The notes: generated from the letters alone by a model not told the origin. DNA of 63,680 nucleotides, filler included, from Dicyema japonicum (GCA_011109175.1; 7 parts of 7 records of this genome joined end to end with filler, not necessarily neighbours in it), one strand, 5' to 3'; shown: positions 1 through 63,680, counted from the first letter of the whole stretch. A program made the numbers and translations.

Positions 1-9
1 TGTCTGCGG

Positions 10-300
10 TTAGTGGTGGATGTTCTCAATAAGTAATGCGAAAGTTAGGTGGTTTAGGTCAAACGATTGTCTGAGATATTGTAAGCTCCTCATTTCAAGA
101 TGGGGATCTAAAGGCAGGGTTTTCGACTTCCAGTGTAGGTAACCAATGGGAGATGATTTTGAAGTGCCCGTTACCGCTCTCAGTGCTGAATTCTGGATCT
201 GCTGCATATTTTGTAGGAGGGAAAGTGACATATTATTGAGCCCAGTTTTAAGATGGATAATTCAGTGTCGTCTTGATGAATTGTTTGTACAGGAGCGGTA
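10..300 (-). mobile_element. 3' fragment of a non-LTR retrotransposon ORF (post-RT region)
   Basis: Translation LYKQFIK...LQNMQQIQNSALRAVTG..S.PIGYLH...K.LPL matches the conserved post-RT segment of APE-type LINEs. It is interrupted by stops. Confidence 0.6.
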
Positions 301-1253
301 GACTCTTTTTGTTGGTCGTTCGAGTGAACAGCTACTGCTCGAAGCATGTTTGATGTCCTCTTTGCTTTATGGGAATTGACTCACCTATGGTAATTTAAAA
401 ATTAGTGATATTATTATTTATTCATTATTTTTTTAAATAAATAACAGTGATATTCATAGTGCCCATTTGACATGGTTACAACATTCACATGATCGCAAAT
501 GTGCCGGAACACAGTCTGAACACCAGTAAAGGATGTAAAGGCTACTGAGGGAGGCCGCATCACCTGAATTTTCTCATTCTGGCTATGATGGTGGTTTTTG
601 GTTAATAAATTTAATTTAACACATGATGAAATACTGCTCACATACGTGCAGGCTACACACACGTTGTCTAATTAATAACTAATTCAGAGAATGACTAACA
701 CTACTCCCATCTCTTACCCAAGCAACATTTATGGTATACAGTCATCCACACAGGTTACTTTAACCCAGTAAACAACAGCGGTAACTTTTCTTTATTGCAT
801 GATTACACAAAAGCTCACATGTGATTTGACTGCAAAATCAAAACCACAAAATTAATTCATCAGAAAATATTCAAAATAAAAAAATCTAGTTTTTTATTAT
901 CATTTCTTTGTCATCAAAATAGTTGATTGGTTCAGGTAATCCAAAATAACAAGATGAGACTGTTTGCGTATCCAGTGGAAGATTTGCACTCAATTAGGTC
1001 CAGAATTCGACATTCTGGCAATAAAATTAACAACCCCCTGTTTCATTATTCAATGCCTCCCAAGAACGAAAGGTTCCACCGTGAAGACACAAGTGTACTC
1101 AAAACTAGACTACATTTTACCAGAGCAGCGTTAATCACTAAGCTAGCTGGCACTGTAAGGCTAAATTCATAGGTAATCCCTATAAACGACTACTAACAAA
1201 TCCTTTAAATCGAGGATTAGAAAGTTAGCAACCAAGAAAGAAACTGTTAGCAG

Positions 1254-2667
1254 TTAAATTAAGATGAGGATCAGCAGGCAAATAAAAGCCAGTGGATATG
1301 ATAGCTCAAATCTATGTTGGATGCCCTTGCTGTGACTCGTAGCATTATACTTTATGTGACAAAATATGCTACCTTCTTTAGCCCCAACCCTTCATGCACA
1401 GCAGCAATCAGGGGACTTTCCCCATTGTTGCACTCATTTCCAGAAAAATCGTCATAATCCAACGTCCAGACGAACATCCCAGCTAGTCCTTTACTTTCCA
1501 CGTAATTTGCCTTATTTTAGTTAACCTTATACCTTCTCCCGAATGCTCTGAGGGGTTTCATACCCAACCAATAATAGTCCTTAACTCCATGTGCGGCTTT
1601 TTGTGTGTCGTTCCATACATTCCGGTAGTCCTCGTTGCAGTACTAAAATAAACTCTGTTTGATACTTCAAAGTAAGCCAATTTCCCGCGAAGATGTAGAA
1701 TGCTTCCTGGGGCAGTCGTGTCGACCACGAGTCCCCTATTTGTGGATTCTTGGTGGTAGTTTTGTATCCGCGAGCATAAGTTGGAACTCCAATAACAATT
1801 TTGGACAGAGGAGCCCCGTTGGAGTTCCAATATTCGACAGAAGAGTCCTTAGATATTTTATGGTTGATACAGCACACAGTTGGTCATCACTGTTGAGGCA
1901 AAAGAGCCCGGAAGGATGGCGAACGACTTTCGAAGACTCGTTGTAGTAGTTATAAGTCTTAATGTTAATGTAGTCGAGGTATCTTCTATCACGGATAATA
2001 CGGCTACTTGGAGATATTCCGGATCTCATACAGCCTCGTAGAATTGTTTGCTGAAACAAACGCAGTCAGCAAATATGTCCCCGAACTGTCCCTTTTGAAT
2101 TCCTCACTCAGAGTCTCCGAGTTATTCCAATTTTACCTTTAAAAGAGCGTATAAATTGTCTTGTTTTCTCGGATACTCCCAGTTTATGTCCAATCCGTCG
2201 AAATTGTATTTCTTCAAATATTCCCTTGCGTTTGAGGCGAATAGTGCTCTGTTTGTCTCATTCTTTAATTTTCTGATAAGTTCGTCGTTCCCCCGAATCG
2301 AGAGCAGGACTTTTAGGTCAGAATTCTTATTCTTCAGTGAAGTGACCTTGTTGTAGTTGTCAAATCCAACTATCTTATAAATGTTTGCATACTCGCAAGG
2401 TCAGACTGGGGATTACTCGAGAGGAGGGTAAGGGTATCTGGTCTAATATTCGCGAAGGCGTATATTATGTGGGTGCAGAGATGGGGGTTCATATTATCGG
2501 CCACATACTTTTCCCGGGTCTGTAAATAGCCCAGTTTGTGTAGTAACAGAATAATGCATTGCCTAAATGAAAAATACTGTGAACTCTTCTCAGCCGTGGT
2601 GTTGGATAGTTGAATCTACAATTGTTTTACAAAATTACAGAAAATAAAATCAAATAAAAAATAGCAT
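1254..2667 (-). pseudogene. GH18 chitinase-like gene, copy 1 (several frameshifts)
   Basis: Same exon/micro-intron layout as copies 2 and 3, but with a 4-bp deletion near 2510, 1-bp deletions near 1563, 1728 and 2660, and a 6-bp deletion near 2048. Confidence 0.8.
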
Positions 2668-3782
2668 CTAAATAGCATAAAAAACAATTTTATTTCAAAA
2701 TTGGTTAACCAACATAGAAATTTACAGACAAAAATCACTAAAGACGCACTTGAAGCTCAAAATTAACTTATGAACCGGGAAAATGCTAAGAAAAATAACT
2801 TCTATAAGTTCTGAATGAAGAGAGTCCAAAATCAACGAGAATTGCCAAATAGATAGCAGGTTTATTACTTTATCAAACAAGTTGAGGTTTAGGACTGTCG
2901 GAGGTATGACCTTCTTGCAAGAGAGTTCTCTCTTTTCTACAACTGTAAGTAAAGACTAGTCTGCAGGTGGAGTCGTCTGATAATGCTCCAAGAATTATGT
3001 GATTGGTTATCCGTCGATAAGCTACAAGGGCTTACATCGGATCAGTCGTGTTGAAGAGAACTCTTGAAAGTATGGTGGCTGTGCACAATCACGGGATTGA
3101 GATCATTGATGAAGATTTCATTTGTGCTTCAAACCAACTTTTGGAGCAGGAATCTGCTAATTGTGAGGACATGACTGATTCTAATGTGGAAAAAAGGATA
3201 AGGATGACTTCATAAACTTTGAATTTTTTAGTCGTGAGAGCGAAGTAGAGTACTAGTGGCTTAGTGATTGTAGTTTGAAGTGGTCGATCTTATTTAGATT
3301 TGATTTAGACAGGTAAATTATAAATAAATATAGATCTTTTCCACAGAAAACCACAACTTACTGAAGGAAATAAATTTTAATAAATCAGAAAACCACAACT
3401 TACTGAAGGAAATAAATTTTAATCAGAATTACTGAATATTTTGTCAATAATTTCAAAATGTCAATATTTCGTCATAATAAAAAATTCAAATATCTAACAA
3501 ATAGTAAGCGGTTTAAAAAGTTTGTGCTATGTGGTTTATTAATTGAATTTTCATGCTAACGTGACGGAAGTGGTTTCTGTATGTTAATTTCATCATAGTT
3601 TATGATATTTTCAGATATTTTGATTAGACAGAGCATGTGGATTCATGTTATCGGCATCAGTCCTTGATTTCTTTTACATTCACTAATACTTATTCTGACC
3701 CATAGGCTGGCATCAAACTTGATTTAAAGAAGGAGTCGAAAGTAGTGGCTCACAAATAAAGGTTATTATATTGTGGCATCAG

Positions 3783-5850
3783 CTACCTGATAAATTCTCT
3801 GTACAGATAAGAGGCAATAGTCGTAAACTTGCTCCCAAGCAGGTGGAGAAGGTTAAAGGAAGAGTTCTCGATTACTTCACGTTCCACACAATTGCTGTCA
3901 TGACAACTGGAGTGATAATATGAGTCTCTGTCTTCATGAGTGGGACATCTGGCCACACTCAGAACCCGTAAAATCTGAGAACCAAGGAATACTTGCAATG
4001 GATCTCAATAGCCATTGCAAGAGGTGACACTGCGTCGGGGATAACTAATCAACACAACTTCCGATTACTTGATGATGGCAATTCCAAGGACCTGAGAGAA
4101 CCATTAAAGTAAACTGGGTCTAAGAGTCTCGTCGCTATTGCACTCCCAATTCATCGATAACTCCTTCAATTTTCTAACCGTTCCAGAGGTTTTGAAGGCG
4201 ATCGGGATGAAACGGTAGCGATCTCTGACAGCTGAGTGTTGATGCACGTCAGATTTTAGAATAGAGATCTCCCATGTGAAAATGGTAATTTCGTACGGTC
4301 TCTTCTTATCTCCGCTATCAAGTCTCTAGTTAAACGAGCAGTTCCTGCATATGAATTGAATACATACCTGAAGGTATCCGCATATGGAATGGTAAGGTTG
4401 CAAAGGCTAGATTAGTGGTTATGACCAAACTCCCAGTAGTAAATTCCGATATATTTGAATCAAGGAGTATTTCCAAATCTAATTATGCTCAAGAATTAAT
4501 GAAGTGAATAATTTAGTTTTGTTACAAGAAATAACTAAAGAATGTACTTAACGTTGATTCAGTAATCGGTCGGGAAAAGGCATACCAATATCCCATAGTA
4601 TTAACAAGACAGAAAAAGATCATTCCTTTTATTTTAGATGAAGTGGCCTCTAAGTTCAAGGGGTTAAAACAGTTTTAATGACTAGCAATAACTCCCAGGA
4701 ATATAGAGGATGCAATAGTATGGAAATAATGTATATAAGGAAGAAAGACTACAAATATTGTGAGGCATTAAGATAAAAATAGTACAGTAAACTGAATTAC
4801 AGTTGTAATTTGATGTCAATTCGTATGTCTGAACTGTGAGCGAAGAGCATACCTGAAGGTATTCACTATAACATTTGTTCATGGAGTTGTATTTCACAAA
4901 GAATTAAAAATTGATATGTTAATTATTGAATGTCGTAGATTATTCAAAATCAGTAAGGAATTAATTAAACTGAATAAATTAACAAACTCTTATTAACCAA
5001 ATCCTTATATCCTATAGTCAACTACCATTATCTGCCACAAATACCAAGCAGGTTGTTTGGGTCTGATATTTTACTACAAACTGAAATAATATTTATAATT
5101 ACGTAAACGACTGGCCGGTTGGTTGTCCATACTAATTATATTAATATCACACAAATACATTTCACCATTTCGGTTGATTTTAATCGTATTCCCTTCGATA
5201 GATTTATGTCTAAGCTATACATGACTTTATACGCTTTTGGTATGCCCATAGCATCAACACACAATATGTCGACACTAATTTAATATTAAAAATACTTATG
5301 TAATGCAACAGAATCAGAAATCGTCATAAATAATTGTACTGTTGATGAAATAGGAAAATCACTATAAATTAATAAAATAACTTACACAGCATAGAGCCTC
5401 TCCATTAAAATTGCAAAGTCTGTGCTAATATACATTAATTTGAAACATTCGGCGAGATATCTATCATTTTCAAAATATAATACAAATATTCACTACTGAG
5501 TGGTAGAGTAGTAGAAGTGATGACTTTAATGATATGATCAACCTTACACGCACTATAATGATTAATATTGTAATACAAAAATTTAGCATTTAGCATTTGA
5601 AGTGAAAAAATAGCTCCATCGGGTACACTAATGTTCTCAGCATAAACGAAATTTATTTGTTCTCTGTAGGTGAGATCTTCAAATACACAGTGCTCCAAAT
5701 ATCTGTGAATGATTTTGAATAATACAAATTGTTATCCGTGATAATTTTAGAGTTACACCCTTCCATCATTTTTGAGCAGTGAAAAACTGCTATGAAGATA
5801 ATGAGATTGTACATACAAAATCATATAAATTTAAGAGATCTGCGCATATA
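3783..5850 (-). CDS. Putative micro-intron gene or pseudogene: Cys-rich/LRR-like N-terminal part with hydrophobic C-terminal segments (copy 1)
   Basis: Consecutive 21-24-nt GT-AG introns give a continuous frame YLEHCVFEDL...TLPLSSEYLYLAECFKLMYISTDFAILMERLYAVDFP...DILCVDAMGIPKAY. The 3' half and both ends could not be resolved. Confidence 0.55.
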
Positions 5851-5982
5851 AACCTGTAAATTAATTCAAATTTATTTTAAAATGAATTAATTCAAATTTA
5901 TAAATTAATTCAAATTTATTTTAAATTTAACTAAAATCTCTTCCTTATTTAACTTAACCATATGTTTTCTTATAGTTTCGAT

Positions 5983-8309
5983 GTTTGTTGCAGCGTGGTG
6001 TTATGTGGTCCACCAATTCAAAAAAATCAAAAGGATCAAGATTGGCTATCCACGAGTAGATAATCATATGTGGAGATTTAAACGCAAAGCACCCATTATG
6101 GTTGTCAACCCAACAGCCCGACACGAGAGGGAATCTTTGTTATTGAAATCGGACGCCCTACGATACTGAATGATCCAGCGAAAAATATAAGGACCCCACT
6201 CAGAGAGACGGATCTACCTCACCGGATGTAACATTCTGCTCATCGTCGCTTTCATCAATAATTGATTGGTCAGTCCTCTACGAAACAAGAAGCGACCATA
6301 ATCCAATTGTGATGAAGGTCATGAGAGAAGTCAGAGTGAGGAGAACACCTGCTAGTTATAACTACAAAGCTGCTAATTGGGAATTGTATCGCGCAATCTC
6401 TGATGATAGGCTGAAGAATTGTTACTTGGACAGCTTCAAATCGCTAGAAAAAGGGATCAAATACTTTACTTTCACAATCCTAGAAGCAAGATCATTGGCT
6501 ATTCCCGAGCATCGTCTAAATTCCTTTAATGGTCGAGGAAGTCGGCATTGATCAAAGAAAGAAATCACCTCAAAAAAATCTTATTGGATTACATTAGAAA
6601 CGAAACTCCGGGTCAGAGCCCTAAACAACGAAATAAAGACCAGAGTTCAAGGCCCATAAATTGAAGTGTAATCGGATTCTTACAAAGGTACCGTAGTACC
6701 GGAGAAGTGTGGAAAGCCATCCGAAATGTTGCAAAGGACGAAGAAATTTCCCCCGAGGATGACTATACTCAACGAGACGTTAACAATTTGATAAAATTCT
6801 ACACAAAAATTTCGTACAAAAAACACAGAAAGTCGGAAGTGCTTCTCTCTTCACGGAGAAAACTGAAGAAGGATTCTGATTCAGTTTACTTCTCGAATGA
6901 AGACGTGAAGAATGCGCTGCGTTTTACAAGAACAACGTACTCTGCTGGTCCCGACAACATTCCAGTAGTGTTATTGAAGAACCTTGGAGATATGGGAGTC
7001 GGTTTTCTAACGTCGATTTTCAACTATTCAGTTAATTGTAATCTAATACCCCGTTGTTATGGAAGCAAGCCAACATCCGACCTATACTGAAACCTGGAAA
7101 ACCTAAAGAAGATCCGGCATCATTTAGATTTGTGTCATTGTTATGTTCCGTATCGAAAATCCTTGAGAGGCTTGTGCTTGGGAGAATCAAGGCCTTTTAA
7201 CAGAAAAGGATTTTCAACACGGATTCAAGAGCGATGGTCCTACATCAACGTACCTACAGAAATTAACCAATTTTATTAGAGATGGATTTTCAAACAAACC
7301 AAGGCATTTGAAAACAGTCTTATGTTCCATTGACAAGGCCTTTGATTCTATTTCGAGAAAAATATTATCAAAGAAAATTTTCCAGTCGGAGATCCCGGGG
7401 AAGCTTAAACTTTGGAAAACAAATTTCTTAAGTGAACGGAGGGGGACGTGTATGCCTCGGGGGACTGAAATCAGTCTCGCGTCTTCTCCCAAACGGTGTA
7501 CCCCAAGGATCTCTTTTATCCCCCGCCGTATTCAATTTATACCTGGCCGACCTCCCGACACCGGAATCTAATAACGATGTTCTACTCTCATATGCGGACG
7601 ACATTGTTTTGGCCTCGCGTGATCGGGATATCCAAAATGCTACAGAAAGATTACAAATTAACCTGGACCGACTCAACGCCTGGGTAATGAAGAACCGACT
7701 CACGATAAATTCCAGAAAGTCGGTCACGTCTATGTTTACTTCGGACAAAAGGTTGGGGAAGATGACTGTCAAGTTAAAATTGGACAACGTTGAAATCCTC
7801 TTCAGCAAATGTCAGAAGATCCTGGGCGTGACACTGGATACTCACTTATGTTTGTCACCACACGTGACAAACATTGTTCTGAAGTGCGAGAAGAGGATCA
7901 ATGAATTAAAATGTTTATCTGGAATTTGGAAGACAGGTACCCACCCGGTCTTGATGAACATTTACAAACAATACATCGAACCATGCTTCTCGTACGCGTG
8001 TGCTTCATGGAGACCTTCATTATCATGGACGAACACTAAGAAAATTTAGGACATTCAAAAGAAGGCTTTCAGAATGACGGAGCGGTGGTCTTGTGGGAGA
8101 CACAGAACCGGACCGACTACTCTGGAGGCTCTCATTAAACAAAACTCCGGCATGCGGGAAGGTGACCCTGCAAATACAGTCAGCCGCCCAGTACGAGCTT
8201 GTGTGGGTACGAGGGAGGAGCATCGGGAAAGAATGAGGATTTTGGTGGAACGCATCGGGATCACGTGATAGTTAGTTTTGGTTTTACCTTGGTCTTGGGT
8301 GTTAAATAA
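5983..8309 (+). mobile_element. LINE family A, 5'-truncated and frameshifted (APE C-terminal half + RT); TSD ATAGTTTCGAT
   Basis: CGDLNAKHPLW, SPDVT..SDHNPI, SIDKAFDSI, GVPQGSLLSP and SYADDI motifs. Ends ...ERIGIT*, a short 3' UTR and a TAAA tail. 11-bp direct repeat at 5972-5982 and 8310-8320. Confidence 0.92.
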
Positions 8310-8360
8310 ATAGTTTCGATATTGATTATATTATTAAACGTGGTCTATAAGCCGCTGATT

Positions 8361-11300
8361 TCCCTTCAGTCATCGTTCGATGGGACTGACCGAGATGAGA
8401 TGGGAGAAGACCAGGGGAGTTGACAATCTTCATAATTACAAATTGACATTTTCTCGTATGGGATATCACTTGTGTTGATACGTTGCGACAAATACAACCT
8501 CAGACTGCCTGCTACTGAATCTGCCGAACAGAGGAAGCTGGATGAATATTCTACGCTTAGGAAAGGTTTCTGTATTGTCTCTATCATGCCTGGGTGTGAC
8601 CTTTACTATCAGCTGAGTTCTATGAACGGTCACCCATTCCAAAATGGAACGAAAAGAGCCAACAGCTTCTCCCCACCGTCTGGTGGTCCTTTCATCCCCT
8701 GTGTCTTCGACCCTGTCTGGTGTCCCCATTTATCCAGACTTTTGATTCTTCTATGTGGGGACGTCGAAACCAATCCTGGTCCATGGAGAGGTTTTACAAT
8801 TATACAACTGAATACGAATGGGATCAGGAAGAAAATCTTTGAACTCCGGGCACTCCTCCGCGAAAATGAGGCTGACCTCGCTTTAATACAGGAGTCCAAG
8901 CTATCTCCCTCCATACCAACACCCTCTTTTCCCGGATACACAGTGATCCGTAAAGATCGTCAGGGAGGACGCGGAGGAGGACTACTTACTATTATAAAGA
9001 ACGATATTCTTTTTATGGATACAACCCAACGAACCTCGGAGCTTCTTGGCTCCGACAAGACTTTGGAGCAGATTACTGTCAAAATCGAGTTATTCCCATC
9101 CTTTTGGATCCATTTGGCTAATATATATATTCCTCCACAAGGATCGTGTCCGTCATCTTACACCCCTGATTTATCACGCATTTCAACGTTGAAAAATCTA
9201 CTGTTATGTGGGGATCTTAATGCACGACATCCCGTTTGGCTCACTTCCCAATCCTCTGATAACCGAGGAGAACTCATTGCAAATTATCTTCCTGACCTGA
9301 TTATACTGAACAACCCTAACTCACATACGAGGACCCCATTAAGGATAACTGATAGCTGCACATCCCCCGACTTAACATTATGCTCACCTTCTCTGGCTGG
9401 ACTCATTTCCTGGAACGTCTTTTACGGCTTCCCCAGTGACCACAATCCAATCCTTCTAAAATTGAGAGGTCTTCGACGATACAGGAGACGGTCGGCGGAA
9501 TCAAAAAGATTCAAGGATTATACGAAGGTTGACTGGTCTGGTTTCAGTAACCTTGTGGATAAATTCTTGGCCGGGAGATTATCCTTCCCAATACGCTCTA
9601 TTGACGAGGCCGCAGAAATTATCAGCGCTGCCATTCAGAAAGCTGACCATATTTTTATTCCTATATCGTCATACAAGAAGTTTATTCCTACCCTCAGCTC
9701 TTATACAATAAGTCTTATAAAACAAAGAGACCGGCTGAAGAGATGCCATCTGTTGGACATGAAGTCTTTGACAGCCCTCAGACAACTGAATAAAAGAATC
9801 TGTCAGAGCATAAAAGAACACAAGGACAAGAGATGGCAGCATCTAGTTAACCACCTCGACAGGAAAAGTACATCCCGACACTTCTGGAAAACTTTTAAAC
9901 AAGTCAAGTCGGAGCTGGACGATGCAGACGGAACCGGAAAGTCTTCTCCTGAACACTTATGCCACCTACATCCTAACATCCTTATGAAACATTACGCTGG
10001 AATTAGCTTCAAACCATTCTCGAAACACCTGGACATTAAGGTGCGTGCCCATAAACCGAAGAAGGAACCTTATCACGAACTATTCACAGATGACCAAGTC
10101 TTGGATGTGATCACCAGATTAAAGAGCTCACGGGCGTGCGGGCCTGACAAAGTATCTTCTATTCACCTAAAACACCTAAGCCACTACGCAATTGGCTACC
10201 TCACGCATATATACAATCTGTCCATTAACTATAATATTATTCCTAAGATTTGGAAGAATTCTATCATCAGACCGATATTGAAGGCTGGGAAACCAGAGAC
10301 AGAACCTGCATCCTACAGGCCTATTTCCGTTACCAGCACACTGTCAAAAATTATGGAGAAACTTGTATTATCGTCATTATTCCGTATCTTCCGCGTCCTA
10401 TATTTCAACATGGTTTCCTCCGCGGTAGGTCCACCGCTACATACTTGGCAACTTTATCCAGTTCATTGCCGACGGTTTTAACACCCATCCTCCGCCTCAC
10501 AAACGCACAATCTTGGTTTCTATTGACATCAACAAAGCCTTTGACACTGTTTCGAGGAAAATCTTGGTTGGAAAAATTTTTTCTACTAATATTCGTCCGA
10601 ATGTGAAATTATGGCTGGCCAACTTTTTGTCTGGAAGACGTGGAAGAGTAGTCAGTGGTGATCTCAGATCTAGATCACGATTACTACCGAACGGGGTACC
10701 CCAGGGGTCTCCACTTTCACCAATTCTATTCAACCTTTTCCTACACGACCTACCTAATGATGGAGACGAAGATTCCCTGTTATTATCCTACGCAGACGAC
10801 GTAGTCATTGCAATACGGAACCGCTCGACGCAAGTCGCATCCCTTAAAACTCAGACAAAATTGAACATTCTCCACGATTGGATTGCTGGCAATCGACTAA
10901 CGATTTCTGCAACCAAATCTATCTGTTCCACATTCACGTCGGACCGTCGTTCCAAGGATGAACCGAGTCTTTTCATTGGTCCCACTAGGATTCCAGTGAC
11001 AAAGTCCCCCATTGTCCTTGGAGTCAAGTACGACAGCCTTCTCAAATTCAACTCCCACGCAACAGACATGATCACCAGGGGCCTCCAGAAAGTTAACGTT
11101 ATACGCGCCCTTGTTCGGAGGACCACGAGGAACATGGACTTTTCCGTTTCTACACTCTACCAACAAACAATCGCGCCTGCCATTGAGTATGCCTCCGTTG
11201 CATGGAGATTCGGGCTATCGGAGTCTTTGGTCCAAAGAATCAACTCGATATACCGGAAAACAATCAGTATGCTTTCCCCACGTAATGGATCAACAGTCGA

Positions 11301-11609
11301 CCCACTACTCATGGAAGCTAAGATCCGTAGTCGTGGCTCCGGATTTCTTCGCCTCTGTGAGGAAGATGGAAATCCGCTTCGCCTAATCCTTCCCATGGCA
11401 AGAGAAAACCGATTGGATAAGAAATTCCCCTCCCCGATCGGATTCCTCTGCAAGACCGAGAGAAGGCTCTTCCGGAAAGTAGTGGGGACGATGGAGGATC
11501 ACAGACGTCGAATGGCACAAGTGATTGCGAGGACTGGGATCATCTAACTGTCTGACTCTTTGTCTTTATTTCTCGGTGTTCCCGGGGATATTAAAATAAA
11601 TAAAAAAAA
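8361..11609 (+). mobile_element. LINE family B copy 1: single ORF 2A-APE-RT, no RNase H seen (Ingi/Vingi-like architecture); two 1-bp deletions near 10373 and 10459
   Basis: ORFs 8472-10481 and 10513-11547 carry LLILLCGDVETNPGP, QLNTNG, IQESKL, GDLNARH, SDHNPI, YRPIS, DINKAFD, GVPQGS and YADD. A-rich tail at 11591-11609. The 5' boundary is approximate (8321-8361). Confidence 0.93.
8760..8783 (+). other. 2A-like ribosomal skipping (StopGo) motif DVETNPG/P
   Basis: Exact match to D-[V/I]-E-x-N-P-G-P, preceded by the hydrophobic run LSRLLILLCG and followed directly by the APE domain. Confidence 0.9.
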
Positions 11610-12408
11610 TTCATAGTGCCCATTTGACATGGTTACAACAGTCACATGATCGCAAATGTGCCGGAACACAGTCTGAACACCAGTAAAGGATGTGAAGGCT
11701 ACTGAGGGAGGCCGGATCACCTGAATTTTCTCATTCTGTCTATGATGGTGGTTTTTGGTTAATAAATTTAATTTAACACATGATGAAATACTGCACACAT
11801 ACGTGCAGGCTACGCACATTATCTAATTAATAACTAATTCAGAGAATGACTAACACTACTCCCATCTCTTACCCAAGCAACATTTATGGTATACAGTCAT
11901 CCACACAGGTTACTTTAACCCAGTAAACAACAGCGGTAACTTTTCTTTATTGCCTGATCGCATAAAAGCTTACATGTGATTTGACTGCAAAATCAAAACC
12001 ACAAAATTAATTCATCAGAAAATATTCAAAATAAAAAAATCTAGTTTTTTATCATCATTTCTCTGTCATCAAAATAGTTGATTGGTTCAGGTAATCCAAA
12101 ATAACAAGATGAGACTGTTTGCGTATCCAGTGGAATATTTGCACTCAATTAGGTCCAGAATTCGACATTCTGGCAATAAAATTAACAACCCCCTGTTTCA
12201 TTATTCAATGCCTCCCAAGAACGAAAGGTTCCACCGTGAAGACACAAGTGTACTCAAAACTAGACTACGTTTTACCAGAGCAGCGTTAATCACTAAGCTA
12301 GCTGGCACTGTAAGGCTAAATTCATCAGTAATCCCTATAAACGACTACTAACAAATCCTTTAAATCGAGGATTAGAAAGTTAGCAACCAAGAAAGAAACT
12401 GTTAGCAG

Positions 12409-13834
12409 TTAAATTAAGATGAGGATCAGCAGGCAAATAAAAGCCAGTGGATATGATAGCTCAAATCTATGTTGGATGCCCTTGCTGTGACTCGTAGCAT
12501 TATACTTTATGTGACAAAATATTCTACCTTCTTTAGCCCCAACCCTTCATGCACAGCAGCAATCAGGGGACTTTCCCCATTGTTGCACTCATTTCCAGAA
12601 AAATCGTCATAATCCAACGTCCAGACGAACATCCCAGCTAGTCCTTTACTTTCCACGTAATTTGCCTTATTTTAGTTAACCTTATACCTTCTCCCGAATG
12701 CTCTGAGGGGTTTCATACCCCAACCAATAATAGTCCTTAACTCCATGTGCGGCTTTTTGTGTGTCGTTCCATACATTCCGGTAGTCCTCGTTGCAGTACT
12801 AAAATAAACTCTGTTTGATACTTCAAAGTAAGCCAATTTCCCGCGAAGATGTAGAATGCTTCCTGGGGCAGTCGTGTCGACCACCGAGTCCCCTATTTGT
12901 GGATTCTTGGTGGTAGTTTTGTATCCGCGAGCATAAGTTGGAACTCCAATAACAATTTTGGACAGAGGAGCCCCGTTGGAGTTCCAATATTCGACAGAAG
13001 AGTCCTTAGATATTTTATGGTTAATACAGCACACAGTTGGTCATCACTGTTGAGGCAAAAGAGCCCGGAAGGATGGCGAACGACTTTCGAAGACTCGTTG
13101 TAGTAGTCATAAGTCTTAATGTTAATGTAGTCGAGGTATCTTCTATCACGGATAATACGGCTACTTGGAGATATTCCGGATCTCATACAGTTTCGTAGAA
13201 TTGTTTCTATTTGCTGAAACAAACGCAGTTAGCAAATATGTCCCCGAACTGTCCCTTTTGAATTCCTCACTCAGAGTCTCCGAGTTATTCCAATTTTACC
13301 TTTAAAAAGAGCGTATAAATTGTCTTGTTTCTCGGATACTCCCAGTTTATGTCCAATCCGTCGAAATTGTATTTCTTCAAATATTCCCTTGCGTTTGAGG
13401 CGAATAGTGCTCTGTTTGTCTCATTCTTTAATTTTCTGATAAGTTGGTCGTTCCCCCGAATCGAGAGCAGGACTTTTAGGTCAGAATTCTTATTCTTCAG
13501 TGAAGTGACCTTGTTGTAGTTGTCGAATCCAACTATCTTATAAATGTTTGCATACTCGCAAGGTCAGACTGGGGATTACTCGAGAGGAGGGTAAGGGTAT
13601 CTGGTCTAATATTCGCGAAGGCGTATATTATGTGGGTGCAGAGATGGGGGTTCATATTATCGGCCACATACTTTGCGTTCCCGGTCTGTAAATAGCCCAG
13701 TTTGTGTAGTAACAGAATAATGCATTGCCTAAATGAAAAATACTGTGAACTCTTCTCAGCCGTGGTGTTGGATAGTTGAATCTACTATTGTTTTACAAAA
13801 TTACAGAAAATAAAATCAAATAAAAAAATAGCAT
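12409..13834 (-). CDS. GH18 chitinase-like protein, copy 2; 10 exons, signal peptide and GPI-like tail (one 1-bp deletion at about 13683, possibly a sequencing error)
   Basis: Motifs FCYYTNW, HLCTHIIYAFA, FDGLDINWEYP, LDYINIKTYDY, KIVIGVPTYARG, WLGYETPQSIREKANYV and GLAGMFVWTLDYDDF join in frame once nine GT-AG introns of 22-23 nt are removed. Confidence 0.85.
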
Positions 13835-14883
13835 CTAAAATAGCATAAAAAACAATTTTATTTCAAAATTGGTTAACCAACATAGAAATTTACAGACAAA
13901 AATCACTAAAGACGCACTTGAAGCTCAAAATTAACTTATGAGCCGGGAAAATGCTAAGAAAAATAACTTCTATAAGTTCTGAATGAAGAGAGTCCAAAAT
14001 CAACGAGAATTATAGTCCAAAACCAAATAGATAGCAGGTTTATTACTTTATCAAACAAGTTGAGGTTTAGGACTATCGGAGGTATGACCTTCTTGCAAGA
14101 GAGTTCTCTCTTTTCTACGACTGTAAGTAAAGATTAGTCTGCAGGTGGAGTCGTCTGATAATGCTCCAAGAATTATGTGGATTGGTTATCCGTCGATAAG
14201 CTACAAGCTTACATCGGATCAGTCGTGTTGAAGAGAACTCTTGAAAGTATGGTGGCTGTGCACAAGCACGGGATTGAGATCATTGATGAAGATTTCATTT
14301 GTGCTTCAAACCAACTTTTGGAGCAGGAATCTGCTAATTGTGAGGACATGAATGATTCTAATGCGGAAAAAATGACTTCATAAACTTTGAATTGTTTTTG
14401 TCATGAGAGCGAAGTAGAGTACTACTGTAGTGGCTTAGTGATTGTAGTTTGAAGTGGTCGATCTTATTTAGATTTGATTTAGACAGGTAAATTATAAATT
14501 ATTTAATAAATCACAAAACCACAACTTACTGAAGGAAATAAATTTTCAAATATATTAATGTCAAATATTTCGTCATAATAAAAAATTCAAATATCTAACA
14601 AATAGTAAGCGGTTTAAAAAGTTTGTGCTATGTGGTTTATTAATTGAATTTTCATGCTAACGTGACGGAAGTGGTTTCTGTATGTTAATTTCATCATAGT
14701 TTATGATATTTTCAGATATTTTGATTAGACAGAGCATGTGGATTCATGTTATCGGCATCAGTCCTTGATTTCTTTTACATTCACTAATACTTATTCTGAC
14801 CCATAGGCTGGCATCAAACTTGATTTAAAGAAGGAGTCGAAAGTAGTGGCTCACAAATAAAGGTTATTATATTGTGGCATCAG

Positions 14884-16950
14884 CTACCTGATAAATTCTC
14901 TGTACAGATAAGAGGCAATAGTTTGTAAACTTGCTCCCAAGCAGGTGGAGAAGGTTAAAGGAAGAGTTCTCGATTACTTCACGTTCCACACAATTGCTGT
15001 CATGACAACTGGAGTGATAATATGAGGTCTGTCTTCATGAGTGGGACATCTGGCCACACTCAGAACCCGTAAAATCTGAGAACCAAGGAATACTTCCAAT
15101 GGATCTCAATAGCCATTGCAAGAGGTGACACTGCGTCGGGGATAACTAATCAACACAACTTCCGATTACTTGATGATGGCAATTCCAAGGACCTGAGAGA
15201 ACCATTAAAGTAAACTGGGTCTAAGAGTCTCGTCGCTATTGCACTCCCAATTCATCGATAACTCCTTCAATTTTCCAACCGTTCCAGAGGTTTTGAAGGC
15301 GATCGGATGAAACGGTAGCGATCTCTGACAGCTGAGTGTTGATGCACGTCAGATCTTAGAATAGAGATCTCCCATGTGAAAATGATAATTTCGTACGGTC
15401 TCTTCTTATCTCCGCTATCAAGTCTCTAGTTAAACGAGCAGTTCCTGCATATGAATTGAATACATACCTGAAGGTATCCGCATATGGAATGGTAAGGTTG
15501 CAAAGGCTAGATTAGTGGTTATGACCAAACTCCCAGTAGTAAATTCCGATATATTTGAATCAAGGAGTATTTCCAAATCTAATTATGCTCAAGAATTAAT
15601 GAAGTGAATAATTTAGTTTTGTTACAAGAAATAACTAAAGAATGTACTTAACGTTGATTCAGTAATCGGTCGGGAAAAGGCATACCAATATCCCATAGTA
15701 TTAACAAGACAGAAAAAGATCATTCCTTTTATTTTAGATGAAGTGGCCTCTAAGTTCAAGGGGTTAAAACAGTTTTAATGACTAGCAATAACTCCCAGGA
15801 ATATAGAGGATGCAATAGTATGGAAATAATGTATATAAGGAAGAAAGACTACAAATATTGTGAGGCATTAAGATAAAAATAGTACAGTAAACTGAATTAC
15901 AGTTGTAATTTGATGTCAATTCGTATGTCTGAACTGTGAGCGAAGAGCATACCTGAAGGTATTCACTATAACATTTGTTCATGGAGTTGTATTTCACAAA
16001 GAATTAAAAATTGATATGTTAATTATTGAATGTCGTAGATTATTCAAAATCAGTAAGGAATTAATTAAACTGAATAAATTAACAAACTCTTATTAACCAA
16101 ATCCTTATATCCTATAGTCAACTACCATTATCTGCCACAAATACCAAGCAGGTTGTTTGGGTCTGATATTTTACTACAAACTGAAATAATATTTATAATT
16201 ACGTAAACGACTGGCCGGTTGGTTGTCCATACTAATTATATTAATATCACACAAATACATTTCACCATTTCGGTTGATTTTAATCGTATTCCCTTCGATA
16301 GATTTATGTCTAAGCTATACATGACTTTATACGCTTTTGGTATGCCCATAGCATCAACACACAATATGTCGACACTAATTTAATATTAAAAATACTTATG
16401 TAATGCAACAGAATCAGAAATCGTCATAAATAATTGTACTGTTGATGAAATAGGAAAATCACTATAAATTAATAAAATAACTTACACAGCATAGAGCCTC
16501 TCCATTAAAATTGCAAAGTCTGTGCTAATATACATTAATTTGAAACATTCGGCGAGATATCTATCATTTTCAAAATATAATACAAATATTCACTACTGAG
16601 TGGTAGAGTAGTAGAAGTGATGACTTTAATGATATGATCAACCTTACACGCACTATAATGATTAATATTGTAATACAAAAATTTAGCATTTAGCATTTGA
16701 AGTGAAAAAATAGCTCCATCGGGTACACTAATGTTCTCAGCATAAACGAAATTTATTTGTTCTCTGTAGGTGAGATCTTCAAATACACAGTGCTCCAAAT
16801 ATCTGTGAATGATTTTGAATAATACAAATTGTTATCCGTGATAATTTTAGAGTTACACCCTTCCATCATTTTTGAGCAGTGAAAAACTGCTATGAAGATA
16901 ATGAGATTGTACATACAAAATCATATAAATTTAAGAGATCTGCGCATATA
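14884..16950 (-). CDS. Same putative micro-intron LRR-like/TM gene, copy 2
   Basis: Near-identical to 3783-5850. Confidence 0.55.
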
Positions 16951-17082
16951 AACCTGTAAATTAATTCAAATTTATTTTAAAATAAATTAATTCAAATTTA
17001 TAAATTAATTCAAATTTATTTTAAATTTAACTAAAATCTCTTCCTTATTTAACTTAACCATATGTTTTCTTATAGTTTCGAT

Positions 17083-19411
17083 GTTTGTTGTAGCGTGGTG
17101 TTATGTGGTCCACCAATTCAAAAAAATCAAAAGGATCAAGATTGGCTATCCACGAGTAGATCATCATATGTGGCGATTTAAACGCAAAGCACCCATTATG
17201 GTTGTCAACCCAACAGCCCGACACGAGAGGGAATCTATTGTTATTGAAATCGGACTCCCTGACGATACTGAACGATCCAGCAAAAAATACAAGGACCCCA
17301 CTCAGAGAGACGGATCTACCTCACCGGATGTAACATTCTGCTCATCGTCGCTTTCATCAATAATTGATTGGTCAGTCCTCTACGAAACAAGAAGCGACCA
17401 TAATCCAATTGTGATGAAGGTCATGAGAGAAGTCAGAGTGAGGAGAACACCTGCTAGTTATAACTACAAAGCTGCTAATTGGGAATTGTATCGCGCAATC
17501 TCTGATGATAGGCTGAAGAATTGTTACTTGGACAGCTTCAAATCGCTAGAAAAAGGGATCAAATACTTTACTTTCACAATCCTAGAAGCAAGATCATTGG
17601 CTATTCCCGAGCATCGTCTAAATTCCTTTAATGGTCGAGGAAGTCGGCATTGATCAAAGAAAGAAATCACCTCAAAAAAATCTTATTGGATTACATTAGA
17701 AACGAAACTCCGGGTCAGAGCCCTAAACAACGAAATAAAGACCAGAGTTCAAGGCCCATAAATTGAAGTGTAATCGGATTCTTACAAAGGTACCGTAGTA
17801 CCGGAGAAGTGTGGAAAGCCATCCGAAATGTTGCAAAGGACGAAGAAATTTCCCCCGAGGATGACTATACTCAACGAGACGTTAACAATTTGATAAAATT
17901 CTACACAAAAATTTCGTACAAAAAACACAGAAAGTCGGAAGTGCTTCTCTCTTCACGGAGAAAACTGAAGAAGGATTCTGATTCAGTTTACTTCTCGAAT
18001 GAAGACGTGAAGAATGCGCTGCGTTTTACAAGAACAACGTACTCTGCTGGTCCCGACAACATTCCAGTAGTGTTATTGAAGAACCTTGGAGATATGGGAG
18101 TCGGTTTTCTAACGTCGATTTTCAACTATTCAGTTAATTGTAATCTAATACCCCGTTGTTATGGAAGCAAGCCAACATCCGACCTATACTGAAACCTGGA
18201 AAACCTAAAGAAGATCCGGCATCATTTAGATTTGTGTCATTGTTATGTTCCGTATCGAAAATCCTTGAGAGGCTTGTGCTTGGGAGAATCAAGGCCTTTT
18301 AACAGAAAAGGATTTTCAACACGGATTCAAGAGCGATGGTCCTACATCAACGTACCTACAGAAATTAACCAATTTTATTAGAGATGGATTTTCAAACAAA
18401 CCAAGGCATTTGAAAACAGTCTTATGTTCCATTGACAAGGCCTTTGATTCTATTTCGAGAAAAATATTATCAAAGAAAATTTTCCAGTCGGAGATCCCGG
18501 GGAAGCTTAAACTTTGGAAAACAAATTTCTTAAGTGAACGGAGGGGGACGTGTATGCCTCGGGGGACTGAAATCAGTCTCGCGTCTTCTCCCAAACGGTG
18601 TACCCCAAGGATCTCTTTTATCCCCCGCCGTATTCAATTTATACCTGGCCGACCTCCCGACACCGGAATCTAATAACGATGTTCTACTCTCATATGCGGA
18701 CGACATTGTTTTGGCCTCGCGTGATCGGGATATCCAAAATGCTACAGAAAGATTACAAATTAACCTGGACCGACTCAACGCCTGGGTAATGAAGAACCGA
18801 CTCACGATAAATTCCAGAAAGTCGGTCACGTCTATGTTTACTTCGGACAAAAGGTTGGGGAAGATGACTGTCAAGTTAAAATTGGACAACGTTGAAATCC
18901 TCTTCAGCAAATGTCAGAAGATCCTGGGCGTGACACTGGATACTCACTTATGTTTGTCACCACACGTGACAAACATTGTTCTGAAGTGCGAGAAGAGGAT
19001 CAATGAATTAAAATGTTTATCTGGAATTTGGAAGACAGGTACCCACCCGGTCTTGATGAACATTTACAAACAATACATCGAACCATGCTTCTCGTACGCG
19101 TGTGCTTCATGGAGACCTTCATTATCATGGACGAACACTAAGAAAATTTAGGACATTCAAAAGAAGGCTTTCAGAATGACGGAGCGGTGGTCTTGTGGGA
19201 GACACAGAACCGGACCGACTACTCTGGAGGCTCTCATTAAACAAAACTCCGGCATGCGGGAAGGTGACCCTGCAAATACAGTCAGCCGCCCAGTACGAGC
19301 TTGTGTGGGTACGAGGGAGGAGCATCGGGAAAGAATGAGGATTTTGGTGGAACGCATCGGGATCACGTGATAGTTAGTTTTGGTTTTACCTTGGTCTTGG
19401 GTGTTAAATAA
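17083..19411 (+). mobile_element. LINE family A copy 2, TSD ATAGTTTCGAT (17072-17082 / 19412-19422)
   Basis: RT-region ORFs identical to copy 1. Confidence 0.92.
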
Positions 19412-19462
19412 ATAGTTTCGATATTGATTATATTATTAAACGTGGTCTATAAGCCGCTGATT

Positions 19463-22400
19463 TCCCTTCAGTCATCGTTCGATGGGACTGACCGATGAGA
19501 TGGGAGAAGACCAGGGGAGTTGACAATCTTCATAATTACAAATTGACATTTTCTCGTATGGGATATCACTTGTGTTGATACGTTGCGACAAATACAACCT
19601 CAGACTGCCTGCTACTGAATCTGCCGAACAGAGGAAGCTGGATGAATATTCTACGCTTAGGAAAGGTTTCTGTATTGTCTCTATCATGCCTGGGTGTGAC
19701 CTTTACTATCAGCTGAGTTCTATGAACGGTCACCCATTCCAAAATGGAACGAAAAGAGCCAACAGCTTCTCCCCACCGTCTGGTGGTCCTTTCATCCCCT
19801 GTGTCTTCGACCCTGTCTGGTGTCTCCATTTATCCAGACTTTTGATTCTTCTATGTGGGGACGTCGAAACCAATACTGGTCCATGGAAAGGTTTTACAAT
19901 TATACAACTGAATACGAATGGGATCAGGAAGAAAATCTTTGAACTCCGGGCACTCCTCCGCGAAAATGAGGCTGACCTCGCTTTAATACAGGAGTCCAAG
20001 CTATCTCCCTCCATACCAACACCCTCTTTTCCCAGATACACAGTGATCCGTAAAGATCGTCAGGGAGGACGCGGAGGAGGACTACTTACTATTATAAAGA
20101 ACGATATTCTTTTTATGGATACAACCCAACGAACCTCGGAGCTTCTTGGCTCCGACAAGACTTTGGAGCAGATTACTGTCAAAATCGAGTTATTCCCATC
20201 CTTTTGGATCCATTTGGCTAATATATATATTCCTCCACAAGGATCGTGTCCGTCATCTTACACCCCTGATTTATCACGCATTTCAACATTGAAAAATCTA
20301 CTGTTATGTGGGGATCTTAATGCACGACATCCCGTTTGGCTCACTTCCCAATCCTCTGATAACCGAGGAGAACTCATTGCAAATTATCTTCCTGACCTGA
20401 TTATACTGAACAACCCTAACTCACATACGAGGACCCCATTAAGGATAACTGATAGCTGCACATCCCCCGAATTAACATTATGCTCACCTTCTCTGGCTGG
20501 ACTCATTTCCTGGAACGTCTTTTACGGCTTCCCCAGTGACCACAATCCAATCCTTCTAAAATTGAGAGGTCTTCGACGATACAGGAGATGGTCGGCGGAA
20601 TCAAAAAGATTCAAGGATTATACGAAGGTTGACTGGTCTGGTTTCAGTAACCTTGTGGATAAATTCTTGGCCGGGAGATTATCCTTCCCAATACGCTCTA
20701 TCGACGAGGCCGCAGAAATTATCAGCGCTGCCATTCAGAAAGCTGACCATATTTTTATTCCTATATCGTCATACAAGAAGTTTATTCCTACCCTCAGCTC
20801 TTATACAATAAGTCTTATAAAACAAAGAGACCGGCTGAAGAGATGCCATCTGTTGGACATGAAGTCTTTGACAGCCCTCAGACAACTGAATAAAAGAATC
20901 TGTCAGAGCATAAAAGAACACAAGGACAAGAGATGGCAGCATCTAGTTAACCACCTCGACAGGAAAAGTACATCCCGACACTTCTGGAAAACTTTTAAAC
21001 AAGTCAAGTCGGAGCTGGACGATGCAGACGGAACCGGAAAGTCTTCTCCTGAACACTTATGCCACCTACATCCTAACATCCTTATGAAACATTACGCTGG
21101 AATTAGCTTCAAACCATTCTCGAAACACCTGGACATTAAGGTGCGTGCCCATAAACCGAAGAAGGAACCTTATCACGAACTATTCACAGATGACCAAGTC
21201 TTGGATGTGATCACCAGATTAAAGAGCTCACGGGCGTGCGGGCCTGACAAAGTATCTTCTATTCACCTAAAACACCTAAGCCACTACGCAATTGGCTACC
21301 TCACGCATATATACAATCTGTCCATTAACTATAATATTATTCCTAAGATTTGGAAGAATTCTATCATCAGACCGATATTGAAGGCTGGGAAACCAGAGAC
21401 AGAACCTGCATCCTACAGGCCTATTTCCGTTACCAGCACACTGTCAAAAATTATGGAGAAACTTGTATTATCGGTCATTATTCCGTATCTTCCGCGTCCT
21501 ATATTTCAACATGGTTTCCTCCGCGGTAGGTCCACCGCTACATACTTGGCAACTTTATCCCAGTTCATTGCCGACGGTTTTAACACCCATCCTCCGCCTC
21601 ACAAACGCACAATCTTGGTTTCTATTGACATCAACAAAGCCTTTGACACTGTTTCGAGGAAAATCTTGGTTGGAAAAATTTTTTCTACTAATATTCGTCC
21701 GAATGTGAAATTATGGCTGGCCAACTTTTTGTCTGGAAGACGTGGAAGAGTAGTCAGTGGTGATCTCAGATCTAGATCACGATTACTACCGAACGGGGTA
21801 CCCCAGGGGTCTCCACTTTCACCAATTCTATTCAACCTTTTCCTACACGACCTACCTAATGATGGAGACGAAGATTCCCTGTTATTATCCTACGCAGACG
21901 ACGTAGTCATTGCAATACGGAACCGCTCGACGCAAGTCGCATCCCTTAAAACTCAGACAAAATTGAACATTCTCCACGATTGGATTGCTGGCAATCGACT
22001 AACGATTTCTGCAACCAAATCTATCTGTTCCACATTCACGTCGGACCGTCGTTCCAAGGATGAACCGAGTCTTTTCATTGGTCCCACTAGGATTCCAGTG
22101 ACAAAGTCCCCCATTGTCCTTGGAGTCAAGTACGACAGCCTTCTCAAATTCAACTCCCACGCAACAGACATGATCACCAGGGGCCTCCAGAAAGTTAACG
22201 TTATACGCGCCCTTGTTCGGAGGACCACGAGGAACATGGACTTTTCCGTTTCTACACTCTACCAACAAACAATCGCGCCTGCCATTGAGTATGCCTCCGT
22301 TGCATGGAGATTCGGGCTATCGGAGTCTTTGGTCCAAAGAATCAACTCGATATACCGGAAAACAATCAGTATGCTTTCCCCACGTAATGGATCAACAGTC

Positions 22401-22710
22401 GACCCACTACTCATGGAAGCTAAGATCCGTAGTCGTGGCTCCGGATTTCTTCGCCTCTGTGAGGAAGATGGAAATCCGCTTCGCCTAATCCTTCCCATGG
22501 CAAGAGAAAACCGATTGGATAAGAAATTCCCCTCCCCGATCGGATTCCTCTGCAAGACCGAGAGAAGGCTCTTCCGGAAAGTAGTGGGGACGATGGAGGA
22601 TCACAGACGTCGAATGGCACAAGTGATTGCGAGGACTGGGATCATCTAACTGTCTGACTCTTTGTCTTTATTTCTCGGTGTTCCCGGGGATATTAAAATA
22701 AATAAAAAAA
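19463..22710 (+). mobile_element. LINE family B copy 2
   Basis: Near-identical to 8361-11609, with an A-rich tail ending at 22710. Confidence 0.93.
19572..22649 (+). CDS. Intact 1025-aa APE endonuclease-reverse transcriptase ORF of LINE B; 2A motif mutated to DVETNTGP
   Basis: Uninterrupted ORF with all EN and RT motifs. First in-frame ATG at 19686. C>A at 19875 changes the 2A proline to threonine. Confidence 0.93.
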   Translation: MLIRCDKYNLRLPATESAEQRKLDEYSTLRKGFCIVSIMPGCDLYYQLSSMNGHPFQNGTKRANSFSPPSGGPFIPCVFDPVWCLHLSRLLILLCGDVETNTGPWKGFTIIQLNTNGIRKKIFELRALLRENEADLALIQESKLSPSIPTPSFPRYTVIRKDRQGGRGGGLLTIIKNDILFMDTTQRTSELLGSDKTLEQITVKIELFPSFWIHLANIYIPPQGSCPSSYTPDLSRISTLKNLLLCGDLNARHPVWLTSQSSDNRGELIANYLPDLIILNNPNSHTRTPLRITDSCTSPELTLCSPSLAGLISWNVFYGFPSDHNPILLKLRGLRRYRRWSAESKRFKDYTKVDWSGFSNLVDKFLAGRLSFPIRSIDEAAEIISAAIQKADHIFIPISSYKKFIPTLSSYTISLIKQRDRLKRCHLLDMKSLTALRQLNKRICQSIKEHKDKRWQHLVNHLDRKSTSRHFWKTFKQVKSELDDADGTGKSSPEHLCHLHPNILMKHYAGISFKPFSKHLDIKVRAHKPKKEPYHELFTDDQVLDVITRLKSSRACGPDKVSSIHLKHLSHYAIGYLTHIYNLSINYNIIPKIWKNSIIRPILKAGKPETEPASYRPISVTSTLSKIMEKLVLSVIIPYLPRPIFQHGFLRGRSTATYLATLSQFIADGFNTHPPPHKRTILVSIDINKAFDTVSRKILVGKIFSTNIRPNVKLWLANFLSGRRGRVVSGDLRSRSRLLPNGVPQGSPLSPILFNLFLHDLPNDGDEDSLLLSYADDVVIAIRNRSTQVASLKTQTKLNILHDWIAGNRLTISATKSICSTFTSDRRSKDEPSLFIGPTRIPVTKSPIVLGVKYDSLLKFNSHATDMITRGLQKVNVIRALVRRTTRNMDFSVSTLYQQTIAPAIEYASVAWRFGLSESLVQRINSIYRKTISMLSPRNGSTVDPLLMEAKIRSRGSGFLRLCEEDGNPLRLILPMARENRLDKKFPSPIGFLCKTERRLFRKVVGTMEDHRRRMAQVIARTGII

Positions 22711-23509
22711 TTCATAGTGCCCATTTGACATGGTTACAACAGTCACATGATCGCAAATGTGCCGGAACACAGTCTGAACACCAGTAAAGGATGTGAAGGC
22801 TACTGAGGGAGGCCGGATCACCTGAATTTTCTCATTCTGTCTATGATGGTGGTTTTTGGTTAATAAATTTAATTTAACACATGATGAAATACTGCACACA
22901 TACGTGCAGGCTACGCACATTATCTAATTAATAACTAATTCAGAGAATGACTAACACTACTCCCATCTCTTACCCAAGCAACATTTATGGTATACAGTCA
23001 TCCACACAGGTTACTTTAACCCAGTAAACAACAGCGGTAACTTTTCTTTATTGCCTGATCGCATAAAAGCTTACATGTGATTTGACTGCAAAATCAAAAC
23101 CACAAAATTAATTCATCAGAAAATATTCATAAATAAAAAAATCTAGTTTTTATCATCATTTCTCTGTCATCAAAATAGTTGATTGGTTCAGGTAATCCAA
23201 AATAACAAGATGAGACTGTTTGCGTATCCAGTGGAATATTTGCACTCAATTAGGTCCAGAATTCGACATTCTGGCAATAAAATTAACAACCCCCTGTTTC
23301 ATTATTCAATGCCTCCCAAGAACGAAAGGTTCCACCGTGAAGACACAAGTGTACTCAAAACTAGACTACGTTTTACCAGAGCAGCGTTAATCACTAAGCT
23401 AGCTGGCACTGTAAGGCTAAATTCATCAGTAATCCCTATAAACGACTACTAACAAATCCTTTAAATCGAGGATTAGAAAGTTAGCAACCAAGAAAGAAAC
23501 TGTTAGCAG

Positions 23510-24933
23510 TTAAATTAAGATGAGGATCAGCAGGCAAATAAAAGCCAGTGGATATGATAGCTCAAATCTATGTTGGATGCCCTTGCTGTGACTCGTAGCA
23601 TTATACTTTATGTGACAAAATATTCTACCTTCTTTAGCCCCAACCCTTCATGCACAGCAGCAATCAGGGGACTTTCCCCATTGTTGCACTCATTTCCAGA
23701 AAAATCGTCATAATCCAACGTCCAGACGAACATCCCAGCTAGTCCTTTACTTTCCACGTAATTTGCCTTATTTTTTAACCTTATACCTTCTCCCGAATGC
23801 TCTGGGGGTTTCATACCCCAACCAATAATAGTCCTTAACTCCATGTGCGGCTTTTTGTGTGTCGTTCCATACATTCCGGTAGTCCTCGTTGCAGTACTAA
23901 AATAAACTCTGTTTGATACTTCAAAGTAAGCCAATTTCCCGCGAAGATGTAGAATGCTTCCTGGGGCAGTCGTGTCGACCACCGAGTCCCCTATTTGTGG
24001 ATTCTTGGTGGTAGTTTTGTATCCGCGAGCATAAGTTGGAACTCCAATAACAATTTTGGACAGAGGAGCCCCGTTGGAGTTCCAATATTCGACAGAAGAG
24101 TCCTTAGATATTTTATGGTTAATACAGCACACAGTTGGTCATCACTGTTGAGGCAAAAGAGCCCGGAAGGATGGCGAACGACTTTCGAAGACTCGTTGTA
24201 GTAGTTATAAGTCTTAATGTTAATGTAGTCGAGGTATCTTCTATCACGGATAATACGGCTACTTGGAGATATTCCGGATCTCATACAGTTTCGTAGAATT
24301 GTTTCTATTTGCTGAAACAAACGCAGTTAGCAAATATGTCCCCGAACTGTCCCTTTTGAATTCCTCACTCAGAGTCTCCGAGTTATTCCAATTTTACCTT
24401 TAAAAAGAGCGTATAAATTGTCTTGTTTCTCGGATACTCCCAGTTTATGTCCAATCCGTCGAAATTGTATTTCTTCAAATATTCCCTTGCGTTTGAGGCG
24501 AATAGTGCTCTGTTTGTCTCATTCTTTAATTTTCTGATAAGTTGGTCGTTCCCCCGAATTGAGAGCAGGACTTTTAGGTCAGAATTCTTATTCTTCAGTG
24601 AAGTGACCTTGTTGTAGTTGTCGAATCCAACTATCTTATAAATGTTTGCATACTCGCAAGGTCAGACTGGGGATTACTCGAGAGGAGGGTAAGGGTATCT
24701 GGTCTAATATTCGCGAAGGCGTATATTATGTGGGTGCAGAGATGGGGGTTCATATTATCGGCCACATACTTTGCGTTCCCGGGTCTGTAAATAGCCCAGT
24801 TTGTGTAGTAACAGAATAATGCATTGCCTAAATGAAAAATACTGTGAACTCTTCTCAGCCGTGGTGTTGGATAGTTGAATCTACTATTGTTTTACAAAAT
24901 TACAGAAAATAAAATCAAATAAAAAAATAGCAT
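23510..24933 (-). CDS. GH18 chitinase-like protein, copy 3 (one 1-bp exonic deletion at about 23805)
   Basis: Introns at 24881-24903, 24828-24849, 24631-24653, 24376-24397, 24241-24262, 24103-24125, 23897-23919, 23767-23786 (20 nt here, 22 nt in copies 1 and 2) and 23606-23628. ATG at 24933, TAA at 23510. Confidence 0.85.
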
Positions 24934-25982
24934 CTAAAATAGCATAAAAAACAATTTTATTTCAAAATTGGTTAACCAACATAGAAATTTACAGACAAAA
25001 ATCACTAAAGACGCACTTGAAGCTCAAAATTAACTTATGAGCCGGGAAAATGCTAAGAAAAATAACTTCTATAAGTTCTGAATGAAGAGAGTCCAAAATC
25101 AACGAGAATTATAGTCCAAAACCAAATAGATAGCAGGTTTATTACTTTATCAAACAAGTTGAGGTTTAGGACTATCGGAGGTATGACCTTCTTGCAAGAG
25201 AGTTCTCTCTTTTCTACGACTGTAAGTAAAGATTAGTCTGCAGGTGGAGTCGTCTGATAATGCTCCAAGAATTATGTGGATTGGTTATCCGTCGATAAGC
25301 TACAAGCTTACATCGGATCAGTCGTGTTGAAGAGAACTCTTGAAAGTATGGTGGCTGTGCACAAGCACGGGATTGAGATCATTGATGAAGATTTCATTTG
25401 TGCTTCAAACCAACTTTTGGAGCAGGAATCTGCTAATTGTGAGGACATGAATGATTCTAATGCGGAAAAAATGACTTCATAAACTTTGAATTGTTTTTGT
25501 CATGAGAGCGAAGTAGAGTACTACTGTAGTGGCTTAGTGATTGTAGTTTGAAGTGGTCGATCTTATTTAGATTTGATTTAGACAGGTAAATTATAAATTA
25601 TTTAATAAATCACAAAACCACAACTTACTGAAGGAAATAAATTTTCAAATATATTAATGTCAAATATTTCGTCATAATAAAAAATTCAAATATCTAACAA
25701 ATAGTAAGCGGTTTAAAAAGTTTGTGCTATGTGGTTTATTAATTGAATTTTCATGCTAACGTGACGGAAGTGGTTTCTGTATGTTAATTTCATCATAGTT
25801 TATGATATTTTCAGATATTTTGATTAGACAGAGCATGTGGATTCATGTTATCGGCATCAGTCCTTGATTTCTTTTACATTCACTAATACTTATTCTGACC
25901 CATAGGCTGGCATCAAACTTGATTTAAAGAAGGAGTCGAAAGTAGTGGCTCACAAATAAAGGTTATTATATTGTGGCATCAG

Positions 25983-28050
25983 CTACCTGATAAATTCTCT
26001 GTACAGATAAGAGGCAATAGTCGTAAACTTGCTCCCAAGCAGGTGGAGAAGGTTAAAGGAAGAGTTCTCGATCACTTCACGTTCCACACAATTGCTGTCA
26101 TGACAACTGGAGTGAAAATATGAGTCTCTGTCTTTATGAGTGGGACATCTGGCCACACTCAGAACCCGTAAAATCTGAGAACCAAGGAATACTTCCAATG
26201 GATCTCAATAGCCATTGCAAGAGGTGACACTGCGTCGGGGATAACTAATCAACACATCTTCCGATTACTTGATGATGGCAATTCCAAGGACCTGAGAGAA
26301 CCATTAAAGTAAACTGGGTCTAAGAGTCTCGTCGCTATTGCACTCCCAATTTCATCGATAACTCCTTCAATTTTCCAACCGTTCCAGAGGTTTTGAAGGC
26401 GATCGGATGAAACGGTAGCGTCTCTGACAGCTGAGTGTTGATGCACGTCAGATCTTAGAATAGAGATCTCCCATGTGAAAATGATAATTTCGTACGGTCT
26501 CTTCTTATCTCCGCTATCAAGTCTCTAGTTAAACGAGCAGTTCCTGCATATGAATTGAATACATACCTGAAGGTATCCGCATATGGAATGGTAAGGTTGC
26601 AAAGGCTAGATTAGTGGTTATGACCAAACTCCCAGTAGTAAATTCCGATATATTTGAATCAAGGAGTATTTCCAAATCTAATTATGCTCAAGAATTAATG
26701 AAGTGAATAATTTAGTTTTGTTACAAGAAATAACTAAAGAATGTACTTAACGTTGATTCAGTAATCGGTCGGGAAAAGGCATACCAATATCCCATAGTAT
26801 TAACAAGACAGAAAAAGATCATTCCTTTTATTTTAGATGAAGTGGCCTCTAAGTTCAAGGGGTTAAAACAGTTTTAATGACTAGCAATAACTCCCAGGAA
26901 TATAGAGGATGCAATAGTATGGAAATAATGTATATAAGGAAGAAAGACTACAAATATTGTGAGGCATTAAGATAAAAATAGTACAGTAAACTGAATTACA
27001 GTTGTAATTTGATGTCAATTCGTATGTCTGAACTGTGAGCGAAGAGCATACCTGAAGGTATTCACTATAACATTTGTTCATGGAGTTGTATTTCACAAAG
27101 AATTAAAAATTGATATGTTAATTATTGAATGTCGTAGATTATTCAAAATCAGTAAGGAATTAATTAAACTGAATAAATTAACAAACTCTTATTAACCAAA
27201 TCCTTATATCCTATAGTCAACTACCATTATCTGCCACAAATACCAAGCAGGTTGTTTGGGTCTGATATTTTACTACAAACTGAAATAATATTTATAATTA
27301 CGTAAACGACTGGCCGGTTGGTTGTCCATACTAATTATATTAATATCACACAAATACATTTCACCATTTCGGTTGATTTTAATCGTATTCCCTTCGATAG
27401 ATTTATGTCTAAGCTATACATGACTTTATACGCTTTTGGTATGCCCATAGCATCAACACACAATATGTCGACACTAATTTAATATTAAAAATACTTATGT
27501 AATGCAACAGAATCAGAAATCGTCATAAATAATTGTACTGTTGATGAAATAGGAAAATCACTATAAATTAATAAAATAACTTACACAGCATAGAGCCTCT
27601 CCATTAAAATTGCAAAGTCTGTGCTAATATACATTAATTTGAAACATTCGGCGAGATATCTATCATTTTCAAAATATAATACAAATATTCACTACTGAGT
27701 GGTAGAGTAGTAGAAGTGATGACTTTAATGATATGATCAACCTTACACGCACTATAATGATTAATATTGTAATACAAAAATTTAGCATTTAGCATTTGAA
27801 GTGAAAAAATAGCTCCATCGGGTACACTAATGTTCTCAGCATAAACGAAATTTATTTGTTCTCTGTAGGTGAGATCTTCAAATACACAGTGCTCCAAATA
27901 TCTGTGAATGATTTTGAATAATACAAATTGTTATCCGTGATAATTTTAGAGTTACACCCTTCCATCATTTTTGAGCAGTGAAAAACTGCTATGAAGATAA
28001 TGAGATTGTACATACAAAATCATATAAATTTAAGAGATCTGCGCATATAA
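25983..28050 (-). CDS. Same putative micro-intron LRR-like/TM gene, copy 3
   Basis: Near-identical to 3783-5850. Confidence 0.55.
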
Positions 28051-28181
28051 ACCTGTAAATTAATTCAAATTTATTTTAAAATGAATTAATTCAAATTTAT
28101 AAATTAATTCAAATTTATTTTAAATTTAACTAAAATCTCTTCCTTATTTAACTTAACCATATGTTTTCTTATAGTTTCGAT

Positions 28182-30499
28182 GTTTGTTGCAGCGTGGTGT
28201 TATGTGGTCCACCAATTCAAAAAAATCAAAAGGATCAAGATTGGCTATCCACGAGTAGATAATCATATGTGGAGATTTAAACGCAAAGCACCCATTATGG
28301 TTGTCAACCCAACAGCCCGACACGAGAGGGAATCTTTTGTTATCGAAATCGGACGCCCTAACGATACTGAATGATCCAGCGAAAAATATAAGGACCCCAC
28401 TCAGAGAGACGGATCTACCTCACCGGATGTAACATTCTGCTCATCGTCGCTTTCATCAATAATTGATTGGTCAGTCCTCTACGAAACAAGAAGCGACCAT
28501 AATCCAATTGTGATGAAGGTCATGAGAGAAGTCAGAGTGAGGAGAACACCTGCTAGTTATAACTACAAAGCTGCTAATTGGGAATTGTGTCGTGCAATCT
28601 CGGATGATAGACTGAAGAATTGTTACTTGGACAGCTTCAAATCGCTAGAAAAGGGATCAAATACTTTACTTCACAATCCTAGAAGCAAGATTATTGGCTA
28701 TTCCCAAGCATCGTCTAAATTCCTTTAATGGTAGAGGAAGTCGGCATTGATCAAAGAAAGAAATCACCTCAAAAAATTATTGGATTACATTAAAACGAAA
28801 CTCCGGTCAGAGCCTAAACAACGAAATAAAGCCAGAGAGTTCAAGGCCCAGAAATTGAAGTGAATCGGATTCTTACAAAGGTACCGTAGTACCGGAGAAG
28901 TGTGGAAAGCCATCCGAAATGTTGCAAAGGACGAAGAAATTTCCCCCGAGGATGACTATACTCAACGAGACGTTAACAATTTGATAAAATTCTACACAAA
29001 AATTTCGTACAAAACACAGAAAGTCGGAAGTGCTTCTCTCTTCATGGAGAAAACTGAAGAAGGATTCTGATTCAGTTTACTTCTCGATGAAGACGTGAAG
29101 AATGCGCTGCGTTTTACAAGAACAACGTACTCTGCGGTCCCGACAACATTCCAGTAGTGTTATTGAAGAACCTTGGAGATATGGAGTCGGTTTTCTAACG
29201 TCGTTTAACTATTCAATTAATTGTAATGTAATACCGTTGTTATGGAAGCAAGCCAACATCCGACCTATACTGAAACCTGGAAAACCTAAGAAGATCCGGC
29301 ATCATTTAGATTTGTGTCATTGTTATGTTCCGTATCGAAAATCCTGAAGGCTTGTGCTTGGGAGAATCAAGGCTTTCTTACAGAAAAGGATTTTCAACAC
29401 GGATTCAAGAGCGATTGTCTACATCAACGTACCTACAGAAATTAACCAACTTCATTAGAGATGGTTTTTCAAACAAACCAAGGCATTTGAAAACAGTCTT
29501 ATGTTCCATTGATATTAACAAGGCCTTTGATTCTATTTCGAGAAAAATATTATCAAAGAAAATTTTCCAGTCGAGATCCCGGGGAAGCTTAAACTTTGGA
29601 AAACAAATTTCTTAAGTGACGAGGGGACGTGTATGCCTCGGGGGACTGAAATCAGTCTCGCGTCTTCTCCCAAACGGTGTCCCCAAGGATCTCTTTATCC
29701 CCCGCCTTATTCAATTTATACCTGGCGACCTCCCGACACCGGAATCAATAACGATGTTCTACTCACATATGCGGACGATATTGTTTTGGTCTCGCGTGAT
29801 CGGGATATCCAAAATGCTACAGAAAGATTACAAATTAACCTAGACTGACTCAACGCTCCGGTAATGAAGAACCAACTCACGATAAATTCCAGAGAGTCGG
29901 TCACGTCTATGTTTACTTCGGACAAAAGGTTGGGGAAGATGACTGTCAAGTTAAAATTGGACAACGTTGAAATCTCCTTCAGCAAATGTCAGAAGATCCT
30001 GGGCGTAACACTGGATACACACTTATGTTTGTTACCACACGTGGCAAAGATTGTTCTGATATGCGAGAAAAGGATCAATGTATTAAAATGTTTATCTGGA
30101 ATATGAAAGACAGGTACCCACCCGGTCTTGATGAACATTTACAACAATACATCGAACCATGCTTCTCGTATGCGTGTGCTTCGTGGGACCTTCATTATCA
30201 TGGACGAACATTGAGAAAATCGAAGACGTTCAAAAGAAGGATTTCAGAATGACGGAGCGGTAGTCTTGTGGGAGACAAAGAACCGGACCGACTACTCTGG
30301 AGGTTCTCATTAAACAAAACTCCAGCATGCGGGAAGATGGCCCTGCAAATATAGTCAGCCGCCTTGACGAGCTTGTGTGGGTACGAGGGAGGAGCACCGG
30401 GAAAGAATGAGGATTTTGGTGGAACGCATCGGGATCACGTGATAGTTAGTTTTGGTTTTACCGTGGTCTTGGGTGTTAAATAAATTAAATAAATAAAAA
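28182..30499 (+). mobile_element. LINE family A copy 3, more diverged in its 3' part and lacking the right-hand TSD
   Basis: Left TSD present at 28171-28181. From about 28590 there are many differences from copies 1 and 2 (SIDINKAFD versus SIDKAFD). The tail is followed by TTAGCACACG. Confidence 0.88.
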
Positions 30500-31289
30500 T
30501 TTAGCACACGTGATAAAATCATATTTTTCACCCCTTGAAAATTTGTCTTACGCTTTCCTCAAACTAGGTCTTACCAATCGTAACCAAAACTATTGAAGCT
30601 AGTATCCAGATAAAAGATAACGAAATTTTTGGTTTGTCTGGAAAATCAGTATTTAGCGTGTCCCCTGTAGTGAATTATCAAGAACGGAAGGAAAGGGCTA
30701 CCATGATATAGAAATCGCTTCTAAGATTTTACTTGAGTTCCTGATTTATGGCTTTCATGGATGGTTTGAAAGTGATGAGGTAAGTTCGAGGATACATGCT
30801 ATTAAATTGGCATATAGACTTGATTTAAAATCAAAATTACCATTGAAAAATTATTGAAAGACTTGTAGAGATAAACCTTGTTTGGAGCAAGGGGTTGTAA
30901 AAGAGACATATGGTTTCTCGTTATAGAAGACCCCATCAACTAATACAAACTCGTTGGTTCTCCTAGACCCCATCAACCTCTCTAGTTAATAACGAGTTTG
31001 TTTTGACAATATAATGATGACTCGGAATATAAACTGTGCAAAATATGCGATGTACATACGAATGCTAAAGCTGTGAATGTTGAGAATGCTAAATAACTGA
31101 AAACAAAAATTCTGATGCAAAGAACTCTAATGCTACACCAGTACCCCCTGGAGCGACTATAAGAGAAATTTCGAAGAGGACAAGGTAATAATGATTCCAG
31201 TACTGTCTCCAACAATACTGAGATTCCAAGAATTTGTGTTTTTTGAAATTATTTAAAATCACTTTGATTTGGGTTTAACAGATAATAAT

Positions 31290-31651
31290 TTATTTACTTT
31301 GTCTGAGGAAGGATCAGCTATTTTCTGATCGTGGCACATGTGAACGTAGTGGATTCCCTTGTCCCTGGTAGAACTGAAAGAATCGAAGGGCAATCCTTCA
31401 TATTGACGATTCAGACAGTGGAGTGATGAGGGTAGGATTTGTTAGACTCGGGAATAGCCGTAAAGTCTTCTCGAGTAAGAAGCTGATTTCGTCCAACGAC
31501 GACCCAGAAAGTACATACCTCCATGTATCACAGCAGGAACGATGGTTTTTCTGTATAATTTAGATGCGAGGATAATTTGCCCTTTGCTGTCTGAATGTTG
31601 TGTGCTGAGCCATAGTGGATGGTTCCCGTTCAGATCACATAAAACATGCAT
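31290..31651 (-). mobile_element. Internally deleted LINE derivative (APE fragment fused to post-RT segment)
   Basis: CDLNGNHPLWLSTQHSDSKG runs directly into LYRKTIVPAV, with a GTRE-like motif downstream. Confidence 0.55.
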
Positions 31652-31672
31652 TGATTAATAAGCCTCTAAGAA

Positions 31673-31772
31673 NNNNNNNNNNNNNNNNNNNNNNNNNNNN
31701 NNNNNNNNNNNNNNNNTTAATTAATTAANNNNNNNNNNNNNNNNNNNNNNNNNNNNNNNNNNNNNNNNNNNN
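31673..31772. other. Artificial 100-nt scaffold spacer N44-TTAATTAATTAA-N44 (also at 51867, 56513, 58295, 61228, 62505)
   Basis: The identical six-frame-stop linker occurs six times. Confidence 0.97.
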
Positions 31773-32139
31773 AAAATCAAAAATTTTAAAGATATATTCT
31801 GACCGTCCAACGGCCGTAATTAGTATTTTTATTAGCTCGTCTCAACATTCATTGTCTTTTTTGTATACAATTTTTTATCAAGGTTTTTAGACATTCAGGG
31901 TGCTGTATTCGTGTAATCACTCCGTGGAACATTATCAGGTTGTATCCCCTGTCGTCATCTTTTTAACGGCATTTTTGAAAATAAAAATTAAAATACGACA
32001 AAGAATCTTTGCCAACCACTAAAAAAATATATTTGTTAGTACATTCCAACTGCGTGGATATTCCCCGTCTGAACTGAGATGGAATCCACTTGAATTGACA
32101 GCAGCATTCGCGAATGTTGATTGAACTAGTAAGATTAGG

Positions 32140-33657
32140 TAACCAACCTTTCGTGAGAAGAGTGTCCGAGAGTTCAAGAGTGTCGAGAGAAAAAAACTTT
32201 ATATAACCTGGTAGGTCATTACAAAAATGGAGATGTATTGTTAAATGATAGAGTAGTCTCAGCCGTCATTAGTTATTTGTCACTGCGGAACTGGGTAGTC
32301 TTCTGGGACTCCCACATAAGTAAAAAGCAGATGCGGACAACAATGGTCTCGATCGACATCAACAAGACGTTTGAATCGATACCGATGATACATTTAATTA
32401 GAAAAATCTTTGATTCAAAATTTCGGCCTAACTTGAAGCTATGGCTGGCTTTACCTAGAAGAAGTGGGAGAGTTTTCTGTGGCCACCTCAATGACGACTA
32501 CAAATATTACCAAACAGAGTGCCCCAAGGTTTTCCTTTGTCCCCTATTCTATTCATTTTTTTTCCTCCATGATCTGTAAGCAGACATTGACAAGGACTTC
32601 CTACTGCTTTCTTATGATGATACTAGCATTGCAACAAAAAACAGTTTGACATCAGAAGCAGTTCGACATCAGAAGCGATCTTACTAACACAGAAAAAAGT
32701 CGATTGTGTCCACGATAGGTTGAGAGAAAACAATTTCTCCGTATCGACTCCAAAATTAACATGCACTCTATTCACCTCAGACCGTCGGTCCAAAGAAGGA
32801 CTTGAAATGTCATTGGACATACTCGTATCTGTCAAAAGAATATTCTCAATCCTGGACTTACAAAAAGCAGCTTAATTTTACCTACCATGCCAAACAAGTC
32901 CTCAAAAGAAGTGCAGAAAATAAATATCACACGGGTTCTTATACAGAAGACCCCAGTAAATATAAATAAAGCAATCGGAATTATATATCTTCAGACAATC
33001 GCACAGGGACCGTGTTACCGTGTTGCCGGCATATTACACTCCCAAAAACACTTTATGTAGATCTAAAGCTTGTGAAATAAGTCTAAGAAGTGGAGACAAT
33101 TTAGACGAATTGAGGAAACTATTGTCTCACGATCAAAGAGTTGGAAGAAGTTGGTTCGGAAGATTGACGCACGAGTGAAATTATAACTATTACGATTTTA
33201 AGCATGTTGCTTATAATAATAATCGCACCGGACATTGAATATGCTTCTGTTGCGAGGAGATAGCGCTATCAGAGGCCACTATCCACAAACTAAACTTACT
33301 GCAATGAAAAACAATACGTATGCTGGGACCAAAGTGTTGAACAAAATTCCTCCCTTGCAGATGGAATCTACAACTCGTATATGTGGTTCCGGATTTCTCC
33401 GTATTTACGAGGAAGATGGACATCCACACGGCTTCTCACTGTTTCACAGAAAGAAAATCGATTGGCAAAGAAATTTCCGTCGCCAATCGCTTCCTCTGCA
33501 ATAATCAATGAAGACTCTTCTGTTTGCAGTGGGAACAATGGAGACGCATACGCTTTGGATGGCACGTTTGCATCCGGGAACTGGGATCACCTAACTAGTT
33601 GACAATTCTTTTGTCTTTCTTTCTCTGTGGTCTCGGGGTTAATGAATAATAATAATC
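32140..33657 (+). mobile_element. Decayed LINE (family C, close relative of B)
   Basis: VSIDINKTFE, RPNLKLWLA, FTSDRRSKE, CGSGFLR, ENRLAKKFPSPI and GTMETH...GTGIT*. The 3' UTR resembles that of B, followed by a (TAA)n tail. The 5' boundary is approximate. Confidence 0.85.
33005..33220 (+). mobile_element. 5'-truncated RTE-like 3' end nested in LINE C; TSD AATCGCAC
   Basis: 8-bp direct repeat at 32997-33004 and 33221-33228, (TAA)n tail, TLPKTLYVDL...WKKLV remnant. Removal restores QTIAPDIEYASVA. Confidence 0.75.
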
Positions 33658-35745
33658 AGCTGATTAATTAAAAAGACTGTGACATAAAATATTTATAGAA
33701 GCTTATGATAACCGATATTGCTATACGCTCTGCGGAGTTTCCCCGTGCATTGGACATCGAGATTTTCTTCTATGCATGGATCAGACGCTAAGGCAAAGAG
33801 TCGAGTCACTATAGAATTTACGTTTTGACGATCTGAGTTGGGTACATATACTAGATTCAAAAATTATTATTTCTGAACAAATTAAAGGCATTGTGTAAAT
33901 CAAAAAAGTAGAGTCCGTCCTCATTTTCGAAAACGATGCAGCTTGAAAATTATCTTTAACATGTTTCCCTGCAACAGTCGCGATTGACCGAAACTCTCAA
34001 CTGTGAAGGATACAAATTGGTTGAATGTTTTCGATCACAAGTTGACAGCAATCTTCGATGAAATTCGGCCAAAAAAGCTGTCCATAGAATAGGTCACATT
34101 CCTCAGTTTTTTCCCTGTACGTATAGATTAACTGAAAGCATCAAGTTTACGAGATAAAAGATTGAGCGACTTTAATGGCCAGGTATTTTACCTTACAAGA
34201 TAATCAGTCCCGCTAGATCCTAGGCTATATTAATGATCCTCATCGTCATAAACTAAATATCAGCCAAATTTGTTGGAGAATATTTTTTAACACGTGTACG
34301 CCCCAAGCCATGGTTCGACCATTAGCGAATGGGATTATTGTTACCCCTTCGGGGCGTTGCCATCGCAAAAAAACTAGTGGTGGCCAGCAGAGAAAGTGCA
34401 TTTTTTAATGTCAAGTAGTGACTTCATGTCGGGGAACAGCAATAAATAAGCTTAAAGGATGATAACCATCGATCCAGCATCCACAAGTGCATTTTCATTT
34501 AACACAAAATTAAGGTCAAGACGGAGCGAGACAGCTATTCTCACTGCCTCGTCGTCAGAAAGTTGCCAATTTTACCACATGGATAAACATTCAACCAAAC
34601 AATTGTTGAATAATTTCTAGTCGTCTTGAAGCTGATTTTCTAGCATCGTATTGCGTTAAAGGAACTCTTTCTTTTTCAAATTTTCAAAAACATATCTTAA
34701 TGTGATTTCAAATTAATTTGGTCATTTAGATGATTAAGAGAATGTCCTCCTATACGTCCACGAATCAAGAAATAAGAAAAGGGTGCGAGGTCAGAATAAA
34801 CAATTGCATCCACATTTGGTTGCGAATAATAGTAAGAGTACTAATAGCATCTATTGTCATCAAATGTATATTTAAAATTACTTTAACGGTTGACCTAATT
34901 TTACTGTCAATGAGAAATATGACCTATTTTTTACTATCAAGTAGAAAAGAACATCGGAGGTTGAAAAGCTTTTAGTCCTGATCGCACAAATTTGCCAAAA
35001 TCGCACAAAAAAGTTATTTTGTCATCAAACGATTACCTTATTCGATTTTTTAATATTTCACATAAAATCAAATCGAGAGAGCGAATGTTGGTCATTCGTT
35101 ACTTGGAACAATATCATTATTTGATTCTAAAGAAGGCAAAAGATTCTCTTATCATACTCAGGCTAACTACTTCATACTGCTTTGTGTTAATTTCACGTCT
35201 AATCCTCCAAAATTAGACCAATTAAATTACTTTGCAGTACTCTTGTCTGAAAAAAAATAATTTCATTTACCCTGCAGTACTCTTGTCTAAAAAAGAATTA
35301 GCTATCATCATTCTTCTAAAACAAAATCCAGGTCATACGCATATCTTAGTTCCTAGATAAAAGTAGGACAATTTTTAGCTCTCAGATTACGAAGAGCAGC
35401 TTCCAGATAGACAACAAAAGGATTGGTTATTGTGAGTCAACTTCTGAAGTGTCAATGTGCGTAGCCTCTCTTCAGATTCACTTAAAATTTTATTTTCGCG
35501 CAAATTGACCTGTAATTAAACATTATTTAAAAGGTATTAAACTTTTTGACACAATTTTTAAACATTTTGATAAAGCTACTAAACATTAAGGCAAAGTTAT
35601 TAGACATTTTTGACAAATTTATTAAATTTTTGGAAAAATTATTAAACAAATCGGAAAACCATGTAAATTGTGTGAATTTAATTATATTATTTTTTAATTT
35701 TATTTTTTTAATCCAACACTTTATTTAATAAAATTATAATTAATT

Positions 35746-37800
35746 ATGACGACTGTATTTCATGTAGTAATTTTTATTTCTTGTGGTTATCGTATATTCA
35801 TTATTTTGGTATTTAATTTCATAGATGTTCACTTTTCTTGTGTTAAACTTGTCATTCGATATATTAACATCACAGAATATATGCCCAAACGAATTAACAG
35901 TAAGTAGAACAACTCTGTATTAAATATAAATTATTAAGATATTGGATTAATTGTACATTTTCGATAACTGACCTACCTGAATTTTATGTAGCTGCATTAA
36001 TTGTTCAAAATATTGAATTTGAACCTGATGTCAACTTTTCATTATTGGGAATGAAGTTAAAAGCTTTGTAAATATCATTAATTATTCATAGTCGATGTGA
36101 TAATAATGATCAAAGTTTAAAAACTGTAGACAACAAAACATTCCCACCTACCATTAAGGACATGTTACATATTTTTTTAAATTTATAGATATTTTAGTGA
36201 ATGTAATTCCCTCATATTCATATCGATCGAATTTGCGGAAAATTTATCAATGCTTTTCGAAATGTAGTTTTTTTGTAATTAATGTAGATCCTTTCCTCGA
36301 GGAATAAATGTTATTCAAGTTTTTAAAGTTAGTAGTTACAGAGTTTATTTAAATGAGTATTTTTAATGATAATAATATAGTGTTATCGTTTGTATCGATT
36401 CATTTGGAAATCCAGAGGCGTATGATATTATATTTAGTATAGATATGAAGCAAAAACTAATAGACAATTAGCTATCATAGATAATAAATTGTATATGTTA
36501 GAAAATAATATATTTAGAAAAAACGGCAGGCCGACAAGTGAATTACGTAATTAATAATGTTATTTCAGTCTGCAGTGCCAATAAAAACAAGTATAATGTA
36601 CTTGGAACTTGCGGAGTTCAATTAAACATTTAACTAACTTAATCGTTTAATTTTCTGGGATATAAAATTGGTGTTAATTAATTCAAATTTATTATGATTT
36701 AATTATTATCCTGGTTGGACAACTGAATCACACAGCTATACTTTTGTCTCTAATAAAATAATTTCACTTCAAAAAACGATTACAGAAGTAATCGACTTTG
36801 ATAGGTGTTAAAGAACGGACGGTTTTCTTCTGATTTATGCAGAACGGCGTATGCATTATCCTAATTAATCATAAGGACTTAAACTACTAGCTTTACTCAC
36901 ACACGATTACTCTCAATGAAGAGGAATATGTTCAAACAGTTGTGAACGATGATGGGAGTATTGACTATATAAGGAACATCATCATTTTACTTCGAATACT
37001 GCAATATAAACCAAAATGGTGACATATAATAAAATATTAAGGCCAGGTGAGTTAATGCAACTCTCTTTGAAAGACTCCGAAACTGATCAAAACACTCCTT
37101 GAAGACGAGGACTTTATCTTCCCTACCCATAAAGAACACAGTAATACGAAGCATAAAATTAATAAAAATTAACCATGCCCCCTTTCTAGACCACCGATTG
37201 GGGTAACCCTTATCAAATACTCCAAAATAACACCAAACAAATCTGGATCCTTCTCCACAAGCTTACAGGTACAGAGACAGCTTGAATCACACCAAGTTCA
37301 ACTTGAGAATGAAATGCGCACAACATCTACGCTACGAGCTTGAGCACCCCATTGAAGGTCCGTCTTACACGAACCTTGATCTTCCAATTTGTAAAGTGTA
37401 GTTCAGCATGCATCTGCCGAATCGTAACTAAAGTGTCGGCCACTTATTCCCAAGAGAGAATGTAGTTGATTTCTATTAAGGGAGTCGAGCCTTCGTCATC
37501 TGTTTTCGAGATACGCCATTTTCCAAAGAAATACTTAATGATCAATTTCACGATAGCCTCATACAATCTTAGTCGGAGTGATCCAACATTTCAAAAGTTT
37601 TTGTATGGTCACCGTAGATTATAATATCCTTCTGGCAATGTCTTCTGAGTCGTTAAAAGGGAGCCAAGTTTTATGGCCTTTCTCTAGTTTTCAGTACTGC
37701 GTGGTTCCGTCCTTTTGATATCGACGATATCCGTCTTCAATTGTCATTAATAAAGACCATTTAGCCCGCGGTCTGGTGCTACCTCCATCGGTCGTCTTGG
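35746..37800 (+). CDS. Diverged paralogue (gene or pseudogene) of the LRR-like micro-intron gene in the array
   Basis: Spliced QNIEFEPDVNFSLL..KAF/RCD..LKTVDNKTFPPTIKDI/YFSECNSLIFISIEFAENLSMLFEI/SFP..VCIDSFGNPEAY aligns with the array gene, with introns at equivalent positions. Ends are approximate. Confidence 0.55.
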
Positions 37801-38149
37801 TGCATCTTTGTTACTTGATACAGTAAATATCACCGCTGTAAACTATTTCCATAATTTCGTTCTAACACACTGTGTTTGACAGGATTTTTTGTCTAACCTC
37901 CATTTGAAACACCAAGTGTTCCAAAATAAGAGGTTGTTTTAAAAATAGAGGTTACTCGAAAAATCGTACAAAAATTTTTCATTATTGAGTCATAACTATA
38001 ATTAGTTGATTAAATCCTTAGATTTTAACGGAAAAGTAACATTGTTTAAAGTAATCAGTAATCTTTTGTCCATAACCATATTAAATAAATAAATTAAATT
38101 AACCATATTTAAATTTTAAATTGCGCATGAATATTTTTCTAAAATCATA

Positions 38150-39204
38150 AAAACCTTTACGACAATCTGGCAAATATTTAAATGTTTTCCTCAACTTTAT
38201 TTATGTTATCAATGGTTATAGTTGCATATTCTGCCTCAATTTCATTATAAATTTTTGCTCTAACTCAGCGTCATTTTCTTCTTAAACATATTCGATAGCT
38301 TTTTCAATTTTTTTATTGAAGAGACCATTAAGATCTTCGGATTGGAGTTCGCTAAACACTTTTTCCAAACAATTAATAATAATTTCTGATGAAACCTTTT
38401 TCCATGCATCAGAAATCAATAATAGCACTTGAAATAAATTTATTTTTTTTAGGGACTCAATAAAAAATTGTTGATCGTCACTGAAACATTAAAAATCTAT
38501 TAAAGATGTAGAATAGTGGTCCTTGACAGATTTGATAATTCCATATTTCAGTGGCTGAAATATAGGGGTTGTATTTTTTGGTAGGAAAAATAATTCTGTT
38601 AGAGAATTCCAGAATATTGTGGGGCTCAGCATTGTCCAATAGCAGAATAATTTTCAGATTTTGTGATAAAAAATGTTCAATAATCCTATGAAGCCAACAT
38701 CTATCCACATCTTTTGTCATCCATGCATTTTTGGATGAAGAATAGACAACATTATGGTTTGACGGGAGAAAATTCTGAAGCATCTTGGATTACGAAACTT
38801 TCCAATAATTAAAGGGTCTAAATTTTCTCCTGTATAGCTGCAGCAGAGCTAGACAGTTACTTTTTCTTTGCTCTGCTTGAAACCAAATGATTTTTCATTG
38901 TGTTGAATAAAAGATTTTTTTGGACTACGTCTGATAAAAAGACACGTTTCGTCGCAATTTAAAATGTTTTTTTTCCATATTCGTCAATTTTGACATTAAA
39001 TTCAATTAAAAACTCATCAATCATAGAACTGTCACTTGAAACTTTTTCTCCAGACAAAGTTTTACTTAAATTCATGTCTTAATTTGATTTTTTAGCCATC
39101 TGTATGAAGCCTAAAAAAGTTGAAGTAAGATTCTAGATGCGACTTTCAGTCCTAATAAAATGATTTTAGGAATTACAATAATACCGATTTTTTGGATTAA
39201 AGGT
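38150..39204 (-). mobile_element. Tigger/pogo transposase remnant
   Basis: KTLSGEK, NCDETCLF, KQSKEKVTV..CCSYTGEKL.PLIIGK, SKNAWMT and LLLDNAEPH motifs, broken by frameshifts. Confidence 0.85.
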
Positions 39205-39899
39205 NCGGCGACGCGGAAACACGGTCCATGTGCGATTGTCATAAGATATATAATTCCGATTGCTTCATTTATATTTACTGGGGTCTCTAGATAAGAGCAC
39301 GTGTGACATTTATTTTCTCCACTCCATTGGTGAGGACTTGTTTGGCATGGTAAGTAAGCTCCTGTTGTAATTCATTTCCAGGATTGAGGGTTTTTCTTTG
39401 ACCGGTGAAGAATTCTGGTCCTTTTTTTGGACCGACGGTCGGAGGTGAATAGAGTTCATGTTGATTTTGGAGCCGATACCGAGTGATGGTTAGCTATCAA
39501 CCTATCATGGACACAATCCACTTTCTTCTGTGCGAGTGAGACTGCTTCTGATGTCGAACTACTTCTTGTTGCAATATAAAAAACAAATTATTATTTTACT
39601 ATCTTAAAAGATTAATTCTAATTAAAATGTTCTCTATCCAATTCGTTTTCTCTTCGAGTTATAAAAAACAAATTATTATTTTACTATCTTAAAAGATTAA
39701 TTCTAATTAAAATGTACTCTATCCAATTCGTTTTCTTTTCGAGTAAACCCAGTTGTCACAGTCTTTTTCCATTTCCTCAATATTTATTGACATCACTTTG
39801 CTCATACTCTTTCTTGAATTTCTTCATAATTAGACCGAGAGTAAATATCCTTTACCCTTTCATTAAGTTTATTATAACGCCGCGAAACGTCGACTTCGT

Positions 39900-41450
39900 T
39901 CCTATATGATACAATCATGCTCTCCAAAGTCTTCTTTATTACCAGCGATTCAACACGCGCATACGTTTATTCATTTATATTCAAAGATCTGGCATACTTT
40001 CTAGAATGTGAAGTCACTAGGCCATCCCAAGTGAGTACAATCGGGACAATCTTGATCTCTGCGTGGTGTATCAACTCCAGCTCTTTGGAAAAAAAATCAC
40101 TTCCACTGCTTTTCGCATTCCACCTGCTGTAGATTTTGGGAAGATGTTATTTCCACCTCGACCGAAATAATTTTGTTTATCCTTTTATCAAAAACGAACA
40201 GGTCTGGCTTGTTATGCTCAATAATTATGTCCGTTTTAATAAAGGTGTCAACTCTGATTTCAACCGAGTCATTCAATCTGGTTTCAGAAAGAAGGCCAAT
40301 CGCTTCCACATAATCCGCTAGCTTACCATTGACACACATTGTCATAAGTTTATAGAGTGACGACATGCATGTACAGGGCGTAATAGGGCGTAAGTCCTTT
40401 GGAGATTGTGGCGCTTCGCAATTTGGAATCAAGTACGCAATTTCAGTAAAAAACCAGTTTCCAGGGACGCACTCCTTTTAAAATCTTGAGCATTTCAGTA
40501 TGAATAAATTCATGCAGCGAGGTAAATTTGGTTGTCCATGCGAAATTTCCTGTTCGATTCAAATTTCGATATTTTTTTCTCCAACACTTTAATCTTATTT
40601 TGGATAAAAGGCATAATTCTGGTCCTTTCTCCGGATTGTTTTTTTCCTGTAACCAACTAGCTACAAAGCATGGCACTCCGTAGACTTCTCGTCAGTAGAA
40701 AGAGACTTCGTAAAAAACTTTTCAATAAAAACAGAATGTGATCTCCATGTTCAATTTTTTAGTCATATCCTCCATTCATTTTGAGGGCTCAAATTTCTTT
40801 GTAGTAAGAGTTTGATTGGCAGTTTGCCCAGCATAAATAATAGAGGTAATTTAATCCAAGCATTAATAACACGATTCAGGCGTTCGAGAATATCCACATC
40901 AACTTTTACATGAGGATTTTTTTTCGTACGCGGTCTTGAAGAATAGTCAATTGACTGATTCGTCCGTAACTCCCCAATAAAAGTACGCTCACAACTAGCA
41001 AACAACTTTGCCTCAATAAATGTCGAAGACACATCAGGCTTAGAATCTGAGGTCCCCTTCGAATCATGTCCATTTCTTGGTAATTGTTGACGTTTTTGGG
41101 CGTATATCAGTCTTCTAACTCAGCCATTGTTATTTCCTCTCCAAACTTAGATTTGAACCCTTCCAAGAGAATAGTCCACCACCTCTGGGGACACAACCGA
41201 GTCTAGAGCGCGTGCTTTCAATTAATGAGGTAGCCCATTGTTCTCGACAATCTGCTGTTGAGGAAGACCAGAAATTCGTGTTGTTTTGCTGAGGACGAAT
41301 TTCAAAAGCATCTGCGTAGAAACATGTTGAACAAACTCGGCGGTCGTTCGATTTGGGTTTTTTTTACTCAATACGGCACTGAAGTCCGCATAATCCAATA
41401 AATTTAGATGGTTCTTATCAACAACAACCATTAACAGCAGAATTATTATT
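39900..41450 (-). mobile_element. R4/Dong-like RLE-type non-LTR retrotransposon remnant with internal deletion
   Basis: RT start PKDLRPIT..C..LYKL is fused to restriction-like endonuclease HNKPDLFVFDK..ISVEV.IT...E.EK. Downstream IVPIVLTWDGLVT.H..KY...KKTLES. Confidence 0.7.
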
Positions 41451-43642
41451 ATTATTAAATATAATAAATTAATATTAATTTGATATTTTATTAAATACAA
41501 GTGACTGGAATTGACCGTTTTTGCAACTTAACCTTAAATTATGGTGCATCTTAATAACACTACTCCTACTGTCTAAAATTCCAAAATATTAAGACTGATG
41601 TTTGATACGTGTTTATCCTTCACGAAAAATGTTTGATGTGCGACAAATCGCAGAAAAGCTATTTGCTCTGCCCATGTAGGGAACGTCGTGTTGTCAAAGC
41701 AAAGAAAATTTATCAATAGAATACAGACAATTTCTTATAAAAACGTTGAATTATTCAGTTGTGAATTGGGCACTTGTCTGTTTATTAAGAATATTTAAAA
41801 CTCAAAAAATCCTAAAGTGTTCTTAAAAGAACTCCAATTGATCAACTCAACTGGAAGTCAAAAATACTCTCAATTACTGATCAATTCCAGATGCAAGGAC
41901 TACAATTCTTGAAAGCATTCAACAAACCGGACAACCTAGCCATTGCCATTTTTGACTTTTCTAAAAAGGGAAATACCAACTCTTGGAGATAAATATAAAC
42001 TACTGGATGTCGTCTAATACGATCCAAAAACTAGGATTAACATGTCTCTTTGTCGTCCCTCAATCGGGAATTTATGTATGTGAATCTTAATTTCTTTGTG
42101 ACTCTCTGTGTTCACCTTTACCTGTGAAGACAAAAATTTACCTGTAAAGACCGGACATGAAAAGTCACCATTTTTATGTAACTTGATGACAACGGGAGAG
42201 ATCACTTTTTTTCGTTTCCTGACCCGTCTTCTCTCTCCAAAAGGAATCAACCTTTTGCATTTTTTTGAACGTACGTCCTCATTGCCGAAAAGATCGGTTT
42301 AAATAAATTCATAAAGGACAATCCACCCAAATCATTTGATGTTATATTCACAATTATCTTTACTGGACAGGTTTATTATCAAAAACCTACATCGAAGAGG
42401 CACGAACCTTCTAATTAGAAAGTGGCCGTAACTAATAAAATTAAAGAGTGGAAGTCTCATTTGAATTTCATTTAGAAATTCTTTTGAATAACTCTATTAG
42501 AAAAACCAGTGGCGTGTCATGCACTATCATTGATTGATTATAGTAAGCGAGAAAATAAAGATACAGTAAACCTAAGTTATTCGCTATTAAATAATTACTA
42601 CATGTATTCCAAATTAAATATTGTATGACATCAAGGTAACAAAATTAATTAAATTAGAAGCTTGATTATGTCCTTCAAACACGCAGACTGAAGCCAACGA
42701 TCCCTAAAGAGTTTAACTTTTCTGCAAGCAGGACAAGAAGATATGAAATCTAAAGTACCCAACAGTTGGAAGAGGATGAGCTACGATATTAATTAAAGAA
42801 ACACTAAGGAAAAAATTAAAGGCGAATCCTATTAATAAAAAAATCCGTACGACTCCATATATACCCCCAAACTCGAGTACTAACTCACTAAGCCTATCGT
42901 TTCTGTATTAAAGGAAACTACCAATAGGAATCTGAAAGTATTTAAAGCTCGGTCTGTTACCCAATCTTTATATAAGGCACTCGAACTTCCACCCATAACT
43001 CCTGGAAACTTACTCGTCTCATAACTCCAAACTTTACTAAAACTTGATCTAATAATTATATTTTGTTTTCCATTATTTTTCTGTAATTTTGAATGTTTAT
43101 TCGAATTATTTTGTTGTGGTATGTTTTGGGAATTTTTCCTGGTTAAGTAGCTAAGTGGTAAAGGAACGCGACTAATGAACTTTTAGAAAACATTAATGGC
43201 TTATACCATCTGCTTTAAGAACCAGATTATAACAACTTTATTCACATTTCATGTGAGTAACTTAGAAAATTTTTTACTTATGAACCGGATCGTCTATATA
43301 GGATTTACACTAACTGAATAGAAAAAAAAGAAGTCTCTCCCTTTTCGATGAATTATCATAAATTTTTTTTATAAAATTGAATAATTTATTACGTAATTNT
43401 TCACATTTCATGTGAGTAACTTAGTAAATTTTTTACTTATGAACCGGATCGTCTATATAGGATTTACACTAACTAATAGAAAAAAAGAAGTCTCTCCCTT
43501 TTCGATGAATTATCATAAATTTTTTTTATAAAATTGAATAATTTATTATGTAATTCAGCTGAGGTAATTGACTGCACAAATTGTCAAAATTAGACTTTAA
43601 AATGTTTTTATAATGTCGATTAAATGAGACCTTTTGACAGAC

Positions 43643-43901
43643 CGTTACCGGAAGAACAAAAATCCACTTTGTATTAATTAAATAATGAATTTTTGCTTAT
43701 TTTTTTAATTAATAAAATTACTTAATTAAATTAATTTATTATATACATTTTTGTCCTGCATAATCTTTGTGGCGTTACCGGAAGAACAAAAATCCACTTT
43801 GTATTAATTAAATAATGAATTTTTGCTTATTTTTTTAATTAATAAAATTACTTAATTAAATTAATTTATTATATACATTTTTGTCCTGCATAATCTTTGT
43901 G
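43643..43901. repeat. Tandem duplication of about 130 bp
   Basis: CGTTACCGGAAGAACAAAAATCC...CATAATCTTTGTGG occurs twice head-to-tail with no N between. Confidence 0.85.
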
Positions 43902-44199
43902 GGTTTTTGAAATTTTTTAGTTATTTTCTTTGTATTAATTAGTCACAAAAACTACCAGTATTAATTTATTAGGTTAAATTCTAGGTTGGTTCATCAGAAG
44001 CTCCAACTTAAGCTACACACACAAGCTTCAAGGCTCAGAGGTACAGAAATGTGAAAGAATATGTAAAACCATATTTTTATATGAGAGCCCGAATCGCTCC
44101 ATACTTTAAACAGTTGGCCTGGACAGAGGAGATAGAAAACGGCCGGGCGGATTTACAATCTTGCCATTCGAGGAGGGGAAGCTATTGAGATGCCACTTT

Positions 44200-45870
44200 C
44201 ATCGACCACTACTCTCTACTCTCGGGTTCATTCTTAATACATGCCCAAATAGCCTCCACCGGGCATCTAGCGCATCCTTGCTGATGTACGAACACATACA
44301 CTTGTTATAAATACCAGTGGTTGATAATTTACGTGGCCACTCTATTCCTAGTAAGTTTCTTANAAAGGGTTTGTCGCATCTGTCAAAGTAATCTTCCATC
44401 GCTTTGTTAGCGGGTGCGTCCGGGTTCATTCTTTATACATGCTCAAATAGCCTCCACCGGGCATCTAGCGCATCCTTGCTGATGTACGAACACATACACT
44501 TGTTATAAATACCAGTGGTTGATAATTTACGTGGCCACTCTATTCCTAGTAAGTTTCTTAGTTGCATTCTATGGATCGAATCCAGTTTCGATACAGTCCG
44601 ACCTCGTTTCGGGGGACACCTTGGCGGTGGGGCACCCCCGCATTTCGGGGGATTTTTCATTTGGAGTCGATTTTCCAGCATTAATTTCCAAATTTGAAAA
44701 TTTTCTGGAGCCCCAAACCGTGAAACCAACATCAAAAAGACATAAATTATTTGATCACAAAGTATTTGAAATATTCCAGAAACTCAGCGAACCTAATTTT
44801 CCAATATCAGTGCCAATCATTAAAAAAATAGGCTTGGGAAATATAATAAACCTCGCTGTTTTAAAAATTTCGATGTTAAAAATTTTGTGTTTTATATTCA
44901 GCTTCCAAAAGTTTCATGGATGACTGGGAACATTTTTAAAAGCTGGTTATGCAAGCTAAATGAGAAATAGAATACTCAACAAAGAAAAATATTATTATTA
45001 CTTGATAATGCAGGATGTCATAAAACTATTGAATGCTCCTATATCTAATTCTTTTTTTGCCTAAAAATAGGATACCTTATACACAGCAATTAGATATGGG
45101 GATAATAAAAATATTCGAAAACTATAACTCAATTTTTTTATTCTAATTTTTATGGCTTCAGGGAAAGTTTTCTTAAAGAACGTCTTTTAAAACTTAACCT
45201 TCTTCAGGTTGTAATGCTGGTTTCAAAAAGTTAGAATGAAGTAACAGAATTTTCAATCACAGATTGTTGGAAACAAATTGAAAAAAATTTTGAATACTTT
45301 AGAACAGAACATTTGGAAACTTTGATAACTTTAGAACAGAACATTTCCTGCATAGCACCAAAGTCATTAAAAAAATTCTAGGAATTCCGAATGACAGTAA
45401 TGAGAAACATCCGAAATGGTTACACAATTGGAAAAAAAATAACCGATTACTTCGTTAAAGAGCGACTTGATAGATATTATTAATCATAAAATAAAATCTC
45501 TTACCTTTTTTACATTTATTGTTTAAAATAAAAGATTTTAGAATGGAAAAAAATAATAACCCATATTTTCGAAACACAAAGTGCCCAAACCGGGGATACA
45601 CTGTAGTTCGTTAAAGGAACTTCCCCAGGTCCCAGCGTTGTACAGTAGGATCGGTTTCACAAAGGCGTTGTAAAGCCTTATCTCATGTCAATTCAAAGTC
45701 TTTTGGCTCCTAACCTTCCTTCCCTCAGTTTAGCCATTGCCGCATTTTCCAGTGTTTTCCTCCTTAGCTTCTCCCAGTAGAGAGCCTATCTTATTAGAAC
45801 ATCTCCATTATTCATGAGTAACATCGTCTTCTATTTTGATTTCAGTAATTTCAGTTTTGTTTACATTGCA
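44200..45870 (-). mobile_element. RTE-like LINE remnant interrupted by a Tigger element
   Basis: IRLYNAFVKPILLYNAGTWG..EL|SKLDSIHRMQLRNLLGIEWP...RWRLFGHVLRM. Confidence 0.8.
44594..45603 (+). mobile_element. Non-autonomous Tigger/pogo element, TA TSD, imperfect CAGT...ACTG TIRs
   Basis: TA at 44592-44593 and 45604-45605. Internal SWMTGNIFKSWL...RKILLLLDNAGCH and QLDMGIIK remnants. Confidence 0.88.
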
Positions 45871-46039
45871 CCGATTGGCTTGGACAGAAGAGATGCATAA
45901 ACGAGGGGCGATTAATTCTCAGAAGCGATTTTGGAAATACAGATTTTTTTCTAGTTGATTTCCTTCAACAAAATCAACAAAATATGATAATTTTTTAGTT
46001 AGAAATTAATTATTTAAATAATAATTGTTTTAAATATTT

Positions 46040-46234
46040 TAAATAATAATGCGCCCAACTTTATAGTGAGATCTGATAAAAAAAATAAGTGCTCCGACTT
46101 TATTAAAGCGGATAAATTTTCCACACATTGTAAGCACTCTGCTGATTTTACAGCTTGCAGTAGCAATTAAATCGGGCGCATTTATTTCTGTTGAGGTGCA
46201 CATGCGGCCCGCAGATCGCATGTTTGACACCTCT
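46040..46234 (+). mobile_element. hAT (Charlie-like) right end
   Basis: ATGCGGCCCGC...GTTTGACACCTCTG resembles the CAGGGGTGTCAAAC terminus with its subterminal GCGGCCC motif. Confidence 0.45.
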
Positions 46235-46439
46235 GATTTATATCGATGAAAACCCTGATCTCTTCTCTCGGACAATTATTCAGTTGTGCGTTACTAAAAT
46301 ACTCAAACCTTTACTAATTTTCTTCATTCTACGAGAAGAGGTTTATTAAGTTTATAAAGAATGAACTAATATGCATCTTTGATTATTGAGGATGCATTAC
46401 ATCTCACCTAAATACCTTTAGTTTTTGTTATTCGCATTA

Positions 46440-47074
46440 TTCAAAATATTGTGATTTATAAATTAACGAAGAACATAACTATCGTGGAAGTGCTCATTGC
46501 TAACCATGAATGGAAAAACAATGGAATTGATAATATACAAAAAAAACGATTTTTTCGTAAACAAATAACCTACATCAAACAAAGTAGATCAAGAGCATGT
46601 TTGGCAGCCGAGAAACACAAGAATCAAAAAGAGCAAAATACTCTGGCCTATCCGACAATATTATCTTCTATCCCTTCTCAGGTAAACGTACGGTTCAATT
46701 TTGTCCTCAACGATCGAATTACTGATTTCGACATCAACTACCAAAAACATAATGACTATTTGAAATAATCTTAATCGTAGACCTGAAAAGGAATATTTAC
46801 TCAGTTATGGCGTTTCCGTATAGTCCTTAATGAACAATTAAGTCAATTGGAGGTCCATGTTATTCCGTGCGTCATGACATGGAATTATATCGGGACAAAA
46901 ATTAAACCCGTAGTATTTGAGGCTGTTGGAAGTAAATTATATACACTAATAACTGTTGTCAGGAGAATTCTTGATATCATGTATATAACGCACGTTACTA
47001 TGCAAAATACAATGCAAGTGGATAATGGTAAAAAGTTGAAGAATCTCTTTAGTGACGGAAAAAGATACACGTGA
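46440..47074 (+). mobile_element. Decayed RLE-type (R4-like) 3' fragment
   Basis: ITIVEV and VHVIPCVMTWNYIGTK parallel the C-terminus of the 39.9-41.4 kb element. Confidence 0.4.
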
Positions 47075-47492
47075 AAACAAATTTAATTAGTTGAATAGTT
47101 AAATCTTATATTAAGAGTTTGACCTAGAAGTAATTAACAATTTTAATATTTTTGAGATAATTTCTGATCCGGATAAAATATGGTAAAGTGATAAATTTTA
47201 AAACACAAAGCTATGTATAAGAAAATTTTCGAATACTACAATGAGACTGTATTATTTCTTGCGGGAACTCGGAGGAATGCTTGCCAGAAAGAAAAGGGAT
47301 CAACGAGAAGGGTTATGGCTGAGACTAAAGATTGGAATTGTCATACTCTAAGGAAACTCGTTCTCGATCCCGTGTTTCTAATATAATGTATGTTTCCTGG
47401 GGATTAACATTGATTTCCATTAATAGAGGTATGTTTATTCTAAGTTCGAATATTTTAACAGCGGTTATTATAACTGCAGTGAAATAATTGTA

Positions 47493-48856
47493 CAGTACGA
47501 CCTCGGTTTGGGGCACCATTGAAAATGAATTAAAACAAGTCATTGAATAAATAACTACCAGTCAGCCGGTTGGCCTGGACTGTTCATCCGGGTACCATGA
47601 ACCTAGCTCCAGACTCCATGGACTCTGTGTTTACAGGTTACGACCTAACAAGTATAAACTGAGAACACTACAGGAGGTACATATCAAGAAACCTTAAACA
47701 CTGGAAGATTAAAGATTATTCCCGAAGTGATATCGACATCATAGACAATGAACTCTCTATCAATATGGAGACATACTTAATGCTTTACGCAAGAAGGAGA
47801 TGGTCTTTACAAAGTTTACAATCCAACGGAGTATTCCTGAGCAGTCCAATACATGAAATAAAAATTCATGGTCAACAGAATCAAAGGCCTTCTTCACATC
47901 CACCCAAGCAGAATAAAGGGCGTTTCCATACTCCTTATTTAAGAATTGATTAATAAGGGCCTGTTCCTTAGCGCCCTGACAATGTTTCCTCGTTCCCAGC
48001 TGATTGTCAGATAATACAGTTTCCGAACATCAGAGAAATAAAATTGGATACAGAAGAAAAGCCAGACGAATTCTTTTCTCCACTTATAGTTTTGAATAGC
48101 AACTCGTGCTTTTTCTTGAACCGGTCGAGCCATCCATTTGATGCCTTAAATGATTCATAATTTAATTTTGTAGAAATTTTTTTTGCAATGAGTTTTAATA
48201 TGGTTGCAGAAATTGGAAGAAATTCATCTCTCAAACGTAGAAAAGTTTCAATAACTAATCTATCTATTGTAGACAATTTATCTTGTGTAGAAGATTGATT
48301 ATTTGGATCGCATGATTCCTTGTTTCGATCGCATTCAGTTAATCACACGTCAAAATAATAAACCAAATTTTGTTTAATGCGAGAAATAGTACCTGTAATA
48401 AACAATTATTTAAAAAGATACCTTTGCTCGTTTTATACTTTTTAGCGATATCTCTTTCTGAAAATTGACCATGTTTTATATCTTTAGCAATTTTAATTTT
48501 TGTTTCATAATTAATCTTTGAATTCTTTTTACGAACCATACAAGAATCAAAATAAACACGTGAAATAATAGTACTATTTAATAATTAATAAATAAAATAA
48601 CATTTTGTAATTAAATAAATTAAATATGTGCCCCAAACCGGGGTCATCAAAAATAAATAATATAATGAAAATTTACTGTTTTCAAAAACTACTATTTAAT
48701 AATTAATAAATAAAATAACATTTTGTAATTAAATAAATTAAATATGTGCCCCAAACTGGCGTCATCAAAAATAAATAATATAATGAAAATTGACTGTTTT
48801 CAAAAACTGCCCCAAAAACCGAGGGTGGACCACCCCTGGGGTCTGCCCTTAACCGG
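47493..48856 (-). mobile_element. Tigger/pogo element remnant (CENP-B-type HTH domains; DDE domain missing or replaced) with a 29-nt intron at 48393-48421
   Basis: TA+CAGTACGACCTCGGTTTGGGGCAC terminus. ERDIAKKYKTSKG|TISRIK and FKASNGWLDRFKKKH..KTISGE motifs. Subterminal GTGCCCCAAAC repeats inside a duplication of about 117 bp (48572-48806). Confidence 0.8.
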
Positions 48857-49140
48857 CAAAATTCAAGTGATCCCGGCGTCCCTCAACAGTCTTTGCATCT
48901 TTTCTCGGTGTTCCGACTGCGTTCCTGCGCACTTCCGATATGGACGGGGTCCGCATAATCGAGTCCTTTGGAGGGTCACTGTTACAGTCGTTTCTATTGT
49001 ATTTTCAAAGTTTCTGGGCAGGATTTCCACATGGGAAGATTTCCTTAGTAGCTTTGCTGCCTTTACCTGAGTGTTACAGATCTTGTCCAAATTCGTTGCA
49101 GCAAGGTCAGATCCAGAGACATTACATGAGTATCCTATTG
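48857..49140 (-). mobile_element. 3' fragment of a GIT-family LINE
   Basis: Ends RKCAGTQSEHREKMQRLLRDAGIT*. Confidence 0.65.
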
Positions 49141-49199
49141 TAGACTCGATGAATTTCTTGTATATGACATCCAGTCCACTCAGATTTTTTTGTCTTTAT

Positions 49200-49960
49200 G
49201 ACACAAAATAAAATTAGCCCGGTAGTATTATTATTAAACCCCTGGTAGGGTTAATACGGACAATCTCGCTAATCTGTGCGAGTTGGTCATACAGGGTGAA
49301 ATAGGGAGCAGTGTTCAGGACACATGCAAGCCTCTGTACGTTGAGACTGTTTTTCATGAGGAATAATGCTGTATGCATATCAAGTAGACACAAGCGGCGA
49401 AATTGAAATATGATAAAAATCAAGATTAAAAAAGTATGCCGAAATTGGAGACCGCTTTCGTTTTGTACCGGTGGCAATCGATACGTCTACTGTTGCAGGA
49501 AGTATCACGCCGTGTTACAAAGGAACAGTCTCGGAGAAGTGTATAAGGACAGATTTCTGATCCCTCAAGCGTGGCTTCCCATGCAATTTGATTCGTCCCG
49601 CTTTTCCTTACTTTGGAATTCAAGTCTCCAGTTATAAAGAGCTTGTATGAGCTAGACAGGGAAGAGTAAGCAGATTATAAGGACGAGTAGAAATTTTCAA
49701 ATTTTACTGTGGTCGATGTATATCGATGGAGTAATATTACGGTTGGTTTTGTGTGGTAGTTAAAGATGGCAATCCTGTCGCGTCCATGCATATAGCGAAC
49801 TCCATCCAATCATTTCGGCAGCCTGACGACGATAGGAGCAGTCGATACACGTTCACAACTTTAGTCTCCTGGAGACAGCATACAAATATTCCGAATTGTT
49901 GGAGGTCAGGAAAAAGTGTTGTCTTTTTACGTATGATGTGACTCCTCTCACATTTAATGA
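49200..49960 (-). mobile_element. RTE-like APE endonuclease remnant
   Basis: GIFVCCLQETK and DLNSKV motifs. Confidence 0.5.
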
Positions 49961-50496
49961 TCCAATGTAAAATAGGGAAGATTGAGTGCATGAAAAAGAC
50001 ATTTGTGCAAGAGAGACACGTCACCACCAAAACCAAATGATGATATCTTCAGTAACAAAGCCATTTATTGCATCCATCCTTAAAATCCATTCAAAAAGTG
50101 AATTATCAAGTTGATGATATTTACCACCTGGCTGTCTAGACATGTAAATCAGTGTTCATATTTTTCCCATTTTTGAGGATTTTTAAGAATTTCTGAAAAA
50201 AAACAAGTAAAGATTTTTTTGGTCGAGAATGGCGAAAAGGATGGCTGTAAAGCATGGCTCAAGTGAACCCCTTTTAGGGCTACGCGAAGAAGCTTTTAAC
50301 TAACTAAAGATTTTTATTTAGAAGCTTTGAAGCTGATAATTTCGCTTCAATTATTGATCGAGGAAATGGAAGAATACCAAACTGGATGACATGTTTGATT
50401 ATCACATTATGGATATGTTAGTACTTAATAGTTACCCTTAGGTCAGCATTGTTAGAACGTCTTTGTGGTCTAAAAACCAGAGATGTATCGTCCTCA

Positions 50497-51330
50497 TTAG
50501 ATAATTTGACAAGAGGGAAAAGCTGGAGCCCTCTTCCAACACGTTTCCATAATTTTATCTCTTCTGAGAGAATTGAATGCATTCGTTATGTCCAACTTGA
50601 TTCCAATGCATTCTTTTGAAACATTTTTATGTGTGAAGAAACGCCTTGCTGTATGAACCGTAGCCTCACATCCGTTCTGGATACTAACACCCATTTTTTT
50701 AGGAAAAAACTCCTCTCCAAGCTGTAGGCTCACCAGGGTTGATGCTAGCTTTACTGCAAGTCTTCTGAAATAGTTTCCGACCGCAATGGGGCGGATTCCT
50801 CCATTGAGTTTTTTGAAAGCAAGTTGCCTTGCAGAGAAGAGCAATACTATGTCATACTCTGAGATGTCTCCGTTAACCATTTTTCTGATTAGGTCCGTAA
50901 TTGATTTGACAAGACAGCGTCCAGCATCCAAGGTGTAAGAAGACGTAACGTCCTTAATATGGCCAGGACGTAACCCTTCCAAGCCTCCATTGCTGCTAGC
51001 GGCAAACGAAGTTATTCCGTGGAGCACTTCGGATTCTGTAATGATAATCTCCGGGGTTCCTTCGAGATTCAAAAACTTTTCATAGTCAATCTGGGTGCTT
51101 CAGTATTAAGGTATTTAGGACCTCGGGGTTACAAGACAATACTGTGTCATCGGACGTGACAACCCGTAAGGCTGCACGCACGTCGCCCTCCAGAAGTTTC
51201 CGGTATACTCTCATTTTTAGTTTATTTGGAGCATCTTTGGTGTATACTCCTCTGGTTTCGAGCTCATTGACATTAAGTGGCTGTTCAAGTATTGCGTGTA
51301 TGTTATGACAACTAAAATTCATTATGTTTC
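50497..51330 (-). mobile_element. CRE-clade non-LTR reverse transcriptase fragment
   Basis: EGDVRAALR..L.LKHP, SSNGGLEGLRPGH, GGIRPIAVGNYFRRLA.K, MGVS.QNGCEATVH and KLDITNAFNSLRR. Confidence 0.75.
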
Positions 51331-51389
51331 GTTTCAGTTTCCCGGATTAGTTGAGTATTGAATTTTTTTCATATTACTCATGAATGCGG

Positions 51390-51535
51390 TCCCATAAATA
51401 CTGTGAGCTATCCTTTACGATTATGCTAGGACACGAGGGAGGAACACTGGCATAGATGAAATCACTGTTGGAACGCATCGTGATCACTTTATAATTAGTT
51501 AGGTTTTAGTGATGTTTTGAGTTGCTAAATAAAAA
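51390..51535 (+). mobile_element. Short 3' end of a family-A-related LINE
   Basis: ACGAGGGAGGAACAC...TTGGAACGCATCGTGATCAC plus UTR and TAAA tail, similar to 8210-8309. Confidence 0.7.
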
Positions 51536-53939
51536 TTATTCTTCATATTTTTAATATTTAATAGAAAGATCTTCATGGGTTGACTAAAGATATACAATTT
51601 ACAGCATTTTTATGTACTTTTTAATGAATATGGATACAAAGCCATCCTACTTTATAACATCAGGCGAAATTACTAGGATATATCTGGGAAACAGATCGAA
51701 TGTTTGCAAGGCAGACTCTTCCTTTCTGGCCTTTAAAAAATTAGACGACCAGATTTTAAATTTCCGTCTAAAGTTTTCGAAGTGAGATCCTTCCTAGGAA
51801 CGGAGTCGAAATTTTTACAGATGTCAACTGTGGAAAATAGTCTACTGACGTCTAGACTTGTGAGAANNNNNNNNNNNNNNNNNNNNNNNNNNNNNNNNNN
51901 NNNNNNNNNNTTAATTAATTAANNNNNNNNNNNNNNNNNNNNNNNNNNNNNNNNNNNNNNNNNNNNACGATGTTCACTCAATCTGATTAATAAGAGTTTT
52001 TGTGGACTATCCCATTGACCCATCAAGTCTAGACATGTTTTTTCTTCGTAATGTAGTAATGAAGACAATCCTCTAAAAAGTCAATTTTAAGACAAGAAGA
52101 ATGATATAGTTTTTAATCACTAAACAATTTCTGTGTTCGACTATTAAAATTTCTAAATTGTCTGATTGTCATTAATATATGTATATACAGTAACTAAACC
52201 ATGTCACTTTAAAGCATCTTCCAATTTTTCATTTATTTCATAAAGTTATGTCTTAGAAATAAGCTTTGCTATAATTTGGATCAATTTCCAAGTTATTGAT
52301 TCTACAAATTGGCAAAAATATCGATCTAAAATCTTGAAGCCCCATCTGAACAGACCGAAAAAGAGAAACGAAAGAAATATGCTGATGTAGCGAATGGCAG
52401 TGTTTGTTCCCCTGGCAGCCTAAACGCCGGTAATTCAGGGACATTCTATTCGGAACCTGCTCCGGCTTACTTATGGAGAGAGTTACCCGGGATTTGTCTA
52501 AGCACCGGTTTTTAGCCGAACGAGTCTCTTTGCCAATAGTGAAGGACTAATATGTTGGCTATGTATCTGTCAATAACTATTTTCTTGGTATGATTAATTC
52601 ACATTTAATAATTTATAAATAAAGTGGATTAGATTCATTGCGGAGCTCAGTACATAAATACGTCAAACAATCCGTTTTTATTTCTAAAATATTTAATTTT
52701 AATACAGTATATTTTATTGGGGATGTCACCTGCCTTTGTCGACATTTTTTGGTTCATAGTTGAATGTAATATGGAGCTATTTATATTGTTTTTAATATTT
52801 TGTTGATTACTATTAAAAGTGGATATTGATGTAGACCATAACATATTCCTGGTTTACGTTAGACGGCATAACGGGGTCATCAGATTGGAGGCAGAAAAAA
52901 GAAAAGTTGCAACTAAGTGATGGTATGAGATAAGCCATGCCAGTTAAATAAAACCTACAAAGTGAAGCAACGCTAAAACTATCCATTTTTTTAGACGAAT
53001 TCTCTATAAAGCCTGTATTTAGATAACGTTTCGAGAAAACTTTTGAATACGCCCAAGGAGTGATTGTTTCTTCCGATGGCCGAGTGAGTATCGGGTCTGG
53101 TTCTTTAATTTAATGTATCTTAATTAATTACTCGATACAAAAAATCTTTCAGTGATTCATCGTGCAACCTTTGCACCGAGCTGAGAAAACATATCCTCTC
53201 TCGGTTTGAGAAGTTTGATGGCATATAATAATGCCAAAAAGTTTTATAATAGTTACCCTAAATATTTTCCAACAAAAACAGATAATCAAGAGAACTATGA
53301 TATTGGTAATATAAAAGCAAATATATTAAAATAAAAAAAATTCCACCATAAATAATGCAGAACCCCTGTTCAATTCCATCATGAATGTACAGTATCAAAC
53401 ACACAATTTATAAAAGTCATAACTTATGACTCATAAGGTATGAGAAACTAAAAAAACATAACGCCTTTCTACATGATTTCGACTTTCTTAATATCACCAC
53501 GTCTCACAAGACTGAGCAGACTATGAATGACAAAGAAGACAGTTCAGTAGGAAACTATGTGATGAAACGCAGACTAATTTTAAACTCACATCTAATGTCT
53601 TTGAAGATAAAATATTTATTCAAAAGTAAACTCAATTATACAATAACAAAAAACGGTCACAACTAACAGCAATTTTGATTCGAAAAAGTGACTTAGACAC
53701 TACTAATAGCAAATTTGAGTACGAGCAGCCTGAATTGTCATATGGGATTCTTATGAGTAGACTTAACTGAGAGAGATTGGAAGGCTTTTCTAAAAATTTT
53801 AAAAACGTTTTTGATCAAAAAGAGTCCATGTGAAGATTTTATAACGAATAAATAGTTTGGGCTAGTTTTGTAATGATTATATAAATTTTATTTTAATTCT
53901 AAATCGAATAAATATTGCTTAGCAACGTTTGTTATTACA

Positions 53940-56512
53940 AAATGACGGGGAATACAAATGAGAGCTTACTGAGACTTATTCAAGATCATCAGTTAGTTTA
54001 CGAAAAAGATATAAAAAACTTAAAATGTGATGAAAATAACTTGGAGGTTAATTCTCAATCATTTATTCCAAATAGAAAAAACTACAAATATATCAAGAAT
54101 ATAACAGAGATTTGACTGATCAAAACAAATTACTCATTTCTTTATTTTTTGAACAAAATGAACATTCTGACATTGCAGATCTATTGGAGCAAAATAAATC
54201 AAATGAATACAAAATCATGTACATGGAAAAAGAGTATTCAGCACTTAAAGATATGTACGAACAAAAAATTGACCAAGTATTCATTTCATTAATTAATTAA
54301 AAAATGTTAATCTCTTTGGAAAACTAGCTCTAATTATTTGTTAGGTTTAGTCTTATATTAATTAATATATGTACAATTATTAAAATAAAAACTAATATGA
54401 ATATGTTATTTAAAGTTAAAATGTTTATTGATAAATAGATAGTATCATTAAAAGAATATATTCGCCAAAAAAATGATGAAGATTCCGACCTGGACAACCA
54501 CCACAACAAACAATTTTCCCCAACAAGACAACAATCTAATAACAGTGAAATGGAAAACAAGACCCAAACTATCCAACGTTGGCTTGAAGCAGCCATTTGT
54601 TCCCAAAATCATCAACAGTGCTTCGGACAAATCCAATCAGACCAAACTGATGAAATACGAGCCCAGCTTTCTAGACAAATTGAGGAGACAGCCTTCGTGC
54701 AATCGGCATTGGAGAGCAAAGAAAGTCTCATTAAAAGCCTGGAAGAAGATTTTTTTGGACTCAAAAAACACTGCGAGTTCCTTAAAGACCAAATTGGGAG
54801 TTTGCAGGTCTCTGAGGAAAAATTGTTCAGAGAAAATGCCTCATTAAGAGACCGGATGAGCTCTGAGCAGATAAAAGTATTTTTATTAAAAAAATATTTT
54901 AGGATGAATTGGAAAACTCTAAAGAGGTTTTTTAGTTAATTAATAATTATTTGAAATTAATTAATTATTAAATAAAATATCAGATTGCAGAAAGAGACGA
55001 TGTGATACAAAAATTGTCAAATGAGTTAAACAGGACTCGACAGGGAATTAAGCAAATGAAAGCCAACATTGAAAAAAGAGACGAAAAACTAAAAGAACTG
55101 ATAATTTCACACGATAGACTACAAGAAGAGAACTCAAAATTAGTTCAAATTAAGTGTAATATCTAAGATTTAGATTGATATGAAAAAGCAGTCTAAAATG
55201 GTAATACATGACGAATTCAGGTCACTACAAACGGATAATACTGTATTGAGAGAGACTATAAGCAAACTTGTTACTGACAACAGTAAATCGAGTCATCAGA
55301 TACAAAAAGCCACGGAAGAATGTGAGTCTTGGAATAATCGATGCGCATCACAAAAGCACAAAGTAAAGATTTATTTTACAAATATTTTATTAAAATTATA
55401 ATTGAAGATTAAATATAATATTATTGTTTAAAAATTAACTACAAATTATTTAGATAAATGAAATGATTGAACAAATTTCCAAAAAAGATTTAGAACTAAA
55501 AATAGTTAAGGAAAAGCTCTCTAACATCAAAGTGGATGTAAAAATCAAAAATATCTTAAATTGCTTAGTTACAATTCCAAATGGACCAGAAAGACTCCAT
55601 TGCTGTTGATCTAAAAAGTTATAAATTGCAAACGAACGAAATAAAGCTCGAAAATGAGAGAAAACCCCACAAAGTTATCCTTACGAATTCCTCATTTTAG
55701 ATTAACCAATTGGAGCAAGAACTGGACNTCGAAAATGAGCGGAAAACCCACAGAGTGATCCTCACGAATTCCTCATTTTAGATTGACCAATTGGAGCAAG
55801 AACTGGACCACTATTCCAAAGAGAACGCAGTCAGTACTGAGCAGGTTACTGTTAGATATGATTGGCAGATTTCATTATTGAACTCTCAATTAGAGGATTT
55901 TAGACGTACTGTAGAGCAGCATAAAGCTCAGGAAATATTGGAAAGAAAAAAGCAGTCGGAATTCATATCAAGGCTGGAATCGGCTTTAGACGGTGCTCAC
56001 TCCTCATTAAGAATTGAAAGACAAAATAACGAAAAAAACAAGATTCTTATTAGTGATNTTACTGTTAGATATGATTGGCAGATTTCATTATTGAACTCTC
56101 AATTAGAGGATTTTAGACGTACTGTAGAGCAGCATAAAGCTCAGGAAATTTTGGAAAGAAAAAAGCAGTCGGAATTCATATCAAGGCTGGAATCGGCTTT
56201 AGACGGTGCTCACTCTTCATTAAGATATTAAAGACAAAATAACGAAAAAAACAAGATTCTTATTAGTGATTTACAATCAGTTTTATTTGAAGAGAAAAAT
56301 GAATCGGAAAGAAGATTTGAAGCAGTTATATTTAATTACTTATAAAAAATATATTATTTTTATACATGTGTAAATATATTATTTTAGTTAACATATGCGA
56401 ATGCCAATTTGAGAGATTATGAACTAAATTTGTCTGAGATCAAATCAAAGGAGGAGAGAAGTTCCTCCAAGATTGTGGAGATGAATGATGAGTTGGAACA
56501 TATACGGGAGGA
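53940..56512 (+). CDS. Multi-exon coiled-coil host protein, partial (runs into a gap; start uncertain)
   Basis: E/K/L/Q-rich heptad-like exons (54550-54876, 55180-55362, 55782-56325) separated by short GT-AG introns such as 54877-54902. Contains N-separated assembly duplications. Confidence 0.65.
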
Positions 56513-57155
56513 NNNNNNNNNNNNNNNNNNNNNNNNNNNNNNNNNNNNNNNNNNNNTTAATTAATTAANNNNNNNNNNNNNNNNNNNNNNNNNNNNNNNN
56601 NNNNNNNNNNNNTACTCTTAGTGGGATTATATAGAATGATTTTTCGATATTAATTACTAAAAACATTCGAGATTTAACAAAAACCTTCTGACCAATTAAT
56701 TATTTGGTCATCAAGACTATTATTCTTTAGATCATTAATTTCTGTATTACACAAGATGATTTTGTTATTTATGGGTATATCTGATACATAGTCACTACAT
56801 GACATATGGTCTCTTCTTCATTCATAGACCATAGTGGCAGGCTTAGGAGACGTCGGAACCCATTTCCTTGAATGTCAGCACTATATAATTCTCATGATTA
56901 TTACTTCTTACGTCGATCAATTTTTAGAGAAATGATAAATGTTTACTAAAGAAAATGTGACTGTCGAATATACACTTAATGATTAATGTGATTTAATAAG
57001 ATATAATCAAGCCTATGGAGGACAAAAGGGGACCCATCTTTTAGGAAAAGTGACGAGACCGATAATTTATTATTATTACTATCATATGAACAGAATGTCA
57101 AATATACTAATTAAGTTCCCACATGTGCAACACACGAGACTGACATCAACTATTA

Positions 57156-57230
57156 CAGGGGTCGGCAACCTTCCAAACCAAAGAGCCGATTTTTGGTTTT
57201 TTTGGCAATTAAAAAATTGAAGAGTCACTT
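57156..57230 (+). mobile_element. hAT-type left terminus
   Basis: CAGGGGTCGGCAACC...AAAGAGCC is typical of hAT/Charlie ends. Confidence 0.45.
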
Positions 57231-57534
57231 TTTAAAATAAAAAAAACATAACAAAATTATTTCAATCTAATTAATGAGATAATTGACCTTGCATTTTCTT
57301 CGCCAATAGTGTTATGTCTGGATGTCACAAGACTCATCTTTTATTGAATTTGCAGAAGCTATTTTAAAGTCATCAACTTTTTGCATCGTCACATTGCAAG
57401 AGTTCTATTCGCAATTGTTTTTGCGGATAACGCTGTATTTTTAATTTGATTTAAAATCTGTTTTATTCGTAAAATTTTGGAATAGTTTTTGTGACAATTT
57501 TAGAAAACAGGATCAAGACTTTATTGTGTAACAG

Positions 57535-57850
57535 ATCTTTCTTTTGACTTTAGTAATGATTCCTCCACGGCCAAACTGGCGATCATTCATGATAAAAGTT
57601 AATCCCGGAAGTTTTGTAGTGAGGAAGAGTGCGTCAGTTTCGTCTCCTGTAGGAGGGACACGTCAACCTCGTACTTCTAGTTGAAAGCTCTGAGCTCGAT
57701 TATCTTTCCTATCTCTCCATTTACAGTATGGAAATCATCCGCCTCTTGTTCTTAGAGAGCTTCGGGATCTCTTTGCTTGCCTGGACCTTTAGGGTTCGAA
57801 ATCAAAGTAATGAATTTCTGAGAGCACCTTACCTTAGAAGCGGGTTTATT
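57535..57850 (-). mobile_element. Decayed 5' part (APE N-terminus) of a B-like LINE
   Basis: KIIELRA...VDVSLLQETKL...PGLTFIMNDRQFGRGGIIT aligns with B KIFELRA...LALIQESKL...PGYTVIRKDRQGGRGGGLLT. Confidence 0.6.
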
Positions 57851-59183
57851 GACGGTTGTCAGTTTCCTACATGTTAGCGAAACTGAAGTCAATAATTTAA
57901 TTTATAGCATTTACTGTCTTAGGGCTATCGAAGACATCCATGTTAGATTGCCTTCTGAAAACGTCAGACTAAACAGAGTTGATGGAAAAGGCCGGATGGA
58001 GTAGCGAAAATAAAGTAGAGCCTAGGGATATTTATTGTCTAGGATTCAAAGTGCATGGATACTTTCTCAAACGCGAATCTGCTAGAGACATTATTGTGTG
58101 GGGGTCCGCAGCAAGTACTGCTGAATATTCCAAAACGATGAAGTACTTCGCCATCAGCCGATCTCCGTTTAGACCTATGGCGTGCTTGGCCCGGGTATGT
58201 CTAAGGTGAGCGATTCGACATGATAAGTGAATGTCCAGGACGGCTAGACGGAACGTGAACAACCATGACTTTATCCATAAGTGAACTCCATGTTNNNNNN
58301 NNNNNNNNNNNNNNNNNNNNNNNNNNNNNNNNNNNNNNTTAATTAATTAANNNNNNNNNNNNNNNNNNNNNNNNNNNNNNNNNNNNNNNNNNNNTATTTT
58401 TTATTTGAAAATACGCTTGGCGGTACGAGCAGATGGCGGGTCCACGCAAAACCCGTGACAAAATATTTTTTGTATTTAGATAATTGACCTGACCGATCTG
58501 GACGCTGACAATTTTATTGTTATTAAATATTAAACCTTATCTTACCGAATATTTTGGATGAATCAACGGGTTTTGGCCCTTTTTCTTTTAAAAGGGATTC
58601 CTAATAGAGCAGACTTATCTAGCATCTTAATTTTAAACCACTTGTCGACGAGATTCACTTATTTAAACAGACTACTCTAGTAAGACTGAATTTTTAGAGT
58701 CGGCGTAGACGAAGACCTTGTCCCTCTATCAAAGAAGGTCGGTAAGAGCTATTTGAAGAACGGATAGTTTCTCATTATAAAGTCGAATTGCAAAGGCTTA
58801 AAAGTGATTTTTGCGAAAAACCCTGTCAATCAGTGACTTTCTTTATGTATCCAAACATAGAGAAAGTCATGCAGAATTCTGCAGAATTGTTTAAAATGCA
58901 AATAAATGCCAAAACCTTTCGCTATTTTAATGGATGGGGATGAAAGCTTTTAATCTAGCCGCTTTAGTAATCCACAGGTAAATTTCTAAATAGGTTACCA
59001 AAAGAATCAAGATTCACATTTTAGTAAAAATTATTTGTTCAGTCAGTATTTTCATTTGAATATTAATGTTTTAATGTTTCAAGCAATTGTAGGGGTGAGA
59101 TTAATGTGACTGTAACGACTGATCAGATAAGTTATCCGATAACTTTCGCATTTCTACTGTATTTAAGATGTGCTTTTGCCCAC

Positions 59184-61227
59184 TTTTTTTTTTTTATTAA
59201 GCCAAAAACCACCCGAGTTAAAATACTAATTAAGAGGAAAAAACGACATCAGGTGATTTCAGCTTCTCTCAGCAGTGCACTCATTTTTTCTCGGTGTAGT
59301 TCCCGAGAGCCGACACATTTTCGATAGCTTCGGACGAGTGGTTTAGCAAACTTGTGCTAGAACGCCCCCAGACTTCCTCACGAGGTTCTCAAAAAGGGGT
59401 TGCCCTAATTGAGAAACCTGTGCTTCGGGAAATAGATTTTGTAATCCCGGATTGCGCAGAATTGAATCTTCTCGAAGTTTGTTTTAGAGAGTTTCGATCC
59501 CCAAGACGCACAGCAGTATCGAATAGTTGGTTTCATGAATTGTGTATACAGTGCATTTGGTAATTTGGTTTTGAGAAAAACTTTTGTATCTTGAGGCAAG
59601 CACCTTCACAAAGTTTAGTTTTCGTGCCGAAGCACTGATTACGTTGGCCACATGTGGACTGAAGGTCATAAGGGAGTCGTATGTTACTCCCAAATCTTTG
59701 ATGTGTTTCTTTTTCGGGATTTGCACACCATTTAAAAATAGTTCGACAGGTTCATTTAGTAATCTTCTTGTTCGAGGTGAAAAGAGTGGTCAAGACTTTT
59801 CAGTGGATGTTGACATTGAGTTTCTCTCTAACCATTTGTGGAATTCGTCCAGAGTATATTGCATTTTGTTCGTGGCCGACGTAACGCATATATCTTTGCA
59901 CGCATAAACTATGTCATCGGCGTAACCAAGAGTTAACGAATTTCCATCCGAATCAATCGGGATATCGTGTAAGAATAAGTTGAAAAGCGACGGTGACAAT
60001 GGGGAGCCTTGTGGCACACCGTTTGGGAGGAATTTTGAGACTGATTGGCAGAATTTTGTAACTACTTTGCCTCTGCGACCTGTTAAAAAGTTCCCCAGCC
60101 ATCTTTTAAAAATGTTTGGGATTTCGGAGCAGTAAATCTTCCTGGTCAAGATTTTTCGAGGGACCGAATCAAAAGCCCGGCGGATGTCAATTGAGCACAA
60201 TAAAGTTTTGGAATGCCTTGGTTTTGACTCAAAACCACCCATGATAAAATTTGTAAGGGTTTGTGAGTGTGAACTAGTGGATAGATCTTTCTTAAATCCG
60301 TGCTGAAAGGCTACTTCTGGTAAATACGGATGAATTCGGTCCAAAACAATTTTTTCCAGGATTTTTGAAGGTCCACATAGTAGGGATATTGGTCGGTAAG
60401 ACGAGGGGGACTCTTTAGGTTTTCCAGGTTTTTGCACTGGGTGGATGTGTGCCAACTTCCACATTGTTGGGATAGTATTGTCATTTATGGATTTGTTACA
60501 AATCTGTGTTAGTCCTGCGAGTGCCCTGAGTCCTAGATTTTTGATAACGATCATGGGAATTTTGTCCGGTCCACATGAGAAGGTTAGCTTCTGTGATTTG
60601 ATAGCATTTACAGTTTCTTCCAATGAGATAGATATCTGTTCATTGCGACATTTTGGTTTTAACACAGACAATGAGGGGCCATCGTATTTTTTATGAGGTA
60701 GGTAGCTATTCTGTGCATAGAACTTCATTATTTCGTCTAGTTCCTTTTTACTGAATTCCGGACAATTTCTTTTCTCAGGATTTCTGATCCTTGAGAGAGT
60801 TTTCCACATGATAGATAGGGACCTCTGTTTGTTAAAAGTAGAGGTGATGTTCCTCCATTCATCAACTTCCTTTTTCTTCGAGATTTTCTTTATCTCCCTG
60901 TCCAACAGTCGGATACGGTGTATTGTATCAGGTGATGGCCTTTGAATACTTTTGAGGCGATTACGTTCATTCACGAATTTCCTCGATTTGTGGTCGGAGC
61001 ATTTAATGTGGGAAGTTATTGATCTTTCTCTGATAAATGTCTTCATTGCCATTCGGATTGTTCTGTTAAAGTGAAACACGGCGTTGTCGAGAGAGTTAAA
61101 ACGTGATACAGAGAAATTTGCCAAGTTTGTGTCTACATGATGAGCAAAAACTTCCCAATTGACGTTTCTGTAATCCATGAAAGTATTTCGTCTTCTGTCA
61201 GGAAAGAGTGCACCCTTCACTCGGATG
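59184..61227 (-). mobile_element. LINE family D (GIT family), 5' end lost in a gap
   Basis: 476-aa ORF with YRPISLL, QHGF, IDIRRAFD, GVPQGS and YADD. Ends KCVGSRELHREKMSALLREAEIT*. Poly(A) at 59184-59195. Confidence 0.9.
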
Positions 61228-62981
61228 NNNNNNNNNNNNNNNNNNNNNNNNNNNNNNNNNNNNNNNNNNNNTTAATTAATTAANNNNNNNNNNNNNNNNN
61301 NNNNNNNNNNNNNNNNNNNNNNNNNNNCCACTTAGCTTCATGAAAGATGAAAAATCTTGTCTTTCCTTTTGTGAGGGTGGACGTTGTGGATAAGTCAGAA
61401 ACATCTGTATTATGAGGGTGTAATGACAAGTCTTAAAGCAAAATGACAAAGAAAAATTTTTAAAATTTTACAAGATAAATGATATTTAAAGAGAAATTAC
61501 ATAACTTCCAATAACATCATTAAATGTTTACTTCATTTTGGATTGAGGAGAGCAAACCTCTTCTCTTGTGTTTGTAGTTATTACTAAACCATAATATCAA
61601 GCGGGTGGTACATTTTCTGGTCTATGAAAATTATTTAAGCACAATAGAAAAAACTAGGTGGATTTAGGTGTGGGCGAATTTTAATGAGAATATAAAAATA
61701 GCCTATCACGTGTCGAAAAATAAAATAAGCTACTCAATATTCAAATGAATGACAAAAATTAGCAGTCACATTCGAGATAAATTTGAGATAAAATAAATGT
61801 TAAAGTCAAAAATAGCCAAAACAGAATTGTATTTTAACGTGAAAATCATTTTGCATTACTTATGGACAAGCATCGGGCAATCAGATGTGTGACTGCGCTA
61901 TTCAGCATGATTAGCGATAAAAGAAGATCGCCTTTTCTCTTGCTGGAAGCTTCCCTGCAAAACCGTGCCTTTGGTCGAGATTCAAGAATACTGAGATCAA
62001 TCGTCCGTTTCCATCATTTAAGGGACCGTGAGTAATAAAGAAATGAAATTATTTAACCCAACAAAGGAAAACAATTATCATTTCATCAATTTATGGGTTT
62101 TTTTAATGAATACGGAGTTAATAGAACAAAGGGAAATGCTATTTCATTATGAACCGCAAATTAAATATTATCTTTTTTGTCCATATAAATTAATTATCGG
62201 TAATTTGACAAAAATGATTTTCAACTTTTTAGTCGGTTTGATATAATTTAAATTGATTTTAGGATTCCTACTATGTTTATTGACTTCTGGTAATCTTATA
62301 AGTTTTACATTAAGGTGCCTCATACTCCCAAATTTTCAACTACAATAATCACTCATATTACTTTTCTTCAAGAACAACAAATGGATACTGGTTAGATAAT
62401 GTCTGCGGCTATGATAAACACTATTCTGTGGATATTCAAGATAGCGAGGAGAATAAAGTAATTTTCAGTATAGATTATAATATTAAATTTTAAGGTTTTC
62501 TCAGNNNNNNNNNNNNNNNNNNNNNNNNNNNNNNNNNNNNNNNNNNNNTTAATTAATTAANNNNNNNNNNNNNNNNNNNNNNNNNNNNNNNNNNNNNNNN
62601 NNNNGTATTTGTTATATTATAAGCATAACGGGAGAGGGGGAATGTGTTGTCCTCAGTGAGGAGGCTGCTAAGGGTAGATGTCGATGGCTGAGGAGGGCAG
62701 GGAATGTGTTTGCTCGCTGTGATGACTTGGAGGAATATTTCTGTAGGTATTGGTTGTTCTGATTGGAGATTTTCGGCCATGGAGATGTGGCAGGGACATT
62801 ATGTGGCCAATAATATCGTCCTTCAGGCTGTCTGTGCTCGGATTCATGTTCTGGGGATGTCTATTCGTTCGGGGGTCAAATCCATTTGCAAGGCTACTAC
62901 ATTTTTTTATAATAATTTAAAATGATTTTTTATTTTAAAAAAATATATTTAATAAAATATATTTAAATTTTGTTCGTTGTG

Positions 62982-63152
62982 ATGAGTTTTTCGACTACTG
63001 TTTATAATGTTCTGTTTAAAAGGAGTTCAGCTTTTGTGTTGACAACTATAATATCGGGAATGTGTATTGGGAAGGGGATTGACTATTGTGGGGATTTAAT
63101 CTACGATAAAATAAATGCAGGCAAACTCTGGAGAGATATGCCTCACGAATAG
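62982..63152 (+). CDS. QCR9: Cytochrome b-c1 complex subunit 9
   Basis: 56 aa MSFSTTVYNVLFKRSSAFVLT...D.IYDKINAGKLWRDM matches the Y..LF+R.S.F / IYD.IN.GKLW signature of QCR9/UQCR10. Intronless. Confidence 0.88.
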   Translation: MSFSTTVYNVLFKRSSAFVLTTIISGMCIGKGIDYCGDLIYDKINAGKLWRDMPHE

Positions 63153-63189
63153 TAACAACTTTTAACATTAACTGACTTAACAAATTTTT

Positions 63190-63680
63190 TCTGTTCGTTT
63201 TCGTCTGAAAAAGCCTGTTTTTTATCGACCTTATGTCTAAAACTGATTTATGTGTGTAGGGATAGTCGATTATACTAGTCCAGGACTAATAGGTCGTTGT
63301 AATACTGTCATTGTTTGAGTATTTTTGACAGTACAGTCAGAAAATATGCAAACACCCCCAGAAAAGAGCAATTTTGATGTATATTTCGAAGGCGAAGTAT
63401 TTTGAGCAGTCAGTGCTATAAACTGAGATAAATTAGATTGTCTACTGCTTTAAGTCACCTCTTCAATTTGGAGGATATCGAATCCCTTATGGATAGTGTC
63501 CAATAGTTTCTAGTCGTCTCTGAGTTGTGTCCACATTTCTGCCATTAAACTGTGCTTGAAATCATTATTATATGACTGAATATAAAACTCATTTCGGATG
63601 TATAATATTTGTGAAATTAAACCATTTGTGATTTATTGACTGACACGGCTATCACTTTTATTTTTTGCTCTTTCTCATTT
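63190..63680 (-). CDS. Possible 3' exons of an unidentified host gene
   Basis: Open stretches LLDTIHKGFDILQIEE|FIALTAQNTSPSKY... joined by a candidate short GT-AG intron. No family recognised. Confidence 0.25.

What the first reader, a model, noticed from the sequence alone, without database searches (positions are those of the whole stretch)
23510..24933. Hidden, essentially intact GH18 gene with nine 22-23-nt introns, a signal peptide and a GPI-anchor-like tail
Seen: the ORF track shows only fragments, but removing nine GT-AG micro-introns (consensus lengths 23,22,23,22,22,23,23,22,23; 203 nt of a 1427-nt consensus) leaves 1224 nt, or 407 aa plus stop. Every GH18 motif is then in frame. The first intron completes a signal peptide (MLFFYLILFSIQLSNT..). 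The last intron uncovers a C-terminal exon YNATSHSKGIQHRFELSYPLAFICLLILILI*, with small residues, a spacer and a hydrophobic end. At least 8 N-x-S/T sequons are present. Inference: a heavily glycosylated, surface-tethered GH18 protein present in three tandem copies, which gene finders with normal minimum intron sizes would miss.
Basis: partly seen in the sequence, partly recalled or inferred. Interest (0 to 1): 0.82.

Follow-up and report, generated by a model that had tools for sequence, protein, structure and literature searches.

The report
Known dicyemid chitinase-like gene, tiny introns
The split gene is real, but it is the chitinase-like protein 1 gene of the octopus-kidney parasite Dicyema japonicum, already in GenBank and UniProt, and its 22-25-base introns are a known trait of these animals.

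Summary
On the minus strand, 24933..23510, ten exons separated by nine GT-AG introns of 20-25 nt encode a GH18 protein. It has an N-terminal hydrophobic leader, nine N-x-S/T sequons and a 13-residue hydrophobic C-terminus. The gene sits in an 11.1-kb unit, together with a LINE, that is repeated three times in the window.

It is not hidden. An exon-4 search returned a 406-aa public protein, 'chitinase like protein1 [Dicyema japonicum]' (BAF81106.1/BAF81107.1, UniProt A8CF43). It is 99% identical over exon 4 and contiguous across all nine proposed junctions. The assembly size (67,542,437 b, 377 contigs) matches the published D. japonicum genome. Introns of about 26 nt have been described for dicyemids since 2007.

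Corrections:
- Intron 5 is 25 nt, not 22, so the protein is 406 aa.
- This copy as assembled lacks one base in exon 8 and two bases in intron 8. Short-read contigs do not support either deletion.
- A fourth copy on scaffold C24 is fully intact.
- The catalytic motif is imperfect (DGLDINWE).

The signal peptide and GPI anchor remain predictions. A GPI-transamidase homologue is present in the genome. No RNA run was available.

Verdict: real, already known, low interest.

The parts
23510..24933 (-). clp1 gene, copy 3 (ATG to TAA): ten exons and nine introns. As assembled it has one frameshift in exon 8.
24904..24933 (-). Exon 1, 10 codons, the start of the hydrophobic leader. It is followed by intron 1 (24903-24881, 23 nt, GTA..TAG).
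   Evidence: paralogues share this intron
24850..24880 (-). Exon 2. It is followed by intron 2 (24849-24828, 22 nt, GTT..TAG, phase 1).
24654..24827 (-). Exon 3 (GH18 profile 2-46). It is followed by intron 3 (24653-24631, 23 nt).
24398..24630 (-). Exon 4 (GH18 profile 50-131). It holds SIRGN and the imperfect catalytic motif DGLDINWE. It is followed by intron 4 (24397-24376, 22 nt, GTA..GAG).
24263..24375 (-). Exon 5. It is followed by intron 5 (24262-24238), which is 25 nt according to the public protein.
24126..24237 (-). Exon 6 (GH18 profile 172-200; KTY(N/D)YYN). It is followed by intron 6 (24125-24103, 23 nt).
23920..24102 (-). Exon 7 (GH18 profile 206-240). It is followed by intron 7 (23919-23897, 23 nt).
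23787..23896 (-). Exon 8. One base is missing at 23803/23804 relative to copies 1, 2 and C24 and to all short-read contigs. It is followed by intron 8 (23786-23767), which is 20 nt here and 22 nt elsewhere.
23629..23766 (-). Exon 9 (end of the GH18 domain; FVWTLDYDDF). It is followed by intron 9 (23628-23606, 23 nt).
23510..23605 (-). Exon 10: a 31-codon tail with one sequon, small residues (S-H-S-K-G), a polar spacer and a 13-residue hydrophobic end, then TAA.
24954..24978 (-). Upstream motif TGGTTAACCA..AAATAAAAT, 21-45 nt before the ATG. It is shared with three diverged GH18 paralogues.
12409..13834 (-). clp1 copy 2, with a 1-nt deletion in exon 3 as assembled.
1254..2667 (-). clp1 copy 1. 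It has several 1-nt indels, a 4-nt deletion and an in-frame 6-nt deletion as assembled.
19572..22649 (+). LINE ORF (apurinic-type endonuclease plus reverse transcriptase, 1025 aa) that forms the rest of the 11.1-kb repeat unit.

Best explanation
This is the chitinase-like protein 1 (clp1) gene of the dicyemid Dicyema japonicum, present as three tandem copies in an 11.1-kb unit that also carries a LINE.

The primary transcript is processed by the ordinary spliceosome, which in dicyemids works on introns of about 20-30 nt. Removing nine such introns gives a 406-aa GH18 protein.

The protein keeps the GH18 domain, both conserved disulfide pairs, the catalytic Glu and the -1/-3 subsite aromatics. 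It has lost the middle Asp of DxxDxDxE (D to N), the GGW(N) loop and the C-terminal chitin-binding domain that its paralogues carry.

I infer that it is a secreted, N-glycosylated protein that binds chitin or GlcNAc oligosaccharides, with little or no hydrolytic activity. It is probably held on the cell surface by a GPI anchor added at the small-residue cluster before the hydrophobic tail.

Shown here: gene structure, identity with the public protein, family membership, motif changes, copy structure. Inferred: splicing in vivo (from the public protein and the conserved intron positions), secretion, glycosylation, GPI anchoring, lack of activity.
For: - Identity: exon 4 finds P0003, 406 aa, 99% identical at aa 80-156. 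It is named 'chitinase like protein1 [Dicyema japonicum]', BAF81106.1/BAF81107.1, A8CF43.
- Gene structure: aligning P0003 to the DNA gives nine introns of 23, 22, 23, 22, 25, 23, 23, 22 and 23 nt. Only A176V, a 2-aa deletion and S225N differ on the C24 copy. On this copy four substitutions differ, plus the frameshift patch.
- Organism: the assembly has 67,542,437 b in 377 contigs, matching the published D. japonicum assembly of 67.5 Mb in 377 scaffolds (PMC6736024).
- Intron conservation: positions and phases are conserved in paralogues with unrelated intron sequences.
- Family: GH18 Pfam E 1.5e-75 over aa 24-349. The best solved relatives are human chitotriosidase, E 1e-62, and AMCase, then chitinase-3-like proteins from about 1e-60.
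- Motif changes are seen in these alignments.
- Paralogues have the canonical motifs plus an S/T linker and a Cys-rich chitin-binding-like domain, which I identified by eye and did not scan.
- Only two hydrophobic segments exist, at the two ends of the protein. There are nine sequons.
- A GPI-transamidase homologue is present.
- Short-read contigs restore the exon-8 frame. The intact C24 copy gives 405 aa with no stops.
Against:
- I could not confirm from the tools that BAF81106 is cDNA-derived. My recollection of a 2007 cloning paper by Ogino, Tsuneki and Furuya is unverified, and the paper is not in the held library.
- Each of the three window copies is frameshifted as assembled.
- Six-frame searches found no PIG-T, PIG-A or PIG-M domain, though these searches are insensitive here.
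- The catalytic Glu is retained, so residual activity cannot be excluded.
Confidence: 0.93

Rival explanations
1. The three copies in this window are decaying pseudogenes of a LINE-associated segmental duplication. The functional clp1 gene lies elsewhere, for example the intact copy on scaffold C24.
For: As assembled, copy 3 has a 1-nt exon-8 deletion, copy 2 a 1-nt exon-3 deletion and copy 1 at least six frameshifting indels. Degenerate clp1-like relics exist at other loci. The genome is 49% repeats (PMC6736024).
Against: Nearly all the indels are homopolymer-length differences, as expected of PacBio-derived consensus. The assembly merged Falcon and Platanus contigs. None of the frameshifting indels appears in the short-read contigs. 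Those contigs do show the real variants, namely the 6-nt in-frame deletion and the substitutions. Even the copy-3-specific substitution at 24560 is absent from all four runs. Contigs can drop rare variants, so this is not proof.
Confidence: 0.15
2. The protein is an active enzyme rather than a lectin: a weak chitinase or a transglycosylase that rebuilds chito-oligosaccharides.
For: The catalytic Glu, the first Asp, the Tyr of the (M)xYD motif, the Tyr and Arg of the YxR motif and the Trp of the FVW motif are retained. The same D-to-N change engineered in Serratia ChiB (D142N) and ChiA (D313N) lowers Km and raises transglycosylation (PMC5505975).
Against: In addition to D to N, the GGW(N) loop is deleted or replaced (SIRGN). 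The Met of the MxYD motif is Lys. Copies 1 and 3 also have Asn for the Asp of that motif. The depositors named it chitinase-like.
Confidence: 0.2
3. The hydrophobic C-terminus is not a GPI signal. The protein is either a membrane protein with a short C-terminal anchor or a soluble secreted protein.
For: No GPI predictor could be run. PIG-T, PIG-A and PIG-M domains were not detected. The Gaa1 hit is below the cut-off. The spacer of 9-14 residues is at the long end of the range usual for GPI signals.
Against: The 13-residue hydrophobic end has no following charged residues, which is too short for a stable membrane helix and typical of GPI signals. Small residues (S-H-S-K-G) lie 9-11 residues upstream. 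A PIGK/GPI8 homologue that matches only GPI transamidases in the PDB is present.
Confidence: 0.3

Closest known systems
Dicyema japonicum chitinase-like protein 1 (GenBank BAF81106.1/BAF81107.1; UniProt A8CF43_DICJA)
   Same: It is the same gene product. It has 406 aa, is contiguous over all nine junctions, and has the same leader and the same hydrophobic tail.
   Different: The window copies differ by a few residues: E108Q, A176V, R185K and D205N in copy 3. As assembled they also carry indels. The record does not describe the 11.1-kb tandem array, the LINE or the C24 copy, as far as the tools show.
Human chitotriosidase (CHIT1) and acidic mammalian chitinase, GH18
   Same: They are the best solved relatives, with E 1e-62 over aa 24-376. 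The domain, disulfides, catalytic Glu, and the Tyr and Arg of the YxR motif are the same.
   Different: The middle Asp of DxxDxDxE is Asn. The GGWNFG loop is replaced by a shorter RGND. The Met of the MxYD motif is Lys. There is no C-terminal chitin-binding domain, and a hydrophobic tail takes its place.
Chi-lectins: mammalian CHI3L1/YKL-40, CHI3L2, Ym1; insect imaginal disc growth factors
   Same: They are GH18-fold proteins with an imperfect catalytic motif and no chitin-binding domain (one search lists them at E 1e-53 to 1e-61; IDGF-2 is weaker, E 6e-34, and matches only part).
   Different: From my own knowledge, those proteins usually lose the catalytic Glu. Here the Glu is kept and the neighbouring Asp is changed. 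The loss of activity arose independently within the dicyemid GH18 expansion.
Serratia marcescens ChiB-D142N / ChiA-D313N mutants
   Same: They carry the same D-to-N change next to the catalytic Glu.
   Different: They are engineered bacterial enzymes with all other subsites intact. They show a lower Km and more transglycosylation (PMC5505975).
Canonical GH18 paralogues of D. japonicum (e.g. G000:C1:2197195, C90:381848, C90:643297, C321:126108)
   Same: They are 47-63% identical. They share the same intron positions and phases, and some share the upstream TGGTTAACCA motif.
   Different: They have DxDWE, S(V/I)GGW, MTYDFYG, an S/T-rich linker and a Cys-rich chitin-binding-like domain (recognised by eye) instead of the short hydrophobic tail.

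Membership tests
Glycoside hydrolase family 18 (Pfam PF00704) | Full-length match to the GH18 profile above the curated cut-off | tested here: met
   The exon pieces match in order. The public product P0003 scores 255 bits, E 1.5e-75, over profile 2-317.
Catalytically competent GH18 chitinase | Intact DxxDxDxE motif | tested here: not met
   The motif is D-G-L-D-I-N-W-E, so the Asp next to the catalytic Glu is Asn.
Catalytically competent GH18 chitinase | SxGGW loop and MxYD motif | tested here: not met
   The loop is SIRGN, with a 4-residue gap against chitotriosidase. The second motif is KTYD in P0003 and KTYN in copies 1 and 3.
Canonical animal chitinase architecture | C-terminal chitin-binding (peritrophin-A type) domain after an S/T linker | tested here: not met
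   The tail is 31 residues with no Cys pattern. Paralogues do carry the linker and the Cys-rich domain, which I recognised by eye and did not scan against Pfam.
Chitinase-like protein (chi-lectin) | GH18 fold with a defective catalytic motif | tested here: met
   the depositors' name is 'chitinase like protein1'
Chitinase-like protein (chi-lectin) | No chitinase activity, with sugar binding retained | not testable with these tools
   This needs recombinant protein assays.
Dicyemid spliceosomal mini-introns | GT-AG boundaries, length about 20-30 nt, positions conserved among homologues | tested here: met
   There are nine GT..AG introns of 22-25 nt. Positions and phases are conserved in paralogues. 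Literature gives 26.2 +/- 1.9 nt (PMC2222250) and a median of 27 nt (PMC6543705).
Dicyemid spliceosomal mini-introns | Removal seen in RNA | tested here: inconclusive
   No RNA run was served. The public 406-aa protein is contiguous over all junctions, but the tools could not show whether it derives from cDNA.
GPI-anchored protein | N-terminal signal peptide | tested here: inconclusive
   The leader at aa 1-14 is hydrophobic and T-T-A precedes aa 19. This is a heuristic only; SignalP was not available.
GPI-anchored protein | C-terminal signal: small omega residues, polar spacer, hydrophobic end with nothing after it | tested here: inconclusive
   S-H-S-K-G, then 9-11 polar residues, then 13 hydrophobic residues up to the stop. 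This is a heuristic only.
GPI-anchored protein | The host genome encodes the GPI transamidase | tested here: met
   A Peptidase_C13 hit lies at G000:C337. One of its exons matches only GPI-anchor transamidases in the PDB, E 3.4e-07. Other subunits were not found.

The most novel reading that the evidence does not exclude
clp1 is the surface-anchored, non-hydrolytic (or transglycosylating) member of an undescribed expansion of at least 24 GH18 loci in a parasite with about 5,000 genes. It has been amplified as a LINE-linked 11-kb tandem array and is co-regulated with the canonical chitinases through a shared TGGTTAACCA promoter element. The family would then be a main interface between the dicyemid and the chitin-producing cephalopod host.
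Probability: 0.25. Interest if true: 0.4.

Novelty: already known. Interest (0 to 1): 0.12.

Why it matters
It matters little as a discovery. The gene product is already in GenBank and UniProt, and dicyemid mini-introns are well documented.

The practical value is narrower:
1. It shows that reading tiny introns by eye can recover a correct gene model. Eight of the nine introns were exact and the ninth was off by 3 nt at its acceptor.
2. It flags assembly indels in scaffold C12 of the public D. japonicum genome. These would break gene models in repeated regions.
3. It points to a large GH18 family that is absent from the published list of gene clusters with six or more copies.
4. It points to a possible GPI-anchored chitinase-like protein that could be tested as a parasite surface molecule.

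Tried and rejected
- Rfam and tRNA scans of the window found nothing.
- The word-indexed protein search with exon 4 returned only a 69-aa fragment at 44% identity. Its length filter excludes the 406-aa product.
- The look-up of sequencing runs gave four DNA runs of one study and no RNA run, so splicing could not be seen in reads.
- The single-sequence AlphaFold model of P0003 was poor (pLDDT 34.6) and was not used.
- PIG-T, PIG-A and PIG-M Pfam searches of the genome gave no hits. I treat this as uninformative, because genes here are split by introns and evolve fast.
- Full-text searches for dicyemid or Dicyema with chitinase, for the accession numbers and for the protein name gave no papers. 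A guessed DOI for the 2007 cloning paper is not held.
- Six further genomic sites of the upstream motif are not followed by GH18 genes, so the motif is not family-specific.
- An alternative intron at 23872 (22 nt) and the 20-nt reading of intron 8 were rejected. They destroy the alignment to paralogues and to P0003.
It was never typed or sent to a database tool. Database searches were made exon by exon by reference, and then with the public protein P0003.

Full report
**What is in the sequence**

The gene lies on the minus strand. The ATG is at 24933-24931 and the TAA at 23512-23510. The mechanical ORF list shows only fragments.

A path search that allows GT..AG excisions of 20-26 nt restores one frame from this ATG to this stop. 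The candidate introns are short A/T-rich segments. Eight begin with GTA and one with GTT, and all end in AG.

Translated exon by exon by reference, the pieces hit Pfam GH18 in order: profile 2-46, 50-131, 172-200, 206-240 and 298-317. The window holds three copies of an 11.1-kb unit at 96.5-99% identity. The gene copies are at 1254-2667, 12409-13834 and 23510-24933.

**Are the introns real?**

Six-frame searching of the window's own assembly finds GH18 matches at about two dozen loci. A protein-to-genome alignment of my own, with introns of 15-45 nt allowed, was run against 15 of them. It recovers the same positions and phases again and again: aa 79 phase 1, 156 phase 0, 192/193 phase 2, 230 phase 0, 291 phase 0 and 328 phase 0. 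Four of these six positions recur even in a paralogue that is 25% identical. The intron lengths (20-37 nt) and sequences differ.

In paralogues whose intron happens to be 24 or 27 nt, tblastn reads straight through. It then shows an 8- or 9-codon insert at exactly the proposed junction; those of the paralogue on C1 all carry stop codons. Introns 1 and 2 in the leader, and intron 9 after the GH18 domain, recur in paralogues too.

**Whose gene is it?**

The assembly has 67,542,437 bases in 377 contigs. The published Dicyema japonicum assembly is 67.5 Mb in 377 scaffolds. It was merged from Illumina (Platanus) and PacBio RS II (Falcon) contigs (PMC6736024).

The exhaustive protein search with exon 4 returned P0003, 406 aa, 99% identical at its residues 80-156. 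This is exactly where the model puts exon 4. The cluster look-up names it 'chitinase like protein1 [Dicyema japonicum]', BAF81106.1/BAF81107.1, UniProt A8CF43.

Aligning P0003 back to the DNA gives nine introns of 23, 22, 23, 22, 25, 23, 23, 22 and 23 nt. On the copy on scaffold C24 only three differences remain: A176V, a 2-residue deletion and S225N. On the copy of this finding, four substitutions remain plus a frameshift patch.

The acceptor is a TAG|AAG pair, and the public protein uses the AAG. The product is 406 aa, not 407.

From memory, which I could not check because the paper is not held, this record belongs to a 2007 cDNA-cloning paper by Ogino, Tsuneki and Furuya. Two consecutive accessions with one protein sequence fit a cDNA plus a genomic entry.

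Mini-introns in dicyemids are documented:
- 26.2 +/- 1.9 nt (PMC2222250).
- A median of 27 nt, with reference to a 40-gene survey (PMC6543705).
- A mean of 38 bp in the genome annotation.
- The 2026 survey of the shortest animal introns (PMC13644364).

**Is this copy intact?**

As assembled, it is not.
- Copy 3 lacks one base in exon 8 (23803/23804) and two bases in intron 8.
- Copy 2 lacks one base in exon 3.
- Copy 1 has several indels.

Almost all of these are homopolymer-length differences. I laid the contigs of four DNA runs of one study on the region; Nextera adapter remnants show they are Illumina libraries. Every contig over the exon-8 site has the extra base and the extra two intron bases, and no contig shows any of the other frameshifting indels. 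The contigs do show the true variants, namely the in-frame 6-nt deletion and neighbouring substitutions of the copy-1/C24 type.

I therefore read the frameshifts as consensus errors of the long-read part of the assembly. Contigs can hide rare variants, so this is likely rather than proven.

The fourth copy, G000:C24:877346-878822, gives 1218 nt, 405 aa and no stops once the introns are removed. It is collinear with copy 1, including the unique left flank, at 97.7%. It may therefore be the other haplotype.

**What the protein is**

P0003 matches GH18 over aa 24-349 with E 1.5e-75. It matches human chitotriosidase and acidic mammalian chitinase at about 1e-62, followed by chitinase-3-like proteins from about 1e-60.

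Retained in those alignments:
- Both Cys pairs.
- The aromatic residues of the YxTNW motif.
- The catalytic Glu.
- The Tyr and Arg of the YxR motif.
- The Trp of the FVW motif.

Changed:
- DGLDINWE replaces DGxDxDWE.
- SIRGN, four residues shorter, replaces S/AIGGWNFG.
- KTYD (KTYN in copies 1 and 3) replaces MxYD.

The other dicyemid paralogues keep the canonical motifs. They end in an S/T-rich linker and a Cys-rich domain that I take, by eye, for a chitin-binding domain. clp1 is therefore a derived member that lost these features and gained a short tail.

The same D-to-N change made in Serratia ChiB and ChiA lowers Km and raises transglycosylation (PMC5505975). Weak or altered activity therefore cannot be excluded.

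**Leader, sugars, tail**

Only two hydrophobic segments exist, aa 1-14 and the last 13-14 residues. There are nine N-x-S/T sequons, against 5.1 +/- 2.0 in shuffles.

The tail reads as follows: a sequon, S-H-S-K-G, 9-11 polar residues, 13 hydrophobic residues, then the stop. This fits the usual layout of a GPI signal and is too short for a stable membrane helix. No predictor was available.

The genome has a Peptidase_C13 gene, and one of its exons matches only GPI-anchor transamidases among solved structures. A Gaa1 hit is below the cut-off, and PIG-T, PIG-A and PIG-M were not detected. These six-frame searches are weak on intron-split, fast-evolving genes.

**Surroundings**

The rest of the unit is a LINE. 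One copy has an intact 1025-aa ORF with endonuclease and reverse-transcriptase domains, at 19572-22649 on the plus strand. Another copy is broken. No RNA genes were found.

**Verdict**

The finding is already known: the D. japonicum clp1 gene, with the mini-introns typical of the phylum.

Not evident from the public protein record are:
- The tandem array with a LINE.
- The likely assembly indels.
- The size of the GH18 family.
- The shared upstream motif.
- The GPI-like reading of the tail.

These are modest additions.

**Joined step**

The spliced model was handled only inside local scripts. It was never sent to a search tool. Searches were made exon by exon by reference and then with the public protein.

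Noticed in passing
window 19572-22649 (+); also 10513-11547 (+) and 17081-19151 (+): Each 11.1-kb unit carries a non-LTR retrotransposon. One copy has an intact 1025-aa ORF with endonuclease and reverse-transcriptase domains. The upstream unit has only a 344-aa RT fragment, and a second partial RT lies at 18534-19151.
   Followed up: partly
window 24954-24978, 13855-13879, 2687-2711 (-): The motif TGGTTAACCA(N4-8)AATAAAAT lies 21-45 nt upstream of the ATG. The genome has 16 sites, against 0 for the reversed control. Seven sites lie just upstream of GH18 genes: the four clp1 copies and the paralogues at C90:383059, C90:643124 and C321:125958. Six other sites that I tested are not followed by GH18 genes.
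   Followed up: partly
G000, about 24 loci plus six more found by DNA similarity: This is a large GH18 family for a genome of about 5,000 genes. Most members modelled have canonical DxDWE, GGW and MTYDFYG motifs, and several of them an S/T linker plus a Cys-rich chitin-binding-like domain. The family is absent from the published table of gene clusters with six or more copies (Table S3 of PMC6736024).
   Followed up: partly
G000:C24:875846-880322 (L017): This is a fourth, fully intact clp1 copy. It is collinear with window 1-4200, including the non-repeated left flank, at 97.7%. It is probably a retained haplotig or a segmental duplication, and only one gene copy is present on C24.
   Followed up: partly
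window 23774, 23803, 24560 and the copy-specific indels listed: The copy-specific single-base indels, and one copy-3-specific substitution, are absent from all short-read contigs. This part of scaffold C12 seems to carry unpolished long-read errors that break reading frames.
   Followed up: partly
L025 (C312:2011520-2013482), L026 (C354:91505-91838), L027 (C235:239798-241381), L028, L029: These are fragmentary clp1-like relics. They carry parts of the GH18 domain, the intron-9 site and a related tail (YN(N/T)(A/T)SHSQDTQHRY .. AFILFLI), interrupted by stops and inserts. They look like pseudogenes of the same subfamily.
   Followed up: partly
L014 (G000:C337:230024-233398), minus strand, local 1500-2200: This is a PIGK/GPI8-like gene split by mini-introns. 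One exon (local 1875-2051) matches only GPI-anchor transamidases in the PDB.
   Followed up: partly
window 24238-24262 (-): Intron 5 ends in tandem acceptors TAG|AAG, 3 nt apart. The public protein uses the distal one. Use of the proximal one would add one Arg. Whether both are used is unknown.
   Followed up: no
P0041 (309 aa): This public protein is 51% identical to exon 4 and also has DINWE. It appears to read through an in-frame mini-intron (..ISKLNIHIFTIRYLDY..). It may be an unspliced gene call from a dicyemid contig.
   Followed up: no
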